Positions 1 to 64,000 of a stretch of 64,000 bases of DNA are shown here, in pieces (positions within the stretch are counted from its first letter, which is position 1; the number at the start of each line of letters is the position of its first letter). A model generated the notes under the pieces. It had not been told where the DNA came from and did no database searches. It worked only from the letters and a program-made list of their open reading frames with translations. Location of the stretch: contig CALSNU010000006.1 in assembly GCA_943787795.1 (NCBI GenBank), forward strand, positions 64,001-128,000, written 5' to 3'. This stretch comes from an uncultured bacterium. Lineage in GTDB: Bacteria > Planctomycetota > UBA1135 > GCA-002686595. A program made the translations under genes and the position numbers.

Positions 1-98
1 GGGGCCGGTCCGGTCGCGCCGCAGGCGGTGAGGCCCACGCTGAGCAGGAGGGTGAAGCGTGAGCGTGGGGCGGCCCGTGCCGTGGGGTTGAGGGGTCA

Positions 99-563
99 TC
101 ATCGTGGTTGTTCCTGGGGGGCGAGGGCGCGCGCAGCCTCCACGGCAGCGCGCAGCTCCTGGGGCATCCTGGTCCCCACGCGAAACCGCTTGCCGCCGAC
201 CAGGTCGAGCTCCACGGCGCCGAGGCCGTCGAGGTTCCACATCCACCCGAACGGGGTGAGGCGGATCCCGAACCCGTACCACCAGCGATTGCGCACGACC
301 CGCTGGTCGAGGATGCGCTCCAGCGCGATCGTTCTCCGGGGCCAGCCGGAGCCGTAGAACACGTGGACGCCCCGGTCTCCCACCGCGACGGTCAGGGATC
401 GAAAGACGAATCCCAGGCCGAAGGTCGCGGCGGAGATGCCGGCGGCGGCCCCGCTGGCTCGGCCGACCAAGGCGAAGCAGAGAACGAGGGCCACAAGGAA
501 GATCGCCTTGAGCCAGAGCCCCGCGGGCTGGGTGTCCCTGAAGGACTTGGAGGTGGGCTGCAT
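99..563 (-). CDS. Hypothetical membrane protein (two TM helices plus a conserved-looking soluble domain)
   Basis: C-terminal part of ORF 99..1253 from ATG 563 (MQPTSKSFRDTQ). Two hydrophobic segments, then RNRWWYGFGIRLTPFGWMWN...GKRFRVGT. The N-terminal extension of the long ORF is antisense to the 813 gene. Confidence 0.7.
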   Translation of the reverse strand: MQPTSKSFRDTQPAGLWLKAIFLVALVLCFALVGRASGAAAGISAATFGLGFVFRSLTVAVGDRGVHVFYGSGWPRRTIALERILDQRVVRNRWWYGFGIRLTPFGWMWNLDGLGAVELDLVGGKRFRVGTRMPQELRAAVEAARALAPQEQPR

Positions 564-812
564 GCGGTCGAGCCTAGCAGCACGGAGCCCGATTCGTCCC
601 CGGGGTGGGGGCAGGTGGCGCTGCCCTCGCGGGCTTCGCTTCAGGCAGCGCCGAGGGGGCTCTCGATCCCGGCGACGCGGCCAGGCCATTGAGCGCGACC
701 TGACGTGCTGCGAGGGGTGGGGCGGATGAAACCGCCTACGGGGTCGTTCGTCGAGGTCGCAGAGGCGTCGGCTGTTCGGCGCCCACACAGGATTCATCGA
801 GGAGGTACGAGG

Positions 813-1790
813 ATGGCGAGCATGTTTGGAGCGGGGCTGAGGCTGGCCCCTGTGGTTGCAGTGATTGCAGCGCTGGTGACGGTGGGGTGTCGCGGTACCG
901 AGGAGGGCAAGATCGGGATCTCCGTCGTCAAGAATGTGCCGGGGATCGGGCCGGTGGAGTTGGGCTTCAAGGGCGGCTGGAAGGCGGAGTTTGGCAACGA
1001 GGAGTTGTGTGGTTGCGTCATCTTCCTGGGGCCGGATGGGAATCCCCTCAAGGGTGCGGCGGTCGGTGAGATCAAGAACGGCCGGGGGGGCGGTCCGATT
1101 CCCGAGGGGGCGACCGGCTGGCGAGCACTCGTCACGGACGAGGACTGCGACCGCTTGGACTGCTCCACCGCTCCCGGGCTGCTGGGGGCGCCGGGTGCCT
1201 CCCTGTCGGGAGCTGCTGCGTGGCTGGCGGCGCCAACGGGACCTCAGAAGCACTATGTCCTCCTCAGCTCACGCCTCCTTGACGACGATGCCCTGGTCCG
1301 GGTTTCGGACCTTGGGACCTGGCAGCGGGCCTCTTTCCAGGACATGAGCGCGACGGTGATCGCTCCCGACGGAGTCCTCGCCTGGTCGCTCCTGGAGCTC
1401 TGCCTTGACGCAGGGCCCGCCGCGGCTCTCTCTGCAAGTCAGCGGGCGGTCCTGAGCGACCGAGTGACCGTCCATGAGGCCCTCCGGATTGGCTTGGACG
1501 GTCCCGCGCAGGCGCCTGTCGGGTTCGTAGGTGAGGTGGTCCGGACCGGCGGTGTGTTCGGAGCCCAGGTTCTGGTCAATGGCCACAGGGCGTTCTCCGG
1601 GGTCTCCGGATCCACGGGGCTCCCTGGAGCGCTGCCGACGGCCTCATTCGACGTTGAGCTTGGCCTGGTGGACTTCGACCCGTTCCTGGCACGGCGGTCG
1701 GTCAATGAGATGACGGTCCGCTGCAAGGATGCCGGGCAACTGATGTCCACGAGCCGCTTGAAGGTGACCTTTGAGCCAACGGATGGGTAG
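813..1790 (+). CDS. Hypothetical lipoprotein
   Basis: GGAGG at 801-805 before ATG 813; hydrophobic signal ending in lipobox VTVG-C; LCGC and CDRLDC Cys motifs; no family recognised. Confidence 0.65.
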   Translation: MASMFGAGLRLAPVVAVIAALVTVGCRGTEEGKIGISVVKNVPGIGPVELGFKGGWKAEFGNEELCGCVIFLGPDGNPLKGAAVGEIKNGRGGGPIPEGATGWRALVTDEDCDRLDCSTAPGLLGAPGASLSGAAAWLAAPTGPQKHYVLLSSRLLDDDALVRVSDLGTWQRASFQDMSATVIAPDGVLAWSLLELCLDAGPAAALSASQRAVLSDRVTVHEALRIGLDGPAQAPVGFVGEVVRTGGVFGAQVLVNGHRAFSGVSGSTGLPGALPTASFDVELGLVDFDPFLARRSVNEMTVRCKDAGQLMSTSRLKVTFEPTDG

Positions 1791-2325
1791 AAGGGCTCAT
1801 TGGCTGCTGGCGGCGGGGGTGGCAGTCCTCGCCGCCGGCTGTTCTTCCGACCTCGCCTGGTTGGAGCCGTCGATACCGCTGGTCGAGTCCATGGACTCCC
1901 AGGTGGCGTGGGCCCACGGTGTGGAGCCCTTGGGGAAGATCCAGATCAGCCTGATGGAGCCGTGTCCCACCCGGATGGCGAAGGCCATCAAGCCTGGGTT
2001 GATCCTGTTGAGCCCCAGGCTCCAGTTGATGCCACGGAGCGTGACGCTCTGGGCGGTGACCCATGAGCTGGCTCACCTCTACGGGACTCGACTTGATCTC
2101 CCCTGGCCCGTCTCCATCTTCCGGCTCCCCCTTGAGGAGGTGCGGGTGGAACTTCTCACCGGGGATCTGCTCCCTTACCTGGAGCCCGCCGCTCGGCGGG
2201 TTCGGTTTGGCCTGGTGCGCTGGATGGTCGACCAGGTTCACGCGGCGCGGGGTGCTCAGCCGATCAAGCCGTTGAGGGCCGGCTCGCGTCCCCTGCGCTC
2301 TCTTTGGAGCTCCGAGCGTCCCTGA
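1783..2325 (+). CDS. Putative lipoprotein zinc metallopeptidase (HExxH)
   Basis: ATG 1783 overlaps the end of the upstream gene; lipobox LAAG-C; AVTHELAHLY zincin motif with a candidate downstream Glu ligand (LEEVRVE). Confidence 0.6.
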   Translation: MGRRAHWLLAAGVAVLAAGCSSDLAWLEPSIPLVESMDSQVAWAHGVEPLGKIQISLMEPCPTRMAKAIKPGLILLSPRLQLMPRSVTLWAVTHELAHLYGTRLDLPWPVSIFRLPLEEVRVELLTGDLLPYLEPAARRVRFGLVRWMVDQVHAARGAQPIKPLRAGSRPLRSLWSSERP

Positions 2326-2620
2326 GCACCCTCTCCAACTCATTGAGGTATCTCATGAAGGAGCGCCTGCCATGGGCAGAGAGGGTCAGGTGTGTATTCG
2401 AGCCGCGACCACTGCCCGTGCGCCTGGCCTTGAGCAGGTTGGCCTCCTCGAGGACCTTGATGTGTCGACTGAGGTTTCCGTCGGTCAGGCCGCACAGGGA
2501 GCGGAGCTCGGAGAATGATCGACCTGCGCTCTCGCTGGAGAGGGCCGTCAGGATCGACAGCCGCGCTCGCTCGTGGAGGAGGCGGTCAAGGCCGTCGTAG
2601 CTGTAGTCGCGGTCAGTCAT
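2264..2620 (-). CDS. Winged-helix transcriptional regulator (MarR/ArsR-like)
   Basis: LDRLLHERARLSILTAL...SFSELRSLCGLTDGNLSRHIKVLEEA pattern. Confidence 0.85.
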   Translation of the reverse strand: MTDRDYSYDGLDRLLHERARLSILTALSSESAGRSFSELRSLCGLTDGNLSRHIKVLEEANLLKARRTGSGRGSNTHLTLSAHGRRSFMRYLNELERVLRDARSSKESAGDASRPSTA

Positions 2621-3248
2621 CGAGGGTGCTCGGTCGGTTTGAGGTGGAGCGCTCGTCGTGGGCCGGAGCGACCTGTATCTCTCGCAGGATCGCCGCCGCG
2701 ACCAGCTGCCCTCCGCAGAACGTCAGGCCCATCGGCCACGGGGAGCTTAGGCCCACGTGGGCAGCGTGGGCCATCACGCCACCTGCCGCGACGTAGAAGA
2801 GCCCGAGGAGCCGGATATGCCCCGGGAGGTACGGTGCGGAGGACAGCAGCCCGACGCCGAAGAGCATGGTCCAAATCCCCGGCAGGAGCTCCGCTTGGCC
2901 CCAGAGTAGGGGAGCGATGGCGACGCCAACGCCAAGGGCGGGCACGAGCTGCTGGGTGGCGAGCTTCGCCGATGGCCGCGGGAGCGTTCGCCATCGAAGG
3001 CCGAGGTCGACGAGTGAGGCGAGGGCACAGACGAAGGCGACCCCGAGCCAGATCAGCGCGTGGGTCTGGGGCCCGATGGCCTCCCAAGCCGCCCACTCGG
3101 CAGCTGCCGTGCCGAACGCCAACGCTGCCTGCCCCACGGCGATCTCGGCGCGGTAGCCCCTGAAGAAGGAGGATCGGGCGACCTGGGCGTGGATATCCGC
3201 CACCCGCCGAAGGGCGTCCTCCACCTCGAACTCGGAGCTCCCTCCCAT
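2613..3248 (-). CDS. Multi-pass membrane protein coupled to the wHTH regulator
   Basis: About six hydrophobic segments after an amphipathic N-terminal helix (EDALRRVADIHAQVARSS); stop overlaps the regulator start; start inferred at ATG 3248. Confidence 0.75.
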   Translation of the reverse strand: MGGSSEFEVEDALRRVADIHAQVARSSFFRGYRAEIAVGQAALAFGTAAAEWAAWEAIGPQTHALIWLGVAFVCALASLVDLGLRWRTLPRPSAKLATQQLVPALGVGVAIAPLLWGQAELLPGIWTMLFGVGLLSSAPYLPGHIRLLGLFYVAAGGVMAHAAHVGLSSPWPMGLTFCGGQLVAAAILREIQVAPAHDERSTSNRPSTLDD

Positions 3249-3482
3249 GGTGAGCACGTTCACGGTTCGACGTGGAAGTGTCAAGGGTCCGGAGCCGGGG
3301 CGGCGCGATGTCCCTGACGGCCATGTCCGGTTTCGAGTCCCGGGGACCGGGTGGGCGTCGATGAAGCAGGGCCCCCTCTTCCACGGCCAGCAGGCGAGGC
3401 CCTGACTCTCGAAGGTCGAGCGCTGCGGGGCTCCATGATCGCGGCGCGCAGGTGAACCGGCCTCCTCAGGCGCTGCGGTCCA

Positions 3483-4943
3483 TCAACGGTCGAGCTCGCC
3501 GGACCCGGCCTGCGATGGAGCCTGCGCTGGAGCCCCCGCTGGAGCCCCCGCTGGAGCCCCCGCTGGAGCCTGCCGGTCTCCGGTCTGCTGCGCACCCGCC
3601 CGTCTAGCGCCCGGTGGGGCTCCGCCCAGGAAGACGCCCACGAGCTCCCGGTCGCCGCGCAGGACGAGGGTGCCGTTCCACCCGGCGATCCTTCCCCACA
3701 TGCGCTTGCGCTCCTTGGGCGGGCTCTCGAAGACGTTGGCGGTGACCACCTGTTGGTAGCGATCAGGAGAGGCGACGCAGAGGCGGAGGATGCCGCTCAT
3801 GCCGTCCTGGATCAGCAGGTAGGGGCCCACCTGGATCATGTGTCCGCGTCCGAAGTAGGGGTCGCGCCCCGTGGACCATTGCTCCTCGCCCTCGAGATCA
3901 AAGCAGCGCAGCCCACCCTGTCCGCGCCGGAGACGGGAGACGTTGGTGTTCTCGTTGGCGAGGAGGTAGATGTGCTCACCGACGACCACGGGTGGGTGAA
4001 GCTGGGACCCCTTCTCGATGTGGAAGTCCTCGGAGACCTGGAACTCCCCTGCGTTCGAGCGTCCGAGGTTCATCAGGGTCGTGCCCCCCGCGTAGCCCCC
4101 CGTGATCACGAAGCGGGTCTCGTCCACGGCGACGGGCGGCGGCACTGGCACGTTGGTGAGCAGCGTCTGGCGCTGCCATCGAAGGGTGCCGGTGCGCGGG
4201 TTAAAGGCGCTGATGAGGACCGGCGCCGGGGAGTTCTCACCTGCGCCCTGGGCGTCGCAGGAGATGAACAGGAGAAACTCCTCGCCGCGCAGCGTCATCA
4301 GCACGGGTTGTGACTGGCTGGTGCCGACGCCGGGGGTCCTCCAGCGCACCTCGCCTGTGCCCTGGTCGAGCGCGACGAGCCCGGTCGACTCCCCGAGCGC
4401 TGGCAGGATGACCAGGTCGCCGGAAAGCAGCGGGTCGGCGGAGTACCCGAAGTCGGGCATCTCGCCGCCGAGGTCGTCGACCAGGTGCCGCCTCCATGTG
4501 GCGGTACGCGTGGCGCGGTCCACGCAGTGCACCGTCCCGAAGCCGCTACACAGGAACACCGACCGCTCGCTGACGGCGGGGGCGGTCCGCGACCCTGCGG
4601 ATTGGAGCCGCCCGGGCTCGGGATAGGTGAACGTCCACAAGGGGGCTCCGTCCAGGATGTCGATCACGCGCAGGGTCTCCCCGACACCGATCTCGCGGTC
4701 CAGCACATAAGCCTCTCGATCGAAGACCACCGCGCTGCCATATCCGGGCTCCAGGGGGACGCTCCAGGCGGCGGAGAGGTCGGCGCTGGCGCGTCCGTAA
4801 CCCTCCGTCAACGACTGGTCTTCCACGTAGTCCGCTTCAGGCGGTGCCAGGAACTCGAGGATCTCCCGCCGGTGCGGCCAGGCCAGGCTGATTCCGAGGA
4901 TCGAGAGCGCCAGGAGCGCGAGGGTTCGTCGTCGAGCGATCAT
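3483..4943 (-). CDS. PQQ-like beta-propeller repeat protein (BamB-like family)
   Basis: From MIARRRTLALLALSILG; repeated blade motifs (GTVHCVDRATRTATWR, LVALDQGTGEVRWR, ISAFNPRTGTLRWQ). Confidence 0.8.
   Translation of the reverse strand: MIARRRTLALLALSILGISLAWPHRREILEFLAPPEADYVEDQSLTEGYGRASADLSAAWSVPLEPGYGSAVVFDREAYVLDREIGVGETLRVIDILDGAPLWTFTYPEPGRLQSAGSRTAPAVSERSVFLCSGFGTVHCVDRATRTATWRRHLVDDLGGEMPDFGYSADPLLSGDLVILPALGESTGLVALDQGTGEVRWRTPGVGTSQSQPVLMTLRGEEFLLFISCDAQGAGENSPAPVLISAFNPRTGTLRWQRQTLLTNVPVPPPVAVDETRFVITGGYAGGTTLMNLGRSNAGEFQVSEDFHIEKGSQLHPPVVVGEHIYLLANENTNVSRLRRGQGGLRCFDLEGEEQWSTGRDPYFGRGHMIQVGPYLLIQDGMSGILRLCVASPDRYQQVVTANVFESPPKERKRMWGRIAGWNGTLVLRGDRELVGVFLGGAPPGARRAGAQQTGDRQAPAGAPAGAPAGAPAQAPSQAGSGELDR
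3514..3573. repeat. 12-bp coding tandem repeat (5 units, encoding APAG/APAQ tail)
   Basis: GCTGGAGCCCCC x3 flanked by GATGGAGCCTGC and GCTGGAGCCTGC. Confidence 0.85.
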
Positions 4944-5150
4944 GAAGGTGCGGATTGGCCGGTGCCTATCGTAGACGGATCGCTCAACACGCCAAAGGCT
5001 GGGGCGACTTCCGGTGGGGGAGGTTCTGAAAGACGCCTGGGGGCGCCGGGTCGGGCGCGCGCGCTTTTGCATGGCTGGCTCTGAGATCGACGCTACGCTC
5101 GACGTGTACGAGAAGAGCCACTTGCCCCGTCGCAGCGCGACCGAATTTCC

Positions 5151-5768
5151 ATGAGACGAACCCTCTTCGCCGCCGTCTTCACGGCGCTCTCGGCCCTCCC
5201 GCTCTTCGCGAGCGGCGACTTCCCACGCGAGAACCCCAACCCCGCGAAGGAGGCGCTCGAGGGCCACGCTCCCCCCGAGCTCCAGGTGGACGGTTGGATG
5301 AACACCGGGGGCGCGCCAATGGACTGGGCCTCCCTCGAAGGGAAGGTCGTGGTCCTCGACTTCTGGGGCACCTGGTGAGGCCCCTGTCGTGGTGCGGTGC
5401 CGGGTCTGAAGGACCTGGCGGCGCGCTACGGGGACCAGGGTCTGGTCCTGATCGGGGTGCACACGGCGAACGGCGGCGAGCGGATGGCCGCCTTCGTCGA
5501 GGAGCAGGGGATCGACTACCCCGTAGCGATCGACCGCCCGGGGAAGCCCACGGTGAGCGCCTTCGCGGTGGACTCCTTTCCTGACTACTACGTGGTGGAT
5601 CGCGCGGGCAAGGTCCGGGTCGCGGACCTCCAGAACGGGGCGCTCGAAGCCACGGTCCAGGCGCTCCTCGCCGAGCCCGCGCCCGTCAACCCTTCCGGCG
5701 GAGTTGATCGAAGCCGCCGAGCGCGCGGTTCGCAAGGACAAGAGGCTGCTGGTGCTCTTCGGGAGTGA
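5151..5768 (+). CDS. TlpA/ResA-like thioredoxin-fold selenoprotein, N-terminal part (Sec TGA 5376-5378, UGPC); probably continuous with 5692..6462
   Basis: Signal peptide MRRTLFAAVFTALSALPLFA; SLEGKVVVLDFWGTW-TGA-GPCRGAVPGLKDL reads through in frame into ORF 5397..5768 (LIGVH, IDYPVAID, FPDYYVVDRAGKVR), giving a complete TlpA fold. Confidence 0.9.
5391..5427 (+). promoter_or_regulatory. Candidate bacterial SECIS element 1
   Basis: Stem GCCGGGTC/GACCTGGC (5399-5406 with 5412-5419), loop TGAAG with G at position 2, 28 nt between the TGA and the loop; pairing extends to 5391/5427 with one mismatch. Confidence 0.7.
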
Positions 5769-6462
5769 CGGTGATCGGGCCGCCTTCAACAAGGTGTCGC
5801 GGCTTGATCGGGCTCTGCGCCGGGAGATCAGCAACGAGTACGAGGCGGTCTCCGCTCCCCTGGGCGGGTCGCTCGCAGCGGCGCTCGGCGTGACCGCAAC
5901 GGAGCCCACTGCCCTGGCGCTGGACGCTGGCGGCGTCCCCCTGGGATCCATCGCCATGGACGGGCTTGACCGGGAGCGCATGTGGGCCTTCGCGCGGGAG
6001 CACAAGGTGGCGAGCGCGGACGCGGAGGTGATCCTCGCAGGCGCCCTCGCCCAGGCGACTCAGCAGAAGAAGCGCGTCCTGGTTCACCTCGGCGCTCCCT
6101 GGTGAGGCTGGTGCTTCAAGCTCGAGGAGTTCCTCGGGCGCCAGGGGGTCAAGGATCCCATGGAGCGTGACTACGTCACGATCAAGATCGACGTGGAGCG
6201 GAACGCGAACGGCGCCGCCGTGGCCAAGCGCCTTCGCGGAGAGCGGAGCGGGGGCATCCCGTGGATGGTCATCCTTGACGCCGATGGGAAGGAGCTGGTC
6301 TCCAGCGACGCGCCCACCGGAAATATCGGCTGCCCGGTCCAGCCCGAGGAGGTGGCCTGGTTTGGTGAGATGGTTCAGCGGAGCAGCATTCGCCTGGGGG
6401 ATGACGACGTCGCGGGCATCCTGGTGGAGCTCGAGGCTTACGCGAAGACCCAGCGGCGCTGA
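5692..6462 (+). CDS. Thioredoxin-like selenoprotein, C-terminal part (motif-less Trx-like domain plus Trx domain with Sec TGA 6103-6105, UGWC)
   Basis: AAERAVRKDKRLLVLFG domain, then ALAQATQQKKRVLVHLGAPW-TGA-GWCFKLEEFL in frame with ORF 6160..6462 (GIPWMVILDADGK, GNIGCP). It lies +1 relative to the upstream part, with no well-spaced RBS before TTG 5704. Confidence 0.85.
6120..6139 (+). promoter_or_regulatory. Candidate bacterial SECIS element 2
   Basis: Stem GCTCGAGG/CCTCGGGC (8 bp, one G-U), loop AGTT with G at position 2, 22 nt between TGA 6103-6105 and the loop. Confidence 0.7.
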
Positions 6463-6568
6463 GCTCGTGGGCAGGGGCGTCTCGCGGCTGGAGAGGCGGC
6501 GCGGGCCGCGGCACTGAAGGGCCCGGTGACGTCCGCTGGAGCTTCGGGGCGCGCGTGGAGGAGGCAAA

Positions 6569-6600
6569 CGGCGGAGCGGCGCTGAGGCGCCGCTCCGCCG
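6569..6600. terminator. Perfect 14-bp stem-loop between the selenoprotein and sulfatase genes (terminator or mRNA stabiliser)
   Basis: CGGCGGAGCGGCGC-TGAG-GCGCCGCTCCGCCG; no U-tract. Confidence 0.45.
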
Positions 6601-6622
6601 CGGGCCCCTGTAGGCTCTGGGG

Positions 6623-8062
6623 ATGTTCAGTCTGATCTTCGCGGCGTGCATCGCCCCCGGCCTCGGCCCCTTGACCGCAGCGGCAGCGGCAGCGCCTCTG
6701 CCGGCGACGCGGATGGTCCAGGAGGACGGCACACCTGGGGCGACAGGGGGCCGGCCTCCCAGCCTTGTGGTGGTGCTCGCGGATGACCTCGGCTGGGGGG
6801 ACATCGGGTGTCAGGGGCAGGAGAAGATCCTGACGCCGTGGATCGACCGCATGGCGGCGGAGGGCATGCGCTTCTCCGCGGGCTACGCTGGCTCGACGGT
6901 CTGTGCGCCCAGCCGCTCGGTGCTCATGACGGGGATGCACGCCGGCCACACGCGGGTGCGCGGGAATCGTCGGGTCCCCTTGCGCGATGAGGACGTCACG
7001 GTGGCGGAGGTGCTCAAGGGCCAGGGCTATCGCACCGCCCTCTTCGGGAAGTGGGGGCTTGGCAACGCCGGGAGCAGCGGGCACCCGGTACGCCAGGGCT
7101 TCGAGCGCTTCTTTGGCTTCTCCGATCAGCTCCACGCCCACAACTCCTACCCGACGCACCTCTGGGACGGGGAGCAGCGAGTGGAGCTCTCGAACGTCGT
7201 CCCAGGCGAGGGGAAGTGGGGCCAGGGCAAGGCCAGTGAGCGTCATGACTGGGCCCCCGCGCGGATTCACCGGGAGGCCATGGGGTGGCTCCGCAGCATC
7301 TCGGATGACGAGCCCTTCTTCCTGTACCTCGCCAGCACGATCCCACACGCCAACAACGAGGCCGGGTCGGACGGCATGGAGGTGCCGGAGCTGGGGGTGT
7401 ACGCCGACCGGCCCTGGCCCAGGCGTCAGCGAGAGCACGCGGCGATGGTGTCTGCGCTCGATCGCCAGGTCGGCGAACTGCTCGAGACGCTCGCTTCAAT
7501 GGGGCGCGACGAGGACACGCTGGTGATCTTCCTCTCCGATAACGGACCCCACCGTGAGGGCGGTAACGACCCTGACTTCGCTGACTCCAACGGGCCCTAC
7601 CGTGGGATCAAGCGTGCCCTCACGGAGGGCGGGATCCGGGTGCCCTTCATCGCGCGTTGGCCAGGCACGGTCGAGGCTGGGGTCGTGAATGACAGCCCGG
7701 TGCACTTCCAGGATCTGTTCGCCACGGCTGGGGCGCTGGCCGGCGCCGAGGTGCCCGCGGGGCTCGACTCACGGGACCTCCTGCCCACGCTCAGGGGCGC
7801 CAGTCCACCGCCGTCGACGCCCCTGTACTGGGAGTTCCACGAGCGTGGTTCAGCCGAGGCCGTGCGCTTCGGAAGGTGGAAGGCGATCCGCTCGCCGATG
7901 CAGACGGGCTCCATTCGCCTCTTTGATCTCACGGACGACCCAGGTGAGGACCGAGACCTCGCCCTGGGGCCAGACTACACGGAGCGGGTGCAGGAGGCGG
8001 CGCGCTACATGGACGCCGCCCACCTCCCCTCAGCCGAGTTCAAGACCCCGGCTGAGCGCTGA
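6623..8062 (+). CDS. Formylglycine-dependent sulfatase (S1 family)
   Basis: LADDLGWGD, VCAPSRSVLMTG (CxPSR), GYRTALFGKWGLG, SDNG, EGGIRVP. Confidence 0.92.
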   Translation: MFSLIFAACIAPGLGPLTAAAAAAPLPATRMVQEDGTPGATGGRPPSLVVVLADDLGWGDIGCQGQEKILTPWIDRMAAEGMRFSAGYAGSTVCAPSRSVLMTGMHAGHTRVRGNRRVPLRDEDVTVAEVLKGQGYRTALFGKWGLGNAGSSGHPVRQGFERFFGFSDQLHAHNSYPTHLWDGEQRVELSNVVPGEGKWGQGKASERHDWAPARIHREAMGWLRSISDDEPFFLYLASTIPHANNEAGSDGMEVPELGVYADRPWPRRQREHAAMVSALDRQVGELLETLASMGRDEDTLVIFLSDNGPHREGGNDPDFADSNGPYRGIKRALTEGGIRVPFIARWPGTVEAGVVNDSPVHFQDLFATAGALAGAEVPAGLDSRDLLPTLRGASPPPSTPLYWEFHERGSAEAVRFGRWKAIRSPMQTGSIRLFDLTDDPGEDRDLALGPDYTERVQEAARYMDAAHLPSAEFKTPAER

Positions 8063-8080
8063 CCCCACCGCGCTCGCTCC

Positions 8081-8563
8081 TCAGAGGGTCGCGATGGAGG
8101 TCGCCGAGAGGCGTGCGTTCCCGGCGGCGTCCGTGTGGAGCGTGCCCTTCACGCAGACCGCGGTGAGGTGGTCAAGACCGTGGGCCCCCTTGAGGCCCCA
8201 GGGGGCGGGGAAGTCCCCCTCGAGGAACTCGACGTTGATGGTCGCGGCCGCGACGTCCGTGGGGTCCTCGCAGCAGAAGTCCCAGGGCTCAGGGCACTGG
8301 TCGGTGCACGGCGCGAGTGAGTTGTCCACGAGGCGGAAGGTGGCCAGGTCGCCAAAGTCCTGGAGCTGGCCCTTCACGACGACGACCTCGCCACTTGGGG
8401 ACCGCTTGGCCTGCAGGACGTCCACGGCGCCGCTCATTGGCGCAGCCGCCCAGAGGGATTCGGGCATGGCGGAGGTCTCTTCGGCGGCGGCGGGGGCCTC
8501 CGATGAGCAGCTGGCGGTGGCGACGAGGAGGGCGAGGGCGGCGGTGGCTTGGAGGAGGTTCAT
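8081..8563 (-). CDS. Lipoprotein with CxxxCPxPWDxCC motif, last gene of the export operon
   Basis: Lipobox ATAS-C; CTDQCPEPWDFCCED; beta-rich segments (VVVVKGQL, VCVKGTL) resembling an OB fold. Confidence 0.75.
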   Translation of the reverse strand: MNLLQATAALALLVATASCSSEAPAAAEETSAMPESLWAAAPMSGAVDVLQAKRSPSGEVVVVKGQLQDFGDLATFRLVDNSLAPCTDQCPEPWDFCCEDPTDVAAATINVEFLEGDFPAPWGLKGAHGLDHLTAVCVKGTLHTDAAGNARLSATSIATL

Positions 8564-8657
8564 GACGTTCTGGGTGTTGGCCCGCTGGGGGCGCTTGGGG
8601 ACGAGAGGCAAGTGAGTGACGAGGGGCCGGGGAGCGACCTCACGGCCGCTCTCGCCA

Positions 8658-9797
8658 TCAGTCCTCCACCAGCGCGATGGCGATGGGGAGGCGGACAACG
8701 CGGAGGGCTGCGGGGATGACCCCGAGCAGGGCGATCAGGAGGGCGGATCCGAAGGCCACGAGGACCGCGACCGCGTCCGCCCGTAGCTCGAAGGCGCTCA
8801 TGGCCAGGCTAACCGAGGCGCCCGAGAGCACGAGGCGCCCGAGGGCAAGCCCGGCCAGCGCGCCAGCCGCGGCGATGACGACGGCCTCCAAGAGGAGCGA
8901 GCGCACGATGGACCAGGAGCTGAACCCGAGGGCCCTGAGCGCGGCGAGCTCGCGGATGCGATCTTGGACCGAGGCGATCGCGGTGTTCGCGCCGCCGAGC
9001 AGAGCGGCTAGCCCGATGAGGAGCGAGAGGGCCCAGGCCATGGAGCGGATGGGGCGCATGTAGTCCGCCAGCTCGGCGTAGTACTCCTCGCTCGGCACCA
9101 TCTCCAGCTCGAGGTCCAGGCGCCGATCACAGAAGAGCTTGAGGAGCTTCGCTGTGCGCTCCCCGTCGACGAGGACAAACACGCACGAGGAGTCCTCGCG
9201 CTGGGAGAGGCCGCGGAGGGGTTCCAGCGGTGTCCAGATCTCGGCCTCCAGGGTGGTCCCTGGCGCAGCAAACTGGCCGACGATGATGAGCTCCGCGCCC
9301 TCGATCACGAGCGCGCGCCCGAGCTCGAGCTTCTCCGGGGGGACGCCGGTCTGACCGGCGACGAGCCGTCCAACCATGACCTCACCGGGGCCAGGGAGCC
9401 GGCCGGCCGTGAGCGTCAGGGCTTGGTGCACCTCGTACGCTTCGTCGGTGACGCCGCGCACGAAGCCCGAGTACGCGGCGCGGTCCCCGGGGAGCAGGAC
9501 GGTGGTCCCCATGTGGATCTCGTCCGAGGCGGCGAGGATCCCTGGGACGCTGGCCTGGACCAGGGAGCCGAGTCCAGCCTGGGCGGTGGATCGTACGACA
9601 TCGCGATCGGCCACAGAGGAGAGGAGGAGCGCGGTGCGAGGGTCTGCGGCGCCTGAGAAGGTGGCCTCCAGTCCGCGCGCGAAGGCCACGGTCGCGACGA
9701 GGAGCGCCGCGACCATGGCGCTGGAGACGCCGGCCAGGAGCGTTCGGGTCGGGCGCCGGCCAAGGTTCCGTATCGAGTGTTCGAGCGGGAGTCCCAT
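8658..9797 (-). CDS. ABC transporter permease (FtsX/MacB family)
   Basis: RNLGRRPTRTLL N-terminus; VQDRIRELAALRALGF motif; 1+3 TM layout. Confidence 0.9.
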   Translation of the reverse strand: MGLPLEHSIRNLGRRPTRTLLAGVSSAMVAALLVATVAFARGLEATFSGAADPRTALLLSSVADRDVVRSTAQAGLGSLVQASVPGILAASDEIHMGTTVLLPGDRAAYSGFVRGVTDEAYEVHQALTLTAGRLPGPGEVMVGRLVAGQTGVPPEKLELGRALVIEGAELIIVGQFAAPGTTLEAEIWTPLEPLRGLSQREDSSCVFVLVDGERTAKLLKLFCDRRLDLELEMVPSEEYYAELADYMRPIRSMAWALSLLIGLAALLGGANTAIASVQDRIRELAALRALGFSSWSIVRSLLLEAVVIAAAGALAGLALGRLVLSGASVSLAMSAFELRADAVAVLVAFGSALLIALLGVIPAALRVVRLPIAIALVED

Positions 9798-9798
9798 G

Positions 9799-10935
9799 TC
9801 AGCTCACCAGGGACTGGACGATGCCGGCGCGTGCGCTGCGGATGGCCGGCAGGACGCCGGCTGCGATGCCCGTGACGAGCGCCAGCAGGAAGCCGTTGCC
9901 GATGAGCCCGGGCGTGACCATGAACTCGATGGAGACGCCCTCGCTGCCGATGGTCGGGTGGAAGGTGGTGAGGAGCAACAACGCGCCGCCGACTCCGACG
10001 GCGGCGCCGGTCAGCGAGAGCGCCAGCGCTTCTCCGAGCACGAGGCTCGCGATGTGGCTCTCTCTGAAGCCGATGGCCCTGAGCACGGCGGTCTCGCGTA
10101 CACGCTCCTGCGCGGCGATGATGACCGTGTTGGCCACGAGGGACAGGACCACCACGATGCAGGCCAGCCCGAGGAGCCGACCGAAGCGCAGGATCTCGCG
10201 GAGGTCCCGGGTGGCGCTCTCGAGGTAGGCGACCCTCGGCCGGGTGTCGGTCGGGGACTCGGCGGTGGCGAAGCCCTCGTCGATCTCGGCGCCGACGACG
10301 GCGGGGTCGGCTCGCTCATGGACCAGCACCTCGAACTGGGTGACCGTGCCGAGGCGATTGACGGGGCCGGCGCGCTGGAGGTACTCGAGGTGCGTCAGGA
10401 CCAGGGACTCCTGGGTGGAGTCGGGGGAGGCGACGATGGCGGCGACCTTCACGTCGATCTCGCCGAATCGAAATCGATCGCCGACGGAAAGACCCTTCCG
10501 AATCGCGAAGGTCTGACCGACCAGGGCCGAGTCCTTCTCGCGCTCGAACGTCGCCAGATCTCCGGAGATCGCCTCGAGGTCGCGCTGGGCCAGGAGGTCG
10601 GCCGCCGGCGCTCCCTGGAAGGTGACGAGGTCCAGGCTCGCGCGGCAGTTGTTGAGGAAGACCTTGACCGGCAGGACCTGCTCGACGCCCTCCACGTCTT
10701 CGATGCGGCGGGTGTAGGACTCCGGCAGGAACGAGGTCTGGGGGCAGTACCTGTTATCCCTGAAGACCACGAGAGTCCGCGCCGCATCGGTGGCGTCCAT
10801 CGCCCTCGACAACCCGGTCCCGAGGCTCTCCACGAGCACCAGGAGGGCCAGCGCGCTGGCCACCCCGAGGACCGTGAGGACCGTTCGGCCCAGGCGGCGC
10901 CGCATGTTGCGGACGACAAGGAGCAGGACCTTCAC
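9799..10935 (-). CDS. ABC transporter permease (FtsX/MacB family)
   Basis: RNMRRRLGRTVLT; QERVRETAVLRAIGF; periplasmic NRYCPQTS and NNCRASLD. Confidence 0.9.
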   Translation of the reverse strand: MKVLLLVVRNMRRRLGRTVLTVLGVASALALLVLVESLGTGLSRAMDATDAARTLVVFRDNRYCPQTSFLPESYTRRIEDVEGVEQVLPVKVFLNNCRASLDLVTFQGAPAADLLAQRDLEAISGDLATFEREKDSALVGQTFAIRKGLSVGDRFRFGEIDVKVAAIVASPDSTQESLVLTHLEYLQRAGPVNRLGTVTQFEVLVHERADPAVVGAEIDEGFATAESPTDTRPRVAYLESATRDLREILRFGRLLGLACIVVVLSLVANTVIIAAQERVRETAVLRAIGFRESHIASLVLGEALALSLTGAAVGVGGALLLLTTFHPTIGSEGVSIEFMVTPGLIGNGFLLALVTGIAAGVLPAIRSARAGIVQSLVS

Positions 10936-11630
10936 GGGGTCACCTCTTGCGCGGGTTCTGCCTCGACGAGCTTCCCTCGCTCCAGCCGGTAGACGCGGGT
11001 GCCGACCTGGGCCGCCCGCTCGTCGTGGGTGACCATGACAATGGTCTTGCCTTGCTCCTGATTGAGGCGCTGGAGGAGCCGCAGAATGCCCTCGGCCGAC
11101 TCGGCGTCGAGGCTCCCTGTGGGCTCGTCGGCGACCAGCAGCTCCGGGTCAGCGACCAGAGCCCTCGCGATGGCCACGCGCTGCTCCTGCCCACCGGACA
11201 GCTGCTTGGGGAGGTGCGTCGCGCGGTCTGTCAGTCCCACGGCGGCGAGCGCCAGCTCCACCCGCCGGTGCCGGTCAGCGCGCGTCAGCTTCTGGAGCCA
11301 AAGGGGCAGCTCCACGTTCTCATACGCGGTGAGGACCGGGACGAGGTGGGCGCGCTGGAAGATGTAGCCGACGGTTCGGGCGCGCCAGCGCGCGAGCTTC
11401 GAGGCACGCGTGCCGCCCACGTCCTGGCCGCCCACGCGCACGCTCCCCTCGTCTGGCCGGTCAATCCCGGCCAGGAGGTTGAGGAGCGTCGTCTTGCCTG
11501 AGCCTGACGGGCCAAGCAGCACGAGGAAGTCACCGGTCGCGACGTCGAGGTCGACGTCATCGAGGGGGGTCACGGCGTGACCCCCCTTGAGGTAGCGGCG
11601 CGTGACGCCGCGGAGTTCGATGAAGCTCAT
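10932..11630 (-). CDS. ABC transporter ATP-binding protein (LolD/MacB-like)
   Basis: [38 protein letters not shown]. Confidence 0.95.
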
Positions 11631-13204
11631 GGTGACTCTCCTCCGGCAGCGGTGCCGGCCTGTTGGTTGAGGGCGATAGGGACGCCCGTTGGTGGGGCGT
11701 CCGCCGGGAGGAGCGCGCGGCCGCCATCAATGAGCTCCATGGTCCAGTCCAGGCCGTCGAGGACCTCGATCAGCCGCTGGCCGTCGGGGCCACGTTGCTC
11801 GGCGCCGGTCCGCACCTGCTGCCGTACGGCCAGGTCGCCGTCGGGCTCGTGGACCCAGATGGCGCCGTCTCGCACGAGCTCGGCGGGGACGGCGAGGCGG
11901 CGGGCGGCGCGCTCGGCCGTGCCCCCTGGGGAGCTGGCCCCAGGGTCCTCGGAGCTCGAGAAGAAACGAACCTGCGCCAGCATGTCGGGGCGCAAGAGGT
12001 CGTCGGCGTCAAGGACGCGCACCTGGACCTCGAGGGTCACCTTCTGGATATCGGCGAGCTGGACGATGCGCAGGATCTGACCCGCGTAGGGAAGGGAGGG
12101 CCGGGAGTCGGCCAGGACCTCCGCCTCTTGCCCTGCGGCCAAGGCGCCGACGTCGGTCTGCGGTACGTCGACGCGCACGCGCAGGGTCGTGGGGTCGTAC
12201 AGGGAGCAGACGGGCCCGCCAGCCTCCAGCTCATCGCCGGTGACCGCGAGGCGCTCCAGGACGATCCCGTCTTGCGGGGCGCGAACCACCATCCGCCCGA
12301 GCGCAAGCTCAGCCTCCGCCAGCGACGCCTTGGCCTCGTTCACGGTGCCCCGGGCGCGGGCGAGTCGCGCTTGGCCCGTGTCGATCATGCGCTGCTCCTC
12401 AAAGCGAAGCTCCAGGTGGCGCTCAGCTCTCGTGAGGTCCGCGGCCGCCTCGATGGCAGCCGCGCTGGCGAGCGCCGCTGCGGCACGCAGGGCCGAGAGC
12501 CGCCCGGAGGCCACCTCTAGGCCCGCGACGGCGATCTCGACCTGGCGGGGCCCTGAGGTCCCCGCGGCCGCCAGCTCCTGCTGGACCACGACCTCGCTCT
12601 CGGCGAGCGACACCTCCGCGAGGCCGCCACGGACGGCGGCAGCGGCCTCCGCCGCAGCCGCCACGCGCCCGGTGTGGCGGGCTCGCGCAGCGTCGCATGC
12701 CGCGGTGACCTCGATGGCAGCCTCGTAGCTCGCCTCGGAGATGCGGAGTTCAGCTGCGGCGAGGTCCACCTCGGCCTCCGCGACAGCGAGCCTGGCGCGC
12801 GCACGGTCCCGCGAGATGCGAGCGTCGTCGTCGATCATCCGGGCGATGGGCTGCCCCGCCTTCACCTTGTCGGATTCCTGCACCAACACCTCGCGGACGA
12901 TGCCCGCAGAGAGCGCCGGTGCGTGCACGGGGAACGGGTCGGGTTCGATCCATCCCGCCGCCTGGGTCAGGAGGGTGCGTTGAGTCACTCTCTCGCCCGG
13001 TCCCTCCAGGCGCACAGGGCGGGTCAAGGTGACGGGGATACGCTCGGTGAGTAGCTCCACGAGGGCGTCACGGAGGATGAAGGCGAAGGCGCCGAGGAGC
13101 GCCAGGGGCACCAAGGCGCGCACCCAGCCCCTTCGCGGGGGCTGGATTGAGGGCACGCTCCGAGAGAGCCCGGCGAGGTCCACGTCTTGATCGACCGAGC
13201 TCAT
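11627..13204 (-). CDS. Efflux periplasmic adaptor (membrane fusion protein)
   Basis: N-terminal TM anchor, lipoyl halves (GIVREVLVQESDKVKAGQPI; VRAPQDGIV), long Ala-rich hairpin, LRPDMLAQVRF. Confidence 0.88.
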   Translation of the reverse strand: MSSVDQDVDLAGLSRSVPSIQPPRRGWVRALVPLALLGAFAFILRDALVELLTERIPVTLTRPVRLEGPGERVTQRTLLTQAAGWIEPDPFPVHAPALSAGIVREVLVQESDKVKAGQPIARMIDDDARISRDRARARLAVAEAEVDLAAAELRISEASYEAAIEVTAACDAARARHTGRVAAAAEAAAAVRGGLAEVSLAESEVVVQQELAAAGTSGPRQVEIAVAGLEVASGRLSALRAAAALASAAAIEAAADLTRAERHLELRFEEQRMIDTGQARLARARGTVNEAKASLAEAELALGRMVVRAPQDGIVLERLAVTGDELEAGGPVCSLYDPTTLRVRVDVPQTDVGALAAGQEAEVLADSRPSLPYAGQILRIVQLADIQKVTLEVQVRVLDADDLLRPDMLAQVRFFSSSEDPGASSPGGTAERAARRLAVPAELVRDGAIWVHEPDGDLAVRQQVRTGAEQRGPDGQRLIEVLDGLDWTMELIDGGRALLPADAPPTGVPIALNQQAGTAAGGESP

Positions 13205-14592
13205 CGTGAGCCCTCCATGAAGAGGGGGGCGGCCATGGGGCCACGAGACGCCACCAGGTCCAAGGCTGCCAGGTCACTGCGCTCCCAGTCGTCGATGTCC
13301 CATGTGGCCCGCATGGACAGTCGTCGGAGCGCACCGGTCCACTGCTCCAGGGGAGTGCGCTGGACACGGAAGGCGGCCCTGGCTGCCTCCCAATCGCCAA
13401 GCAACGACTTCACGACGTCGGCCGACGCGCCTTCGACGCGTGAGTCCGCCTGGCGTACCCGTGTCAGGGCGTCGATCTCTGCCGTCTGGAGGAGGTGTAG
13501 CTGATCTTCGTAGGCCGCGAGGGCGGCGTCGCGGCGTTCGATTGCGGCGGCGAGCCGACCCTCCCAGCTCGAGGGGAAGGGGACGGTGATTCGCAGGACC
13601 CCGCCGATCTGGGTTGGATCCAGGAACCCGAGGCGTGGGCCCAGAGCGACCCCCGGCCAGGCGTCCGCGGCAGCCTGGCGAACCTGGCTCTCCCGGAGTT
13701 CGAAGGTGCGCTGAGCCACCCGCAGGCTGGGATGGGACTCGAGGTGTTCATCGAGGTCGAACCAGGTGCCCGGCTCGGCCGGGCCCAGAGCTTCGGGCGC
13801 AGGGATCACCGGAGCTGCTCCGGCGAGGTCTCGCTGAGGGTCGAGGCCGACCACGGCGGCGAGGCCGGCGCGGGCGCGCGAGGCCTCGTCCGCCGCGAGT
13901 GAGAGACGCCGGGTGAGCTCGGCGGCCGCTCCTTCGGCCGCCTCCGAATGGGTCCGACCGATGCGGCCCTCACGGGTGAGGATCTGGACTCTTTGGAGGT
14001 CCCTGTCGGCTTGCTGGCCGATTTGAGCGAGGCGGTCTGTCCGTATCGCTGCCGCCTGCCACTGGACAAGCGCTCGTTCGGCGTCGAGCCAGGCGCGCCA
14101 AGCGGCGTCCTCGAGCGCGGCGCGAGCGGCCTCCACCTGGGCCTCCGCGACGGCCTCATCGGCGCCGGAAGGTCCGAGCCCGAGGAGTCCGATCAGGTCG
14201 AAGGCGGCCAGGGCATTCACAAGGTCGGAGTCGCCGCTGAAGTCCTGGTCGATGACCTGGATGCCGACGGGTGCGGGGGCGCCAGCGCTCTGCTGCTCGC
14301 CGCGGGCAGCGGCCAGTTCGCGCCGTGCGGCCCGTACCTCGGGCGCCCAGGCGGCGGCGCGGAGGTACCAGTAGCCTGATTGGTCAGGGCGCGCGCAAGC
14401 CTCGGGTCCCGGGCTCGCAAGCAGGCTCCCGGGGAGATCGGTCGCCAGGGAGAGCTCGAGGGGTGGGCTCGCGTCCGCGCGGGCCCCGAGTGCGGCGCGG
14501 GCGCTCCCCTCGTCGAGGAATACAGGGTCAGGCGTGGCGCAGGCGAGCGCGCTGAGCGCTGCCAACGGGCCGACGATGGTCGGGCGGGTCAT
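13201..14592 (-). CDS. TolC-family outer membrane efflux lipoprotein
   Basis: Lipobox LSALA-C; helical OEP-like repeats (APEVRAARREL; HPSLRVAQ); first large gene of the adaptor/ABC operon. Confidence 0.75.
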   Translation of the reverse strand: MTRPTIVGPLAALSALACATPDPVFLDEGSARAALGARADASPPLELSLATDLPGSLLASPGPEACARPDQSGYWYLRAAAWAPEVRAARRELAAARGEQQSAGAPAPVGIQVIDQDFSGDSDLVNALAAFDLIGLLGLGPSGADEAVAEAQVEAARAALEDAAWRAWLDAERALVQWQAAAIRTDRLAQIGQQADRDLQRVQILTREGRIGRTHSEAAEGAAAELTRRLSLAADEASRARAGLAAVVGLDPQRDLAGAAPVIPAPEALGPAEPGTWFDLDEHLESHPSLRVAQRTFELRESQVRQAAADAWPGVALGPRLGFLDPTQIGGVLRITVPFPSSWEGRLAAAIERRDAALAAYEDQLHLLQTAEIDALTRVRQADSRVEGASADVVKSLLGDWEAARAAFRVQRTPLEQWTGALRRLSMRATWDIDDWERSDLAALDLVASRGPMAAPLFMEGSR

Positions 14593-14664
14593 CTGGCTAC
14601 GGGTTGAAGAATCGGGACACCTTGGAGGCGAGGCGCATGACAGGTCACGCGCGGGTCCCGAGCA

Positions 14665-15111
14665 TCAAATTCGTAGCGGACGGACGCCGGGTAGCAGCCC
14701 GGCGTTGGGGCGTTCCTTGGGCGGTGGCGGCCGGATGAACCCGCTGCTGCCCCGCAGGGACGACGGCTTGAGAGCGGCGGACGCGACGGTCATCACGCCC
14801 GGCGCGGCGGGGGCGAACTCGCCGACCGGACCGTCCACGGCGGCGAGGAGGACCTCGTCAAGCTCGACCTCCAGGCAGCCACCGCAGTCCCCGGACTCGC
14901 CACAGCAGCCGGCGCTGAGCCAGCCTCCGTCGCATGCCGTCCCGCCCATGCCTGCGGCCTCGCCAGCGGGCGGTGCACCGCAGCAGCTCATCGTCACCGG
15001 TGCCGAGGGCTCTGCGTCGCAGAGGCAGATCACGAAGCCCGAGGCGGGCGTCAGGATCAGCCCTGGCAGGGCCAGGATCAGCAGGGTCAGAGCTCGGAGG
15101 TGCTGCAGCAT
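14665..15111 (-). CDS. Small Cys-rich exported or leader protein upstream of the TolC gene
   Basis: Hydrophobic N-terminus; ICLC, SCC, GCCGESGDCGGC; Pro-rich C-terminus FIRPPPPKERP. Confidence 0.65.
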   Translation of the reverse strand: MLQHLRALTLLILALPGLILTPASGFVICLCDAEPSAPVTMSCCGAPPAGEAAGMGGTACDGGWLSAGCCGESGDCGGCLEVELDEVLLAAVDGPVGEFAPAAPGVMTVASAALKPSSLRGSSGFIRPPPPKERPNAGLLPGVRPLRI

Positions 15112-15257
15112 GGGAAAGAGTGCGGACGCATGGGCGGCCGCGCGCCGTTCATCAGGGATAGATCGGCCACGGATGGGTAGCAAGCAGAAACTAGTGCCGG
15201 ATTCGCCACGTGGAGGCGTGGGGCCTCCTGCGGGGGGGCTCGGGGTCCCGATACGAC

Positions 15258-17711
15258 TCAGCGCCGGCTCCGCCGTGAGCCCATGAGCTCCGCCACGGTT
15301 CGGACCTCAGGGGACGCTCCGGCGCTCTCGATGGCGTCGATCGTGTCCACGCAGGCCTGGATCTGCTTCTCGAGATTGCGCGCCTCGCGGTGCGCCCGAA
15401 GGCGCTTCTTGAGATCGCGTAGCTGGGGCAGGACCGGGCGCGCCGCACCCCCGTACTGCTGAAGCGCCTTCATACAGCGGAGGATGCGGTCCTGCTTTCC
15501 CCACTTGTCGATCTCGGTCACGAGGATGCAGAGCTCCATGCCCTCGGCGATGCGGTTCGCTGCCAGGAAGTCGAGGCCGGCGAGGCGGACGCCGTTCGAG
15601 AACATCACGCCGCTTGGGGACGGCGTGCGCACGGCCTCGACGAGCTGGGGAAGGAGGGGTTTGAGCTCCTCGAGGGTCATGAGCTTGAAGATGGTGCCCA
15701 TGGCCCCGCGGGCCCGACCGTCGTCGTTGAGCAGCAGCCGCTCGATGACGGGCAGGAGATCCGAGCGGTCGACGTCCCCGAGGTTCTTGGAGAGCAGGCC
15801 CCGCATTCCGAGCGCGCCGCCGGGATAGAAGAGGCAGAAGGCGAGGTACCTCTGGGTGATCTCGCGCGGGTCCTCGTCCTCTTCCAGCAGCGCCAGCTCC
15901 AGCATGTCTGGGATGGCCTTACGGGCGCGGTTGCCAAGGGCAGACAGGGCGTAGGCGGCCTGGATCCTCAGCCAGACATCGTCTGACTGCAGGCAGCGAC
16001 GAAGCTCTGGGAGCGCGGCCGCGGCCTTCGCACCGAGCTCGGAGATGGCCTGGCAGGCGCCGTACCTGACGTCGAGCCGCCTGGACTTGAGCATCACGCG
16101 CAGCTCGGCGGTTGGCGTGTCGCCGCTGCTGGCGAGGGCCTTGGCCGCCCTTGACCGGACCGCGGGGGACCAGCTCTTGAGGTCGCGCATGAGCTCTGCC
16201 GGTCGCTTCTCGGCGTAGTGCTCCGAGCCCTTGGACCAGGAGTCGAAGCCTCGTCCAGCCTCGATGGTGTCGGTCAGCTCGTCGCCCACGAGTCGGTTCT
16301 TCTTGTTGACCCCCCGTCCGGTGATGAAGAGCTCCTGCTTGTGGAAGGTGTTGGCGAGCACGAAGGCTCCGGTGCAGTCCCACTTGCCGTACTTGTGCTC
16401 CCCGCCAGACATCCCCGCGCCTCCCTGGTAGGGGAAGCTGCCGTCGTGGGCCCTGGCGAGGTCGTAGTACCAGCGCTGCTCACGGAGGAAGGCGCTCAGG
16501 GCCTCCTGGCCCACCCGATTGGCGCCGATGGGGCCCCACAGGAAGCTGAAGTAGTTGCCCGTGTGCCCCTGCTCGCGCTCGTCGTAGGACGCAACCGCCA
16601 TGCGGCCGAAGAAGGCGGCCTCCTCGTCCATGCCCTGGAGGTCGAAGATCAGCGCGGCCAGGGAGTTCTTCCCGTTGTCGTCATGGCTGTCCCAGCCAGG
16701 CCGGTGGTCGCCGTAAGGGATGGCCCCCTTGCCCGTGTAGAAGCTGGCGAAGAGGTTCGCGCGCTGGATGGCCTCGGCGATCTCGCGGTCCTTGACACCG
16801 CACTTCTCTGCGAGGATGAGGGCGAGGTGGCATACCAGGCCGGCCTGGTTGACCGCGCCGTATCCGCCGAGGGACCCGTGTAGCTGCCCGTCGTTGAGGT
16901 CGGGCCATGCCATGCCGTGACCCCAGGTCCCCACGCGGCTCTGGCCGCGAGCGATGGTGCCGGTGTACTCGGCGATGGCGGGGAGCACCTGGCGGTCCTT
17001 GGTCGCGAGGTAGTACTCACAGAGGAAGACCGCCCGGTAGCCCCACTCCCAGGCCAGAAGCCCGGACGTCCTCCCCTCCAGCGTCAGCTCGGTGTCCGGG
17101 CGCCCGACCTTCCTCGCCAGGTCACGCACCGCGCCGGCGTGGCGCCGATCCCCGTTGGCGAGGAGCGCGAGCGCGTTCATCATGCCGTCGATGCCGCCCT
17201 TCATGTTCGCGGCCATGTGGTCGCAGGCGGCGTCGAGGATCTTGCGCGACTTGGCGCAGTCGAAGGGCGCGGTGGGCTCGTACTCGCCCAGGATCGGGAG
17301 CTTGAGTCGGACGGACTGGACCTTGCCCTTCCGCCACCGCTTCAGGTCAAGGCGGCCCTTGCCCTTGGCGGACTCCGCGGCGCCGATAGCCAACCCGAGG
17401 GCGGCCCGGGGGTCGGCGGAGAAGAGCGAGCTGCCCACGCCGACGATCACGTCGCCCGGCTCCAGCTTGCCCTCGGCGGGCGAGCCGCCGGCGACCTCGG
17501 TGATAAGGATCTGCCGTGCATCGGTGGTCTCGAGCTTCCAGCCCCAGATCCACCCGCGGGCGCCGGTGGGTCCGAGGGTCCAGTCGTGCTTGTCGTCCCG
17601 TTCGTCGCCTGCGGTCAGGTCGGGGACCGCAGGCTTGTTGCGCTGAGCGGCGGTCTCTGCAGCTCCGAGGAGCGGGAGGACAAGGAGCAGACAAGTTCGC
17701 AGGTGGACCAT
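15258..17711 (-). CDS. Exported DUF6288-type protein with PDZ-like domain and C-terminal HEAT repeats
   Basis: Signal peptide; WTLGPTGARGWI; GSPAEGKLEPGDVIVGV (PDZ-like); GAIPYGDH, DDNGKNS, GHTGNYF; HEAT repeats (VRSRAAKAL, VRYGACQAI, LRIQAAYAL). Confidence 0.7.
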   Translation of the reverse strand: MVHLRTCLLLVLPLLGAAETAAQRNKPAVPDLTAGDERDDKHDWTLGPTGARGWIWGWKLETTDARQILITEVAGGSPAEGKLEPGDVIVGVGSSLFSADPRAALGLAIGAAESAKGKGRLDLKRWRKGKVQSVRLKLPILGEYEPTAPFDCAKSRKILDAACDHMAANMKGGIDGMMNALALLANGDRRHAGAVRDLARKVGRPDTELTLEGRTSGLLAWEWGYRAVFLCEYYLATKDRQVLPAIAEYTGTIARGQSRVGTWGHGMAWPDLNDGQLHGSLGGYGAVNQAGLVCHLALILAEKCGVKDREIAEAIQRANLFASFYTGKGAIPYGDHRPGWDSHDDNGKNSLAALIFDLQGMDEEAAFFGRMAVASYDEREQGHTGNYFSFLWGPIGANRVGQEALSAFLREQRWYYDLARAHDGSFPYQGGAGMSGGEHKYGKWDCTGAFVLANTFHKQELFITGRGVNKKNRLVGDELTDTIEAGRGFDSWSKGSEHYAEKRPAELMRDLKSWSPAVRSRAAKALASSGDTPTAELRVMLKSRRLDVRYGACQAISELGAKAAAALPELRRCLQSDDVWLRIQAAYALSALGNRARKAIPDMLELALLEEDEDPREITQRYLAFCLFYPGGALGMRGLLSKNLGDVDRSDLLPVIERLLLNDDGRARGAMGTIFKLMTLEELKPLLPQLVEAVRTPSPSGVMFSNGVRLAGLDFLAANRIAEGMELCILVTEIDKWGKQDRILRCMKALQQYGGAARPVLPQLRDLKKRLRAHREARNLEKQIQACVDTIDAIESAGASPEVRTVAELMGSRRSRR

Positions 17712-18023
17712 GGTGACGATTCTCGGGAGGGGGCACTCACGCCAATGGGGCCGTGTGGTGCCCGCGCGAACGGGGATAGTGTGCCCTCTGTCACCGCCCA
17801 CGGTCCAACGCGCACAGCTGCCCCTTCGCGGCTGGCTCCATCGAGCAGGTCCGGTGCGCGGTCGCGTTGGGCCGATCGCGTCCTCGCCTCCCTGGGCCCC
17901 GCGTAGAGTCCTGGCCTCCCCACGGGGCGCCGAGACGGCGCGGAGAGAAGAGGCGCGGGAGAACGAGCGCGGAGAGTAGGGGCGCTGAGGTCGCGCGCGG
18001 GGAGGGGCGTCCAGCGGGCGGAC

Positions 18024-19061
18024 TCAGCGCGGGAGCGTCGGGTCGGGAGCCGCCGTCTGCCGCCCGGTGCCCAGGAGCATCTTGAAGAACCTCTCCCGCT
18101 GGGGGGCACCGATGCGGTTGAACGTGCGATAGCGCGCGTGCTGGCCCGGCGCGAGGCCGTCGAAGTCGATGCCCCACAGGGGCGCGACGGAGTCGGGCAC
18201 CGCGGCGTACCTGAAGTCGCTCACCACCCCAGGGAAGCGGCGGTCCTCGATCAGGTAGCCCGCGCTGAAGAAGCGGAAGCGCTCGAGGTCTCGCCTCTGG
18301 ATGGAGTCGAGCCCGTAGCGGCGGATGAACGAGGCCTCGTCCAAGGCGGGGTGGACGCCCCCCTCCAGCGTTCGGGCCGGCCCGGTCCAAGGCGCCCGGA
18401 CCGCGTCCACGCGGAAGGTCCCATCCAGCTCATAGAAGCCCCTGTAGAGCACGTTGTTCCCGATCGACGGCCGCACCTCGAAGCGGGCCGGGGTGTGCCC
18501 GCGGGCCGCGATGGTCTCGGCGTAGGCCGCCCGGGCGCGGCCGACCTGGAGGGCGCAGAGCCCCATGTAGATGGCGGCGGCGAGCAGCCACCGTCGCGCC
18601 GGCGCCGGGCTCTTGCCCCTGATGGATCGCCAGGCGCCGCAGATGAGGAGGAGGGTGAAGACCGGGTCAACGATCGAGATGATGTTCCAGGCCACGCGGC
18701 CGCCCGTGAACGGCCACAGCAGATGCGTCCCATAGCTCGTGCAGGCGTCGAGGGGGCCGTGGGTCGCCCAGCCCATGGCGGCAGGCAGCAGGAGCGATCG
18801 AAGGCGCCACTTGCGCCGACCGATGAGCCACGTCAGCGCGGCGGCCATGAGGCCACCCACGGGGATGAATGCGAGGGCGTGGGTGAAGTGGCGGTGGTAC
18901 TCCAGGAAGAGAAGCGGGTCCGAAGAGGAGCGGATGAGCACATCCGCGTCCGGCAAGAACCCGCCGAGCCCACCGGCTACGGCGGCTCGGCCCTGGGTCC
19001 CCGGGCGCGACACCGCGAGGGCCGCCACGGCACCGAGCGTGACCTGAGTGAGGGGGTCCAT
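18024..19061 (-). CDS. Membrane-bound metal-dependent hydrolase (YdjM-like)
   Basis: MDPLTQ, LPDADV, HRHFTHAL, THGPLDACTSYGT, IVDP motifs. Confidence 0.85.
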   Translation of the reverse strand: MDPLTQVTLGAVAALAVSRPGTQGRAAVAGGLGGFLPDADVLIRSSSDPLLFLEYHRHFTHALAFIPVGGLMAAALTWLIGRRKWRLRSLLLPAAMGWATHGPLDACTSYGTHLLWPFTGGRVAWNIISIVDPVFTLLLICGAWRSIRGKSPAPARRWLLAAAIYMGLCALQVGRARAAYAETIAARGHTPARFEVRPSIGNNVLYRGFYELDGTFRVDAVRAPWTGPARTLEGGVHPALDEASFIRRYGLDSIQRRDLERFRFFSAGYLIEDRRFPGVVSDFRYAAVPDSVAPLWGIDFDGLAPGQHARYRTFNRIGAPQRERFFKMLLGTGRQTAAPDPTLPR

Positions 19062-19120
19062 GTGGGAATAATAGGTGGAGCCGGTGAAGAGGTTTGGGGG
19101 CGGCAGTCGTGGACGGTGGT

Positions 19121-19164
19121 GCGATCCCGGGCGATCCCGGGCGGTCCCGGGCGGTCCCGGGCGG
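19121..19164. repeat. 10-bp intergenic tandem repeat (4.4 units)
   Basis: GCGATCCCGG x2, GCGGTCCCGG x2, GCGG. Confidence 0.85.
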
Positions 19165-19336
19165 GGGCGCGCGGGTCAGGTCGGTCGCCGACGGTCACCG
19201 GCCTGTGGACACCGAGGACGCCGAGGGCACCGGATCCCGGTCCCGCGTCGGACCCTCGCCTCCTGCGACGCCTGTTCGCGGACCGGCCCTGCCTGGGGGC
19301 GAGCCGGCGCCTCTGGATCTCCGGCCGGGGTGCGGC

Positions 19337-20635
19337 TCAGCGCGGCAAGGTCACCTGCGCCTCGAAGCGTCGGCCTGGATCGCAGCTGAGGGCGGACTCC
19401 ACGAAGACCGCCCACGAGGTGGTCGGGATCGCCTTGTACACCTCCTCGCCGTCCACGGTGATCGAGACCTCCTCGTCGAGGTCCAGAAGCTCCGGGGTGA
19501 GGAGGACCGAGAGTCCTTCGACACCGAATCCATCGGTGGTGATGGCGATGGCGTTGGCCTCGGCGTCCACCTCGGCGATGACCAGGGCGTCCATGCGTGG
19601 TGCGGGCCAGTCGAGCCAGTAGAAGCGGGTCTTCCACGGGACCGTGGGCTGCCAGGTGATCTTCGTGGGGTGGGGTTGGCGAACGAAGCCATCGATCCGG
19701 TCCAACAGGGCGTCCGTGCCCCCCTTGGGGTAGCCATGGCCACGGTCGGAGACCTCCCAGTATTCAAAGTCCTCGTAACCGTCCCAGCGGGTCCGCGCGC
19801 GCCTCACGTCCCGGACGGCCGCCTGGTTGACGTCGGGCGGGACGCGCGGATCGTCCGTGCTCTGGAAGACGCACATGGGGAGGTTGCGGAGGTTGGGAAT
19901 GACGCCGGTCTCCATGCCGTAAATGGTCCCGTCGCGGTTGTAGATGGGCGACGGCGCTCCGGCAGAGGGGACCGCCGCAGCGAAGAGGTCGGCGTGGTGG
20001 GCACCCAGGGTCCAGGAGCCGAAGCCGCCCATGGAGTGGCCGCCGATGTAGATCCGGTCCGCGGGCACGCCGTAGGTCCGTCGCGCCTGGTCGATGAGTC
20101 CGACGATCCACTCCTCGGTTCCCGCGTCCACCCAGCCCCGCTCTGTGGCCTCGATGGCCTGTGGGAAGATCGCGACCCAGTCGCGCTTGGCGGCGGCGGC
20201 CTTGAAGGCGCCATGTGCGCCAGAGGCGTCGGCGGAGCCCACGCCTCCCCCGTGGAGGCCGATGAACAGCCCCTTGGGCTTCTTGACCTTGCCTGCCACG
20301 AAGTAGCGGCCCTTCTGCGGCTCGTCCCAGTACCAATACTCGCCCGCCTTCTTCGGAAGCGGGTCCTGCGCTCTCCAGGCCTTCTCGATGGCGGCGAGGA
20401 GCTTCTTGCGCTTGGTCCCCGTCGGGGCCGGCAGCTCCCCATAGGGCGCGAGGCGCGCGCGGACCGCGGCCTGGTCCTCCACGGAGACCGGGTCAAGGGC
20501 AAAGAGCGCTTCGAGCAGGGCGCGCTGGTCGCGGCCGCTGGGCGGCTTGTCCGCCCGCTCTGGCTCCTGCAGGGGAGCGCCTGCCGCGAGCGCGAGCGTC
20601 AGGAGGAGGGACGGGGCACCGAGGGGCGTGGCCAT
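19337..20635 (-). CDS. Exported alpha/beta-hydrolase (esterase or peptidase)
   Basis: Signal peptide; LHGGG; nucleophile elbow GGHSMGG; candidate catalytic Asp (DDPRVP) and His (RGHGY). Confidence 0.82.
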   Translation of the reverse strand: MATPLGAPSLLLTLALAAGAPLQEPERADKPPSGRDQRALLEALFALDPVSVEDQAAVRARLAPYGELPAPTGTKRKKLLAAIEKAWRAQDPLPKKAGEYWYWDEPQKGRYFVAGKVKKPKGLFIGLHGGGVGSADASGAHGAFKAAAAKRDWVAIFPQAIEATERGWVDAGTEEWIVGLIDQARRTYGVPADRIYIGGHSMGGFGSWTLGAHHADLFAAAVPSAGAPSPIYNRDGTIYGMETGVIPNLRNLPMCVFQSTDDPRVPPDVNQAAVRDVRRARTRWDGYEDFEYWEVSDRGHGYPKGGTDALLDRIDGFVRQPHPTKITWQPTVPWKTRFYWLDWPAPRMDALVIAEVDAEANAIAITTDGFGVEGLSVLLTPELLDLDEEVSITVDGEEVYKAIPTTSWAVFVESALSCDPGRRFEAQVTLPR

Positions 20636-20850
20636 GGCGGGTGGAGGAGGCAGCGGGAGCGGGTTGGAATCGCCATGCTAGCGAGCGGGGACGTCGGCGG
20701 TCATGGCGCCAGCCAATGTTCAGGGGACGTTCGATGGGGCGGACGGCCGCTTCGGTGGGTGTGCGGTGGGCTGTAGATGCTTCGGCCCGTGCTATGTTGC
20801 GGGCTCTCCCAAGCCCGCTTCCATTGATCCCGGCCCACCTATAGACCGCC

Positions 20851-22245
20851 ATGGCTGACCCGACCGCTCACACGAACCCCACACGGCGCGAAGTCCTCAA
20901 GAACTCGAGCTGCCTCACGGCGAGCGCGCTGCTCGCGGGGACTCCGGTGGTGCTGCCGCCCGTCGGCGGGCAGGAGACCATCCACGTGGCCGTGGTCGGC
21001 TGCGGAGGAAGGGGCAGCGGCGCGGCCAAGAACGCGCTGCTCGTGAAGCGTGGCCCCACCAAGCTGGTGGCGATGGCGGACGTCTTCGAGGACCGGATCA
21101 ACTCGAGCTACGGCGCGCTCTCCGGAGAGCTCCCCGATCAGGTGGACGTCCCGGAGGAGCGACGCTTCCTCGGGTTCGAAGGCTACAAGGAGGCCATGGA
21201 CTGCCTGCGCCCGGGGGACGTCGTGATCCTCGCCACGCCCCCCGCGTTCCGGTGGGTGCACTTCACCTACGCGATCCAGAAGGGCCTGCACGTCTTCATG
21301 GAGAAGCCCGTCACCGTCGACGGGCCGAGCAGCCGCCGGATGCTCGCGCTGGGCGAGGAGTCGAAGAAGCGCGGGATGAAGGTCGGTGTGGGGTTGATGT
21401 CGCGCCACAGCCGGGCGATGCAGGAGCTCCACGAGCGGGTCCGTGCGGGAGAGCTCGGTGAGATCATCGCGCAGCGCGGGTACCGCATGCAGGGGCCGGT
21501 GGCCTTCTTCCGCTCCCTGCCCAAGCCGGAACACCTCACGGACCTCCAGTACCAGATCCGGCGCTTCCACAGCTTCCTCTGGGCCAGCGGCGGAGCGTAC
21601 AACGACTTCTTCATCCACATCATCGACCAGCTCGCCTGGATGAAGGGCTCGCGCCCCATCAAGGCGCAGGCGTCCGGCGGCCGCCACTATCGCTACAGCG
21701 ACGCGGGTGAGCGCTACGTGGATCAGAACCTCGACAGCTACTCCGTTGAGTACACGTACGACGACGGCACCAAGATGATGTTCGAGGGTCGCAACATGGT
21801 GAACTGCCAGACCCGCTTCTCGAGCTACATGCACTGCACCAAGGGCTCGGCGGTGGTCTCGGCGACCAGCGACTGCGGCCTGCCCTCGAGCATCCACTCG
21901 GATCAGAGTCTCAGCCGCAAGAGCCGGACCTGGACCTCGCGGGTGCCCGACGGCGAGCGCAACCCCTATCAGAACGAGTGGGAGGACCTCATCGCCGCCA
22001 TTCGTGACGACACGCCCTATCACGAGGTGGAGTACGGCGTCGAGGCCAGCATGCTCTGCAACATGGGGCGCATGGCCGCGCACACGGGACGTGAGATCTC
22101 CTACGAGCAGGCCCTCAACTGCGAGCAGGAGTTCGGCGTGGGCGTGGACCAGTTGACCATGGACTCCGCGTCGCCCCTCATGCCGGGCGAGGACGGGTTC
22201 TACGCGGTCCCCGAGCCTGGCATCAAGATCGACCGCGAGTACTGA
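20851..22245 (+). CDS. Tat-exported Gfo/Idh/MocA family oxidoreductase
   Basis: TRREVLK twin-arginine motif; VGCGGRGSGA; ATPPAFR; VFMEKP. Confidence 0.9.
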   Translation: MADPTAHTNPTRREVLKNSSCLTASALLAGTPVVLPPVGGQETIHVAVVGCGGRGSGAAKNALLVKRGPTKLVAMADVFEDRINSSYGALSGELPDQVDVPEERRFLGFEGYKEAMDCLRPGDVVILATPPAFRWVHFTYAIQKGLHVFMEKPVTVDGPSSRRMLALGEESKKRGMKVGVGLMSRHSRAMQELHERVRAGELGEIIAQRGYRMQGPVAFFRSLPKPEHLTDLQYQIRRFHSFLWASGGAYNDFFIHIIDQLAWMKGSRPIKAQASGGRHYRYSDAGERYVDQNLDSYSVEYTYDDGTKMMFEGRNMVNCQTRFSSYMHCTKGSAVVSATSDCGLPSSIHSDQSLSRKSRTWTSRVPDGERNPYQNEWEDLIAAIRDDTPYHEVEYGVEASMLCNMGRMAAHTGREISYEQALNCEQEFGVGVDQLTMDSASPLMPGEDGFYAVPEPGIKIDREY

Positions 22246-22283
22246 TCCCCAGCGGTTCCCCATCGGGCGGCGCCGAGCCCCGG

Positions 22284-22378
22284 CCCTCAGTCGTCGACCG
22301 GGCTCTCAGTCGCCGACCGGGCCCTAAGTCGTCGACCGAGCCCTCACGCGTCGACACGCCCCTCAGCCGTCGAGGAGC
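22284..22378. repeat. Degenerate 19-bp tandem repeat (5 units) overlapping the asd stop codon
   Basis: CCCTCAGTCGTCGACCGGG, CTCTCAGTCGCCGACCGGG, CCCTAAGTCGTCGACCGAG, CCCTCACGCGTCGACACGC, CCCTCAGCCGTCGAGGAGC. Confidence 0.8.
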
Positions 22379-23409
22379 CCACGCCGGTGGGCATCCTCGG
22401 CGGTCAGGATCGCGCCGCCGGCGGCGCCCCGGATGAGGTTGTGGCTCAGGGTGGTGAACGTCCACCGCCGCCCTCCGGCGTCGAGGGGAGCGGGGGGACC
22501 CACGCTGATGGCCAGTCCCTGGCCCCGGTCCCGATGCCCTCCCGGTCGCGGGTGCTCGGGTCCGTCCGCCACGTGGATCAAGGGGTGTGGCGCGGAGGGT
22601 AGGTCCGCGGCGCCCTCGAGCCCCGAGTAGGTGCGCCAAGCCGCGCGCATCTCTTCCTCGCTGGCAGCCGCCCCGAGGGTCACGTCGACGCAGAGGGTGT
22701 GTCCGTGGGTGACCGGCACGCGCATGCATGTGGCCTGTACCGTCACGTCGGCGGGCACCAGCGCTCCGCCCGGGTGCCAGCGGCCCAGGATCTTCGGGAG
22801 CTCACTCGCCATCTTGACGGCCTCGCCGGGGATGAAGGGGATCAGGTCGTCCTCGAGTTCCATGATCTCCCCAGCCTGGAGCCCCGCCCCTGATCGGGCC
22901 TGAAGGCTGACCACGCGGGCGGCACCGACGCCGAAGCGCGCCACCAGTGGGGCGATGGCGAGGGCGAGGCCCACGGTGGTGCAGTTGGGGTTGGCCACGA
23001 TGGCGCCGGAGCGGTCCTGCGCCGGGGCCAGAGCCAGGTGATCTCCGTTGATCTCGGGGATCACCAGGGGGACATCGGGGTCCATACGGTGGTGCCCGGC
23101 GTTGGTGAAGACCCACGCGCCATCCTCGGCGTAGGGCCCCTCCAGGCGTGCCGCGGCGCCGGGGCTGAGGCCGGAGAAGGCGACCTGGGTGGTCAACCGT
23201 TCGGGGGGCGACACCAGCCTCAGGTTCGCGACCTCCCCGGGCACTCCCGCCGGGCGCCGCCACCGTACGGCCTCGGCGTAGGGGAGGCCGGCGCTCTCCG
23301 GTCCGGCGACGAGCGTCTCGATCTGAAAGAGAGGGTGCCCCGCAAGGCGTTCACAGAACACCTGGCCCACGAGGCCTGTGGCACCCAAAACAGTCACGGG
23401 GATGGTCAT
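22363..23409 (-). CDS. asd: Aspartate-semialdehyde dehydrogenase
   Basis: VLGATGLVGQ, HRMDPDVPLVIPEIN, IVANPNCTT (catalytic Cys), RVPVTHGH, HNLIRGAAG. Confidence 0.92.
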   Translation of the reverse strand: MTIPVTVLGATGLVGQVFCERLAGHPLFQIETLVAGPESAGLPYAEAVRWRRPAGVPGEVANLRLVSPPERLTTQVAFSGLSPGAAARLEGPYAEDGAWVFTNAGHHRMDPDVPLVIPEINGDHLALAPAQDRSGAIVANPNCTTVGLALAIAPLVARFGVGAARVVSLQARSGAGLQAGEIMELEDDLIPFIPGEAVKMASELPKILGRWHPGGALVPADVTVQATCMRVPVTHGHTLCVDVTLGAAASEEEMRAAWRTYSGLEGAADLPSAPHPLIHVADGPEHPRPGGHRDRGQGLAISVGPPAPLDAGGRRWTFTTLSHNLIRGAAGGAILTAEDAHRRGLLDG

Positions 23410-23506
23410 GGCATGAGTCTAGGCGGCGGCGGGTCCGTGAGCAGCGGGTGAGACTGTTCCTCGGATCCGGATACCTGGGCCGGGGGCGGAGCTAGACTCC
23501 CTCGCC

Positions 23507-24265
23507 ATGCCCGCTCCCAAGTGTCATCCCCGCCCCCTGGTGCTGAAGTTCGGCGGGTCCATCTTGGGCGCGGAGCGCGGCGTCGAGCTGGCCGCGGAGT
23601 GCGTTCAGCGCGAGCGAGCACGGCACCCAGGGGCCGGCGTGGTGGTCGTGGTGTCCGCGCTTGGCGCCACCACGGACCGTCTCTTCGAAGAGGCGCGCGT
23701 CGAGTTCGGTGGGGATGAGGTGGCGACGGCGGGCCACGTCGGCGCTGGCGAGGCGGACGCGGTCCGGCTCATGGCCGCGGCCCTGGTGGCGCTCGGGACG
23801 CCGGCGCAGGCGTGCTCACCGCAGTGCCTGGGGCTGGTCACATCAGGTAGCGTCCTGGATGGAGATCCGGTGGCCCTGAACGTGGACGGTCTCCGTGACG
23901 AGCTCTACCCCGAAGGGGCTGGCCCGGCGGTGATCGTGGCCAGGGGCTTTGTGGCCCTCGACGCGAACGGACGGCCAAGCCTCCTCGGGCGAGGCGGGTC
24001 AGACCTGACCGCGCTGTTCGTGGCGCACCACCTGGATGCCTGCGATTGCGTCCTGCTGAAGGATGTGGATGGCATCCATGTCGGGGACCCCAAGGCGCCC
24101 GGAGACCGGACCCCCAGGCGATTGAGCGAGCTTGGCTTTGGCGCCCTCGAGGCCTTCGGAGGCCGTGTGCTGCAGCCCAAGGCGGCTCGCTTTGCGGTTC
24201 GTCACCGGCGCGGCTTTTCGCTGGGGAGCCTGGACCGGCCCGCCCTGAGGACACGGGTGGGCTGA
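23507..24265 (+). CDS. Aspartate kinase-like protein (kinase domain only, no ACT domains)
   Basis: LVLKFGGS, VVVSALGATTDRL, LGRGGSDLTA, KDVDGI, VLQPKA; ends at 252 aa. Confidence 0.8.
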   Translation: MPAPKCHPRPLVLKFGGSILGAERGVELAAECVQRERARHPGAGVVVVVSALGATTDRLFEEARVEFGGDEVATAGHVGAGEADAVRLMAAALVALGTPAQACSPQCLGLVTSGSVLDGDPVALNVDGLRDELYPEGAGPAVIVARGFVALDANGRPSLLGRGGSDLTALFVAHHLDACDCVLLKDVDGIHVGDPKAPGDRTPRRLSELGFGALEAFGGRVLQPKAARFAVRHRRGFSLGSLDRPALRTRVG

Positions 24266-24339
24266 GGCCTCTCGACCTCGGCGCGCACGAGTCTCGCAGG
24301 GCCCTTCGGATCCCACCGTGGATCAGGTACAAGGGCGCA

Positions 24340-26028
24340 ATGCTTCGATCGATCGTGCTCGTGTCACTGCTTTCCTGGGCGGCGCTGGGCTGTGCCGACT
24401 CCTCGCTGGAGGCCGCTTCGTACGCTGAAGAGGTGGACCAGGGTGATCGCTCGGCCGGTGGCGCTCCGCGACTGGGCTGGCCTGACCTCGGGCTGCCGCT
24501 GCCGCAGCAGGACGTGGAGCATGGCTCCCCGTCTCTTGGGCGGGCTTCTGAGCTGGCTCCTGGGCTGGCCCCGGAAGACTCTTCGGTGCCAGCTTCAGCT
24601 CAGGCGCTGATCGAGACGGACCCGCGGCTGCCGGCGATCCCTTCCCTCACGGACCTGGACGCGAGGGAGACTCGACCGTTCAAGGGGGACCTTGAGGGGA
24701 TCCGAGAGCGTGAACTCCTGCGTGTCCTGGTGACCCCGAGTCGATCCGATTTCTTCGCCGCAGAGGGGAGGCTGCGCGGCTTCGAGTACGAGCTCTTCCG
24801 TGAGCTGTCAGAAGAGCTGGACCGTGAGCGCGCCGCGGGGACCCCGCCGATCCAGGTGGTGTTCATTCCCATGGAGACGGAGGACCTCATCCCGGCGCTG
24901 CTCGCCGGTCACGGCGACGTGATCGGCGCGTCGCTGACGGTGACCGAGGCGCGTTCCGCCCAGGTCGACTTCACGGAGCCTTACATGGGTGGGGTCCGGG
25001 AGGTGCTCGTCTCCCACGCCGGGGGTGCGGAGCCAGGGACCTGGGAGGACCTCGCGGGTGCCAGGGTCCACGTGGCGTCCGGGACGACGTTCGCAGCTGG
25101 GCTGGAGGCGCGGAGCGCCGACCTCGTTGCTGGCGGGCTCGATCCGATTCAGGTGGTCCCGACCGGCCGTGCGCTGGACGTCGAAGACATGCTGGAGCTG
25201 GTGCACTCGGGAGCGCTGCAGTACACGGTGTGCGATGACTACCTGGCAGGCCATTGGGCGGAGCTCCTGGACGGGCTCAGGGTTCACCCGGACCTCTACC
25301 TGCGGGAGGGCGCGAAGATCGCATGGGCCGTCCGGCCCGGCGCCCGGCAGCTCAAGGCACGGCTCGACGACTTCATCGGTCGGCACCGTCGAGGCACGCT
25401 CATTGGCAACGTCCTCTTCAAGCGCTACTACGGGTCGACGCGGTGGATCTCGAACCCCCTTCGGGTCCAGGAGACCGAGCGACTGACGTCCATCCTCGGG
25501 CCACTCATGGCGCACGCAGAGGCCCACGGCTTCGACTGGCAGCTGATCGCGGCCCAGGCTTATCAGGAGTCCAGGCTGGACCCTCGCGCGAGGAGCCGAT
25601 CAGGGGCTCTCGGGCTCATGCAGCTGCTGCCCGCGACCGCGGCGGACGTGGGGGTGACGAACCTGCTGGATCCCGAGCTCAATCTGCTGGCAGGATGCCG
25701 GTACATGGCGTGGCTCCGTGAGCACTTCGTGCAGGACCCCGACCTGGACGAGGAGGCCCGCATCCACTTCTGTCTCGCGGGCTACAACGCCGGGCCGTCC
25801 CGGGTTCGGCGCTGGAGGGAGGCGGCGGTCGGACGTGGCCTGGACCCGGACCGGTGGTTCGGGAGCGTGGAGCTGCTGGCGCTGGAGGACGTCGGGCTAC
25901 AGCCGGTTCAGTACGTGGGCAATATCTCCAAGTACCGGACGCTCTACTCGATGCTGCTGGACGGGGAGACGAAGCACTCCGAGGCCAGGGCGCGCCTCGA
26001 GCGCGCCCTCGTGGCGAGCGAGCGCTGA
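24340..26028 (+). CDS. mltF: MltF-like lytic transglycosylase (substrate-binding domain plus SLT domain)
   Basis: Lipobox ALG-C; GDLEGIRERELLRVLV, GFEYEL; SLT motifs AYQESRL, GLMQLLP, AGYNAG. Confidence 0.8.
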   Translation: MLRSIVLVSLLSWAALGCADSSLEAASYAEEVDQGDRSAGGAPRLGWPDLGLPLPQQDVEHGSPSLGRASELAPGLAPEDSSVPASAQALIETDPRLPAIPSLTDLDARETRPFKGDLEGIRERELLRVLVTPSRSDFFAAEGRLRGFEYELFRELSEELDRERAAGTPPIQVVFIPMETEDLIPALLAGHGDVIGASLTVTEARSAQVDFTEPYMGGVREVLVSHAGGAEPGTWEDLAGARVHVASGTTFAAGLEARSADLVAGGLDPIQVVPTGRALDVEDMLELVHSGALQYTVCDDYLAGHWAELLDGLRVHPDLYLREGAKIAWAVRPGARQLKARLDDFIGRHRRGTLIGNVLFKRYYGSTRWISNPLRVQETERLTSILGPLMAHAEAHGFDWQLIAAQAYQESRLDPRARSRSGALGLMQLLPATAADVGVTNLLDPELNLLAGCRYMAWLREHFVQDPDLDEEARIHFCLAGYNAGPSRVRRWREAAVGRGLDPDRWFGSVELLALEDVGLQPVQYVGNISKYRTLYSMLLDGETKHSEARARLERALVASER

Positions 26029-26111
26029 GGGCGCGCCGGTGAGAGGGTGCGTGTCGCGGAGCGCTCGCGCACCGCGCGAGCAGGCCACAGGAGGCCTGGA
26101 TCCAAGGCCCA

Positions 26112-26184
26112 TGCCCACCTCTCGCAGTGTCCACCTGGGCGCAGTGTCCACCTCGCGTGCCCCGCGCGTGTCCACCTGGTCGCA
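26112..26184. repeat. Four copies of TGYCCACCT in a convergent intergenic region
   Basis: Copies start at 26112, 26128, 26145 and 26169; three are followed by a CGCA-type tail. Confidence 0.65.
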
Positions 26185-26233
26185 TCCCGCTGCGGCGGGA
26201 CCGCAGGGCGGCGACGGCTGGCCGGGCCAGGGG

Positions 26234-27046
26234 CTAACCGAAGCGGCCTTCGATGTAGTCCGCGGTCTTCTGATGCTTCGGCGTGAGGAACATCTCGCCC
26301 GTGGCGCTGTGCTCGACCACCTCGCCCATCAGCATGAAGATGCACTCGTCGCTCGCGCGACGCGCCTGGGCCATGTTGTGGGTCACGATGAGGATCGAGT
26401 ACTCGCCGCGCAGCTGCCAGATGAGCTCCTCGACGGCCCGGGTCGCCTTGGGGTCCAGGGCAGAGCAGGGCTCGTCCATCAGGAGCACGCTCGGCTTGAC
26501 GGGTAGGAGGCGCGCGATGCACAGCTTCTGCTGCTCCTCGAGCGAGAGGGCCGTGGCGGCGCGCTTCAGGCGGTCCTTGACCTGGTCCCAGAGGAGCACC
26601 TCCTCGAGGGCCTTCTGCAGGACCTGCTCCTCCTCGTCGCGCTTGATCTTTCCGCCCTTGCTGAGGCGGTAGGCGAAGAGGACGTTATCTCTGATGGAGA
26701 GGGGGAGCGGGTTCGGTCGCTGGAAGACCATCCCGACCGCGCGCCGCAGCGGGGTGAGCTCGACGGCCGGGTCGAGGATGTTCTGGCCCAGCAGCTCGAT
26801 GTTGCCGGTGGTGCGCACGTAGCCCAGCCGCTCATTGATCCGGTTGATCGACCTCAGGAGGGTGGACTTGCCGCAGCCGGACGGGCCGATGAGCGAGGTG
26901 ACCTTGCCGTGGCGGACGTCAATGCCGACGTTGAAGAGCGCCTGGAAGTCCCCGTACCAGAGGCTGAAGTCTCGGACGCGAATGGCGGCCGTCGAGGGAA
27001 CAACGGCTGAGCCCGGTGCTTGAGGAGGTCGGGTGGTGTCAACCAA
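26234..27046 (-). CDS. pstB: Phosphate ABC transporter ATPase (signature motif degenerate)
   Basis: GPSGCGKST, VFQRPNP, LLMDEPCSALDP, VTHNMAQA, DYIEGRFG; signature reads LSLEEQQK. TTG start inferred from overlap with the upstream gene. Confidence 0.9.
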   Translation of the reverse strand: MVDTTRPPQAPGSAVVPSTAAIRVRDFSLWYGDFQALFNVGIDVRHGKVTSLIGPSGCGKSTLLRSINRINERLGYVRTTGNIELLGQNILDPAVELTPLRRAVGMVFQRPNPLPLSIRDNVLFAYRLSKGGKIKRDEEEQVLQKALEEVLLWDQVKDRLKRAATALSLEEQQKLCIARLLPVKPSVLLMDEPCSALDPKATRAVEELIWQLRGEYSILIVTHNMAQARRASDECIFMLMGEVVEHSATGEMFLTPKHQKTADYIEGRFG

Positions 27047-27806
27047 AACGTCCCTCGATGTATTGGGTGGTACGGGGGTCCTCGGTCTGACCCTTGAACA
27101 GGGCCTTGGTGTCCCCGACCTCAACCACCTTGCCCTCCATGAAGAACGCGGTGCGGTCGGCGAGGCGCTGGGCCTGCTGGGTGAGGTTGGTGACGAGCAC
27201 GATGGTCATCTCATGCTTGAGCTCCTTCAGTACCTCCTCGATCCGCATGGTGGTGACCGGGTCCACGGCGATGGAGAACTCGTCCAGGAGGAGCAGCTCG
27301 GGATCCTGCGAGAGGGCGCGGGCGATGGTCAGTCGCTGCTGCTGCCCCCCCGAGAGGAGGCTGCCCAGGGAGTCCAGGCGGTCCTTGACCTCGTCCCAGA
27401 GGGCGGCGCGGGTCAGGCAGCGCTCCACGACCTCGTCGAGGTCAGTCCTGCCCTTCACGCCCCGGAGCTTCGCGGCGAAGGCCACGTTCTCGTAGATCGA
27501 CATGGGCAGGCCGACCGGGAGCGGGAAGACCACGCCGATGCGGCTCCGCAGGGCATAGAGGTTTCGCCAGCTGTCCACGGCCCTCCCGTTGAACTCGATG
27601 CTCCCGTGGACCTCCATCCCCGGGGTCATCTCGTCCATGCGGTTGATGGCGCGGATGAACGAGGTCTTGCCGCTGTTGGCCGGTCCGATGATTCCGAAGA
27701 TCTCATTCTCGCGGACGTCGAAGGAGGCGCCCTCGAGTGCGACGGTGGATCCGTAGCGGATGCTCAGGTCCTTGACGCTGAGCTTGATGTCGCTGGCGGT
27801 GCTCAC
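27039..27806 (-). CDS. pstB: Second phosphate ABC transporter ATPase (switch His replaced)
   Basis: GTG start overlapping the pstA stop; GPANSGKTS, LSGGQQQR, LLDEFSIAVDP, VTNL, QYIEGRFG. Confidence 0.88.
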   Translation of the reverse strand: MSTASDIKLSVKDLSIRYGSTVALEGASFDVRENEIFGIIGPANSGKTSFIRAINRMDEMTPGMEVHGSIEFNGRAVDSWRNLYALRSRIGVVFPLPVGLPMSIYENVAFAAKLRGVKGRTDLDEVVERCLTRAALWDEVKDRLDSLGSLLSGGQQQRLTIARALSQDPELLLLDEFSIAVDPVTTMRIEEVLKELKHEMTIVLVTNLTQQAQRLADRTAFFMEGKVVEVGDTKALFKGQTEDPRTTQYIEGRFG

Positions 27807-28750
27807 CACTTCTTCTTCCCCCTGAGGTAGACCCGGAAGCCGATCGAGGCAGAGTTGAGCACGAGGACCATGAGGATCAGGGCCAGGGCCACGCCATAGG
27901 GGACCTCGGGCGGGACGTCGGGGATGACCGTGGCGATCATGTACAGGTGGAGTGACATCGCCATGGTCTCGTCCAGGACGCCCTGGGGGAGGAACGGCGT
28001 GAACAGCACCGCGCCGGTGAACATCACGGGGGCGGTCTCCCCCACGGTACGCGAGACCTCGAGGATGACCCCGGTGAGGATTCCGCTGATGGAGTTGGGG
28101 AGCACCACCTTGCGGATGGTTTGCCAGCGCGTGGCGCCGAGGCTCCAGCAAGCCATCCTGAAGGACTGGGGGACCGCCTGGAGGGTCTCTCGCGTGGAGA
28201 CGATGACCACCGGGAGGGTCATGATCGCCAGGGTGAGACTGGCCGCCAGGATGCTGGTGCCGAAGTCAAAGAAGAGCACGAACGCGCCGAGGCCGAAGAG
28301 GGCGTGGACGATGGACGGGACCCCCGCGAGGTTGATGATTGCCAGGTTGATCAGGCGAGTCAGCAGGTTGTCCTTGGCGTACTCGCTGAGGTAGATGGCG
28401 GCGGCGACGCCGAGCGGGACCGAGGCGAGCAGCGCGACGATCACAAGCCAGAGGGTGCCCACCAGCGCGGGGAAGATCCCGCCCTCCGTGAACTGGGCCC
28501 GAGGGGGCTCGGTGAAGAACTCCCACGAGAAGGCCGGCGCGCCCTTGATGATCAGCAGGCTCAGGATCGCGAGCACAGGGAGGATCAGCACGACTGACAT
28601 CACCAGGAAGAGCGAGTGGTAGCTCCGCTCCGTGCGTGCGTTCTTGTGGTCGAGGGCCGTCGCAGTGAACAGGGCGCCGCCCTCCGGCTTTCCGCCGCCC
28701 GAGGGGAGCAGCGCCGCCGTGTCGATGGGGTCTCCGGTCTCGTTCGTCAT
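27803..28750 (-). CDS. pstA: Phosphate ABC transporter permease PstA
   Basis: GGIFPALVGT, AIYLSEYA, LAGVPSIVHALFG, GATRWQTI, RTVGETAP. Confidence 0.93.
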   Translation of the reverse strand: MTNETGDPIDTAALLPSGGGKPEGGALFTATALDHKNARTERSYHSLFLVMSVVLILPVLAILSLLIIKGAPAFSWEFFTEPPRAQFTEGGIFPALVGTLWLVIVALLASVPLGVAAAIYLSEYAKDNLLTRLINLAIINLAGVPSIVHALFGLGAFVLFFDFGTSILAASLTLAIMTLPVVIVSTRETLQAVPQSFRMACWSLGATRWQTIRKVVLPNSISGILTGVILEVSRTVGETAPVMFTGAVLFTPFLPQGVLDETMAMSLHLYMIATVIPDVPPEVPYGVALALILMVLVLNSASIGFRVYLRGKKKW

Positions 28751-29670
28751 GAGCGGTCCGACGCGCCCTTTCGGACGAGAACATCAGCCAGGAGGTTGAT
28801 CACGAAGGTCACGAGGAAGAGGAGGATCCCGAGGCTGAACAGGGCCTTGTAGTGGTCTGACCCCCTGGCCGTGTCGCCCAGCTCCGCGGCGATGGTGGCG
28901 GTGAGCGCTCTGGCCGAGTCAAACGGGCTGGTCGGGATGTTGATCGCGTGGCCCGATGCCATCAGGACCGCCATGGTCTCCCCGAAGCCGCGACCGACCC
29001 CGAGCAGGACGGCCGCGACCAGCCCCTTCGAGGCAGAGGGCAGGACCACCTGACGGATCACCTGCCAGCGGGTCGCGCCCATGGCTTCGGCGGCCTCGCG
29101 GTAGCTGTCAGGGACGGCCTTGAGGGCGTCCTCGGCGATGGTCGTCATGATCGGAGCTGCCATGAGCCCGAGGATGACCCCGGCGTTGAGCACCGTCAGG
29201 CCCACGGGCACGTTGAACAGGTCGATGATGATGGGGTTGAGGATGGTCAACCCGATGAAGCCCCAGACCACCGAAGGGATGGCCGCCAAGAGCTCCACCA
29301 GGACCTTCAGGGTCTCCCGCGTTCGACCCGTCGCGAACTCACCGATGTAGATGGCCACGCCGATGGAGAAGGGGACGGCGATGAGCATGGCGAGCCCTGT
29401 GACGCTCGCGGTGCCGGCGATCAGGGCCAGGCCGCCGAACTCGGCCTTCGGCTCCTGGTCGGGCCGCCACTCGGGTGAGGTGAAGAAGAAGCCCAGGTCG
29501 AGGTCTTGGAAGATGAACCCGAGGCCCTCCCGCGCCACGAAGGCGAAGATGGCGACCACGAAGACGATGGCCGAGATCCCTCCGACAAAGATCACGCCGC
29601 GCGCGATCCTGTCCCAGATCCACGCGGCGTCGATGCCGTCGTCGAGCCTGTCCGGCTGGGGGGAACTCAA
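28747..29670 (-). CDS. pstC: Phosphate ABC transporter permease PstC
   Basis: ELLAAIPSVVWG, EAAEAMGATRWQ, GRGFGETMAV; TTG start overlapping the phoU stop inferred. Confidence 0.92.
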   Translation of the reverse strand: MSSPQPDRLDDGIDAAWIWDRIARGVIFVGGISAIVFVVAIFAFVAREGLGFIFQDLDLGFFFTSPEWRPDQEPKAEFGGLALIAGTASVTGLAMLIAVPFSIGVAIYIGEFATGRTRETLKVLVELLAAIPSVVWGFIGLTILNPIIIDLFNVPVGLTVLNAGVILGLMAAPIMTTIAEDALKAVPDSYREAAEAMGATRWQVIRQVVLPSASKGLVAAVLLGVGRGFGETMAVLMASGHAINIPTSPFDSARALTATIAAELGDTARGSDHYKALFSLGILLFLVTFVINLLADVLVRKGASDRS

Positions 29671-30734
29671 TCGTCGTCCTCGCCCCTGAGGATCTCCATG
29701 AGGTCGCCGAGCTTGTGGACGAGCTGCTGGTAGACGGCCTCGGGGTTCTGGGGCTCCTCCATGGGCCAATTGAGCACCGTGGTATGGAAGGGGATCTTGC
29801 GCAGGTGCTTCCCGAGCCGGCCGCCGAGGTCCACCACGATGTCGTAGTCCGCGATGTGGCCCTTGACGTCGCTGAAGGAGACGGGGACGTCCATGCTGAG
29901 GTCGACCCCCAAGCCCTCCGCGTAGCTGACGAAGGCCTGATCGGGCTCTTCGATGGAGGACCAGCCGGCGTATCGGAAGGTGCCCGCGTCGGGGTAAGCC
30001 CTCCGGCAGTAGTTCGCCGCCAGCAGGCTCGCGCCGTCGCCGCGGCTGTCCACGAAGAGGAAGTCGAAGGTCTTCTCCTCCTTACGCTCGCCCGTCACCG
30101 CGAAGATGGTCTGCTCGCAGATGTTCTTGGCCTGGTGGAGGACCCGCTCCAGGCGGTTGCATATCGCTTCGAGGCTGAAGAGGTCCTCCATCGGGTGGTC
30201 CCGACTTTCGCCAGCGGCCACGAGGTGGGAGAAGACCTGGTCGAAGGTGTCGCCGAACTGGCCGACGCGATTCTTGGTGGCCCGGGCGTCAACGACGCTC
30301 GCCTGGTCGTACGCGGCAAGCGATTGCTGTAGCACCTCGGCGGCGTGCTCGCCGAGCATCTGAATGTCCCGCGCAACCTCGGCCGGGGGCGCCTGGGAGA
30401 GGTGTAGAGAGGCCCGGGCGATGGTCTGGGCGTAGTCACCGATCCGCTCCAGGGTCTTGCTCAGCCGCATTGCCGAGGACACGAATCTCAGGTGCCCGCC
30501 CGTCGGCAGGTGCTTGGCGATGAAGAGGTGGCAGCGGTGGTCCACCTCGCGGTCGAGCCGGTTGATCGGCATGTCGCCCAGCACCGTGGCCGTGGCGAGC
30601 TCGGAGTCATGCTGGAGCGTCGATCGGGTGGCGTTTCGCAGGGCGATGACCACGGCGCGACCCATCCTTCGGATGCGCTTGCGAACCGACTCGAGATCCC
30701 TCTCGAGGCGCGCTTCGTAGAGTCCTCTTGCCAT
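29667..30734 (-). CDS. phoU: PhoU fused to a C-terminal LMW-PTP/ArsC-like domain
   Basis: Two PhoU repeats (GDMPINRLDREVD...LERIGDYA; LERVLHQAKNICE), then ~130 aa starting FDFLFVDSRGDGASLLA. Confidence 0.85.
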   Translation of the reverse strand: MARGLYEARLERDLESVRKRIRRMGRAVVIALRNATRSTLQHDSELATATVLGDMPINRLDREVDHRCHLFIAKHLPTGGHLRFVSSAMRLSKTLERIGDYAQTIARASLHLSQAPPAEVARDIQMLGEHAAEVLQQSLAAYDQASVVDARATKNRVGQFGDTFDQVFSHLVAAGESRDHPMEDLFSLEAICNRLERVLHQAKNICEQTIFAVTGERKEEKTFDFLFVDSRGDGASLLAANYCRRAYPDAGTFRYAGWSSIEEPDQAFVSYAEGLGVDLSMDVPVSFSDVKGHIADYDIVVDLGGRLGKHLRKIPFHTTVLNWPMEEPQNPEAVYQQLVHKLGDLMEILRGEDDD

Positions 30735-30895
30735 GGCATTGACCAGGCGCCCGGTGTGGTGGGGCCAGTGGTGCGGGTGGGGGAGACGGGGCGAGAGGAG
30801 CGCCTCTTTTGAAGCGGTCCCGACCGCTCGGGTCGGGGCTCATCTCGGGAGCGGGCAGGAGTCTACGCGGGCCGATCACAGGTGGGAAGGGGGCG

Positions 30896-30956
30896 CAGAA
30901 AGCCCGGCCCGCTGCCCCTGCCGTCCGGTGGGGACGCCTGGGTCAGCGGGCCGGGC
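30896..30956 (-). terminator. Stem-loop after pstS (partial terminator or mRNA stabiliser)
   Basis: GCCCGGCCCGCTG (30902-30914) pairs with CAGCGGGCCGGGC (30944-30956), followed on the minus strand by a short T-rich run. Confidence 0.55.
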
Positions 30957-30965
30957 CTGGGCGAC

Positions 30966-31844
30966 TCAGTCCATGCTGACAGGCGCGTAACCCTTCTTCC
31001 GGATGATCCCCTGGCCCGTGGGGGAGAGGATCCAGTCCATGTACTCCTTGACCGCGCCGGTGGGCTCGCCGTTGGTGTACATCATCAGCGGGCGGGCAAT
31101 GGCGTAGGTGCCGTCCACGGCCGTCTCGACGGACGGCGTCACGGGGTCCTTGCCGCCCATGGAGACGGGGACCAGCTTCACGTGCTCGTTGGCGTACGCG
31201 AGGCCGGAGTAACCGATGGCGCCCGGGGTCTTCTCGACGAGCTCGACCACGTCCTTGGACCCGTGGAGGTCGAGGGATCCCAGCTTGTACTTGCCCTGTT
31301 TGCCAAGCACCGTGTTGCGGAAGTAGACGTAGGTGCCGGAGTTGTTCTGGCGGCTGACCCGGACGATCTCGTCGTTGTCGCCCATGTCGACGCCGAGGTC
31401 ACTCCACTTCGTCGCCTCGCCGTCATCGCCGTAGATGTCGGCCAGCTGCTCGATGGTGATGGACTCGATGGGGTTGTCCTTGTGGACATACACGGCGAGG
31501 GCATCGAAGCCGACGATGTGCTCCACGGGCTCGATGCCGGACTTGCGGGCCATGTCAAACTCGCTGGCCTTCATCTTGCGACTGGCATTTGCGATATCGA
31601 CGGTGCCGTTGATCATCGCGTTGATTCCGGTGCCCGAGCCACCGCCGGTCACGGTGACCACCGCACCACCCGCGACCTTGCTGTACTCTTCCGCCCAGGC
31701 TTGGGCCACGTTGACCAGCGTGTCGGAACCCTTGTTCTTGATGGAGGTCCGGGATGTACCGTCAACGGTACCGCCGCAAGAGCCAAGGGTGAGGGTGAGG
31801 GTGGCGAGTGAGAAGGCGGCGGTGAGGAAGAGTGCGCGTTTCAT
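30966..31844 (-). CDS. pstS: Phosphate-binding lipoprotein PstS
   Basis: Lipobox LGS-C; KGSDT, GGGSGTGI, DIANASR, SRQNNSGT, YAIARPL. Confidence 0.92.
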   Translation of the reverse strand: MKRALFLTAAFSLATLTLTLGSCGGTVDGTSRTSIKNKGSDTLVNVAQAWAEEYSKVAGGAVVTVTGGGSGTGINAMINGTVDIANASRKMKASEFDMARKSGIEPVEHIVGFDALAVYVHKDNPIESITIEQLADIYGDDGEATKWSDLGVDMGDNDEIVRVSRQNNSGTYVYFRNTVLGKQGKYKLGSLDLHGSKDVVELVEKTPGAIGYSGLAYANEHVKLVPVSMGGKDPVTPSVETAVDGTYAIARPLMMYTNGEPTGAVKEYMDWILSPTGQGIIRKKGYAPVSMD

Positions 31845-31983
31845 GGGTAGGACTGGCTGGGGGCCCGGTTGGGCGGTGTGGTGCGGGGTGAAATATCCCA
31901 TGGGTGAAGAGCTGACCTCTTCGTCCCAGGCCCCGGGAGGGTTGTCCTGGGCTCGGGGCCCAGGCGCTGATCATGTCACCGTC

Positions 31984-32027
31984 GGAGTGTGAAGATTTGA
32001 TGAAGTCGGCTGGAAGAGGCCGTGAAG
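31984..32027 (-). promoter_or_regulatory. Pho-box-like array of four 11-bp-phased direct repeats upstream of pstS
   Basis: Minus strand: CTTCACGGCCT CTTCCAGCCGA CTTCATCAAAT CTTCACACTCC. Confidence 0.65.
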
Positions 32028-32073
32028 GTCAACCGAGGCCAGCCGTGGGTCCCCTGGTTGACCCTAGCGGGCA

Positions 32074-33438
32074 TCAGAAGTCGAAGCGCATCCGCATGCC
32101 GACGACCTGGTAGTCCCCGTCGCTGTAGATGGTCCCTGCGACGTCCTCGTTTCGATCGGAGATCTCGCCCCGAATGTAGTTGAGCTGGAGGCTCGAGTTG
32201 GCGTTCCAGTACCAGTTGAGGGCGAGGGTGAAGGACTCGCCCAGGCCGCCCGCGATGTCCTTGTCGGAGAAGTCAGCGTAGGAGTAGCGCGCGGCAACCT
32301 GCCACGCCCCCCAGCCGGCGCCGGGCGCGAAGTTGGTGTTGGGCCGCTGCCTGGCGATGGTGCCGGACTTGCGGGACCAGGGCATGTACTCGCCGGTCAG
32401 GAAGTAGGCGGCCTGGATGTACCCGCCGTTGAACTGGACGTCATCGGCGGTGTCGCGCGAGAGCCACGTGTTCATGTACTCGGCGACGATCTGGGTCGGG
32501 CCGGTGTTCCAGACGCCCTCCAGTCCGACCAGCTGATAGTCCTCCACGCCGTCGATGCGGCCCGTGTCGAGCCAGCGTGACTGGGAGCGGGCCTCGGGGC
32601 GGGTCCGAAAGCGGCCCTCGTTGGATGCTCCGCCGAGGGCCGGGTCCCCGTCAGGGAAGGCGAGCGTGCCGCTCACTGCCCAGTGGGCGTACTTGCGTCC
32701 GCCGTCCTCCCAGATCGCGGTGTTCGCGATGCGGCCGGCGATCTCGGGCTGGATCCGGTCGCCGACGTACTCGCCGTCCTTGGACCAGTCCTTCATGTTG
32801 TAGACGCCGTAGCGCCAGTTCCAGGCCTTCTCTTCGCTGAGCCCGTAGGCCGCGATGCCGAGGCGTCGGGCGTCCTGGTTGACCGCCTCGATCATGAAGG
32901 GGCGCTCAATGAAGACGTTGAAGCGACTCGAGTTCAGGTGATCCAGGCCATACGGTCGCTTCTGGTTCCCGATCAGGACTCGCTGGCCGTTGGGCAGGCC
33001 CTTGAAGCCGAAGTAGAGGTCCTTGAAGGCGAGACCGTTGGGGTGACCGAAGTCGAGCTCGATCTTGTAGAGCATCGACTCGTCGACATCGCCGGAGACG
33101 CCGAGGCGTGCGCGACGGAACTCGATGTTGTTCTGCGGGTCCTCATTGGGGTCGCCGCTCTCGAAGACGTTGATCGCCGCGTCCGAATCTGCGAAGTCCC
33201 AGTAATCGAGGTGGATTCGCCCGAAGACCTTCATGCTCGATCGGTCGCTGCCCAGGGTGGGGGTGACCTCGAGTCGCTCGCTCAGGGCGTCGATCTGGGC
33301 CTGGAGGTCGGCGAGCGTGTCGAGCGCCTCGGGCGACTCCTCGGTGACCTGCCCGTTGGGCTGATCTTGAGGGAGCGCGGTCCCGGAGAGCGCCACCGCG
33401 GCGGGGGCGACGAGGAGCAGAGCGTTGCAGATTCGCAT
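32074..33438 (-). CDS. Phosphate-selective porin (OprO/OprP family)
   Basis: Signal peptide, coiled-coil linker, FGRIHLD, EFRRARL, FIERP, RFRTRPE, YFLTGE, AWQVAARYS, terminal Phe. Confidence 0.88.
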   Translation of the reverse strand: MRICNALLLVAPAAVALSGTALPQDQPNGQVTEESPEALDTLADLQAQIDALSERLEVTPTLGSDRSSMKVFGRIHLDYWDFADSDAAINVFESGDPNEDPQNNIEFRRARLGVSGDVDESMLYKIELDFGHPNGLAFKDLYFGFKGLPNGQRVLIGNQKRPYGLDHLNSSRFNVFIERPFMIEAVNQDARRLGIAAYGLSEEKAWNWRYGVYNMKDWSKDGEYVGDRIQPEIAGRIANTAIWEDGGRKYAHWAVSGTLAFPDGDPALGGASNEGRFRTRPEARSQSRWLDTGRIDGVEDYQLVGLEGVWNTGPTQIVAEYMNTWLSRDTADDVQFNGGYIQAAYFLTGEYMPWSRKSGTIARQRPNTNFAPGAGWGAWQVAARYSYADFSDKDIAGGLGESFTLALNWYWNANSSLQLNYIRGEISDRNEDVAGTIYSDGDYQVVGMRMRFDF

Positions 33439-33514
33439 GGTCGATTGGCGGCTAGAGGGGGGGGTGGGGTCGTTGTGCGGTGGAGCTCGCTGCGGGGGTC
33501 CGCTCCTGTGTTCG

Positions 33515-33575
33515 GTGAGGATTTAGTTGAAGTCGCTGCAAGGTGGCGACAATGCGGGGTTAAGAGGACATCAAG
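33515..33575 (-). promoter_or_regulatory. Weaker ~11-bp-phased array upstream of the porin gene
   Basis: Minus-strand hexamers CTTGAT, CTTAAC, ATTGTC, CTTGCA at 11-bp spacing, then CTTCAA and CCTCAC at 10 and 12 bp. Confidence 0.4.
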
Positions 33576-33758
33576 ATCGGCGGCGCATGCTGCGCCGCGA
33601 ATCGGGCAGGGCGCCGCGGGCGCGTGGCAGATCAGGCCAGGGTGGCAGGGCAATGAGTGGGGTCCGGCCTCTCGGGGAGCGCCCCTGACGGGGCACGCCT
33701 GCAGCGGTTATGGCCAGCGGGCTTCGCCAGGGAGGGGGCTGGACCTACCCTCTGCATC

Positions 33759-36032
33759 GTGAAGAACGGCAAAAAGCGACGGCAGCTGAGTTTCTCCAAG
33801 CGCGTGCTCCTGGGGCTGGCTCTGGGCGTGGCGGCGGGGCTCTTCCTCGGGGACCTCGCGGCACCGGGCAAGTGGGTCGGAGACGCCTACGTCGGGCTGC
33901 TGCAGATGACGGTGTTGCCCTATGTGGTGGTCTCGCTCGTAGCCAACATCGCGAAGCTCTCCAGCGCCGGCGGACGTCGGTTGCTTCGCTGCGCAAGCGG
34001 CTCGCTGGGCCTCCTCTGGATGACAGGGCTCTTGGCCCTTCCGGTGCTCGCGCTCGCCTTTCCGGCGTGGGAGATGGGCTCCTTCTACAGCTCCAGCTCG
34101 TTGGAGCGCCCGCCGGCTCAGGATTATCAGCAGCTCTACATCCCCAGCAATCCCTTCGCTGCGCTGGCGGGAGGGCTGATCCCCGCGGTGGCGCTCTTCT
34201 GCATCCTGGCGGGCGCGGTGAGCATCAATCTTCCGGGCAAGGAGCGGCTCATCGAACTGCTCGACCTGCTGGCGGAGCTGCTCACGAGGCTCAACCGGTG
34301 GGTGGTGCAGCTGACGCCTCTGGGGGTCTTCGGGATCGCCGCTCAGGCCGCAGGCACCCTCACGCTCGGCCAGCTGTCCCTCCTCCAGGGATACCTCATC
34401 ACGATCGTGTTGGGGGTGGGTCTGCTCGCCTTCGGGGCCCTCCCTCTGATCGCGTCGGCCCTGACGCCCCTGCGGTATCGCGAGGTCATGGCGGCGGCCA
34501 AGGAGCCGCTCCTGACGGCCTTCGTGACCGGGAGCACCTTCGTGACCCTGCCGATGATCGTCGCCGGCGTGGAGAAGCTCCTCGAGAGCCGGAAGGTCGA
34601 AGGTGGGGTCGAGCCCTCGGCGCTCGTGGCGCTGGCGTATCCGTTCCCGCACCTGGGCAAGATCCTGAGCCTGCTCTTCGTCCCCTTCGCTGCCTGGTTC
34701 TACGGCTCACCCATGGCGTCAGGGGACTACCCGGAGTTTCTGGCGTCGGGGCTCCTGGGCTCCTTCGGGAGCCTCGTGGTGACGATCCCGATGCTCCTGG
34801 AGCAGCAGCAGCTCCCCGCGGACGTCTTCCAGCTCTTCCTCCTCTCCGGCGTCGTGGCCGCGCGGACCTGCGATGTGCTGGGGACCATGGGGATCCTGGT
34901 CTTCTCGGTGCTCGCCTCGGTGTGGATGGCGGGCGGCCTGAAGCTCCGTCCGCGGCGCCTCGCCGGAGGGGCCCTGGGCCTCGCGGTTGTCGGCGCCCTG
35001 CTGGTGGGCGGGACGCGCGCGCACCTCGCGAGGGGGTTCATCGAGACCCATGGCAAGCAGGACCTGTTGGCGACCATGGTCTCCGCGGAGCCCGCCACCG
35101 GCATGGCCATCTATCTTGGGAGCGCGCAGCCCAACCCCGAGCCGCTGAGGCCCGGGGAGTCGCGGCTGGACCGGATCCGTCGACGCGGCACTCTCCGGGT
35201 CGGGGTCGCCATGGACCACCTGCCGTTCTCCTTTCTCAACCGGGACGGGGACCTCGTCGGGCTGGACGTGGATATGGCCCATCGACTGGCCCTGGACCTG
35301 GGCACAGCAGAGGGGCGGCTTGGGCGGCGAGGCGCTGCGGACTCGACTCCAGGGAGCGAGAGTGATGGGGGCATGGATTCCGTTGGCGGGGCGGCCGGCG
35401 GGCTCACCCTTGAGCTGGTTCCGCTGGACCTCTCCCGGCTCCGGGAGCAGGCGGAGGCGGACACCTTTGACGTGGCGATGTCGGGAATCGAGCTCACCCT
35501 GCGGCGCTCCGAGCGCGTCGACCTCACCGTGCCCTACCTGACCGTGACCGCCGCGCTGGTGGTCGAGGATCACCGCCGGGCGGAGTTCTCGAGCCTCGAG
35601 AAGATCGCGGCCATGGAGGGCCTGCGGGTGGCGGTCTGGCGAGGCGGGTACGCCTCGGAGCGCGTGGCGCAGCGGCTCGTTCACGTCGAGGGGATCGAGC
35701 TGGTGGAGCTCGATCGCCTGGGCGACTTCTTCGAGTCGGACGGCGCCTACGACATGCTCGTGACCAGCGCAGAGGTGGGCTCCGCGTGGACGCTTCGCTA
35801 TCCCCAGTACGCGGTGGTTCAGGCGCTCAAGGAGCGTACGGGGGTCCCCCTCGTCTACGCGATCCCTGGACGTGACCCGGAGCTTCGTCAGTTCCTGAAC
35901 CACTGGATCGAGCTCCGCACCGCCTCGGGCACCGTGGACCGGCTCCGCCGCTACTGGATCCTCGGCGAAGGAGCCGAGCCGTCTGCTCCTCGCTGGAGCA
36001 TCGTTCGCGACGTCTTGGGCTGGGTGAAGTAA
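33759..36032 (+). CDS. Dicarboxylate/amino acid:cation symporter fused to a C-terminal substrate-binding domain
   Basis: LLQMTVLPYVVVSL, IPSNPFAAL, PLGVFGIAA, AFVTGSTF; then RIRRRGTLRVG, PFSFLNRDGDLVGLDVD, RYWILG. GTG start inferred. Confidence 0.85.
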   Translation: MKNGKKRRQLSFSKRVLLGLALGVAAGLFLGDLAAPGKWVGDAYVGLLQMTVLPYVVVSLVANIAKLSSAGGRRLLRCASGSLGLLWMTGLLALPVLALAFPAWEMGSFYSSSSLERPPAQDYQQLYIPSNPFAALAGGLIPAVALFCILAGAVSINLPGKERLIELLDLLAELLTRLNRWVVQLTPLGVFGIAAQAAGTLTLGQLSLLQGYLITIVLGVGLLAFGALPLIASALTPLRYREVMAAAKEPLLTAFVTGSTFVTLPMIVAGVEKLLESRKVEGGVEPSALVALAYPFPHLGKILSLLFVPFAAWFYGSPMASGDYPEFLASGLLGSFGSLVVTIPMLLEQQQLPADVFQLFLLSGVVAARTCDVLGTMGILVFSVLASVWMAGGLKLRPRRLAGGALGLAVVGALLVGGTRAHLARGFIETHGKQDLLATMVSAEPATGMAIYLGSAQPNPEPLRPGESRLDRIRRRGTLRVGVAMDHLPFSFLNRDGDLVGLDVDMAHRLALDLGTAEGRLGRRGAADSTPGSESDGGMDSVGGAAGGLTLELVPLDLSRLREQAEADTFDVAMSGIELTLRRSERVDLTVPYLTVTAALVVEDHRRAEFSSLEKIAAMEGLRVAVWRGGYASERVAQRLVHVEGIELVELDRLGDFFESDGAYDMLVTSAEVGSAWTLRYPQYAVVQALKERTGVPLVYAIPGRDPELRQFLNHWIELRTASGTVDRLRRYWILGEGAEPSAPRWSIVRDVLGWVK

Positions 36033-36060
36033 GCCGGCCCCGTGCGCCGACCCGCTTTGG

Positions 36061-37761
36061 TCACTGGAGCTGGACGCGGAGGTCAAATCCGTCGCGCACT
36101 CGACGGAGGGTGGACACCATGTAGGTGTCGTACAGGCCCTCCATGCCCTCCGGCAGCTTCACGCCGCGCTCCTCCTCACGGATGAGCTCGCGCAGCATTC
36201 CCAGGCGGAACGCTGAGACCGCAGCGGCTCCTTGTTGACTGTCGAAGATGGCCTGCAGCTTCGTGCCGGAGAGCAGCGAGCGCGCGGTCTCACCCCCGAA
36301 GGTGGCAAGAGAGGCGTCCATGACCCGGCGGGTCACCGTCGCCAGAAAGTGGTTGGCCCCGAACGCGAGGCCCCCGTCATAGGGCTCGACGCCCTTGAGG
36401 CGCATCTCCTCGAAGCCCCGCGTGTCGGCGCCGAAGTCCAGGTCCATGCGGACGGCGCCGAGCATGGCGTCGACCACCTCCATGATGGCGTCGGCGTCCT
36501 TGACCTTCGCGAAGAGCCCCATGTGGAGGAAGACGCCGAGGAGGTCGTCCTGCACGTCCGCCGGACTGAGGGCGTCCATGGGAGGCATGAAGAACATGCC
36601 GAAGACGCCGGTGAACTGCCCGAAGAACTCCTGCTCGAGCTCGCTCCCGGCGAGCGCGCTGCCCGCGGCGACCACCTGGTCGATCTGGTCCGCACCGCGC
36701 TCCTGGTCGTCCTCCCTGAGCGCCTTGAGGATCAGCGCATAGCAGCCGTTGAAGTCCCAGTTCATGCAGTGGAGCCCGGTCACCTCGGCCGGGATCCTCC
36801 CCAGGAGATCCGGGGGGAGCGGGCGCATGCTGTCCGCGAGGCGCGCCAGCAGGGACCCCGGAGTGATCTGAAGGTGGAGGCGGATGTCGATGTCCATCCC
36901 CGCCGGCAGGGCAAAGGTGCCGTAGAGGTAGGCGTTCTCGTCGAGCCCGATCAGGCGTGAGGGGTCGATCGACATTCCCTCGCCCGCGGCCCTGAGCGCC
37001 TCCGCGGCCTCTTCCCGGAAGAACGTCAGGTCCGTGAAGGCCTCCATCTGCCCCGCGGGGCCGTGCAGGGCCCTCGCGCTGCGGAGCTTGCTGGCGAGCG
37101 GGGCGATGTCGGCTTGCGGCGCGCCGCCGCAGAGCGCCATGGTCCAGGCCCGAACGCTGGCCTTGTCTCCGTAGATGGCTGCGAGGATTCGCGGCCCGCT
37201 GATCATCACCCTGACCGGGTCCGAGCTGGCGCCCGCCACCTCGATGGCCTCTCGTCCACGCGGGCCCGAGGCCGGCTCGAGGTCAAGCGGCACGGAGCTC
37301 TCCACCTCGCAGCCGCCAAGCTGCTGGAGGGTCATCCCCTCGCCGGCGGGCGGTGTGCTGGTGAACTGCCGCAGGGCGGCCATCAGGGGGACGCGGTCGC
37401 CCCTGGGCTCGACCATGAAGCCAACCCCCTGCTTGGCTTTGAAGAACACCGCCTCGCCAGCGAGCACCTGGCCAAGGTTGATCATGTCGTCGAAGTCCTC
37501 CACCGACATGCTCCGGAGCTGGTGGTAGAGGGGCTCTCCAGCTTCGGTTCCGAGGAGCCGGTACACATCGTTGCGCTGGATCTGCTCGAGGACGACCGTG
37601 GCGTCCTGCAGGTGGAGCACGGTGTGGGCTTCAGCGGGGACCTGGTCCAGGAGCTTCGACTGGGCGGCGCCGGGAGCCTGGGCCACGAGGGCGAGGGCGG
37701 CGACGAGGGAGGGAGCGATGCGGCGGGTGCGGGGGCCAGCGGAGAGGATGCGTTGAATCAT
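36061..37761 (-). CDS. Exported hypothetical protein
   Basis: 566-aa ORF with signal peptide (ALALVAQAPGAA-Q) followed by LLDQVPAEA; typical codon bias; no family recognised with confidence. Confidence 0.7.
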   Translation of the reverse strand: MIQRILSAGPRTRRIAPSLVAALALVAQAPGAAQSKLLDQVPAEAHTVLHLQDATVVLEQIQRNDVYRLLGTEAGEPLYHQLRSMSVEDFDDMINLGQVLAGEAVFFKAKQGVGFMVEPRGDRVPLMAALRQFTSTPPAGEGMTLQQLGGCEVESSVPLDLEPASGPRGREAIEVAGASSDPVRVMISGPRILAAIYGDKASVRAWTMALCGGAPQADIAPLASKLRSARALHGPAGQMEAFTDLTFFREEAAEALRAAGEGMSIDPSRLIGLDENAYLYGTFALPAGMDIDIRLHLQITPGSLLARLADSMRPLPPDLLGRIPAEVTGLHCMNWDFNGCYALILKALREDDQERGADQIDQVVAAGSALAGSELEQEFFGQFTGVFGMFFMPPMDALSPADVQDDLLGVFLHMGLFAKVKDADAIMEVVDAMLGAVRMDLDFGADTRGFEEMRLKGVEPYDGGLAFGANHFLATVTRRVMDASLATFGGETARSLLSGTKLQAIFDSQQGAAAVSAFRLGMLRELIREEERGVKLPEGMEGLYDTYMVSTLRRVRDGFDLRVQLQ

Positions 37762-37916
37762 GGCTAGGGCAGGCTGTGCGGGTGCCAGGAGCGGGGGTGC
37801 TCGGGTGAGCGTGGCGTGGACACCGTCGTCTCGCCCCAGCCTACGGAGGGGCTACGGAGGCTGTCTTGCGTTGCGGCGATGCGGTCCGATTCGCCGGACT
37901 AATCGAAGCTCACTCG

Positions 37917-39566
37917 CTAGCCCCTGGCCTGGCGAACCTGCCACAGGAGTCGAATCCCGTGGAGCAGCGCGACCATCGTGGCGAAGACGCCGACGATCGG
38001 GATCCCAGCGATCACCGGTGGCGCCTTCAGCGCCCAGAGCATGGCGCCGCCCAGCAGCATGGCCGAACACAGGAGCCCGGAAACCAGGCGGTTGACCGTG
38101 GCCTCCAGCCCGGTGTGGACCATGTCGATCTTCACCTGGCCGCGCTCGATCCGGCGCGCGGTGTCGTCGAGGAGCCCGGGCAAGCGGCCGAGCAGGCGCG
38201 TCCAGTCTCGGCCGGTCTCCAGGGCCCGGCGCGCTCGCTCTCGGGGCGCGGCTCGGCGGAGGACGAGCTTCTCGCAGTAGGGACGCAGGACCTCCATCAG
38301 CGAGAACCCCGGGTCGAGGTGGCGGGACGTGCCCTCCAGCATGATCAGCAGCTTGACGAGCATGGAGATCGTCGGCGGGAGCTGGATGCGGTGTTGGCGG
38401 AGGGTCGACGTGAAGGCCTCCAGGAGAGGCCCGACTTCGATCTCGGAGATGGGCGCGGTGGAGAGCTCGCCCTGAAACTCGAGGATGTCGCGCCGGAGCG
38501 CCGCGTCGTCCACCTCCGGTGGGAAGACGCCGATCCGGCGCACGATCCTGAGGATCTCTCGCTCGTCGGCCTGAACAAATGCCAGCATCAGGTCGAGCAG
38601 GTCGTCCTGGGTCTCCCGGTCCACTCGTCCGACCATGCCGAAGTCGAGGAGCGCGAGGCGTCCGTCGGCGAGCACCATGACGTTGCCAGGGTGGGGGTCC
38701 GCGTGGAACACCCCGTCGCGGAAGACCATGTCCAGGAAGGCGTGCGCTCCGGTGAGCGCGAGGGCGCTGCGGTCTCGGCCCTCCGCGTCCAGCTGGGCGT
38801 CGTCCGCCACCGAGCGCCCGTCCAGGAACCCCATGGTCAAGACTCGCCGGGCGCTGCGCTCGGGGATCGGTTCGGGGAGCATGAGCCCCGGCTCATCGGC
38901 GAAGGCGCGGCGGAAGTAGGTCAGGTGGCGCAGCTCGCGGCGGAAGTCGAGCTCGCCGAGTACTGAGCGGCGCGCCTCTTGGATGACGGCGGTGAGCTGC
39001 AGCGAGCGAGCGGTCTCGTCGTGACGCTCCATGAGGGCGGCGATGGACGCGAGGATGTCGAAATCGACCTCAACCCGCTCCTCGATCCCCGGGTGCTGCA
39101 CCTTGACGACGACGGCGCGCCCGTCGGCGAGCCAGGCGCGATGGACCTGGCCAATGGACGCGGACGCCATGGGCGCATCGTGGAAGTTGACGAAGAGCTC
39201 CTCGACGGGCCCTCCGAGCTCCTCCTCGACGATCTGGCGGGCCGTTGCCGGATCATCCTCGGGGGCTCCCGATTGGAGCTTCTCCAGCTCCTGGGCGATC
39301 TCAAGCGGGATGAGGTCGGGCCGAGTGCTCAGGATCTGGCCGAGCTTGACGAAGGTGGGGCCCAGCTCCTCGCAGGCAAGGCGTACGCGCTCGCCTAACC
39401 CGAGGCGGGCGACCTCCTCCAGTCCCTCATGACCGAGCCACCGCTGTAGGAACTCGGGCTCGATTCGCTCCAGATGCTCCGCGAGCCCGTACTTGACCAG
39501 GGTCCCGGTCACCTCCAGGAAGCGAGCCGTCTCGCGCTTGTATTGAGGGAGAGCTGTGATGCGCAT
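37917..39566 (-). CDS. UbiB/AarF (ABC1) family atypical kinase
   Basis: LGPTFVKLGQILSTRPD, ASASIGQVH, VKVQHPG, ELDFRRE, FHADPHPGN, LDFGMVG; two C-terminal TM helices. Confidence 0.92.
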   Translation of the reverse strand: MRITALPQYKRETARFLEVTGTLVKYGLAEHLERIEPEFLQRWLGHEGLEEVARLGLGERVRLACEELGPTFVKLGQILSTRPDLIPLEIAQELEKLQSGAPEDDPATARQIVEEELGGPVEELFVNFHDAPMASASIGQVHRAWLADGRAVVVKVQHPGIEERVEVDFDILASIAALMERHDETARSLQLTAVIQEARRSVLGELDFRRELRHLTYFRRAFADEPGLMLPEPIPERSARRVLTMGFLDGRSVADDAQLDAEGRDRSALALTGAHAFLDMVFRDGVFHADPHPGNVMVLADGRLALLDFGMVGRVDRETQDDLLDLMLAFVQADEREILRIVRRIGVFPPEVDDAALRRDILEFQGELSTAPISEIEVGPLLEAFTSTLRQHRIQLPPTISMLVKLLIMLEGTSRHLDPGFSLMEVLRPYCEKLVLRRAAPRERARRALETGRDWTRLLGRLPGLLDDTARRIERGQVKIDMVHTGLEATVNRLVSGLLCSAMLLGGAMLWALKAPPVIAGIPIVGVFATMVALLHGIRLLWQVRQARG

Positions 39567-39676
39567 GGGCGGGTGCGATCCGGGCGCCGGGCGGGCGGGC
39601 TCGCTGCCGCGATCCTAACGCAAAGGGAGCGGCGATCCTGACACCCCTCCGCCGTGCAGGGGGACCACCTCTTGCT

Positions 39677-39748
39677 GAGCCCGCAGAGCCCGCAGAGCCC
39701 GCAGAGCCCGCAGATCCCGCAGGTCCCGCAGATCCCGCAGATCCCGTC
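39677..39748. repeat. 9-bp tandem repeat (8 units) between divergent genes
   Basis: GAGCCCGCA x4, GATCCCGCA, GGTCCCGCA, GATCCCGCA, GATCCCGTC. Confidence 0.9.
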
Positions 39749-39843
39749 GGGGCCTACGGCGGCCCTGCAGCCCGAAGGGGTCCTCCGGACCGGGGTGCGC
39801 GCCTCCCACTGGGCGCCGCACGGCGCTGGCGTGGCGAGGGGAT

Positions 39844-41385
39844 ATGCTCGCCTTCATGAACCGTACCCTCACGCCCCGACGACTGATCCAGGGAGCGCTC
39901 ACCCTGGCGCTGTTCTCCCACGCCACCGTCCTTGGGGAGGAGCCCCCCAACGTCGTGGTCATCGTCACCGACGATCAGGGGTGGGGGGATGTCGGATACC
40001 ACAACCCGGCGGTGTACTCCCCCCGCCTCGACGCCCTCGCGGGCGCAGGGGTGCGCTTCACCCAGCACTACGTGATGCCGCAATGCACCCCGACCCGGGT
40101 GGCCCTCATGACCGGGCGCTATCCCTCCCGCTTCGGGCCCCAGGCGCAGCAGGCGAACAACGCGCCGGCCTTTCCCCTGGGGACGCCGACGCTCGCGACC
40201 TTGCTGAAGGGGGCCGGCTACTCGACGAACGCGGTGGGGAAGTGGCACCTGGGCTCCTCTCGGGAGCATGGGCCCAACGAGCACGGGTTCGACCAGAGCT
40301 ACGGCTCCCTCGCCGGAGCCTGCGGCATGTACGACCACCGCTATCGGGCGGGCAAGTTCGCGGAGACATGGCACCGAAACGGGGAGATCATCCCGGGGTG
40401 GGAGAACGGCGTGCACACCTCGGATCTGCTGGCGGCGGAGGCCGTCCGTGTGATCGAGGCCGAGCGAGATCAGCCCTTCTTTCTCTATCTCGCTTTTCAG
40501 GCGGTGCACACGCCGCTGGACGAGCGTGGCCGCTTCACGGGACGCCCGACCCAGCTTGATCCCGAGGATCCCCTTCGGTGGCTCGATGAAGACGAGATCC
40601 CCTGGTTCCATGACCCTGAGGGGCTCATCCAAGGGGAGCCGGACCCGGAGAAGCGGCTCCTCCTCGCGGCGATCCATCACATGGACCACGCGATCGGGGA
40701 GGTGGTGGATGCGCTGGAGCGAACGGGGCAAGCCGCGAACACCTTGATCCTCTTCACCTCGGATAACGGTCCCCAGGGCAGCTGGCCGGGGAAGGCCTAC
40801 CCCGATGACCTGAAGCTAACGGACTTCAATCAGCCCATCCCCATGCGGGGCAAGAAGACGGACACCTACGAAGGGGGCATCCGCGTACCCGGCTTCGCCG
40901 TGTGGCCCGGACGCATCGAGAGTCGGGACGAGGCCACGCCGGTGCACGTCGTGGACTGGATGCCGACCCTCGCTCGGATCGCGGGCGCACCGGCGACCGC
41001 ATGGGCCACCCCGCCGGCAGACGGGCTGGCCACCGCGGCGACCGACGGCTGCGACCTCACTCCGCTCCTGCGTGGCGCGGCAGCCTCCGAGAAGCTGCGG
41101 ACCCGCGATCTCTACTGGGTTTGGAGCTCCTCCAGCAATCGACGGGCCCTGCGGCACGGAGATTGGAAGATCGTTCGTTACGGAAAGAGGGCGCCCGCCG
41201 GTCCGAAGGACTGGCAGCTGTTCAACCTCGCCGACGATCCGGAGGAGACCACGGACTGTGGCGAGACGCACCCGGAGCGCCGCGCCGAGCTGTACCAGCG
41301 GTACCTCCTGCAGCGCGCGAAGGACCGGAGACCCGACCCGCCCTCCAGGGAGACGGCTGATCGGCCCACCAAGCGAGGGGTCTGA
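39844..41385 (+). CDS. Formylglycine-dependent sulfatase (arylsulfatase B-like)
   Basis: Signal peptide; PNVVVIVTDDQGWGD, QCTPTRVALMTGRY, GKWHLG, AVHTP, SDNG, YEGGIRVP. Confidence 0.92.
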   Translation: MLAFMNRTLTPRRLIQGALTLALFSHATVLGEEPPNVVVIVTDDQGWGDVGYHNPAVYSPRLDALAGAGVRFTQHYVMPQCTPTRVALMTGRYPSRFGPQAQQANNAPAFPLGTPTLATLLKGAGYSTNAVGKWHLGSSREHGPNEHGFDQSYGSLAGACGMYDHRYRAGKFAETWHRNGEIIPGWENGVHTSDLLAAEAVRVIEAERDQPFFLYLAFQAVHTPLDERGRFTGRPTQLDPEDPLRWLDEDEIPWFHDPEGLIQGEPDPEKRLLLAAIHHMDHAIGEVVDALERTGQAANTLILFTSDNGPQGSWPGKAYPDDLKLTDFNQPIPMRGKKTDTYEGGIRVPGFAVWPGRIESRDEATPVHVVDWMPTLARIAGAPATAWATPPADGLATAATDGCDLTPLLRGAAASEKLRTRDLYWVWSSSSNRRALRHGDWKIVRYGKRAPAGPKDWQLFNLADDPEETTDCGETHPERRAELYQRYLLQRAKDRRPDPPSRETADRPTKRGV

Positions 41386-41409
41386 GCGGGCGGTGGCGGA
41401 GTCAGGGAC

Positions 41410-41453
41410 AGCCAGGGGGCCGCGGCGGGACGTCCCGCAGCGGCCCCCTGGCT
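41410..41453. terminator. Near-perfect 44-bp palindrome between convergent genes
   Basis: AGCCAGGGGGCCGC-G-GCGGGA-CG-TCCCGC-A-GCGGCCCCCTGGCT; one mismatch, no U-tract. Confidence 0.6.
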
Positions 41454-41549
41454 CGCGTTCGGCTCACGGTGCGGATCGCTCCGCCGGAACCGCTCTTGTC
41501 AGAGCGAGGGTGGCGCTCATGGTCGAGCGCCACGCCCCTTCCGATTCGA

Positions 41550-43163
41550 TCAGCGCAGGGTCACGCTCACCGCGTCCGTCATGTTGGAGGTCGTCACGCC
41601 GCCCACTGCGTCGCGGAACCAGCCCTGGAAGTACCAGGTCTCGCCGCACTGGGCGGACACATTCCCCGTGGGCTGGGGGAGCGAGCGGAGGTCAGCGGCG
41701 ACCGTGAAGGTCCCGCTCGGGCCGGAGTTGCCGATGACACCGCCGACGCCCCGACCGATGCTCCCGGTGAGGCAGAGGAAGCCCTCGGAGTTGCCGGGGA
41801 AGGAGATGGCCTCGGACTGGCTCGCGAGCAGGAACACAAAGGTGTCCATCGGCAGGCCGGCGCAGCTGAGGGTCAGGTCGTTACGCGCCAAGAGGTCCGT
41901 GCCCAGGGCATGGATCGAGGCGGAGAGGCCCGAGGAGTTCGGCTCGCTGCGACCACAGATCGAATCACCCACGAACTTGGTGGAGTAGACCGGGTCGAGA
42001 ATGAGGTGCGTCGCGGGGAACCCGATGGAGCCCAGGTCCGTGGGCTCGACGAGACCGCAGCTCGCGGACGCGATGTACGACGGCGCGGTCTGCCCGAGGC
42101 CGTTCGAGCCCGGGAAGTAGACGAACTCGGCGGTTCCGGGCGTCTCCTTTGCGACCTCGACCACCAGGTCGTAGCCGAGGGTCAGGACTCGGGGAGACGC
42201 GAAGCGCACGGTGATCACCTGGTTGGCACCGTCCGGGACGATCTCCTCCTGCTCGGTGAGCAGGCTCATGTTCCCGTAGGAGAACGCTGCGCCTTCGGGG
42301 ATGGAGTAGGCCCGGAGCAGGATGGGCTGACCGGCGCCCGTGGGGCTGGCGGCGAGCTCGACGCCGAAGGTGACGCCCTCGACGATGACCGCTCCGTCCA
42401 CGCCGCAGTCGGCCGCGGGGCTGTAGCGACGCAGCCACTGGTTATCGACGGCGAAGTTGCTGGGGGCCCCCGAGGTGCAGGAGATGCCGCCAGGCTCGAT
42501 CGTCTGGTTGTCCAGGCTCTGGGAGCACGTCGGGTTCGGAGCCTCGGTCTCACCGCTGATGGCGAACGCGTCGAGGGTGCCGATATCGCCACCGGCCCAG
42601 TCGTAGATCTGGAGCTCGTAGGTGCCGCCCGGGATCACAGGGATCTGGCACATGGGGGTGTCGAAGATGTTGTCGGCCCCTTGACTCCATTGACCCTGCG
42701 GATCGGCGAAGAAGTACTGCTCGTACGGTCCCTCGATCAGCTCGGAGCCGTTGTTGCAGCCGGCGCCCGAGGAGGTCGGCCATCCAAGCCCGCCGCTCTC
42801 GACGACGCTGTAGTCCCCGATCACATCGCAGGAGGAACCAAAGCTGCTCGAGTTCATGTAGTTGACCCGGTTCACCAGGACGTGACCGGTGCCGTTCGGA
42901 TCAAACAGCACGATCTGAAGGTCACCAATCCAGGTGTGATCCAGCCCGTTCAGGTGGATGGCGTCGATCGTCGCGGCGTCGGACGGCAGGGTCACGGTCG
43001 TCGACAGCGCCCCCCCAGGGGCGGGAATCGCAACCGGGAAGGTGCCCAGCCCGCCGCCGGTGTTGTCGGGGATCGCCCCTCCAGCACCGGTGACGTTGAA
43101 CTGGGCCGCGGAGGGCGCGGCGAGTGCGGCCGCGGCGCTGATGAGGAGGGGAAGTTGCTTCAT
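41550..43163 (-). CDS. Secreted protein: proprotein-convertase P-domain-like region plus shared C-terminal domain
   Basis: Signal peptide ending SAA-Q; GGAIPD...LDHTWIGDLQIVLFDPNGT...GTYELQIYD...GDIGTL; C-terminus ending WYFQGWFRDAVGGVTTSNMTDAVSVTLR. Confidence 0.8.
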   Translation of the reverse strand: MKQLPLLISAAAALAAPSAAQFNVTGAGGAIPDNTGGGLGTFPVAIPAPGGALSTTVTLPSDAATIDAIHLNGLDHTWIGDLQIVLFDPNGTGHVLVNRVNYMNSSSFGSSCDVIGDYSVVESGGLGWPTSSGAGCNNGSELIEGPYEQYFFADPQGQWSQGADNIFDTPMCQIPVIPGGTYELQIYDWAGGDIGTLDAFAISGETEAPNPTCSQSLDNQTIEPGGISCTSGAPSNFAVDNQWLRRYSPAADCGVDGAVIVEGVTFGVELAASPTGAGQPILLRAYSIPEGAAFSYGNMSLLTEQEEIVPDGANQVITVRFASPRVLTLGYDLVVEVAKETPGTAEFVYFPGSNGLGQTAPSYIASASCGLVEPTDLGSIGFPATHLILDPVYSTKFVGDSICGRSEPNSSGLSASIHALGTDLLARNDLTLSCAGLPMDTFVFLLASQSEAISFPGNSEGFLCLTGSIGRGVGGVIGNSGPSGTFTVAADLRSLPQPTGNVSAQCGETWYFQGWFRDAVGGVTTSNMTDAVSVTLR

Positions 43164-43467
43164 GGCAGGAGGCTCTTTTGTTGTGCCCGACGTGTGAGCG
43201 GCGGGCGGGGCAGTGGAGGCGGAGGTTCTCGTAAGGGCGGTTGGCAGCCCGCTCTTAAGGGTTTACCCGTCTGATGTGACGTCACTATAGGGAATGCCCG
43301 ATGCTTTCGGGGTAAGCGTTCGGGGTAAACCCGTATTTGTTTCCAGCGCGAGGCCGGTGGTGCGGCTCTATTGCGCCTGCGGGCACCTGGGCGGGCCAGG
43401 GACGCAAGCTGGTCCATCGCCCCTGCGGCGACCTCAGGCCTCGGCCCTGACGGACCTCGAAGCCCAA

Positions 43468-43551
43468 TGAACCTGGCCAGCGGAGCTGTGAACCCGGGCA
43501 GCGGAGCTGTGAACCCGGGCAGCGGAGCTGTGAACCCTGGTAGCGGAGCTG
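43468..43551. repeat. 21-bp tandem repeat (4 units)
   Basis: TGAACCTGGCCAGCGGAGCTG, TGAACCCGGGCAGCGGAGCTG x2, TGAACCCTGGTAGCGGAGCTG. Confidence 0.9.
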
Positions 43552-43676
43552 GCGAGAGGCCCGCTGGGGCCTTGCGGGACGGCGGGGGCACACACCTCGG
43601 GGTTGGATGTTGCATTTTGGCTTGATTTTGGGGTCGGAGGGGGACGATCGGCAGAGGGAGACGGACGGTCTGCAGG

Positions 43677-45446
43677 ATGAGCGTGAACCCCATGGAAGCC
43701 CCCGAAAGAGCGTCATCGACCGATACGGCGGCCCGCAGGCGGCTGGGCGCGGGAAGGTCCGGCCAGGTCTTCGAGGAGACGCTCCCGGACGGACGCTCCC
43801 TCGCTTGCAAGGTGTTCCTGCCGGACCGCGCGAGCAGCCTCGTGAATCTCGCTCTCACAGGCGCAGTGAACCCCTATCGCTGGAACGCGGACGCCGTGGA
43901 ATGCGCGGTGTTGCGGCGCAGGATCCTGGCTCCGCTCGTGGAGTATTGGTTCAAGGGGGCGCTCCGGCTGCCGGAGACCCACGGGGCGCGATGGGATGAG
44001 GAGCACCGGGCCTTCGAGCTGCGTGCCGAACGCGTCCTGGGCCGTCATACCCAGCTGCAGCATTCGCTCGGGGACGGTGACGAGGATGAGGTCAGCGATC
44101 TCGTCGGCGGCTTCATGCGTCCACTCCAGAAGCACCTCGCGGAGAGCGGCTTCGACGGGCTGCTCTGGCAGGCGGGAAAGGGGAACCCGGTGGCCGCCGC
44201 GAACTACATGCGAGACCTCTCGTCCGCGCCAGCACGCTGGGTCTGGATCGACGCCGAATCGGGCGTCCCGGCGCTCGTTCCCATGGCGTTCTGGACCCTC
44301 GCCACCACGTATCTCCCGCTTTGCGCCAAGCACCGCTGCTGGCTCTTCGACGACGTGGATTGCGCGCGACTCGCGGGCTACCTCGAGGGCAAAGGCGGCG
44401 CGCTCAGAGCGCAACTCGGCCATGAAGGCTACCGCGAGCTATGTGCCCTGGCAGCGGACCTCGGGGCGGCGCAGTCACGATGGCGAGCCCTGAAGCGGCA
44501 CCAGCGGGGCGTCCAAGCTCACCTCGCCGCTGGGAAGCTCACGGCGGAGGATGCGCCGCGCTATCTGGGGAGCTCGCTGCGCTGGAACGGGCATCTGCTG
44601 CTCCGCGCGGTGACCTCCATGCCACGTCGGGTCAGGGGGCTCGCGGCGGCGGCCTGGTCGCGGGTGAGCTTCCGGGGCAGCCTCCGCGGCCTGGCGTCCT
44701 ACGGGCGGTTCTTCCTCTTGCGCTCGCGCCGACAGCGCTGGGCCAACCATCACGTCCGACGACGGGTCCTGGACTGGCGCAAGCGCGGCATGCTCACACC
44801 CGAGAGCGCCGCCGCGGTCAAGACCTCCATGGCCTCCGACGAGGCGGCCGAGTACGTGGCGGACTTCGGAGTGCATCTCGCGATCAAGCCCGTGGTAAAG
44901 GTCCTCACGTGGGGCGCCCTGCCGCTGCTCGCCTTGAGTGGGGCGGCGGACCACTGGATGCTCGTTGGGCTGCTGGCGTTCAGCGGCGCCCTCGGCAGGA
45001 CGGCTTACACCGCAGGGCGGGTCCTCCAGGCTGCCCTGCGCGGACGCCGGGCCCCCTGGCTCGCCCTCGGCGTCGGAGCGCTGCCGGTGGTGGGCAACGC
45101 CGCCTTCCCCATCCAACTGCTCGCCGCCACGCGGGACCGCGATGCGCGGGTCGCTCGCTTCCTCGTCCACGACATTCTCTCCGGGATCGGGCGTCGACTT
45201 CCGATCTGGGGTGGCGCGGACACGCTGCTGGAGCACGGCTTCAACCGGGTGGCGCTCATGCTCTGCGCGGGAGGCTTCACGGCGAAGGTCACCCCGCTCC
45301 AGGCCGCGTCCATTGGCGCCCCCATGGAATCGAGGCGGCCTGAGGGCTGCGAGGCCAAGGGGGCGCTGGAGCGCGCGCCCTCGCTCATGCCCGCCGAGGT
45401 GACGCCTGAGCGCCTCAAGGCCCGCGAGCAGACGCCCCGAGCCTGA
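43677..45446 (+). CDS. Hypothetical protein with kinase-like N-lobe and C-terminal membrane segments
   Basis: RRLGAGRSGQVF Gly-rich loop, LACKVF Lys, WVWIDAESG; hydrophobic helices in the last third. Confidence 0.65.
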   Translation: MSVNPMEAPERASSTDTAARRRLGAGRSGQVFEETLPDGRSLACKVFLPDRASSLVNLALTGAVNPYRWNADAVECAVLRRRILAPLVEYWFKGALRLPETHGARWDEEHRAFELRAERVLGRHTQLQHSLGDGDEDEVSDLVGGFMRPLQKHLAESGFDGLLWQAGKGNPVAAANYMRDLSSAPARWVWIDAESGVPALVPMAFWTLATTYLPLCAKHRCWLFDDVDCARLAGYLEGKGGALRAQLGHEGYRELCALAADLGAAQSRWRALKRHQRGVQAHLAAGKLTAEDAPRYLGSSLRWNGHLLLRAVTSMPRRVRGLAAAAWSRVSFRGSLRGLASYGRFFLLRSRRQRWANHHVRRRVLDWRKRGMLTPESAAAVKTSMASDEAAEYVADFGVHLAIKPVVKVLTWGALPLLALSGAADHWMLVGLLAFSGALGRTAYTAGRVLQAALRGRRAPWLALGVGALPVVGNAAFPIQLLAATRDRDARVARFLVHDILSGIGRRLPIWGGADTLLEHGFNRVALMLCAGGFTAKVTPLQAASIGAPMESRRPEGCEAKGALERAPSLMPAEVTPERLKAREQTPRA

Positions 45447-45609
45447 CCTCGGGGTCGCCGGCGACGAAGGGTCACCGGGCCCCCCCCTCGCGGACCGGAT
45501 CGAGGGCGCTTCAGGGGTTGGCCGGCCCGTGGATTGCTCGGCCAGTGAGTCCGCTCGTTCTGCTACCCCTCCTCTTCCCCCGGAGGGCCTCGGTGGGTAG
45601 CGTGCCACG

Positions 45610-46608
45610 ATGCTCGAAGGGAAGACAGTCCTCGTGACCGGTGGTACTGGGTCGTTTGGTCACGCATTCGTGCCCATGACCCTGGAGCGCTACAAGCCGA
45701 AGAAGCTCATCATCTACTCGCGGGATGAGATGAAGCAGTGGGACATGGCGAAGCGCTTCGAGGGCAACAGCGCCCTGCGCTTCTTCATCGGCGATGTGCG
45801 CGACCGCGAGCGCCTCTACCGGGCGCTGGACGGCGTGGACTACGTGGTCCACGCCGCCGCGACCAAGATCGTCCCCACGGCCGAGTACAACCCCTTCGAG
45901 TGCGTCAAGACCAATATCAACGGCGCCATGAACCTGATCGACGCGTGCATCGACAGCGGCGTCAAGCGGGTGGTCGCGCTCTCCACGGACAAGGCGAGCA
46001 GCCCCGTGAACCTCTACGGAGCGACCAAGCTCGCCTCGGACAAGCTCTTCATTGCCGGCAACTCGTACTCCGGGGAGCACGAGACGCGCTTCGCCGTGGT
46101 GCGCTACGGCAACGTCATGGGGTCGCGAGGCTCGGTGATCCCCTTCTTCATGTCGATCAAGGATCAGGGCAAGCTCCCGATCACGGACCCGCGCATGACG
46201 CGCTTCATGATCTCCCTCCAGGAGGGCGTTGAGCTGGTCTACACGGCGCTCGAGGACATGGTGGGAGGGGAGATCTACGTGAAGAAGATCCCGTCCATGC
46301 GGATGGAGGACCTCGCCACCGCGGTCGCGCCGGAGGCCGAGCAGCACATCATCGGGATCCGACCTGGAGAGAAGCTGCACGAGCAGATGATCAGCGCCGA
46401 GGATTCCCTCTCCACGTACGAGTACGAGGACTACTACAAGATCCTCCCGGCCATCCACAACTGGTCCACCGATGCGGGTCGCATCAAGGACGGTCAGAGG
46501 GTGCCCGAGGGCTTCACCTACTCGAGCGAGACGAACGAGGACTGGATGTCCAGCGACGCACTCCGCGCCTGGATCGATGCGAACCGCGAGAAGATCGGCG
46601 CGATCTGA
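45610..46608 (+). CDS. pseB: UDP-GlcNAc 4,6-dehydratase (inverting)
   Basis: TGGTGSFG, YSRDEMKQ, KIVPTAEYNPFE, STDKA, YGATK, RYGNVMGSRGSV, RPGEKLHE. Confidence 0.93.
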   Translation: MLEGKTVLVTGGTGSFGHAFVPMTLERYKPKKLIIYSRDEMKQWDMAKRFEGNSALRFFIGDVRDRERLYRALDGVDYVVHAAATKIVPTAEYNPFECVKTNINGAMNLIDACIDSGVKRVVALSTDKASSPVNLYGATKLASDKLFIAGNSYSGEHETRFAVVRYGNVMGSRGSVIPFFMSIKDQGKLPITDPRMTRFMISLQEGVELVYTALEDMVGGEIYVKKIPSMRMEDLATAVAPEAEQHIIGIRPGEKLHEQMISAEDSLSTYEYEDYYKILPAIHNWSTDAGRIKDGQRVPEGFTYSSETNEDWMSSDALRAWIDANREKIGAI

Positions 46609-46620
46609 GGAGGCGACAAC

Positions 46621-46695
46621 GTGGTGTGGAGCCCCAATGGTCACCGAGCGGCGGATGAGATGATCGCTCCCCTGAGTGGATCGAGCCTGGAATGA
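46621..46695 (+). other. 24-codon mini-ORF with strong RBS, coupled to pseF; possible deletion scar
   Basis: GGAGG at 46609-46613, GTG at 46621, stop TGA overlapping the pseF ATG (ATGA). Confidence 0.35.
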
Positions 46696-47388
46696 GGCTG
46701 GCCGTTATTCCAGCCCGCGGTGGCAGCAAGCGCATCCCGCGCAAGAACGTGCGGGACTTCTGCGGTAAGCCGATCATCGCGTGGTCGATCGAGGCGGCGA
46801 CCGCGGCCGGGTGCTTCGATCGCGTGGTCGTTTCCACGGATGACACCGAGGTGGCCTCGATCGCGAGGGCCTGGGGGGCGGAGGTTCCCTTCGTTCGGCC
46901 TGCCGAACTCTCCGATGACCACACGGGGACCGGCCCGGTGATGGCCCACGCGGCGTCCGCGTGCCAGCTCGATGATGGAGATCTGCTCTGTGCCATCTAT
47001 GCGACCGCTCCGTTCCTCTCCGCTGAGGACTTGCTGGGTGGTCTCAGAGCGATGGAGGACTCCGATGCGGACTACGCCCTCTCGGTGACGACGTTCCCGT
47101 TCCCGATCCAAAGGGCGGTTCGGACGACCAAGGCGGGGCGCCTCGAGATGCTGGACCCGTCCCAGGCCGAGGTTCGGTCCCAGGACCTCGAGGAGGCCCT
47201 GGCACGACGCGGGGCAGTTCTACTGGGGCCGACCGAGGGCCTGGACCGAGGGCGCTCCCATCTTCTCCAGCGGCTCGCTCCCCGTCCCGATCCCTCGTCA
47301 TCGGGTCCAGGACATTGACACGCCAGAGGACTGGCAGCGCGCTGAGCTCATGTTCCAGGCCCTTCACGGGCGGAAGGGCGGCGCCTGA
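46692..47388 (+). CDS. pseF: Pseudaminic acid cytidylyltransferase, +1 frameshift near 47197-47199
   Basis: IPARGGSKRIPRKN, STDD, YATAPF, RSQDLEEA; continues in the +1 frame as WHDAGQFYWG...VQDIDTPEDW to TGA 47386-47388, adjacent to the pseH ATG. Confidence 0.88.
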
Positions 47389-47955
47389 ATGTCACCTCGC
47401 ACTGGAGCCGCCCGGGGCGAGCGCCCGCGCGGGGCGCTGCGCCCGTTGGAGGAGCAGGACCTGGAACTGGTCCTGTCGTGGCGGAATCATCCTGATGTCC
47501 GCCGTTGGATGTACACGAGCCACGAGATCGGCCTTGAGGAACACCGTCGCTGGTTCAAGGGCGCCGCTGTGGACGCCTCACGCTTCCTGCTCGTCTACGA
47601 GCTCCAGGGCATTCCCTCGGGATACGTGAACCTGACCATGGAGGAAGAGCGACCGGGCTCGGCCACCTGGGGCTTTTACCTCGCCCCTGACGCGCCCCTG
47701 GGGTCCGGACGAGGGCTTGGGCGGGCTGCGCTGGAATTCGCCTTCGAGTCGGTCGGTGTCGAGGTGTTGCGGGGGGAAGCTCTCGCGTCCAATCTGAACT
47801 CAATTGCCTTCCATCGACGGCTCGGCTTCTCTGACGCCGGCCAGCTGGAGGCCCACCATCGGAGCCCCGATGGGGCCACCCACGACGTCGCCAGCTTCAC
47901 GCTGGAGCGTGCGGCGTGGGCGTCAGCCAGGGACTCGAGGAGCGAACTCAAATGA
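47389..47955 (+). CDS. pseH: GNAT N-acetyltransferase of the pseudaminic acid pathway
   Basis: DLELVLSWRNHPDVRRWMY, EEHRRWF, ATWGFY, NLNSIAFHRRLGF; cluster context. Confidence 0.88.
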   Translation: MSPRTGAARGERPRGALRPLEEQDLELVLSWRNHPDVRRWMYTSHEIGLEEHRRWFKGAAVDASRFLLVYELQGIPSGYVNLTMEEERPGSATWGFYLAPDAPLGSGRGLGRAALEFAFESVGVEVLRGEALASNLNSIAFHRRLGFSDAGQLEAHHRSPDGATHDVASFTLERAAWASARDSRSELK

Positions 47956-49007
47956 GCCAACCCACCTTCGCGATCCAGGGCCGTGCAATTGGGCCAGCCG
48001 AGCCGCCGTACGTGATCGCTGAGATGTCGGCGAACCACAACGGGAGCATCGAGACCGCCAAGCGGATCATCGAGGAAGCCAAGCGGCGTGGGGCGGACGC
48101 GGTCAAGCTTCAGACTTACCGCCCGGACACGATCACTCTCAACGGCGACTCCGAGGACTTCTGGATCCGTGGCGGGCTCTGGGACGGTAAGAGCCTCTAT
48201 CAGCTCTATGAAGAGGCGCACATGCCGTGGGAGTGGCACGAGCCGCTCTTTGCCCACGCCCGCGAGGTCGGGATCGCGATCTTCTCGAGCCCCTTTGATG
48301 ACACCGCGATCGAGCTCCTCGAGAGCCTCGATGCGCCCGCGTACAAGATCGCGTCCTTTGAAGCGGTGGACACCCCGCTCATCCGGCGCGCCGCTGCCAC
48401 CGGGAAGCCGTTGATCATCTCGACGGGGATGGCAGACGAGCAAGAGATCGCTGAAGCGGTGGAGGCTGCCAGGAGCGCGGGGTGTGAGCACCTGGCGCTG
48501 CTGCACTGCGTCAGCGGCTATCCGGCGCCGGCCGCGGATTACAACCTTCGCACCTTGGCAGACATCCGGGACCGTTTCGGTGCCGTGGTGGGGCTCTCTG
48601 ACCACACGCTCGACAACACGACAGCGGTCACCGCGGTGGCCCTTGGTGCCTGCGTGGTGGAGAAGCACTTCACTCTGGATCGTTCCGCCGGCGGCCCAGA
48701 CGACTCTTTCTCCCTGGAGCCGGAGGGCCTCGAGGAGCTCTGCGTCGGCGCCCGCACGGCCTGGGAGGCGCTTGGCAAGGTGGACTACGGTCGCAAGTCG
48801 AGCGAGCAGGGCAACGTTCAGTTCCGTCGCTCCCTCTACTGGGTGGCTGACCTTGAGGCTGGGGCCGAGGTCACGGCTGCGGCGCTCCGTAGCGTGCGAC
48901 CCGGCTACGGACTCGCGCCGAAGCACCTCGAGGGTCTCATCGGTCGGCGCGTGGCGCGCGCGGTTCGAGCGGCAACGGCGACCAAGGCAGAGGACTTCCT
49001 CCCTTGA
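47952..49007 (+). CDS. pseI: Pseudaminic acid synthase
   Basis: IAEMSANHNG, AVKLQTY, SSPFD, YKIASFE, LHCVSGYP, GLSDHT, EKHFT, C-terminal SAF-like RPGYGLAPK. Confidence 0.93.
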   Translation: MSQPTFAIQGRAIGPAEPPYVIAEMSANHNGSIETAKRIIEEAKRRGADAVKLQTYRPDTITLNGDSEDFWIRGGLWDGKSLYQLYEEAHMPWEWHEPLFAHAREVGIAIFSSPFDDTAIELLESLDAPAYKIASFEAVDTPLIRRAAATGKPLIISTGMADEQEIAEAVEAARSAGCEHLALLHCVSGYPAPAADYNLRTLADIRDRFGAVVGLSDHTLDNTTAVTAVALGACVVEKHFTLDRSAGGPDDSFSLEPEGLEELCVGARTAWEALGKVDYGRKSSEQGNVQFRRSLYWVADLEAGAEVTAAALRSVRPGYGLAPKHLEGLIGRRVARAVRAATATKAEDFLP

Positions 49008-49050
49008 GCGCCACGGAAGGAGGCCTTCCGCGGCGGCGGAGGAGGACCCC

Positions 49051-49986
49051 GTGAGCGTTCCCGAAGGTGCCAGCGCCTCCGGCGTCCTCGAGCTTGAGGT
49101 GGTCCCGCCCTCGGCGCTCCACGGAGTTCAGGGTTGGCTCGCGCGTCAGGCGGTCAAGGGCTGGCTTCCACTCCGGCGCAGCTGGCCGCCCGCGGCCCTC
49201 GCGGCGACCGGGCGGACAGGCCGCTTGTCGCTAGAGCTGGTAAGCCACTGCTGGAACTACTCGCACCTGCTCGAGTGCCAGCTCGGCAGCCTGGTGGCGG
49301 CGCCTCCGCGGGCCGTGGACGTGACCATGACCGTCTACCACAGCCTGGAGGACGCAAGGACCGTAGAGCTCCTGGACCTGGTCTCCGGGCGGAAGGTCCC
49401 CGGTGTGCGCTGGGACTGGCGGGCTCTGCCGCCCGAGCAACTCTTCCGGCGGTCCATTGGCCGGAACCATGCAGCGCTCGCCACCGAGGCGGACTGGATC
49501 TGGTTCACCGATTGCGACGTCCTCTTCACCGAGGGCTGCCTGGATGCGCTCGGCGCGGCGCTGCAGGGCCGGACCGACCCCCTGGTCTACCCAGCCATCG
49601 AGCTGCTGACCCCGCTCCTCACAGACGACATGATTCAGGGCGCTTCAGAGCCTGCGCTGCGCGATCTCGCGGGGAGCTTGGAGTTGGTGGAGGTCCCCGT
49701 CACTCGCGCAAAAGGGCCGCTCCAGATCACCCACGGGGATGTGGCGAGGGCGAACGGCTACTGTCGGGACATGGCGGTCTACCAGCGCCCGGAGCTCGCC
49801 TTCGCCAAGTGCCACGAGGATACGGCCTTTCGTTGGCTCCTCGGCACCGCAGGTGCGCCCCTGACGGTGCCCGGTGTGGCGCGGATACGTCACGAATCGA
49901 AGGGGCGCTACGCCGGCGGGGGCGTCAGCCAGGCGGTGCGCAAGGCGGTCCGCCGGGTTCAAGAGTGGGTACGACACCCCGGGTGA
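49051..49986 (+). CDS. GT-A fold glycosyltransferase (GT2-like)
   Basis: GGAGG before GTG 49051; RSIGRNHAALATEADWIWFTDCD (DxD), HED. Confidence 0.75.
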   Translation: MSVPEGASASGVLELEVVPPSALHGVQGWLARQAVKGWLPLRRSWPPAALAATGRTGRLSLELVSHCWNYSHLLECQLGSLVAAPPRAVDVTMTVYHSLEDARTVELLDLVSGRKVPGVRWDWRALPPEQLFRRSIGRNHAALATEADWIWFTDCDVLFTEGCLDALGAALQGRTDPLVYPAIELLTPLLTDDMIQGASEPALRDLAGSLELVEVPVTRAKGPLQITHGDVARANGYCRDMAVYQRPELAFAKCHEDTAFRWLLGTAGAPLTVPGVARIRHESKGRYAGGGVSQAVRKAVRRVQEWVRHPG

Positions 49987-50074
49987 GGGGGCGCCTTCGG
50001 ACCGGCCCCTCGCCGCCACTCGGGCGAGGCGTGGCCTTTGACCTCGAGCGCTCGCCAGCGACAGCAGGGTGCTG

Positions 50075-51085
50075 TCAGTCCGCCGGTTGGTTGGACTCAG
50101 GGATGGGGACCACGATCACTCGATCATTCCCTTCGTAGTGCTTGTAGGTCGAGGAGAACGCAGACCCCGTGCGCGGGCGCACGAATGCGCTGGTGTCGAG
50201 CCGGAAGACCTTGACGCGTAGCTGGTCGTGCATCGCCGTCAGGGTGTCCGTGGCGGTGGTTCCGAACGTCCAGACCTCCGGGTGGTGCGGAGCCCAGATG
50301 GCATTAAAGGCGAGCTCGAGCGGGACGTCGTACCGGACCACCTTGAAGCCCAGGCGTTGTCCAAGGTGACGCATGCCCTCCTCGTCATCGCGTCGATGGA
50401 GGACATAGGTCACGGGTCGGCCGTCGCTTGAGGCCAGGACTTGCTGGAGGTCCTCCTCGAAGCGGCCATAGAGGTGTGCAATGTGCGTGCCGATGAAGAG
50501 CACTTCGTCGGACCTCAGCGGCTCGACGCCGTGGACGTCGGATCGACGGAGGAGCTCGGTGACGCGGGTGAGCCGGTTCGGCTGAGCCGCGCGTCCGAGC
50601 CGCGTCGCGAGCGCGTCGTAGAAGGTGAACAAGGACGCCGACTGGACGAAGGAGCGACTGAGTGGCCAAGGGGCGCGGCCGGGGAGCCCCGCCAGGTGTG
50701 GTGCGGTCAGGATGTTGATGGTCTTCTGCCCGTCGTCCACCATGGTCGTTTCCTCCGGGCCGAGTAGGTTGACGAGGACAGCGACCCAGCTCGTATAGGT
50801 TCCGAAGAAGACCCGACGGACGCTGCCCCTCAAGCGGAGGCAGAGGCGAGCCAGTTTGAATGGAAGCCACAGTCGTGGGAGGCCGCTGACACGAAGGAAG
50901 GTGACCCGGCGCACTCCAAGGTCGGAGAGCAACGCGGCCATCTGGGCCTGGATACGGCGACTCCGCCACAGCACCACAAACTCGGCCTCGACGCCCTTCG
51001 CCAGACAGGCCTCCACGAGGTTAAGCACCTGCAGCGGTGTCTGGCCGATGCAGAGGCTTGTCCCATTAGTCGCTGAGAGGGTCAT
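50075..51085 (-). CDS. Putative nonulosonic-acid (sialyltransferase-like) glycosyltransferase
   Basis: From MTLSATNG; TPLQVLNLVEA, MVDDGQKT, LFTFY, YVLHRRD, PLE motifs resemble polysialyltransferase-like GT-B proteins; adjacent to the pse genes. Confidence 0.55.
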   Translation of the reverse strand: MTLSATNGTSLCIGQTPLQVLNLVEACLAKGVEAEFVVLWRSRRIQAQMAALLSDLGVRRVTFLRVSGLPRLWLPFKLARLCLRLRGSVRRVFFGTYTSWVAVLVNLLGPEETTMVDDGQKTINILTAPHLAGLPGRAPWPLSRSFVQSASLFTFYDALATRLGRAAQPNRLTRVTELLRRSDVHGVEPLRSDEVLFIGTHIAHLYGRFEEDLQQVLASSDGRPVTYVLHRRDDEEGMRHLGQRLGFKVVRYDVPLELAFNAIWAPHHPEVWTFGTTATDTLTAMHDQLRVKVFRLDTSAFVRPRTGSAFSSTYKHYEGNDRVIVVPIPESNQPAD

Positions 51086-51827
51086 CGAGGATCTGGGCGG
51101 TGAGGGCACTCTGGTGGGGGCCGGGCTTGCCAGGGGGCGGATGTTGTCAGGAGTTGAACACGATAGCGCGCAGATCCGCATTCCGATGGAGGCGGCCGAG
51201 GCCCGAGGGTGAATTGAGTCATCCGCCAGCGTCATGCGGCCGCGTCCGTGGCGGCAAGCTTGCTCTTCGGCCTGGTCTGCAGATCGGAGAATCAACCCCG
51301 AGAACTCAACCCACCTCGACAGGGCGGCGAACAGCAGCGGCCCCGCCACCAGGTCGCGTACCCTTCGCGCCTTGGCCACCGAGTCGCGGCGGTTGCATGG
51401 CTCGTGCCGTTCTCGGTAGGTGTCTGTATGGTGGTGCCTGAGCGTGGACATGGCTCTGGCCGCGCTCGGGTCATATGCGCCCGCCCTTGCGGAAGGCACC
51501 CCCGCCTCGTGCAGCGGCTTCAGGTCGCTAGTGGCAAGGGGAGGGTGGAGGCGGTGGCGTGGTCCGTGCTGCAGATGCGTTCGTTGGGCTGAAGCTGCGG
51601 CTCCAAGGTCCTCGGCTCGGGGTGGGGGTGCCAGTGGATTCGCCTCCGGACTCTTCATCCGTTCCTTGCCGTTCGGAGCATGAGGCGGGCAGGCGCCGAG
51701 TGCGCCTTGCCTCACCGGTTTCCCGCGAGGGAGTTCCAGGCGCTGTGTCCCTCGATGCGTGAGTCCTCCGGCAGCTTCGATGAGGTTGAAGAGGTCAGGG
51801 AGGGCGCGGGGGCTAGACTCAGGGCCG

Positions 51828-52460
51828 ATGTGCTCTGTCTTCCGCGTTGCCTTGTTCCCGAGGATGCTGGCTGGTGCCTTGGCCTTCCTGGGACTCTGCT
51901 GGGCCCCTGGCTGCGGGGCCGAGCACGGGACGCTGGGAACCCTCCTGGTCGTCGCGGGGGATGGGGTCGGCGGTGCTGTCTCGCCGCTTCCGAGGCCGGT
52001 GGCGGGGGGGCTTGACGCTTCGGTGGCGGCGTGGGTCTTCGTCTCGGAGGACTGCCCCATAGCCCGAGCGTACATGCCGGAGATCGAGTCGATCGCGCAG
52101 GACTTCCGCGGGCGCGGCGTTTGCGTCCTTGTGGTGCACGTTGACCCTCAAATCACGCCGGCGCGCGCTTCTGCGCACGCCCGCCAGTACGGGGTCTCGG
52201 CACCGGTGGTTGTGGATTGTGACCACCGCCTTGTCCGACATTGCGGCGCAACGGTGACGCCGGAGGCTGCCGTCTTTGACTCGTCTGGTTCACTCCGTTA
52301 TCTCGGGCGTATTGACGACCGCTTCCCCGCCCTAGGGTCGAGGCGCGCGCCGACGACGTCCGAGCTGCGTGACGCGCTGGAAGCGGTGTTGAGCGAAGAG
52401 GATCCCGACGTGGCGAGGGCGCCCTCGGTGGGGTGCCTCATTGAGGAGCTGCGCCAATGA
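51828..52460 (+). CDS. Exported redoxin/AhpC-TSA fold protein (single-Cys motif)
   Basis: FVSEDCPIARAY, GATVTPEAAVFD, YLGRIDD, LRDALEAVL, terminal VGCLI; start uncertain (51828 or 51864). Confidence 0.82.
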   Translation: MCSVFRVALFPRMLAGALAFLGLCWAPGCGAEHGTLGTLLVVAGDGVGGAVSPLPRPVAGGLDASVAAWVFVSEDCPIARAYMPEIESIAQDFRGRGVCVLVVHVDPQITPARASAHARQYGVSAPVVVDCDHRLVRHCGATVTPEAAVFDSSGSLRYLGRIDDRFPALGSRRAPTTSELRDALEAVLSEEDPDVARAPSVGCLIEELRQ

Positions 52461-54421
52461 TCTCGTGCCGGCGAACCCTGGGCGGAACCCCTCCCAATTG
52501 GACACCGCGGGGCTGGGCGAAGCATCTCGGTCCGCTCGGCCAAGGCTTGCGTGCGGGGGCCGTCGCTCTCCTGGTCTCTAGTTGCGGGGCTGACGGCGGG
52601 GACGGAGCCGTGACCTGGGCCGGGTCGGAGGGGCGGCCGGGGGTGTGCGAGCTCATGTATCGGCACTGCTCGACCTGCCATCGCCCGGGACAGCCGGCCC
52701 CGTTCAGCCTGCTGACCTTCGACGACGCCTGGCGCAAGCGGCGGCAGATCGCCCGGGTGACGGCGAGCGGGTACATGCCGCCATGGCTCCCGAGCCACGG
52801 CGACTTCATCGGCGCGAGGGGTCTGAGCCAGGCCGAGGTCGACCGGGTCTCGGCCTGGGTCGAAGGGGGCGCGCCGCGCGGAGACTCCGACGCCGAGCCG
52901 AGCCCGCCCACGTTTCCTTCCGGATGGCAGCTCGGAGAGCCCGACCTGATCGTGACCGCGGAGGAGTGGCTGGAGCTGCCAGCGGCGGGTCCAGACCTCT
53001 TCCAGAACCTGGTCCTCCCCGTGGAGACCGGGGCGCTCCGCTTCGTGGATGCCGTGGAGATCCGCCCCGGTAATCCCAGCGTTCATCACGCGGTGCTCCA
53101 GGTGGACGGGACGCGGGGTGCGAGGGCGCTCGATGCGGCGGTGCCTGGGCCGGGCTTTGGGGGGATGGAGATGGGCCTCTCCGTGCCGCCGGACGGTCAC
53201 TTCCTCGGGTGGACCCCCGGGAAGGCCACGCGCCGGAACGGACAGGGCAGGTCCTGGCGGCTCTGGCCAGGGAGCGATCTGGTCCTGCAACTGCACCTGA
53301 CGCCCACCGGGAAGCCGGAGCGCGTGCGGCCGTCCATCGGGCTGTACTTCACCGACGTGCCGCCCGAGGAGACCCCCTTCGCGCTGGTCATGCGCTCCGA
53401 ACGCATCGACATCGCGGCAGGTCAGACGGACTTCAAGGCAGCGGACCACGTCGTCCTCCCCGTGGCGACGGAGCTGCGCGCGGTGTACCCGCACGCCCAC
53501 TACCTCTGCACCCAGATGGAGGCCTGGGCGACGCCCCCCGAGGGCGAGCGCCTCACTCTCTTCGAGATCGACCGCTGGGACTTCGACTGGCAGGACGACT
53601 ACCACTTCAGCGTCCCCGTGCGGCTCCCAGCGGGCACCCGCGTGGACTTCGAGTACACCTACGACAACTCCGCGGCGAACCCGAACAACCCGTCCTCGCC
53701 GCCCCGCCCGGTGGCGTACGGCCTCGAGTCGACCGACGAGATGGCGACGCTCTCCATGACCCTTGTGGCGGACGAGCGGGAGGAGCGACCGCTGCTTGGC
53801 TGGGCGATGGCGAACCGGGCCGTGGAGCGGAGCCCTGGCGATCCGGGGGCCTGGGTGAACCTCGCGGTGGCGGTGCGAGCCTGCCCGGCGCCGCAGGGCG
53901 GAGAGTTCGCGCTCATGCCGCACCAGACCGCGGCGCAGCACGCGAGCCGAGCGCTGGAGCTCAGCCCGGGGCGGGGGGATGCGCTCCGTGAGCTCGGTAT
54001 CTCGCTCGTTGAGCTCGGGGATGGAGCGCGTGCGGAGGCGCTCTTTCGACGAGCGCTGAAGGAAGACGGAGAGCAGATCGCACGCCTGCACCTGGGACAG
54101 GTCCTGGCCCGAAGCGGCCGCACGCCGGAGGCCATCGTGGAGTTCGAACGCGCCGTGCTGATCTTCCCCAATCACGCGAGGCTCCGGAACAACCTCGCCA
54201 CCGCGCTCTTCATCGAGGATCGGCTGGAGGATGCTGTGGGGCACTATCGCGTCGCGGTCCGCCTCGACCCGGGGTACTTCAACGCCTGGTTCAACATGGG
54301 CCGGGCGCTGGGCTCGCTGGGGCGAACGGAGGAGGCGCGTGCTGCCCTTGAGCGAGCGAGCGCGTTGCGGCCCGGGGCGCCCGAGGTCGACGTCGCACTC
54401 GGTGAACTCGACGGATCCTGA
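52457..54421 (+). CDS. Heme c (CxxCH) plus type II copper monooxygenase-like domains plus TPR repeats
   Basis: HCSTCHRPG, MPPW, VHHAVL, LQLHL, YPHAHY, WDFDWQ, DEMA; C-terminal TPR repeats. Confidence 0.8.
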   Translation: MISCRRTLGGTPPNWTPRGWAKHLGPLGQGLRAGAVALLVSSCGADGGDGAVTWAGSEGRPGVCELMYRHCSTCHRPGQPAPFSLLTFDDAWRKRRQIARVTASGYMPPWLPSHGDFIGARGLSQAEVDRVSAWVEGGAPRGDSDAEPSPPTFPSGWQLGEPDLIVTAEEWLELPAAGPDLFQNLVLPVETGALRFVDAVEIRPGNPSVHHAVLQVDGTRGARALDAAVPGPGFGGMEMGLSVPPDGHFLGWTPGKATRRNGQGRSWRLWPGSDLVLQLHLTPTGKPERVRPSIGLYFTDVPPEETPFALVMRSERIDIAAGQTDFKAADHVVLPVATELRAVYPHAHYLCTQMEAWATPPEGERLTLFEIDRWDFDWQDDYHFSVPVRLPAGTRVDFEYTYDNSAANPNNPSSPPRPVAYGLESTDEMATLSMTLVADEREERPLLGWAMANRAVERSPGDPGAWVNLAVAVRACPAPQGGEFALMPHQTAAQHASRALELSPGRGDALRELGISLVELGDGARAEALFRRALKEDGEQIARLHLGQVLARSGRTPEAIVEFERAVLIFPNHARLRNNLATALFIEDRLEDAVGHYRVAVRLDPGYFNAWFNMGRALGSLGRTEEARAALERASALRPGAPEVDVALGELDGS

Positions 54422-54604
54422 GCGGAGACAGGTGCGACGGAGGCGGCTGCCTGGGAGGCGGGCGGGCACCCGCTCCGCCCGGTCGACCGTGTGGGGTTCC
54501 TTGTTGGTCCGGTTTCGATCCTGGGGCTCCGATCGGAGATCGGTGGCTGTGGACGCAAGATCTTCTCAGCGAGCGCGGTCGGGCCGGCCGATCTAACGGG
54601 AGTC

Positions 54605-55501
54605 ATGACCTTCAAGGACGCCCGTCCCCGACTGCCCTTCAAGGGGCCAATCTTCATGTACGCCGTGTTCGCCCTCGGCCTGGCCGGCGCGTCGCGGTTC
54701 GTGGACCGTCAGATGGAGAGGCTTCATGGAGCCCAGGGTCTGAAGGAGGCATGGGTCGAGCACGACCTCTCGACTGGGGGGCCTGGCGGCCTCGGCCCTG
54801 CGAGTGGCGCCGAGCTCGGAGCGGAGCTCGCCCAGTACCTGCCGCTGGCGAGCCTAGATCTCGCCGCCCTCGGCATCCCCGCCCCTGGGGCGGGCGCTCA
54901 GCTCTCCCGAGTTGATGCGCTCGCAGGTTCAAATCTCGCGAGTGGCCTGTCGAGTGGCCTGGTTTCGGGCCCGGCGACTGGCCCGGCGACTGGCCCGGCG
55001 ACTGGCCCGGCGACTGGCCCGTTCACTGGTCTGATAGCTGGCCCGGAAGCCTCGGACGGGGCGCCTGAGTGGACGTTCCTCATGACGCCGGAGCAGCGCC
55101 GAGCCCATCGAAGTCCCGAGGCGCCGCACGCGAGGCTTGAGGTGGGGGTCGTGTCGCCGTCGCTCGGGGCGGTGGGACATGGCGCCCCGCCCGAGGCGAG
55201 GGCTTGCGCCCTGGCGTTTCGGCTGGTGGACGGGGCAGGATCCCCGCTCCACCTCGTCTCCCTGAAGGTGACCCAGCAGGGCTCGGACGGGGAGGTTCAC
55301 CCGGTCGCATACCGGTCGCCGGGGGACGAGGGGTGGTGGACCGGGGGGAGCCCGACGCTCACCCCGGGGCGCTGCGCGCACTTCGAGGTCGAGGGGGCCG
55401 CGGACGACGGCACCCGCTGGGTTGGCGCCACCCTCGGCCGTGCGCCCCTGCGGGGGTGCCTGGACCTCGGCTCAATCCAGCTGCAGCGGCCGGCGGACTG
55501 A
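54605..55501 (+). CDS. Hypothetical membrane-anchored protein with GPAT repeats
   Basis: One N-terminal TM helix; 12-bp repeat GGCCCGGCGACT x4 at 54968-55015. Confidence 0.6.
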   Translation: MTFKDARPRLPFKGPIFMYAVFALGLAGASRFVDRQMERLHGAQGLKEAWVEHDLSTGGPGGLGPASGAELGAELAQYLPLASLDLAALGIPAPGAGAQLSRVDALAGSNLASGLSSGLVSGPATGPATGPATGPATGPFTGLIAGPEASDGAPEWTFLMTPEQRRAHRSPEAPHARLEVGVVSPSLGAVGHGAPPEARACALAFRLVDGAGSPLHLVSLKVTQQGSDGEVHPVAYRSPGDEGWWTGGSPTLTPGRCAHFEVEGAADDGTRWVGATLGRAPLRGCLDLGSIQLQRPAD

Positions 55502-55525
55502 GCGCCTGCCGTCAGAGGCGAGGCC

Positions 55526-56887
55526 TCAGCGCCACGCGCTGGCCAGCCGCCGGGCCCGTTCCCGGTCGGCGGCGCAGAGCTCCTCGGGGCCCATGTCCTT
55601 GAGCATCGCCGTCGCAGCGGGGTGCTTGGTCCTCGCGGCGAGCTCGAGCCACATGGCGGCGAACACCGGGTCGGGCCCCGGCACGCCCCGTCCCTCGCGG
55701 AGCATGCGGCCCAGGTTGAAGCGGCCCTGGGCATTGCGTCCTGCCGCGGCCCGCCGGTAGCACCGGACGGCAGCAGGTAGATCCACCTCACCCGCGAGGC
55801 CGGTCTCCAGCGCCCAGCCAAGGTGGTCCAAGGCCTCGGCGTCGCCCGTTTCCGCGGCGGCGCGAACCCACCGGAGCGCCTGGGCGGGGTCTCGCTCGAC
55901 CCCCCTCCCGTCACGGAGACGCAAACCCAGCTCGATCATGGAGGACACGCCGCCGGCCTCCGCGCGGCGTCGATCGAAGGCCACCTCGTCCTCCCCGGGC
56001 TTCTGGCGCACGGCTCGCTCGCGCTCCTCGCGCTGGTAAGCGGCGAGCATGTCCGCTGGCCAGGCGAAGGTGGGGGCAGTCTGGGGGGCCCACGCCGCGA
56101 GGTGCCCTTCTCCGAGCCGCTCGCTCGGGTGGACGTAGCGCCACGCTTCGCGCCCGAAGACCTCGGCGCAGAGCTCGAACAGAGCGAGGTCGTGCAGGAT
56201 GAGCTCCTCGCGGGTGTCGACCTTCCCGTGGTCATGGTCATTCTCGCGGTTGGTGTCGAAGTAGCTCTGAACTCCTTCCGCCCAGTACTCCTGCGGGTTC
56301 GAGGCGGCGTAAGTTCCCTTCCAGAGCCCCTCGTCCATGGCGGACCGATAGGCCGTGGACAGGCGGGCGCCGAAGCTGGGGTCCGTGGAGGAGAGCCCCA
56401 TCAGGTGGATGGCGTGGGCGAACTCGTGGATCAATATGTTCTCCGCCGCGTACGGGTCGCCAGGGAACGCGAGGAGGTTCTCCTCGCCGCAGCTCACCGA
56501 GGGCCGCGCCGCGCTGGCCCCGAGGCCCCTCGCGCGCCGGTCCCAGTACCGAGCCGGTCGCAGGTCAGCGTGCTCAGGGACGTCGGTCGTCCACTCGTCA
56601 TGGGCCATGACCGTGAAGCGCACGTCGTTGTCCGCGAGGGCCGTCAAGAGCTCGGGCCGGTGCCCGATCATCTTCGTGATCAGGAACCTCGCCTCCAGCA
56701 GAGCGGTGGGCTCAACCCTGGGCGAGGCCACCACGGGCAGGTCTCCGGCGTACACGCACTGCCCGTAGAAGTCCGTGAGGGTGAAGCGGGCCCGCGCGGC
56801 CGCTGAGGGCGGCTGAACGTCCTCGTTCCCGGGTCCCGGGGCGAGGGCCAGCGAGAGGAGGAGGAGGGGGAGCGCGAGGGGGGTCAT
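55526..56887 (-). CDS. Exported zinc metallopeptidase with C-terminal Sel1-like repeats
   Basis: Signal peptide; RARGLG, GEENLL, ENILIHEFAHAIH, NPQEYWAEGVQSYF; Sel1 repeats (GRGVERDPAQALRW, AQGRFNLGRM). Confidence 0.82.
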   Translation of the reverse strand: MTPLALPLLLLSLALAPGPGNEDVQPPSAAARARFTLTDFYGQCVYAGDLPVVASPRVEPTALLEARFLITKMIGHRPELLTALADNDVRFTVMAHDEWTTDVPEHADLRPARYWDRRARGLGASAARPSVSCGEENLLAFPGDPYAAENILIHEFAHAIHLMGLSSTDPSFGARLSTAYRSAMDEGLWKGTYAASNPQEYWAEGVQSYFDTNRENDHDHGKVDTREELILHDLALFELCAEVFGREAWRYVHPSERLGEGHLAAWAPQTAPTFAWPADMLAAYQREERERAVRQKPGEDEVAFDRRRAEAGGVSSMIELGLRLRDGRGVERDPAQALRWVRAAAETGDAEALDHLGWALETGLAGEVDLPAAVRCYRRAAAGRNAQGRFNLGRMLREGRGVPGPDPVFAAMWLELAARTKHPAATAMLKDMGPEELCAADRERARRLASAWR

Positions 56888-57114
56888 GTGCGTGAAGTGG
56901 ACGCCGTGAGGGGGAGGTTCGCACCTTGGACCGAGGTCGCGGCGAGCGCTACGGCGATGGGCAGCCGTGGCCTGGCCGATCCAAAGAACACGCGGATGGT
57001 ATCGGCGGACGGCGTGGGGAGCGCTCCATGCTAGCGGGCCCCCCTCGCCAGTCGGCGAGAGGGGGCCCGTCATGGATACTCAGGCCGCTCCATTGCGACC
57101 GGACAGTGGCCAGG

Positions 57115-58527
57115 TCAGTTGAAGGTGACCTCGAGTCCGTCCGTGAAGTTCGACGTCGCGGAGCCACCGACGGCGTCCCGGAACCACGCCTGGAAGTTCC
57201 AGGTCTCTCCCGGCTGGACAGAGACGAAGCCGGTGGGCTGGGGCACCTGGGTGAGGTCGAGGGCCAGCGAGACCGATCCAGCGGCACCGGAGTTGAGGAT
57301 CTGACCGGGTCCGACGTAGCGCCCGATGGCGCCCCCGAGGCAGAGCACGCCCTGGCTGCCCCCCGGCTGCGCGACGGTGTTCTGTGCCATGCTCGTGAGG
57401 AAGAAGGCGAAGGAGTTCACCGGCAGATCCGACGCGCTGATGGTCAGGTCGTTGCTTGCGGCTGCCATGCTGCCGGTCGCGGACATCACGCCGGATTGGC
57501 CAGTCGAATTCGGCACGGCCGGACCGCAGAAGTTCAGCCCGAAGCCTCCCCCAGCGGGGCATGTGATGTTGTCCAGTTGGAAATGGGCCGGGCCGGTGAA
57601 GGGTTCCGGGATGGACCACTCGAAGCTCACGGTGACGGTCTGGCCGATGAAGCCGGCGAGGTCCACGCTCCCGGTCAGGGGTCCTGTGTCGAGGAGCGTG
57701 GTGTTCGCGGTGGCCGTGAGGATGTTCGTCGCCTGGAGCGAGGCCCCCGTTGACGGGTCTCTCACCACCACATCAAAGGTCCGGTCGAGGGTCGCCTGGC
57801 CGGTGAGCAGCATGTCCCAGCCTGCCCGGTAGTCAAAGGACAGCGGTGTGAGCCCGGAGGACACCGCAATCGCCTGGGCCAAGGTGATGGTCCCGATGTC
57901 ACCGTCAAACCCGTGGGTGAGGGCGAAACCTCCCTCGGTCGGATCGCTCAGGAAGAGCCCGAAGCCGGGGCTTGTACCGGCCGGATTGACCTGCGCAGGT
58001 AGGAACGGCCCGGCGAGATCCACGAGGGTCCAGCCGCCAAGGTCACCCGTCTCGAACCCAGGATTCACGACGCAGCCCGTCACCGGGGGGGCGCCCTCGG
58101 TGGCGATCAGCGTGCCGAACCCCGATCCGGTCCCGAAGCCGCCGACCCTCACGAAGTAGGTTTGCCCAGCGGTGACCGAGCTGACCACGAGCGTGCTCTG
58201 GAGCCCGCAGGCGTCGTCATTGCAGCTGATGGGGTTGAGCGCGGCGCAGCTACCGTCGAACACCTCGAGGGCGGTGTCGTAGCTCGACCCACAGGTGGAG
58301 ATGGTGAGGCTGACGCCCGAGTTTGTGGGTGTGTAGCTGTACCACAGGTCTGGCGCCGTGGAGTTGGCGCACAGCCAGGGCGTGGCGCTCAGGGTCGCAC
58401 CTGTGGTATCGAACGCGGTTGCCGTGCCGTTGGTGAGCGCGATGGCACCAGCGCAGTCATCGTTCTGCGCCAAGGCGGAGGTCGGGACGGACAGGGCGAC
58501 GGTGGCGAACAGGAGGGCTCTGTGCAT
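57115..58527 (-). CDS. Secreted multidomain protein with the same C-terminal domain as 41550..43163
   Basis: Signal peptide ending ALA-Q; NDDCAGA...DLWY...YDTALEVFDG...SCNDDAC module; NPGFETG module; C-terminus ending WNFQAWFRDAVGGSATSNFTDGLEVTFN. Confidence 0.82.
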   Translation of the reverse strand: MHRALLFATVALSVPTSALAQNDDCAGAIALTNGTATAFDTTGATLSATPWLCANSTAPDLWYSYTPTNSGVSLTISTCGSSYDTALEVFDGSCAALNPISCNDDACGLQSTLVVSSVTAGQTYFVRVGGFGTGSGFGTLIATEGAPPVTGCVVNPGFETGDLGGWTLVDLAGPFLPAQVNPAGTSPGFGLFLSDPTEGGFALTHGFDGDIGTITLAQAIAVSSGLTPLSFDYRAGWDMLLTGQATLDRTFDVVVRDPSTGASLQATNILTATANTTLLDTGPLTGSVDLAGFIGQTVTVSFEWSIPEPFTGPAHFQLDNITCPAGGGFGLNFCGPAVPNSTGQSGVMSATGSMAAASNDLTISASDLPVNSFAFFLTSMAQNTVAQPGGSQGVLCLGGAIGRYVGPGQILNSGAAGSVSLALDLTQVPQPTGFVSVQPGETWNFQAWFRDAVGGSATSNFTDGLEVTFN

Positions 58528-58712
58528 GCTGGATCAGGTCTGGGTCATTCGAGCTGTTCCCCTGACGCTAGGGGAAACACCTATTTCCTGCCCAGGCAAT
58601 CTCCTCCGACCGAGACGATGGCCCCGAATCAGCCCGAGAGGGTGGGTCGGCAGGTCTGGACCCAGGACCCTGCCGGGCCCCTGCAGCGTTCAGGCACACG
58701 CCAGCGTGGGAC

Positions 58713-58892
58713 TCACCGCGCCTTGGTGATCTTCAGCTTGTCTGCCTTGGCTCTCTTCTTCACGGACTCCTCGCTGCGGGTCAGAGCCTTCGCGATGGCC
58801 TTCAGGCTCATGCCCTTGCCGGCGAACAGTCGAAGTTTGGCGATCTCGCTCGGCGTCCAGGCCTGCCGATGGCGCTCGAAGTTCTGTCCCAT
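58713..58892 (-). CDS. Small basic helix-turn-helix protein (59 aa, absent from the ORF track)
   Basis: MGQNFERHRQAWTPSEIAKLRLFAGKGMSLKAIAKALTRSEESVKKRAKADKLKITKAR; WT-x-x-E Myb/GcrA-like pattern; AGGA upstream. Confidence 0.8.
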   Translation of the reverse strand: MGQNFERHRQAWTPSEIAKLRLFAGKGMSLKAIAKALTRSEESVKKRAKADKLKITKAR

Positions 58893-58964
58893 GGGGTGGC
58901 GGCGGTTCCTCGCCGGGTGTTCTTGGGTGCCGGATGTTCTTGGGAGGGGGAGGAGACGCCCGAG

Positions 58965-59180
58965 TCAGGGGGCGTTGAGGATGTTGCAGGTTCGCGACCC
59001 CGCGTCGTACCAGACCTGGGCATGCCCCGAGCGGAGCAGGGCGGTCACCTGCTCGGCCTTTCGGGAGGCCTCCGTGTGCTCCGTGCCGTCGCGGGTGACG
59101 AACTCCGCGACGATGGCCTTCAGTGCCTCGTCGCTGAGCTGATCCAGCGGGATCTGCACCCCTTCCTCGCCGTCAGTCAT
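58965..59180 (-). CDS. YheU (UPF0270) family protein
   Basis: IPLDQLSDEALKAIVAEFVTRDGT motif. Confidence 0.85.
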   Translation of the reverse strand: MTDGEEGVQIPLDQLSDEALKAIVAEFVTRDGTEHTEASRKAEQVTALLRSGHAQVWYDAGSRTCNILNAP

Positions 59181-59460
59181 CGTCCTCGACGGCCTCGGGG
59201 TAGAAGTGCGCGATGAGCTTGCGCACGCTCAACACCTGGTCCCAGGAGTTGTGCTTTCGCTGGTACTTGTTGAAGACCTTCATCTCGAGGTCCTGCAGGT
59301 CGTCGAGCAGCGGCTTGTCATGGGTGGTCCACTCCTCATCGCCTGCGCAGATCGAGGTGAACTTCCACTGGGCGCCGAAGAGCTGCGCCTCGACCTGACG
59401 CTTCCGCCCGTCCTCCGTCTTGGTCTTCCAGGCATAGAGATTTCGAGTCCGCTTCGACAT
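59173..59460 (-). CDS. Small hypothetical protein
   Basis: 95 aa, WKTKTEDGRKRQVEA...WKF...NKYQRK; overlaps the yheU-like start; typical codon bias. Confidence 0.75.
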   Translation of the reverse strand: MSKRTRNLYAWKTKTEDGRKRQVEAQLFGAQWKFTSICAGDEEWTTHDKPLLDDLQDLEMKVFNKYQRKHNSWDQVLSVRKLIAHFYPEAVEDDD

Positions 59461-59545
59461 GGAGCAGAGCTTAGCGCCTGGGGAGGTCGGCCCGGGCGAT
59501 CACCGCCCTTCCGTTGGGTCAAGGCGTCAGGGACGGGCCTGGCCC

Positions 59546-62446
59546 TCAGTCGCCCAGCTCCAACCAGTTGAGGTTCCACTGGTTCCCGACGGCCAGCAGG
59601 CGGATCGTGTGCTCACCCGGCTCCAGCGAGAGCAGGGCGCCCTCCACGGTAGTGTAGAGCTGCCACTCGCCCGTGTCCGGCACCTTGATCGCGTCCACCT
59701 GAGTGCCGTCGACCAGGACGGTGAAGCCGTCACTCCCCGACTGGGAGGCCAGCCGGTAGGTCAGCTTGAAGTCCCCGGCTCGCTCCACCTTGACCTTGAA
59801 GTCGACGGTGTCGCCCGGCTCGAAGAAGCCGAGGTTGAGCCCGCCACCCTCGTCACCGCAGGCCTCGGTCTCGGCCCCCTTCATCTGGGAGAAGAACTCG
59901 GCCTCCAGGCGGGCGGGGAGCGCGACCGCCGGCGCCGGGGTCCGAGCGACGTCACTGCGCCCGCTCTCGAGGCTCCCGCTGACGGAGGTGACCGTGTAGA
60001 AGTGGGCGCGGTCTGCGGGCGGCGCGTCATCCCTGAAGGTGGTCGCCGCGAGCCCGCGGGCGACGCGGACGCCCCTCTCTCCGGCGAGCTCCGCCCGGTA
60101 GACGTTGTAGGTGGCTTGGGCGGAGGAGCCCGGCGACCAGGTCAACTCGACGCCGTCATCGCCGACCTCGAGGGCCAGCTCGACCGGGGCCTTGGGGTCG
60201 GGGAACGGGATGCTGGGATCCCACGACTCGTGGCGGACCCAGTCCACCTCCATGACCCACTCACCGCTCATGGGGGTGTCGGTGATCTTCGCGTAGTTGA
60301 GGATGGCGAACATGGCCTCGGGGTACTTGTCTCCCTCTCCGGGGTTCCGGTGCACCTCCTGGCCGTCGACCCGATAGATCAGGTCAGCGCCGGCCCACTC
60401 CACGGAGTACTCGTGGTACTCGTCGAGACTGGCCACGATGTCCGTGCGCAGCGTCCACCAGTCCCCCTTGTCATTGCCGAGGTTCTTGATGGCCCCGGTG
60501 GTGAAGTGGTCCGCGGGGCCGTCGCCGTGGTGCTCGAAGATGTCGATCTCGCCGGAGCCCGTCAGCGGCCAGGGCACGGTCTCGTCGCCCTCCTGCACCG
60601 GCGCCTCGTTGTTCTGGGCACCGAGGATCCACCAGGCGGGGAACATGCTCGCCTCACCGTTGCCCCAGGTGCGGAGCCTGGCGGTCCACCGGCCCTTGAC
60701 GAACTCCTGGCGGTTCTTCGAGCAGATGCGGCCGGCGACGTACTGGGTGTCGGGGTGCTTCTCGCCCTTCTTGCTGAGGTTGTCACAGGGGCACGGCTCA
60801 CCGATGTTGATGACCTTGAGCTTGATGGAGCCGTTGCTGACCTCACGGGTGCCGTACTGGTTGTCCGGCACGTAGCACTGCTTCTCGTTGTTCACCCAGA
60901 TCATCTGGTCTTGCCAGTTGGCCTCGCTGAACGTGTCGAAGTCATCGAAGAAGTCCGTCTGCCAACCGCTGGGCTGCTCGGTGTCGTAGACCAGGGTCTG
61001 GATGGCGCGCGCCGGGATCGTGGTCGGAGCCTCATGCCTGTCGACGCAGAAGCGGTAGGTCACAGGCGCGTCCGAGAGGTTGAGGACCACCGTGGCGAGG
61101 CGGCCGTCCGGGTTCATGAACGACGTCGTCTGCAGGGTGCTCCGGGTGCTGACGGCGCTGACGCGCTCTGCGCCGGGGCGCATGAACTTCGAGAAGTGCC
61201 CGATGTAGCTGTAGGTCGGGGTGTAGATCAGCTCGCCCGTTTCACGCTCGGCGTGGACCGGGGCGAAACAGAAGTTCCCCACGTGGTTCGGGCCGCCCGT
61301 GTCATCCAGCAAGACGTTCCAGTCGATCCACCCGACCGCCCCGGCGTTGAGGTCGTTCAGGATGGCGTGGCCATAGCGCTCGGCGTTGGGCCAGTGCTGG
61401 TAGCGAGCCGGGTCAAAGCCCTCCACGGTGGCCTCGGTGAGCAGGACGTTCACCCCGGGGTAGGCCTCGCCGACCTCCTCGACGTTGCCGAACATTGGCT
61501 CGCCCCCCGCCCAGGTCTCGTACCAATGGAAGCCGACACCCCAGGCGTACTTGGCCGCCTCGGGGTCGCTGAGGATCGTGTGGGCCCGGTGGGTGACCAG
61601 GTCTCGATTGTGATCCCAGACGACGATCTTGCGGTCGCCGTAGCCCGCCGCCTCCATGGTCGGTCCGAGGTGATCGCGGAGGAAGTCACGCTCCTCCTCC
61701 GCCGTGTAGATCATGGACTCCCAGGTCTGCCGTGCGAGGGGCTCGTTCTGCACGGTGACCCCCCAGATCGGGATGCCCTCGGCCTCATAGGCAGCGATGA
61801 ACCTCGTGAAGTAGTTCGCCCACGCCGCCCGGTAGCGCGGCAACAGCTTGCCGCCCTGCAGCATGTTACCGTTGTCCTTCATGAAGGCCGGCGCGCTCCA
61901 GGGGCTGGCGCAGGTGGTCAGCGAGCCGCCCGCCACGCGGATGGCCTCGCGGATCATGGGGATGCGGAACCTTCGGTCGGGCGCCACGTCGAAGGTGCTG
62001 AGCTCCTCATCGCCGTCTTCGATGTAGGTGTAGCTCGCGCTTGAGAAGTCGCAGCTGTGGATAGGCGTGCGGATCAGGCTGTAGCCGAGGCCCTCCTCCT
62101 CGCTGAAGAGCGACCGCATGAAGCTCTGCTGGGTGGCCGGATCGAGCTCCGCATAGACCTCGGCGCTCGCGTCCGTGATGGCGCCCCCGAGGCCGAGCAG
62201 CGTCTGGAAGCTGCGCTCGGGGGCCACGAAGATCGCCGTGTCAGACTCCGGCGACTGGCGGGCCGGGAGCAGCTGAAGGGTCTCTTCGAGGGCGAGCCGC
62301 AGGTCCGTGTCCATCGCCGTGGTGTAGACCTCAACGCTAGTGCCGTCGGGGGATTGGGCCGCAGAGGCAAAGGAGACCGACGGCAGGGCGAGGAGGAGAG
62401 CCGCGGAGCGCGTTGTCATCATCAGATGCGTGAGGTGGTGTTTCAT
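59546..62446 (-). CDS. Multidomain glycoside hydrolase: GH30, GH16, FN3-like linker and CBM6-like module
   Basis: Signal peptide; GH30 motifs HSCDFS, ASPWSAP, VQNEP, WDHNR, FHWY, LTEA, GGPNHVGN; GH16 FPAWW and GEIDIFEH; ARLEAEFF...TGEWQLY...NLNWL. Confidence 0.88.
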   Translation of the reverse strand: MKHHLTHLMMTTRSAALLLALPSVSFASAAQSPDGTSVEVYTTAMDTDLRLALEETLQLLPARQSPESDTAIFVAPERSFQTLLGLGGAITDASAEVYAELDPATQQSFMRSLFSEEEGLGYSLIRTPIHSCDFSSASYTYIEDGDEELSTFDVAPDRRFRIPMIREAIRVAGGSLTTCASPWSAPAFMKDNGNMLQGGKLLPRYRAAWANYFTRFIAAYEAEGIPIWGVTVQNEPLARQTWESMIYTAEEERDFLRDHLGPTMEAAGYGDRKIVVWDHNRDLVTHRAHTILSDPEAAKYAWGVGFHWYETWAGGEPMFGNVEEVGEAYPGVNVLLTEATVEGFDPARYQHWPNAERYGHAILNDLNAGAVGWIDWNVLLDDTGGPNHVGNFCFAPVHAERETGELIYTPTYSYIGHFSKFMRPGAERVSAVSTRSTLQTTSFMNPDGRLATVVLNLSDAPVTYRFCVDRHEAPTTIPARAIQTLVYDTEQPSGWQTDFFDDFDTFSEANWQDQMIWVNNEKQCYVPDNQYGTREVSNGSIKLKVINIGEPCPCDNLSKKGEKHPDTQYVAGRICSKNRQEFVKGRWTARLRTWGNGEASMFPAWWILGAQNNEAPVQEGDETVPWPLTGSGEIDIFEHHGDGPADHFTTGAIKNLGNDKGDWWTLRTDIVASLDEYHEYSVEWAGADLIYRVDGQEVHRNPGEGDKYPEAMFAILNYAKITDTPMSGEWVMEVDWVRHESWDPSIPFPDPKAPVELALEVGDDGVELTWSPGSSAQATYNVYRAELAGERGVRVARGLAATTFRDDAPPADRAHFYTVTSVSGSLESGRSDVARTPAPAVALPARLEAEFFSQMKGAETEACGDEGGGLNLGFFEPGDTVDFKVKVERAGDFKLTYRLASQSGSDGFTVLVDGTQVDAIKVPDTGEWQLYTTVEGALLSLEPGEHTIRLLAVGNQWNLNWLELGD

Positions 62447-62573
62447 GAACAGGGGGAGAGCGGCGCCGAAGATAACCGCCGCGGCGGACTCCACGCCGGA
62501 CCGGTGGGCCCTGACGCCATGAACGGGCGCGGCGTGCTGACGCATCCGAGCCAGGCGCTCAACGTTGATCGTG

Positions 62574-62639
62574 CCCGACCCCGTCCCGAACCCGGCCCGA
62601 CCCCGGCGGAACCTCCGCGGAACCTCCGCGGATTTCCCT
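62574..62639. repeat. 11-bp-period GC-rich repeat array upstream of the GH30-GH16 gene
   Basis: CCCGACCCCGT CCCGAACCCGG CCCGACCCCGG CGGAACCTCCG CGGAACCTCCG CGGATTTCCCT. Confidence 0.65.
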
Positions 62640-62776
62640 GGCGAGAGGGCCTCCGGGCCGCGAGCCGCCGGCTCCACGCGCGCGAGGGGGCCGGAGCGCG
62701 CAGGTTGCGCTCCCCGCCTGTGCGCTCCCCCGTGCGCGCCCGCAGCTCGCCTGGCCCCGGCGGGCCTATGGGGCCG

Positions 62777-64000
62777 TCACTGCGGGACGCCTTGGGCTGC
62801 GCTCGCGCCGGTTCCGGCGAGGTAGCCGCTGGCGAAGGCCCACTGGAGGTTGAAGCCCCCGCACGGGCCGTCGAGGTCCAGGACCTCCCCGCACAGGTAC
62901 AGCCCGGGCTGTAGCTTGCTCTCCATGGTCTCGGGGCGAACGTCCTTGAGGCGGGCGCCGCCGCGGGTGATGAAGGCTCCGTCGTAGCCGGTGTGTCCCG
63001 TGATCGTGATCGGCGTTCGGGCGAGCGTGCGCGCAAGGGTGTCTCGGGCCTCTCCCTTGAGCCCCTGGACCGTCAGGTCGGAGGCGACCTCGCTCAGCTC
63101 GCACATCACCTCCGCCAACTCCAGGGGGAGGTGCTCGGTCAGCGCGTCTTGGACCGACCGCTTCGCGCCGGCGCGCCAGTCCTTGAAGATGCCTTGCCAG
63201 TCCTCCTGGGTCTTCCCTCGGCAGAGGTTGAGCACCAGGGGCACCTCGCCGTACCGGTCCAGGAGCGGAGAGAGCTCACGCGAGATATCCAGCACGACGG
63301 GGCCCCGCAGGCCGTTCTTCGTGAAGATGAGGTCTCCGGTGCGAGCGACCTTGGCGTGCTTCTTGATCGCCACCTGAAGGTGCGCCTTCCCGATCGTGTG
63401 GGCGGTGCAGCGCGCCGGCCAGTCCTCTGCCGTGACGACGGGAACGCCGGCGGGGTGGCGCGCGGTGATCTTGTGCCCGAAGCCCTCGGCGAACCGGTAG
63501 CCGCCGCCGGACGCGCCGGACTTTGGGAGCGCGAGGCCGCCGGTGGCGATGATGAGTTCCCGGGCCCGATGGGTCCCCTCCGCGTGCTGGGCCTCGAACA
63601 GTCCGCCCTCGAAGCGAGTCTCGAGCACCTCGCAGCCGGTGAAGACGGGGACCTCGAGCCGCGCGAGCTCGCCGACCAGGCCCGCGAGGACGGTGGAGGA
63701 CTTGCGGGTCTCGGGCCAAACCCGGAACCCGTCGTGGACGACGGTCTCGACGCCGATCTCGTGGAAGAACTCACGCAGCTTCGGTCCTCCCAGACCCTCG
63801 AGCGCCGGGCCCATGAAGCGGCCGTCCCGTCCGACGCGCTCCATGAACTGATCCGTCTCGAGGGTGTTCGAGAGGTTGCATCGCTGGCCCCCTGAAGCCA
63901 GCAACTTTCGTCCCGGTGAGGAAGAGCGCTCGACGATGGCGGCACGGCGGCCCAGTCGGGCAGCGCGGATGCCCGCCACCATCCCGGAGGCTCCGGCCCC
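62777..64000 (-). CDS. NAD(P)/FAD-dependent oxidoreductase, HI0933/YhiN family (5' end outside the window)
   Basis: GAGASGMVA at the window edge, GRKLLASGGQRCNLSN, ATGG, FTKNGLRGP, ITRGG, GEVLDLDGPCGGFNLQWAFASG. Confidence 0.92.
   Translation of the reverse strand, partial: GAGASGMVAGIRAARLGRRAAIVERSSSPGRKLLASGGQRCNLSNTLETDQFMERVGRDGRFMGPALEGLGGPKLREFFHEIGVETVVHDGFRVWPETRKSSTVLAGLVGELARLEVPVFTGCEVLETRFEGGLFEAQHAEGTHRARELIIATGGLALPKSGASGGGYRFAEGFGHKITARHPAGVPVVTAEDWPARCTAHTIGKAHLQVAIKKHAKVARTGDLIFTKNGLRGPVVLDISRELSPLLDRYGEVPLVLNLCRGKTQEDWQGIFKDWRAGAKRSVQDALTEHLPLELAEVMCELSEVASDLTVQGLKGEARDTLARTLARTPITITGHTGYDGAFITRGGARLKDVRPETMESKLQPGLYLCGEVLDLDGPCGGFNLQWAFASGYLAGTGASAAQGVPQ

Follow-up and report, generated by a model that had tools for sequence, protein, structure and literature searches.

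The locus and its two in-frame TGA codons

The window analysed here is a stretch of 64,000 nucleotides from an uncultured bacterium of the Planctomycetota (contig CALSNU010000006.1), and the gene that concerns us lies on its forward strand (Table 1). The initial annotation had joined four open reading frame (ORF) fragments into one coherent protein, in which two TGA codons take the place of the attacking Cys of a thioredoxin WCxxC motif and the frame continues past each of them. Comparison with relatives gives the same picture: there the gene is one intact ORF with two TGAs, and both codons align with Cys. The first TGA falls within DFWGTW-U-GPC and the second within LGAPW-U-GWC, with the frame open across each. 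The TGA-to-TGA distance is 727 nt in the window; in all of the same-genus orthologues examined (9 of 9) it is 723-741 nt and keeps the frame.

Cys homologues are numerous for either domain, and one orthologue (genome G119, protein P0004) has Cys at both TGA columns. Of 174 family genomes searched, the source genome (G000) included, 35 bear an orthologue of the first domain; its column holds TGA in 34 and a Cys codon in one, G119. Since TGA is the main stop codon in the source genome and RF2 is present, yet 34 of 35 orthologues keep TGA at this column, its occurrence there is not a matter of chance. Relatives that conserve both TGAs in an intact three-domain ORF were found in 21 other genomes. 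Contigs from three DNA runs, belonging to three studies, show no alternative letter at either TGA, and neither TGC nor TGT is seen in its place.

Table 1. Features of the gene, in window coordinates
Feature	Position	Strand	Remarks
Whole gene, predicted three-domain thioredoxin-fold double selenoprotein (predicted export)	5151..6462	+	436 aa in population allele and close relatives
Predicted Sec-pathway signal peptide	5151..5213	+	basic N-terminus, hydrophobic core, small residues at likely cut; pLDDT <50 for residues 1-26
Domain 1, TlpA/ResA/DsbE-like thioredoxin domain	5217..5684	+	Pfam AhpC-TSA 64 bits, Redoxin 62 bits
UGA 1, predicted Sec76 of U-G-P-C	5376..5378	+	TGA in 34/35 family orthologues, Cys codon in 1
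Spacer hairpin A	5388..5430	+	about +10 to +52 after UGA 1; stable; loop and pairing register variable
Distal hairpin B, candidate displaced SECIS	5431..5449	+	8-bp stem, loop GGU at 5439-5441, 60 nt past UGA 1
Run of C, one base too long (+1 frameshift), this assembly only	5682..5684	+	absent in 3/3 covering DNA runs and 9/9 same-genus orthologues
Domain 2, thioredoxin fold, CxxC lost	5692..6015	+	model pLDDT 94.8; thioredoxin-fold matches Z 11.3, 11.2, 9.9
Domain 3, Thioredoxin_7/DsbH-like	6016..6459	+	Pfam PF13899 43.9 bits, PF03190 31.9 bits
UGA 2, predicted Sec318 of U-G-W-C	6103..6105	+	TGA/Cys alignment with homologues
Canonical SECIS for UGA 2 (predicted)	6120..6139	+	8-bp stem, loop AGUU at 6128-6131, 22 nt past UGA
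Extra conserved Cys394 in G-N-I-G-C-P	6331..6333	+	Cys in 20/21 Sec three-domain genes; Phe in Cys/Cys orthologue
True stop	6460..6462	+	TGA here, TAG in two orthologues; z 0.80, no special fold behind

Selenocysteine machinery and the genetic code

The source genome (4.7 Mb, about 85% complete, about 70% G+C) encodes the four genes that the initial annotation had proposed to look for: selA, selB, selD and the tRNA-Sec gene selC, all above cut-offs. An in-frame TGA lies within selD itself. Across the family, selA is found in 163 of 174 genomes and in 55 of 55 of those that are at least 90% complete. On the strength of these sequence comparisons, both UGAs are almost certainly read as selenocysteine by the SelA/B/C/D system. 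It is highly improbable that they are true stops, or Trp codons under an alternative genetic code. Such a reading would agree with the public gene calls, which end at the TGAs, but homologues have Cys at the column and a hairpin accompanies the TGA that is absent from the Cys versions; moreover, TGA is the main stop codon of the genome (1934 of 2309 long ORFs) and RF2 is encoded, which rules out TGA as a Trp codon. That gene callers would miss the protein had been anticipated, and the protein collections do contain mostly fragments of it.

A frameshift confined to this assembly

One frameshift separates the first two domains in the window. The initial annotation had expected a protein of about 436 aa once it was repaired, and 436 aa is the length that close relatives give. 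Contigs of three DNA runs from three marine studies have one base fewer at 5682; given that the extra base is absent from three independent studies, the population allele encodes the intact 436-aa protein. The extra base occurs in this assembly only and in neither the population contigs nor the relatives. The run-contig pieces that cross the gene differ from the window at 9-10 letters; 8-9 of the differences are substitutions clustered at 5548-5935, five of nine at third codon positions (positions assigned by hand), and this cluster suggests a distinct haplotype. The stretch occurs mostly in marine metagenome runs.

We consider it quite probable that the extra base is an error rather than a real allele. 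Were it real, the gene would be a fresh pseudogene in the sequenced strain, which seems unlikely to us. The haplotype marked by the substitution cluster would suit such a strain, and the orthologue in G335 is also broken. Against this, 3 of 3 DNA studies have the population allele in intact form, both motifs and both hairpins are undamaged in the window, and frame changes relative to the intact ORFs of relatives are seen in 16 of 175 source-genome orthologues, about seven of them plausibly mid-gene, a figure that stop-to-stop ORFs inflate. A programmed frameshift at the junction of domains 1 and 2 is ruled out, as neither relatives nor population show a shift. One RNA run (X16) has contigs over 5683-6457 and none over domain 1; contigs from RNA libraries can be DNA, so this coverage counts neither for nor against expression.

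Domain architecture

The order of parts originally proposed, a signal peptide followed by a TlpA-like domain (UGPC), a motif-less thioredoxin-like domain and a thioredoxin domain (UGWC), agrees with Pfam matches and with fold models. Residues 1-21 resemble a cleavable signal peptide, and export is predicted from this N-terminal sequence. Tat export is ruled out, the RR pair not being conserved among orthologues, as is a lipoprotein, there being no conserved lipobox Cys. Domain 1, alone of the three, has the TlpA-type fold with W-(C/U)-x-x-C; structure comparison (VIA) gave Z scores of 20.1 to SPOA0173, 19.4 to DipZ and 18.2 to ResA at an rmsd of about 2, and the orientation of this domain in the model is uncertain (pTM 0.56). 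Domain 2, when folded alone from 66 sequences, gave a confident thioredoxin fold, and it is homologous to the NWCGWC domain of tandem-thioredoxin relatives.

Candidate recoding signals

UGA 2 would appear to be served by an ordinary SECIS 22 nt downstream, within the published 16-37 nt model. This hairpin is present in 55 of 59 Sec homologues versus 0 of 26 Cys homologues; in the alignment 94.4% of cells are paired, and five pairs show two-sided changes (covariation).

The situation at UGA 1 is less conventional. Positions 5388-5449 of the window form two abutting hairpins, A and B (z -8.33). The consensus bacterial SECIS lies 16-37 nt from the UGA and has a loop of 3-9 nt with G in the first two places (PMC13188914, PMC10778597). 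Hairpin B matches this consensus in stem and loop but stands 60 nt away (77-78 nt in a paralogous family), behind the spacer hairpin; it is also similar to the SECIS proposed for SaoC (7-bp stem, GGU loop; 10.1101/2022.07.06.499078).

The hairpin counts given here and the proximal/distal counts that follow are descriptive, and overstate the case because kin are not independent: of 33 Sec genes that lack a strong proximal hairpin, 28 have hairpin B in fully paired form, versus 7.3 expected from synonymous recoding; the same holds for 1 of 9 Sec genes with a strong proximal hairpin and for 0 of 4 Cys genes. The 33 include five genes of genus g28, whose proximal stem is weak (4 bp) and which were left out of the 28-row alignment (A5). 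In that alignment 94.4% of cells are paired, and three pairs carry two-sided changes in 5 cells. The loop is GGN, GGA and GGC both occurring. Hairpin B sits on the codons for D-Q-G-L-V, which are possibly conserved for protein reasons. When one proximal/distal rule was applied to all gene sets, and with kin again not independent, we obtained: (i) for domain-1 Sec genes (n=42), 12 proximal and 30 distal, with four counted as both and four as neither; (ii) for domain-3 Sec genes (n=64), 63 proximal and three distal; (iii) for domain-3 Cys genes (n=26), three proximal and two distal; and (iv) for distant Cys TlpA genes (n=71), one proximal and four distal. Held-out genes from other orders, added later (n=15), divide into seven distal only, seven proximal only, one neither and none both. 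For 11 genes RNAalifold gave a weak hairpin between +1 and +23 of UGA 1, which was rejected as too close and as having no two-sided changes.

The design recurs in a paralogous TlpA-like family, found in 52 of 201 genomes of the order; there the spacer is longer and the hairpin is another one, with its loop beginning 77-78 nt after the UGA. By the same rule, and subject to the same overstatement, 20 of its 29 genes are distal, seven proximal and two both. The spacer has z < -2 in 22 of 29 genes versus 0 of 36 Cys controls, and two-sided changes are seen in 16 cells. A displaced recoding hairpin, a candidate SECIS, is thus seen in two families with Cys controls. Among the other candidate selenoproteins of the source genome, the G-U loop lies at 33 nt in selD and at 38-39 nt in two TlpA-like genes, in some cases preceded by a short hairpin.

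These comparisons lead us to favor hairpin B as the candidate SelB-binding SECIS for UGA 1, a role that it probably has. The main competitor is hairpin A. In the source genome hairpin A is stable, with a 3-nt loop (GAA) that lies 29 nt after UGA 1; it satisfies the formal consensus, and hence could be the SECIS. Both UGAs would then still encode selenocysteine, and hairpin B would either have an accessory role, in ribosome pausing or mRNA stability, or simply follow from the protein sequence. A fit of hairpin A to the published 16-37 nt model and a stability above that of synonymous recodings (mean z -2.16) speak for this possibility, which we nevertheless regard as doubtful: a G is found within the loop's two opening places in just 8 of 16 three-domain genes (read from folds) and the register shifts; no common pairing register for hairpin A was found, RNAalifold recovering only B; hairpin B is retained where the proximal SECIS is missing and decays where it is present; and the same split recurs in the paralogous family with another distal hairpin.

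How a hairpin at such a distance could work is suggested by the geometry of the ribosome. When UGA 1 occupies the A site, the mRNA past about +12 lies outside the ribosome. Spacer hairpin A (mRNA from about +12 to +52) would fold there and loop out about 40 nt, so that hairpin B would start roughly a helix width away from the entrance channel, and SelB could then reach hairpin B beside the mRNA entrance and recode UGA 1. In a structural model of SelB on the ribosome, about 13 nt separate the codon from the loop, and SelB is given a hinge (PMC4605307). We lean toward the more general proposition that Planctomycetota use such a 'spacer-and-loop' SECIS, 60 or 78 nt from the UGA and exchangeable with a proximal SECIS, in at least two TlpA-like families.

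Distribution among relatives

The gene was found in 9 of 17 same-genus genomes searched, and in all nine, each of which was examined, it is one ORF of 436-445 aa. Among the top matches fetched, and so as lower bounds, the intact three-domain ORF with two TGAs occurs in at least 21 genomes besides the source genome, drawn from seven genera of the family and, for two of the genomes, from another order, and a two-domain form with two TGAs, lacking domain 2, at no fewer than 12 loci. The two-UxxC architecture as a whole is present in at least 34 loci from at least four Planctomycetota families. Among the best 150 of 8000 scored candidates from protein collections there was one full-length match, the Cys/Cys protein P0004, together with fragments of 235-244 aa, which begin past the first TGA and stop at the second.

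In a tree of domain 3 (83 rows, few columns, midpoint root, with seven near-identical or broken three-domain genes left out), G119 stands among Sec forms, beside G223 (98/79). This nesting suggests a reversion from Sec to Cys in G119, whose genome has selA and selC. Fusions of domain 1 with domain 3 fall into separate domain-3 clades (three-domain form 99/91, two-domain form 100/100, with G074 apart), and a further family also has such a fusion. Domain 1 is also found alone or with unrelated partners, and domains 2-3 are widespread without domain 1. In G218 and G334, Sec 1 is kept while the domain-3 motif is gone, and gone with it is the LEEFL segment that encodes the SECIS for UGA 2.

No conserved operon, and no clue to a substrate, emerged from 92 neighbouring ORFs at 25 loci; sulfatase and beta-propeller neighbours recur among close relatives only. 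The scan for promoters and terminators returned none of either.

Possible function

Domain 1 is closest to the extracytoplasmic reductases ResA, DipZ and DsbE. The likeliest role, to which we give about even odds, is that of a disulfide reductase or repair enzyme of the periplasm, whose two independent sites would be recharged from the membrane. Each selenolate would attack substrate disulfides or oxidised thiols, with the neighbouring Cys resolving, and the catalytically dead domain 2 would separate the two active domains. The sites would be re-reduced independently, plausibly by the DsbD-like membrane protein of the source genome, which has a UxxC motif in its last domain.

Two other roles have to be weighed against this one. 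The initial annotation had suggested an intramolecular redox relay, which in its obligatory form would pass electrons from one Sec centre to the other. That fusions of domain 1 with domain 3 lie in separate clades and in a further family suggests a functional link, and the extra Cys394, a fifth Cys/Sec residue, is kept in the Sec fusions. However, domain 1 is also found by itself or joined to unrelated domains, domains 2-3 are common without it, and Sec 1 persists in G218 and G334 despite the lost domain-3 motif; this independent occurrence and loss of sites speaks against an obligatory relay, leaving the suggestion unsupported and, in our opinion, rather improbable. The other role is that of an isomerase or chaperone like protein disulfide isomerase (PDI), acting on exported Cys- or Sec-proteins, with the dead middle domain binding substrate. 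PDI has an active-inactive-active layout of thioredoxin domains, which the present protein resembles; a PDI-containing complex and ERp44 are among the Foldseek matches (ranks 21 and 31), and there are many candidate exported selenoproteins in the source genome. We hold this role to be possible and no better than tentative, given that domain 1 is nearest to reductases, that the PDI model TIGR01130 scores 36.6 versus a cut-off of 344 and that the PDI matches have an rmsd near 20. Taken as a whole, the explanation that we prefer, namely two separate Sec-x-x-Cys sites in one exported 436-aa thiol/selenol-disulfide oxidoreductase with UGA 1 recoded via a displaced SECIS, has a reasonably good chance of being correct.

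Relation to known selenoproteins and SECIS elements

None of the 17 NCBIfam families listed reaches its cut-off with this protein. This holds for the TlpA-type models (ResA 73 vs 170, DsbE 52 vs 123, TlpA 40 vs 230, StoA 42 vs 210), for WAxxUGC (NF041054, 49.7 vs 300) and for TsoB (NF045694, 46.5 vs 805). As for the Trx7/PDZ selenoprotein (NF041199), the present protein has no PDZ match and its motifs are UxxC, not CxxU.

The closest likenesses among described selenoproteins come from a 2026 review (PMC13188914). Its 'Redoxin family protein' (PF08534), 'Thiol-disulfide isomerase-like' (cd02966) and 'Thiol:disulfide interchange protein' (PF13098) entries are alike in having UxxC in a thioredoxin fold and SelB recoding, but each has one Sec, whereas here two UxxC motifs stand on two thioredoxin subfamilies in one exported chain (export predicted). 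The same source's 'Prx-like thiol:disulfide oxidoreductase' (PF00578; UxxC or UxxU, 1-2 Sec) is a family whose cut-off domain 1 passes (64 vs 26 bits); the second Sec of that entry seems to lie in the same UxxU motif, as we infer from it, whereas here it is in a second domain 242 residues away. TsoB, MduS, MbdU and arsenite methyltransferase fusions also carry 2-3 Sec per chain, fusions included, but none is given in the review as having two UxxC thioredoxin domains. Its Table 1 comprises 119 families, of which a few have 2-3 Sec; two UxxC thioredoxin domains occur in none of them. The word stem Planctomyc- is absent from its text as available to us. The use of selenocysteine in some planctomycetes is known (PMC4807772).

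Among Cys proteins, the extracytoplasmic reductases TlpA, ResA, DsbE and DipZ, which are fed by DsbD or CcdA, share the fold of domain 1 (Z 18-20), and a DsbD-like gene is present in the source genome. Our protein differs from them in its predicted Sec in place of the attacking Cys, in having no lipobox or obvious membrane anchor and in its two further thioredoxin domains; cytochrome-c biogenesis neighbours were not seen among the 92 ORFs at 25 loci. The tandem Trx7/DsbH-like 'thioredoxin family protein' of Planctomycetota, for example P0028 of Paludisphaera mucosa, is homologous to domains 2-3. It has CxxC in both domains; our protein has lost the first of these motifs, has UxxC as the second and carries a TlpA domain in addition.

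Our full-text literature search found no report of this family (the bSECISearch paper and the contents of BSepDB were outside the search and could hold precedent), of two UxxC thioredoxin domains in one bacterial chain (BSepDB contents again outside) or of a distal or bipartite bacterial SECIS (bSECISearch paper outside). In their accessible parts, the deep-Sep and BSepDB papers mention atypical or missing SECIS elements and do not describe them there (PMC12013277, PMC13326102); the latter puts the share of BSepDB entries without a canonical SECIS at 12.6% and asks for broader models (PMC13326102).

As judged from sequence, the protein is a real, uncatalogued double selenoprotein architecture, with two predicted UxxC centres on separate thioredoxin domains of one chain for which export is predicted. 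If the spacer-and-loop SECIS is borne out, the rule on distance in bacterial Sec recoding would be loosened, some of the catalogued bacterial selenoprotein genes without a canonical SECIS (12.6%) would be accounted for, and Sec could be encoded while the residues just after the active site stay free to vary. Selenoprotein prediction would improve, and recombinant production, where the SECIS forces amino-acid changes near Sec, could also benefit. The gene is one of 17 candidate selenoprotein genes in the source genome, the DsbD-like one among them, many with predicted export, which suggests that marine Planctomycetota have a redox network rich in selenium in the periplasm.

Candidate selenoprotein genes of the source genome

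The planctomycete genome from which the window derives (G000) holds 17 candidate selenoprotein genes distributed over several contigs, and signal-like N-termini are found in many of their products. Five, including the gene in the window, are TlpA-like; the others are WUAGC, Trx7-like, AhpD-like, GrdB/PrdB-like, FdhA, Prx-like, SelD, DsbD-like, CTU, WUC, CU and UU, all names but SelD and DsbD being motif readings. The DsbD-like gene encodes a membrane protein of 861 aa with UxxC in its C-terminal thioredoxin domain and has a canonical hairpin at 20 nt; its product is a candidate for supplying electrons to the exported selenoproteins. The W-U-C gene encodes a signal-peptide protein in which the motif is followed by repeats that we take to resemble an FG-GAP propeller, and its hairpin loop (AGUUC) is similar to that of SECIS 2, the hairpin for the second UGA of the window gene.

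A TlpA-like UxxC family (L234-L263) is paralogous to the window gene. Here a spacer hairpin extends as far as about +68, and beyond it lies a conserved hairpin with its loop starting at 77-78 nt. This distal hairpin is mostly lost where a proximal hairpin, at the ordinary SECIS position, is present.

Locations of genes and motifs (C1, C2 and C4 are contigs of G000)
Feature	Location	Strand	Locus
PQQ_2/BamB-like beta-propeller gene, divergent neighbour	window 3483-4943	minus
Sulfatase gene, downstream neighbour	window 6623-8062	plus
TlpA-like UxxC paralogue	C4:789560		L228/L234
DsbD-like UxxC gene	C2:479457	minus	L231
W-U-C gene	C2:620327	minus	L232
UU motif (adjacent TGA-TGA)	C2:714292-714297		L229/L264
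Paralogue of UU-motif gene	C1:990334		L230

A family with a vicinal motif

The UU gene belongs to a family of proteins of about 400 aa with signal-like N-termini and the vicinal motif near the C-terminus. When 30 loci (L264-L293) were fetched, 21 were matched by motif pattern, and these comprised UU (7), CU (12), UC (1) and CC (1). A single hairpin lies 3' of the motif in most members and is gone in the CC form. The family had no NCBIfam match, its Atlas neighbours are Planctomycetota clusters without names, and the UU motif is absent from the selenoprotein families in Table 1 of PMC13188914.

Variation in the window gene and its relatives

In tandem domain 2-3 proteins, the domain-2 CxxC was kept in 21 of 24 with a Cys domain 3 versus 5 of 50 with a Sec domain 3, counts (L043-L057 and L144-L207) that are confounded by descent. 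Two three-domain genes (L215 in G218 and L216 in G334) retain Sec 1, and their domain-3 motif is gone together with the hairpin-encoding segment; a third (L214 in G335) carries a frameshift and an additional TGA.

The window gene differs from the population contigs by nine substitutions and the extra base, all within a 390-nt patch (5548-5935) that may have arisen by recombination or may be poorly polished sequence. Its beta-propeller and sulfatase neighbours are retained only among close relatives.
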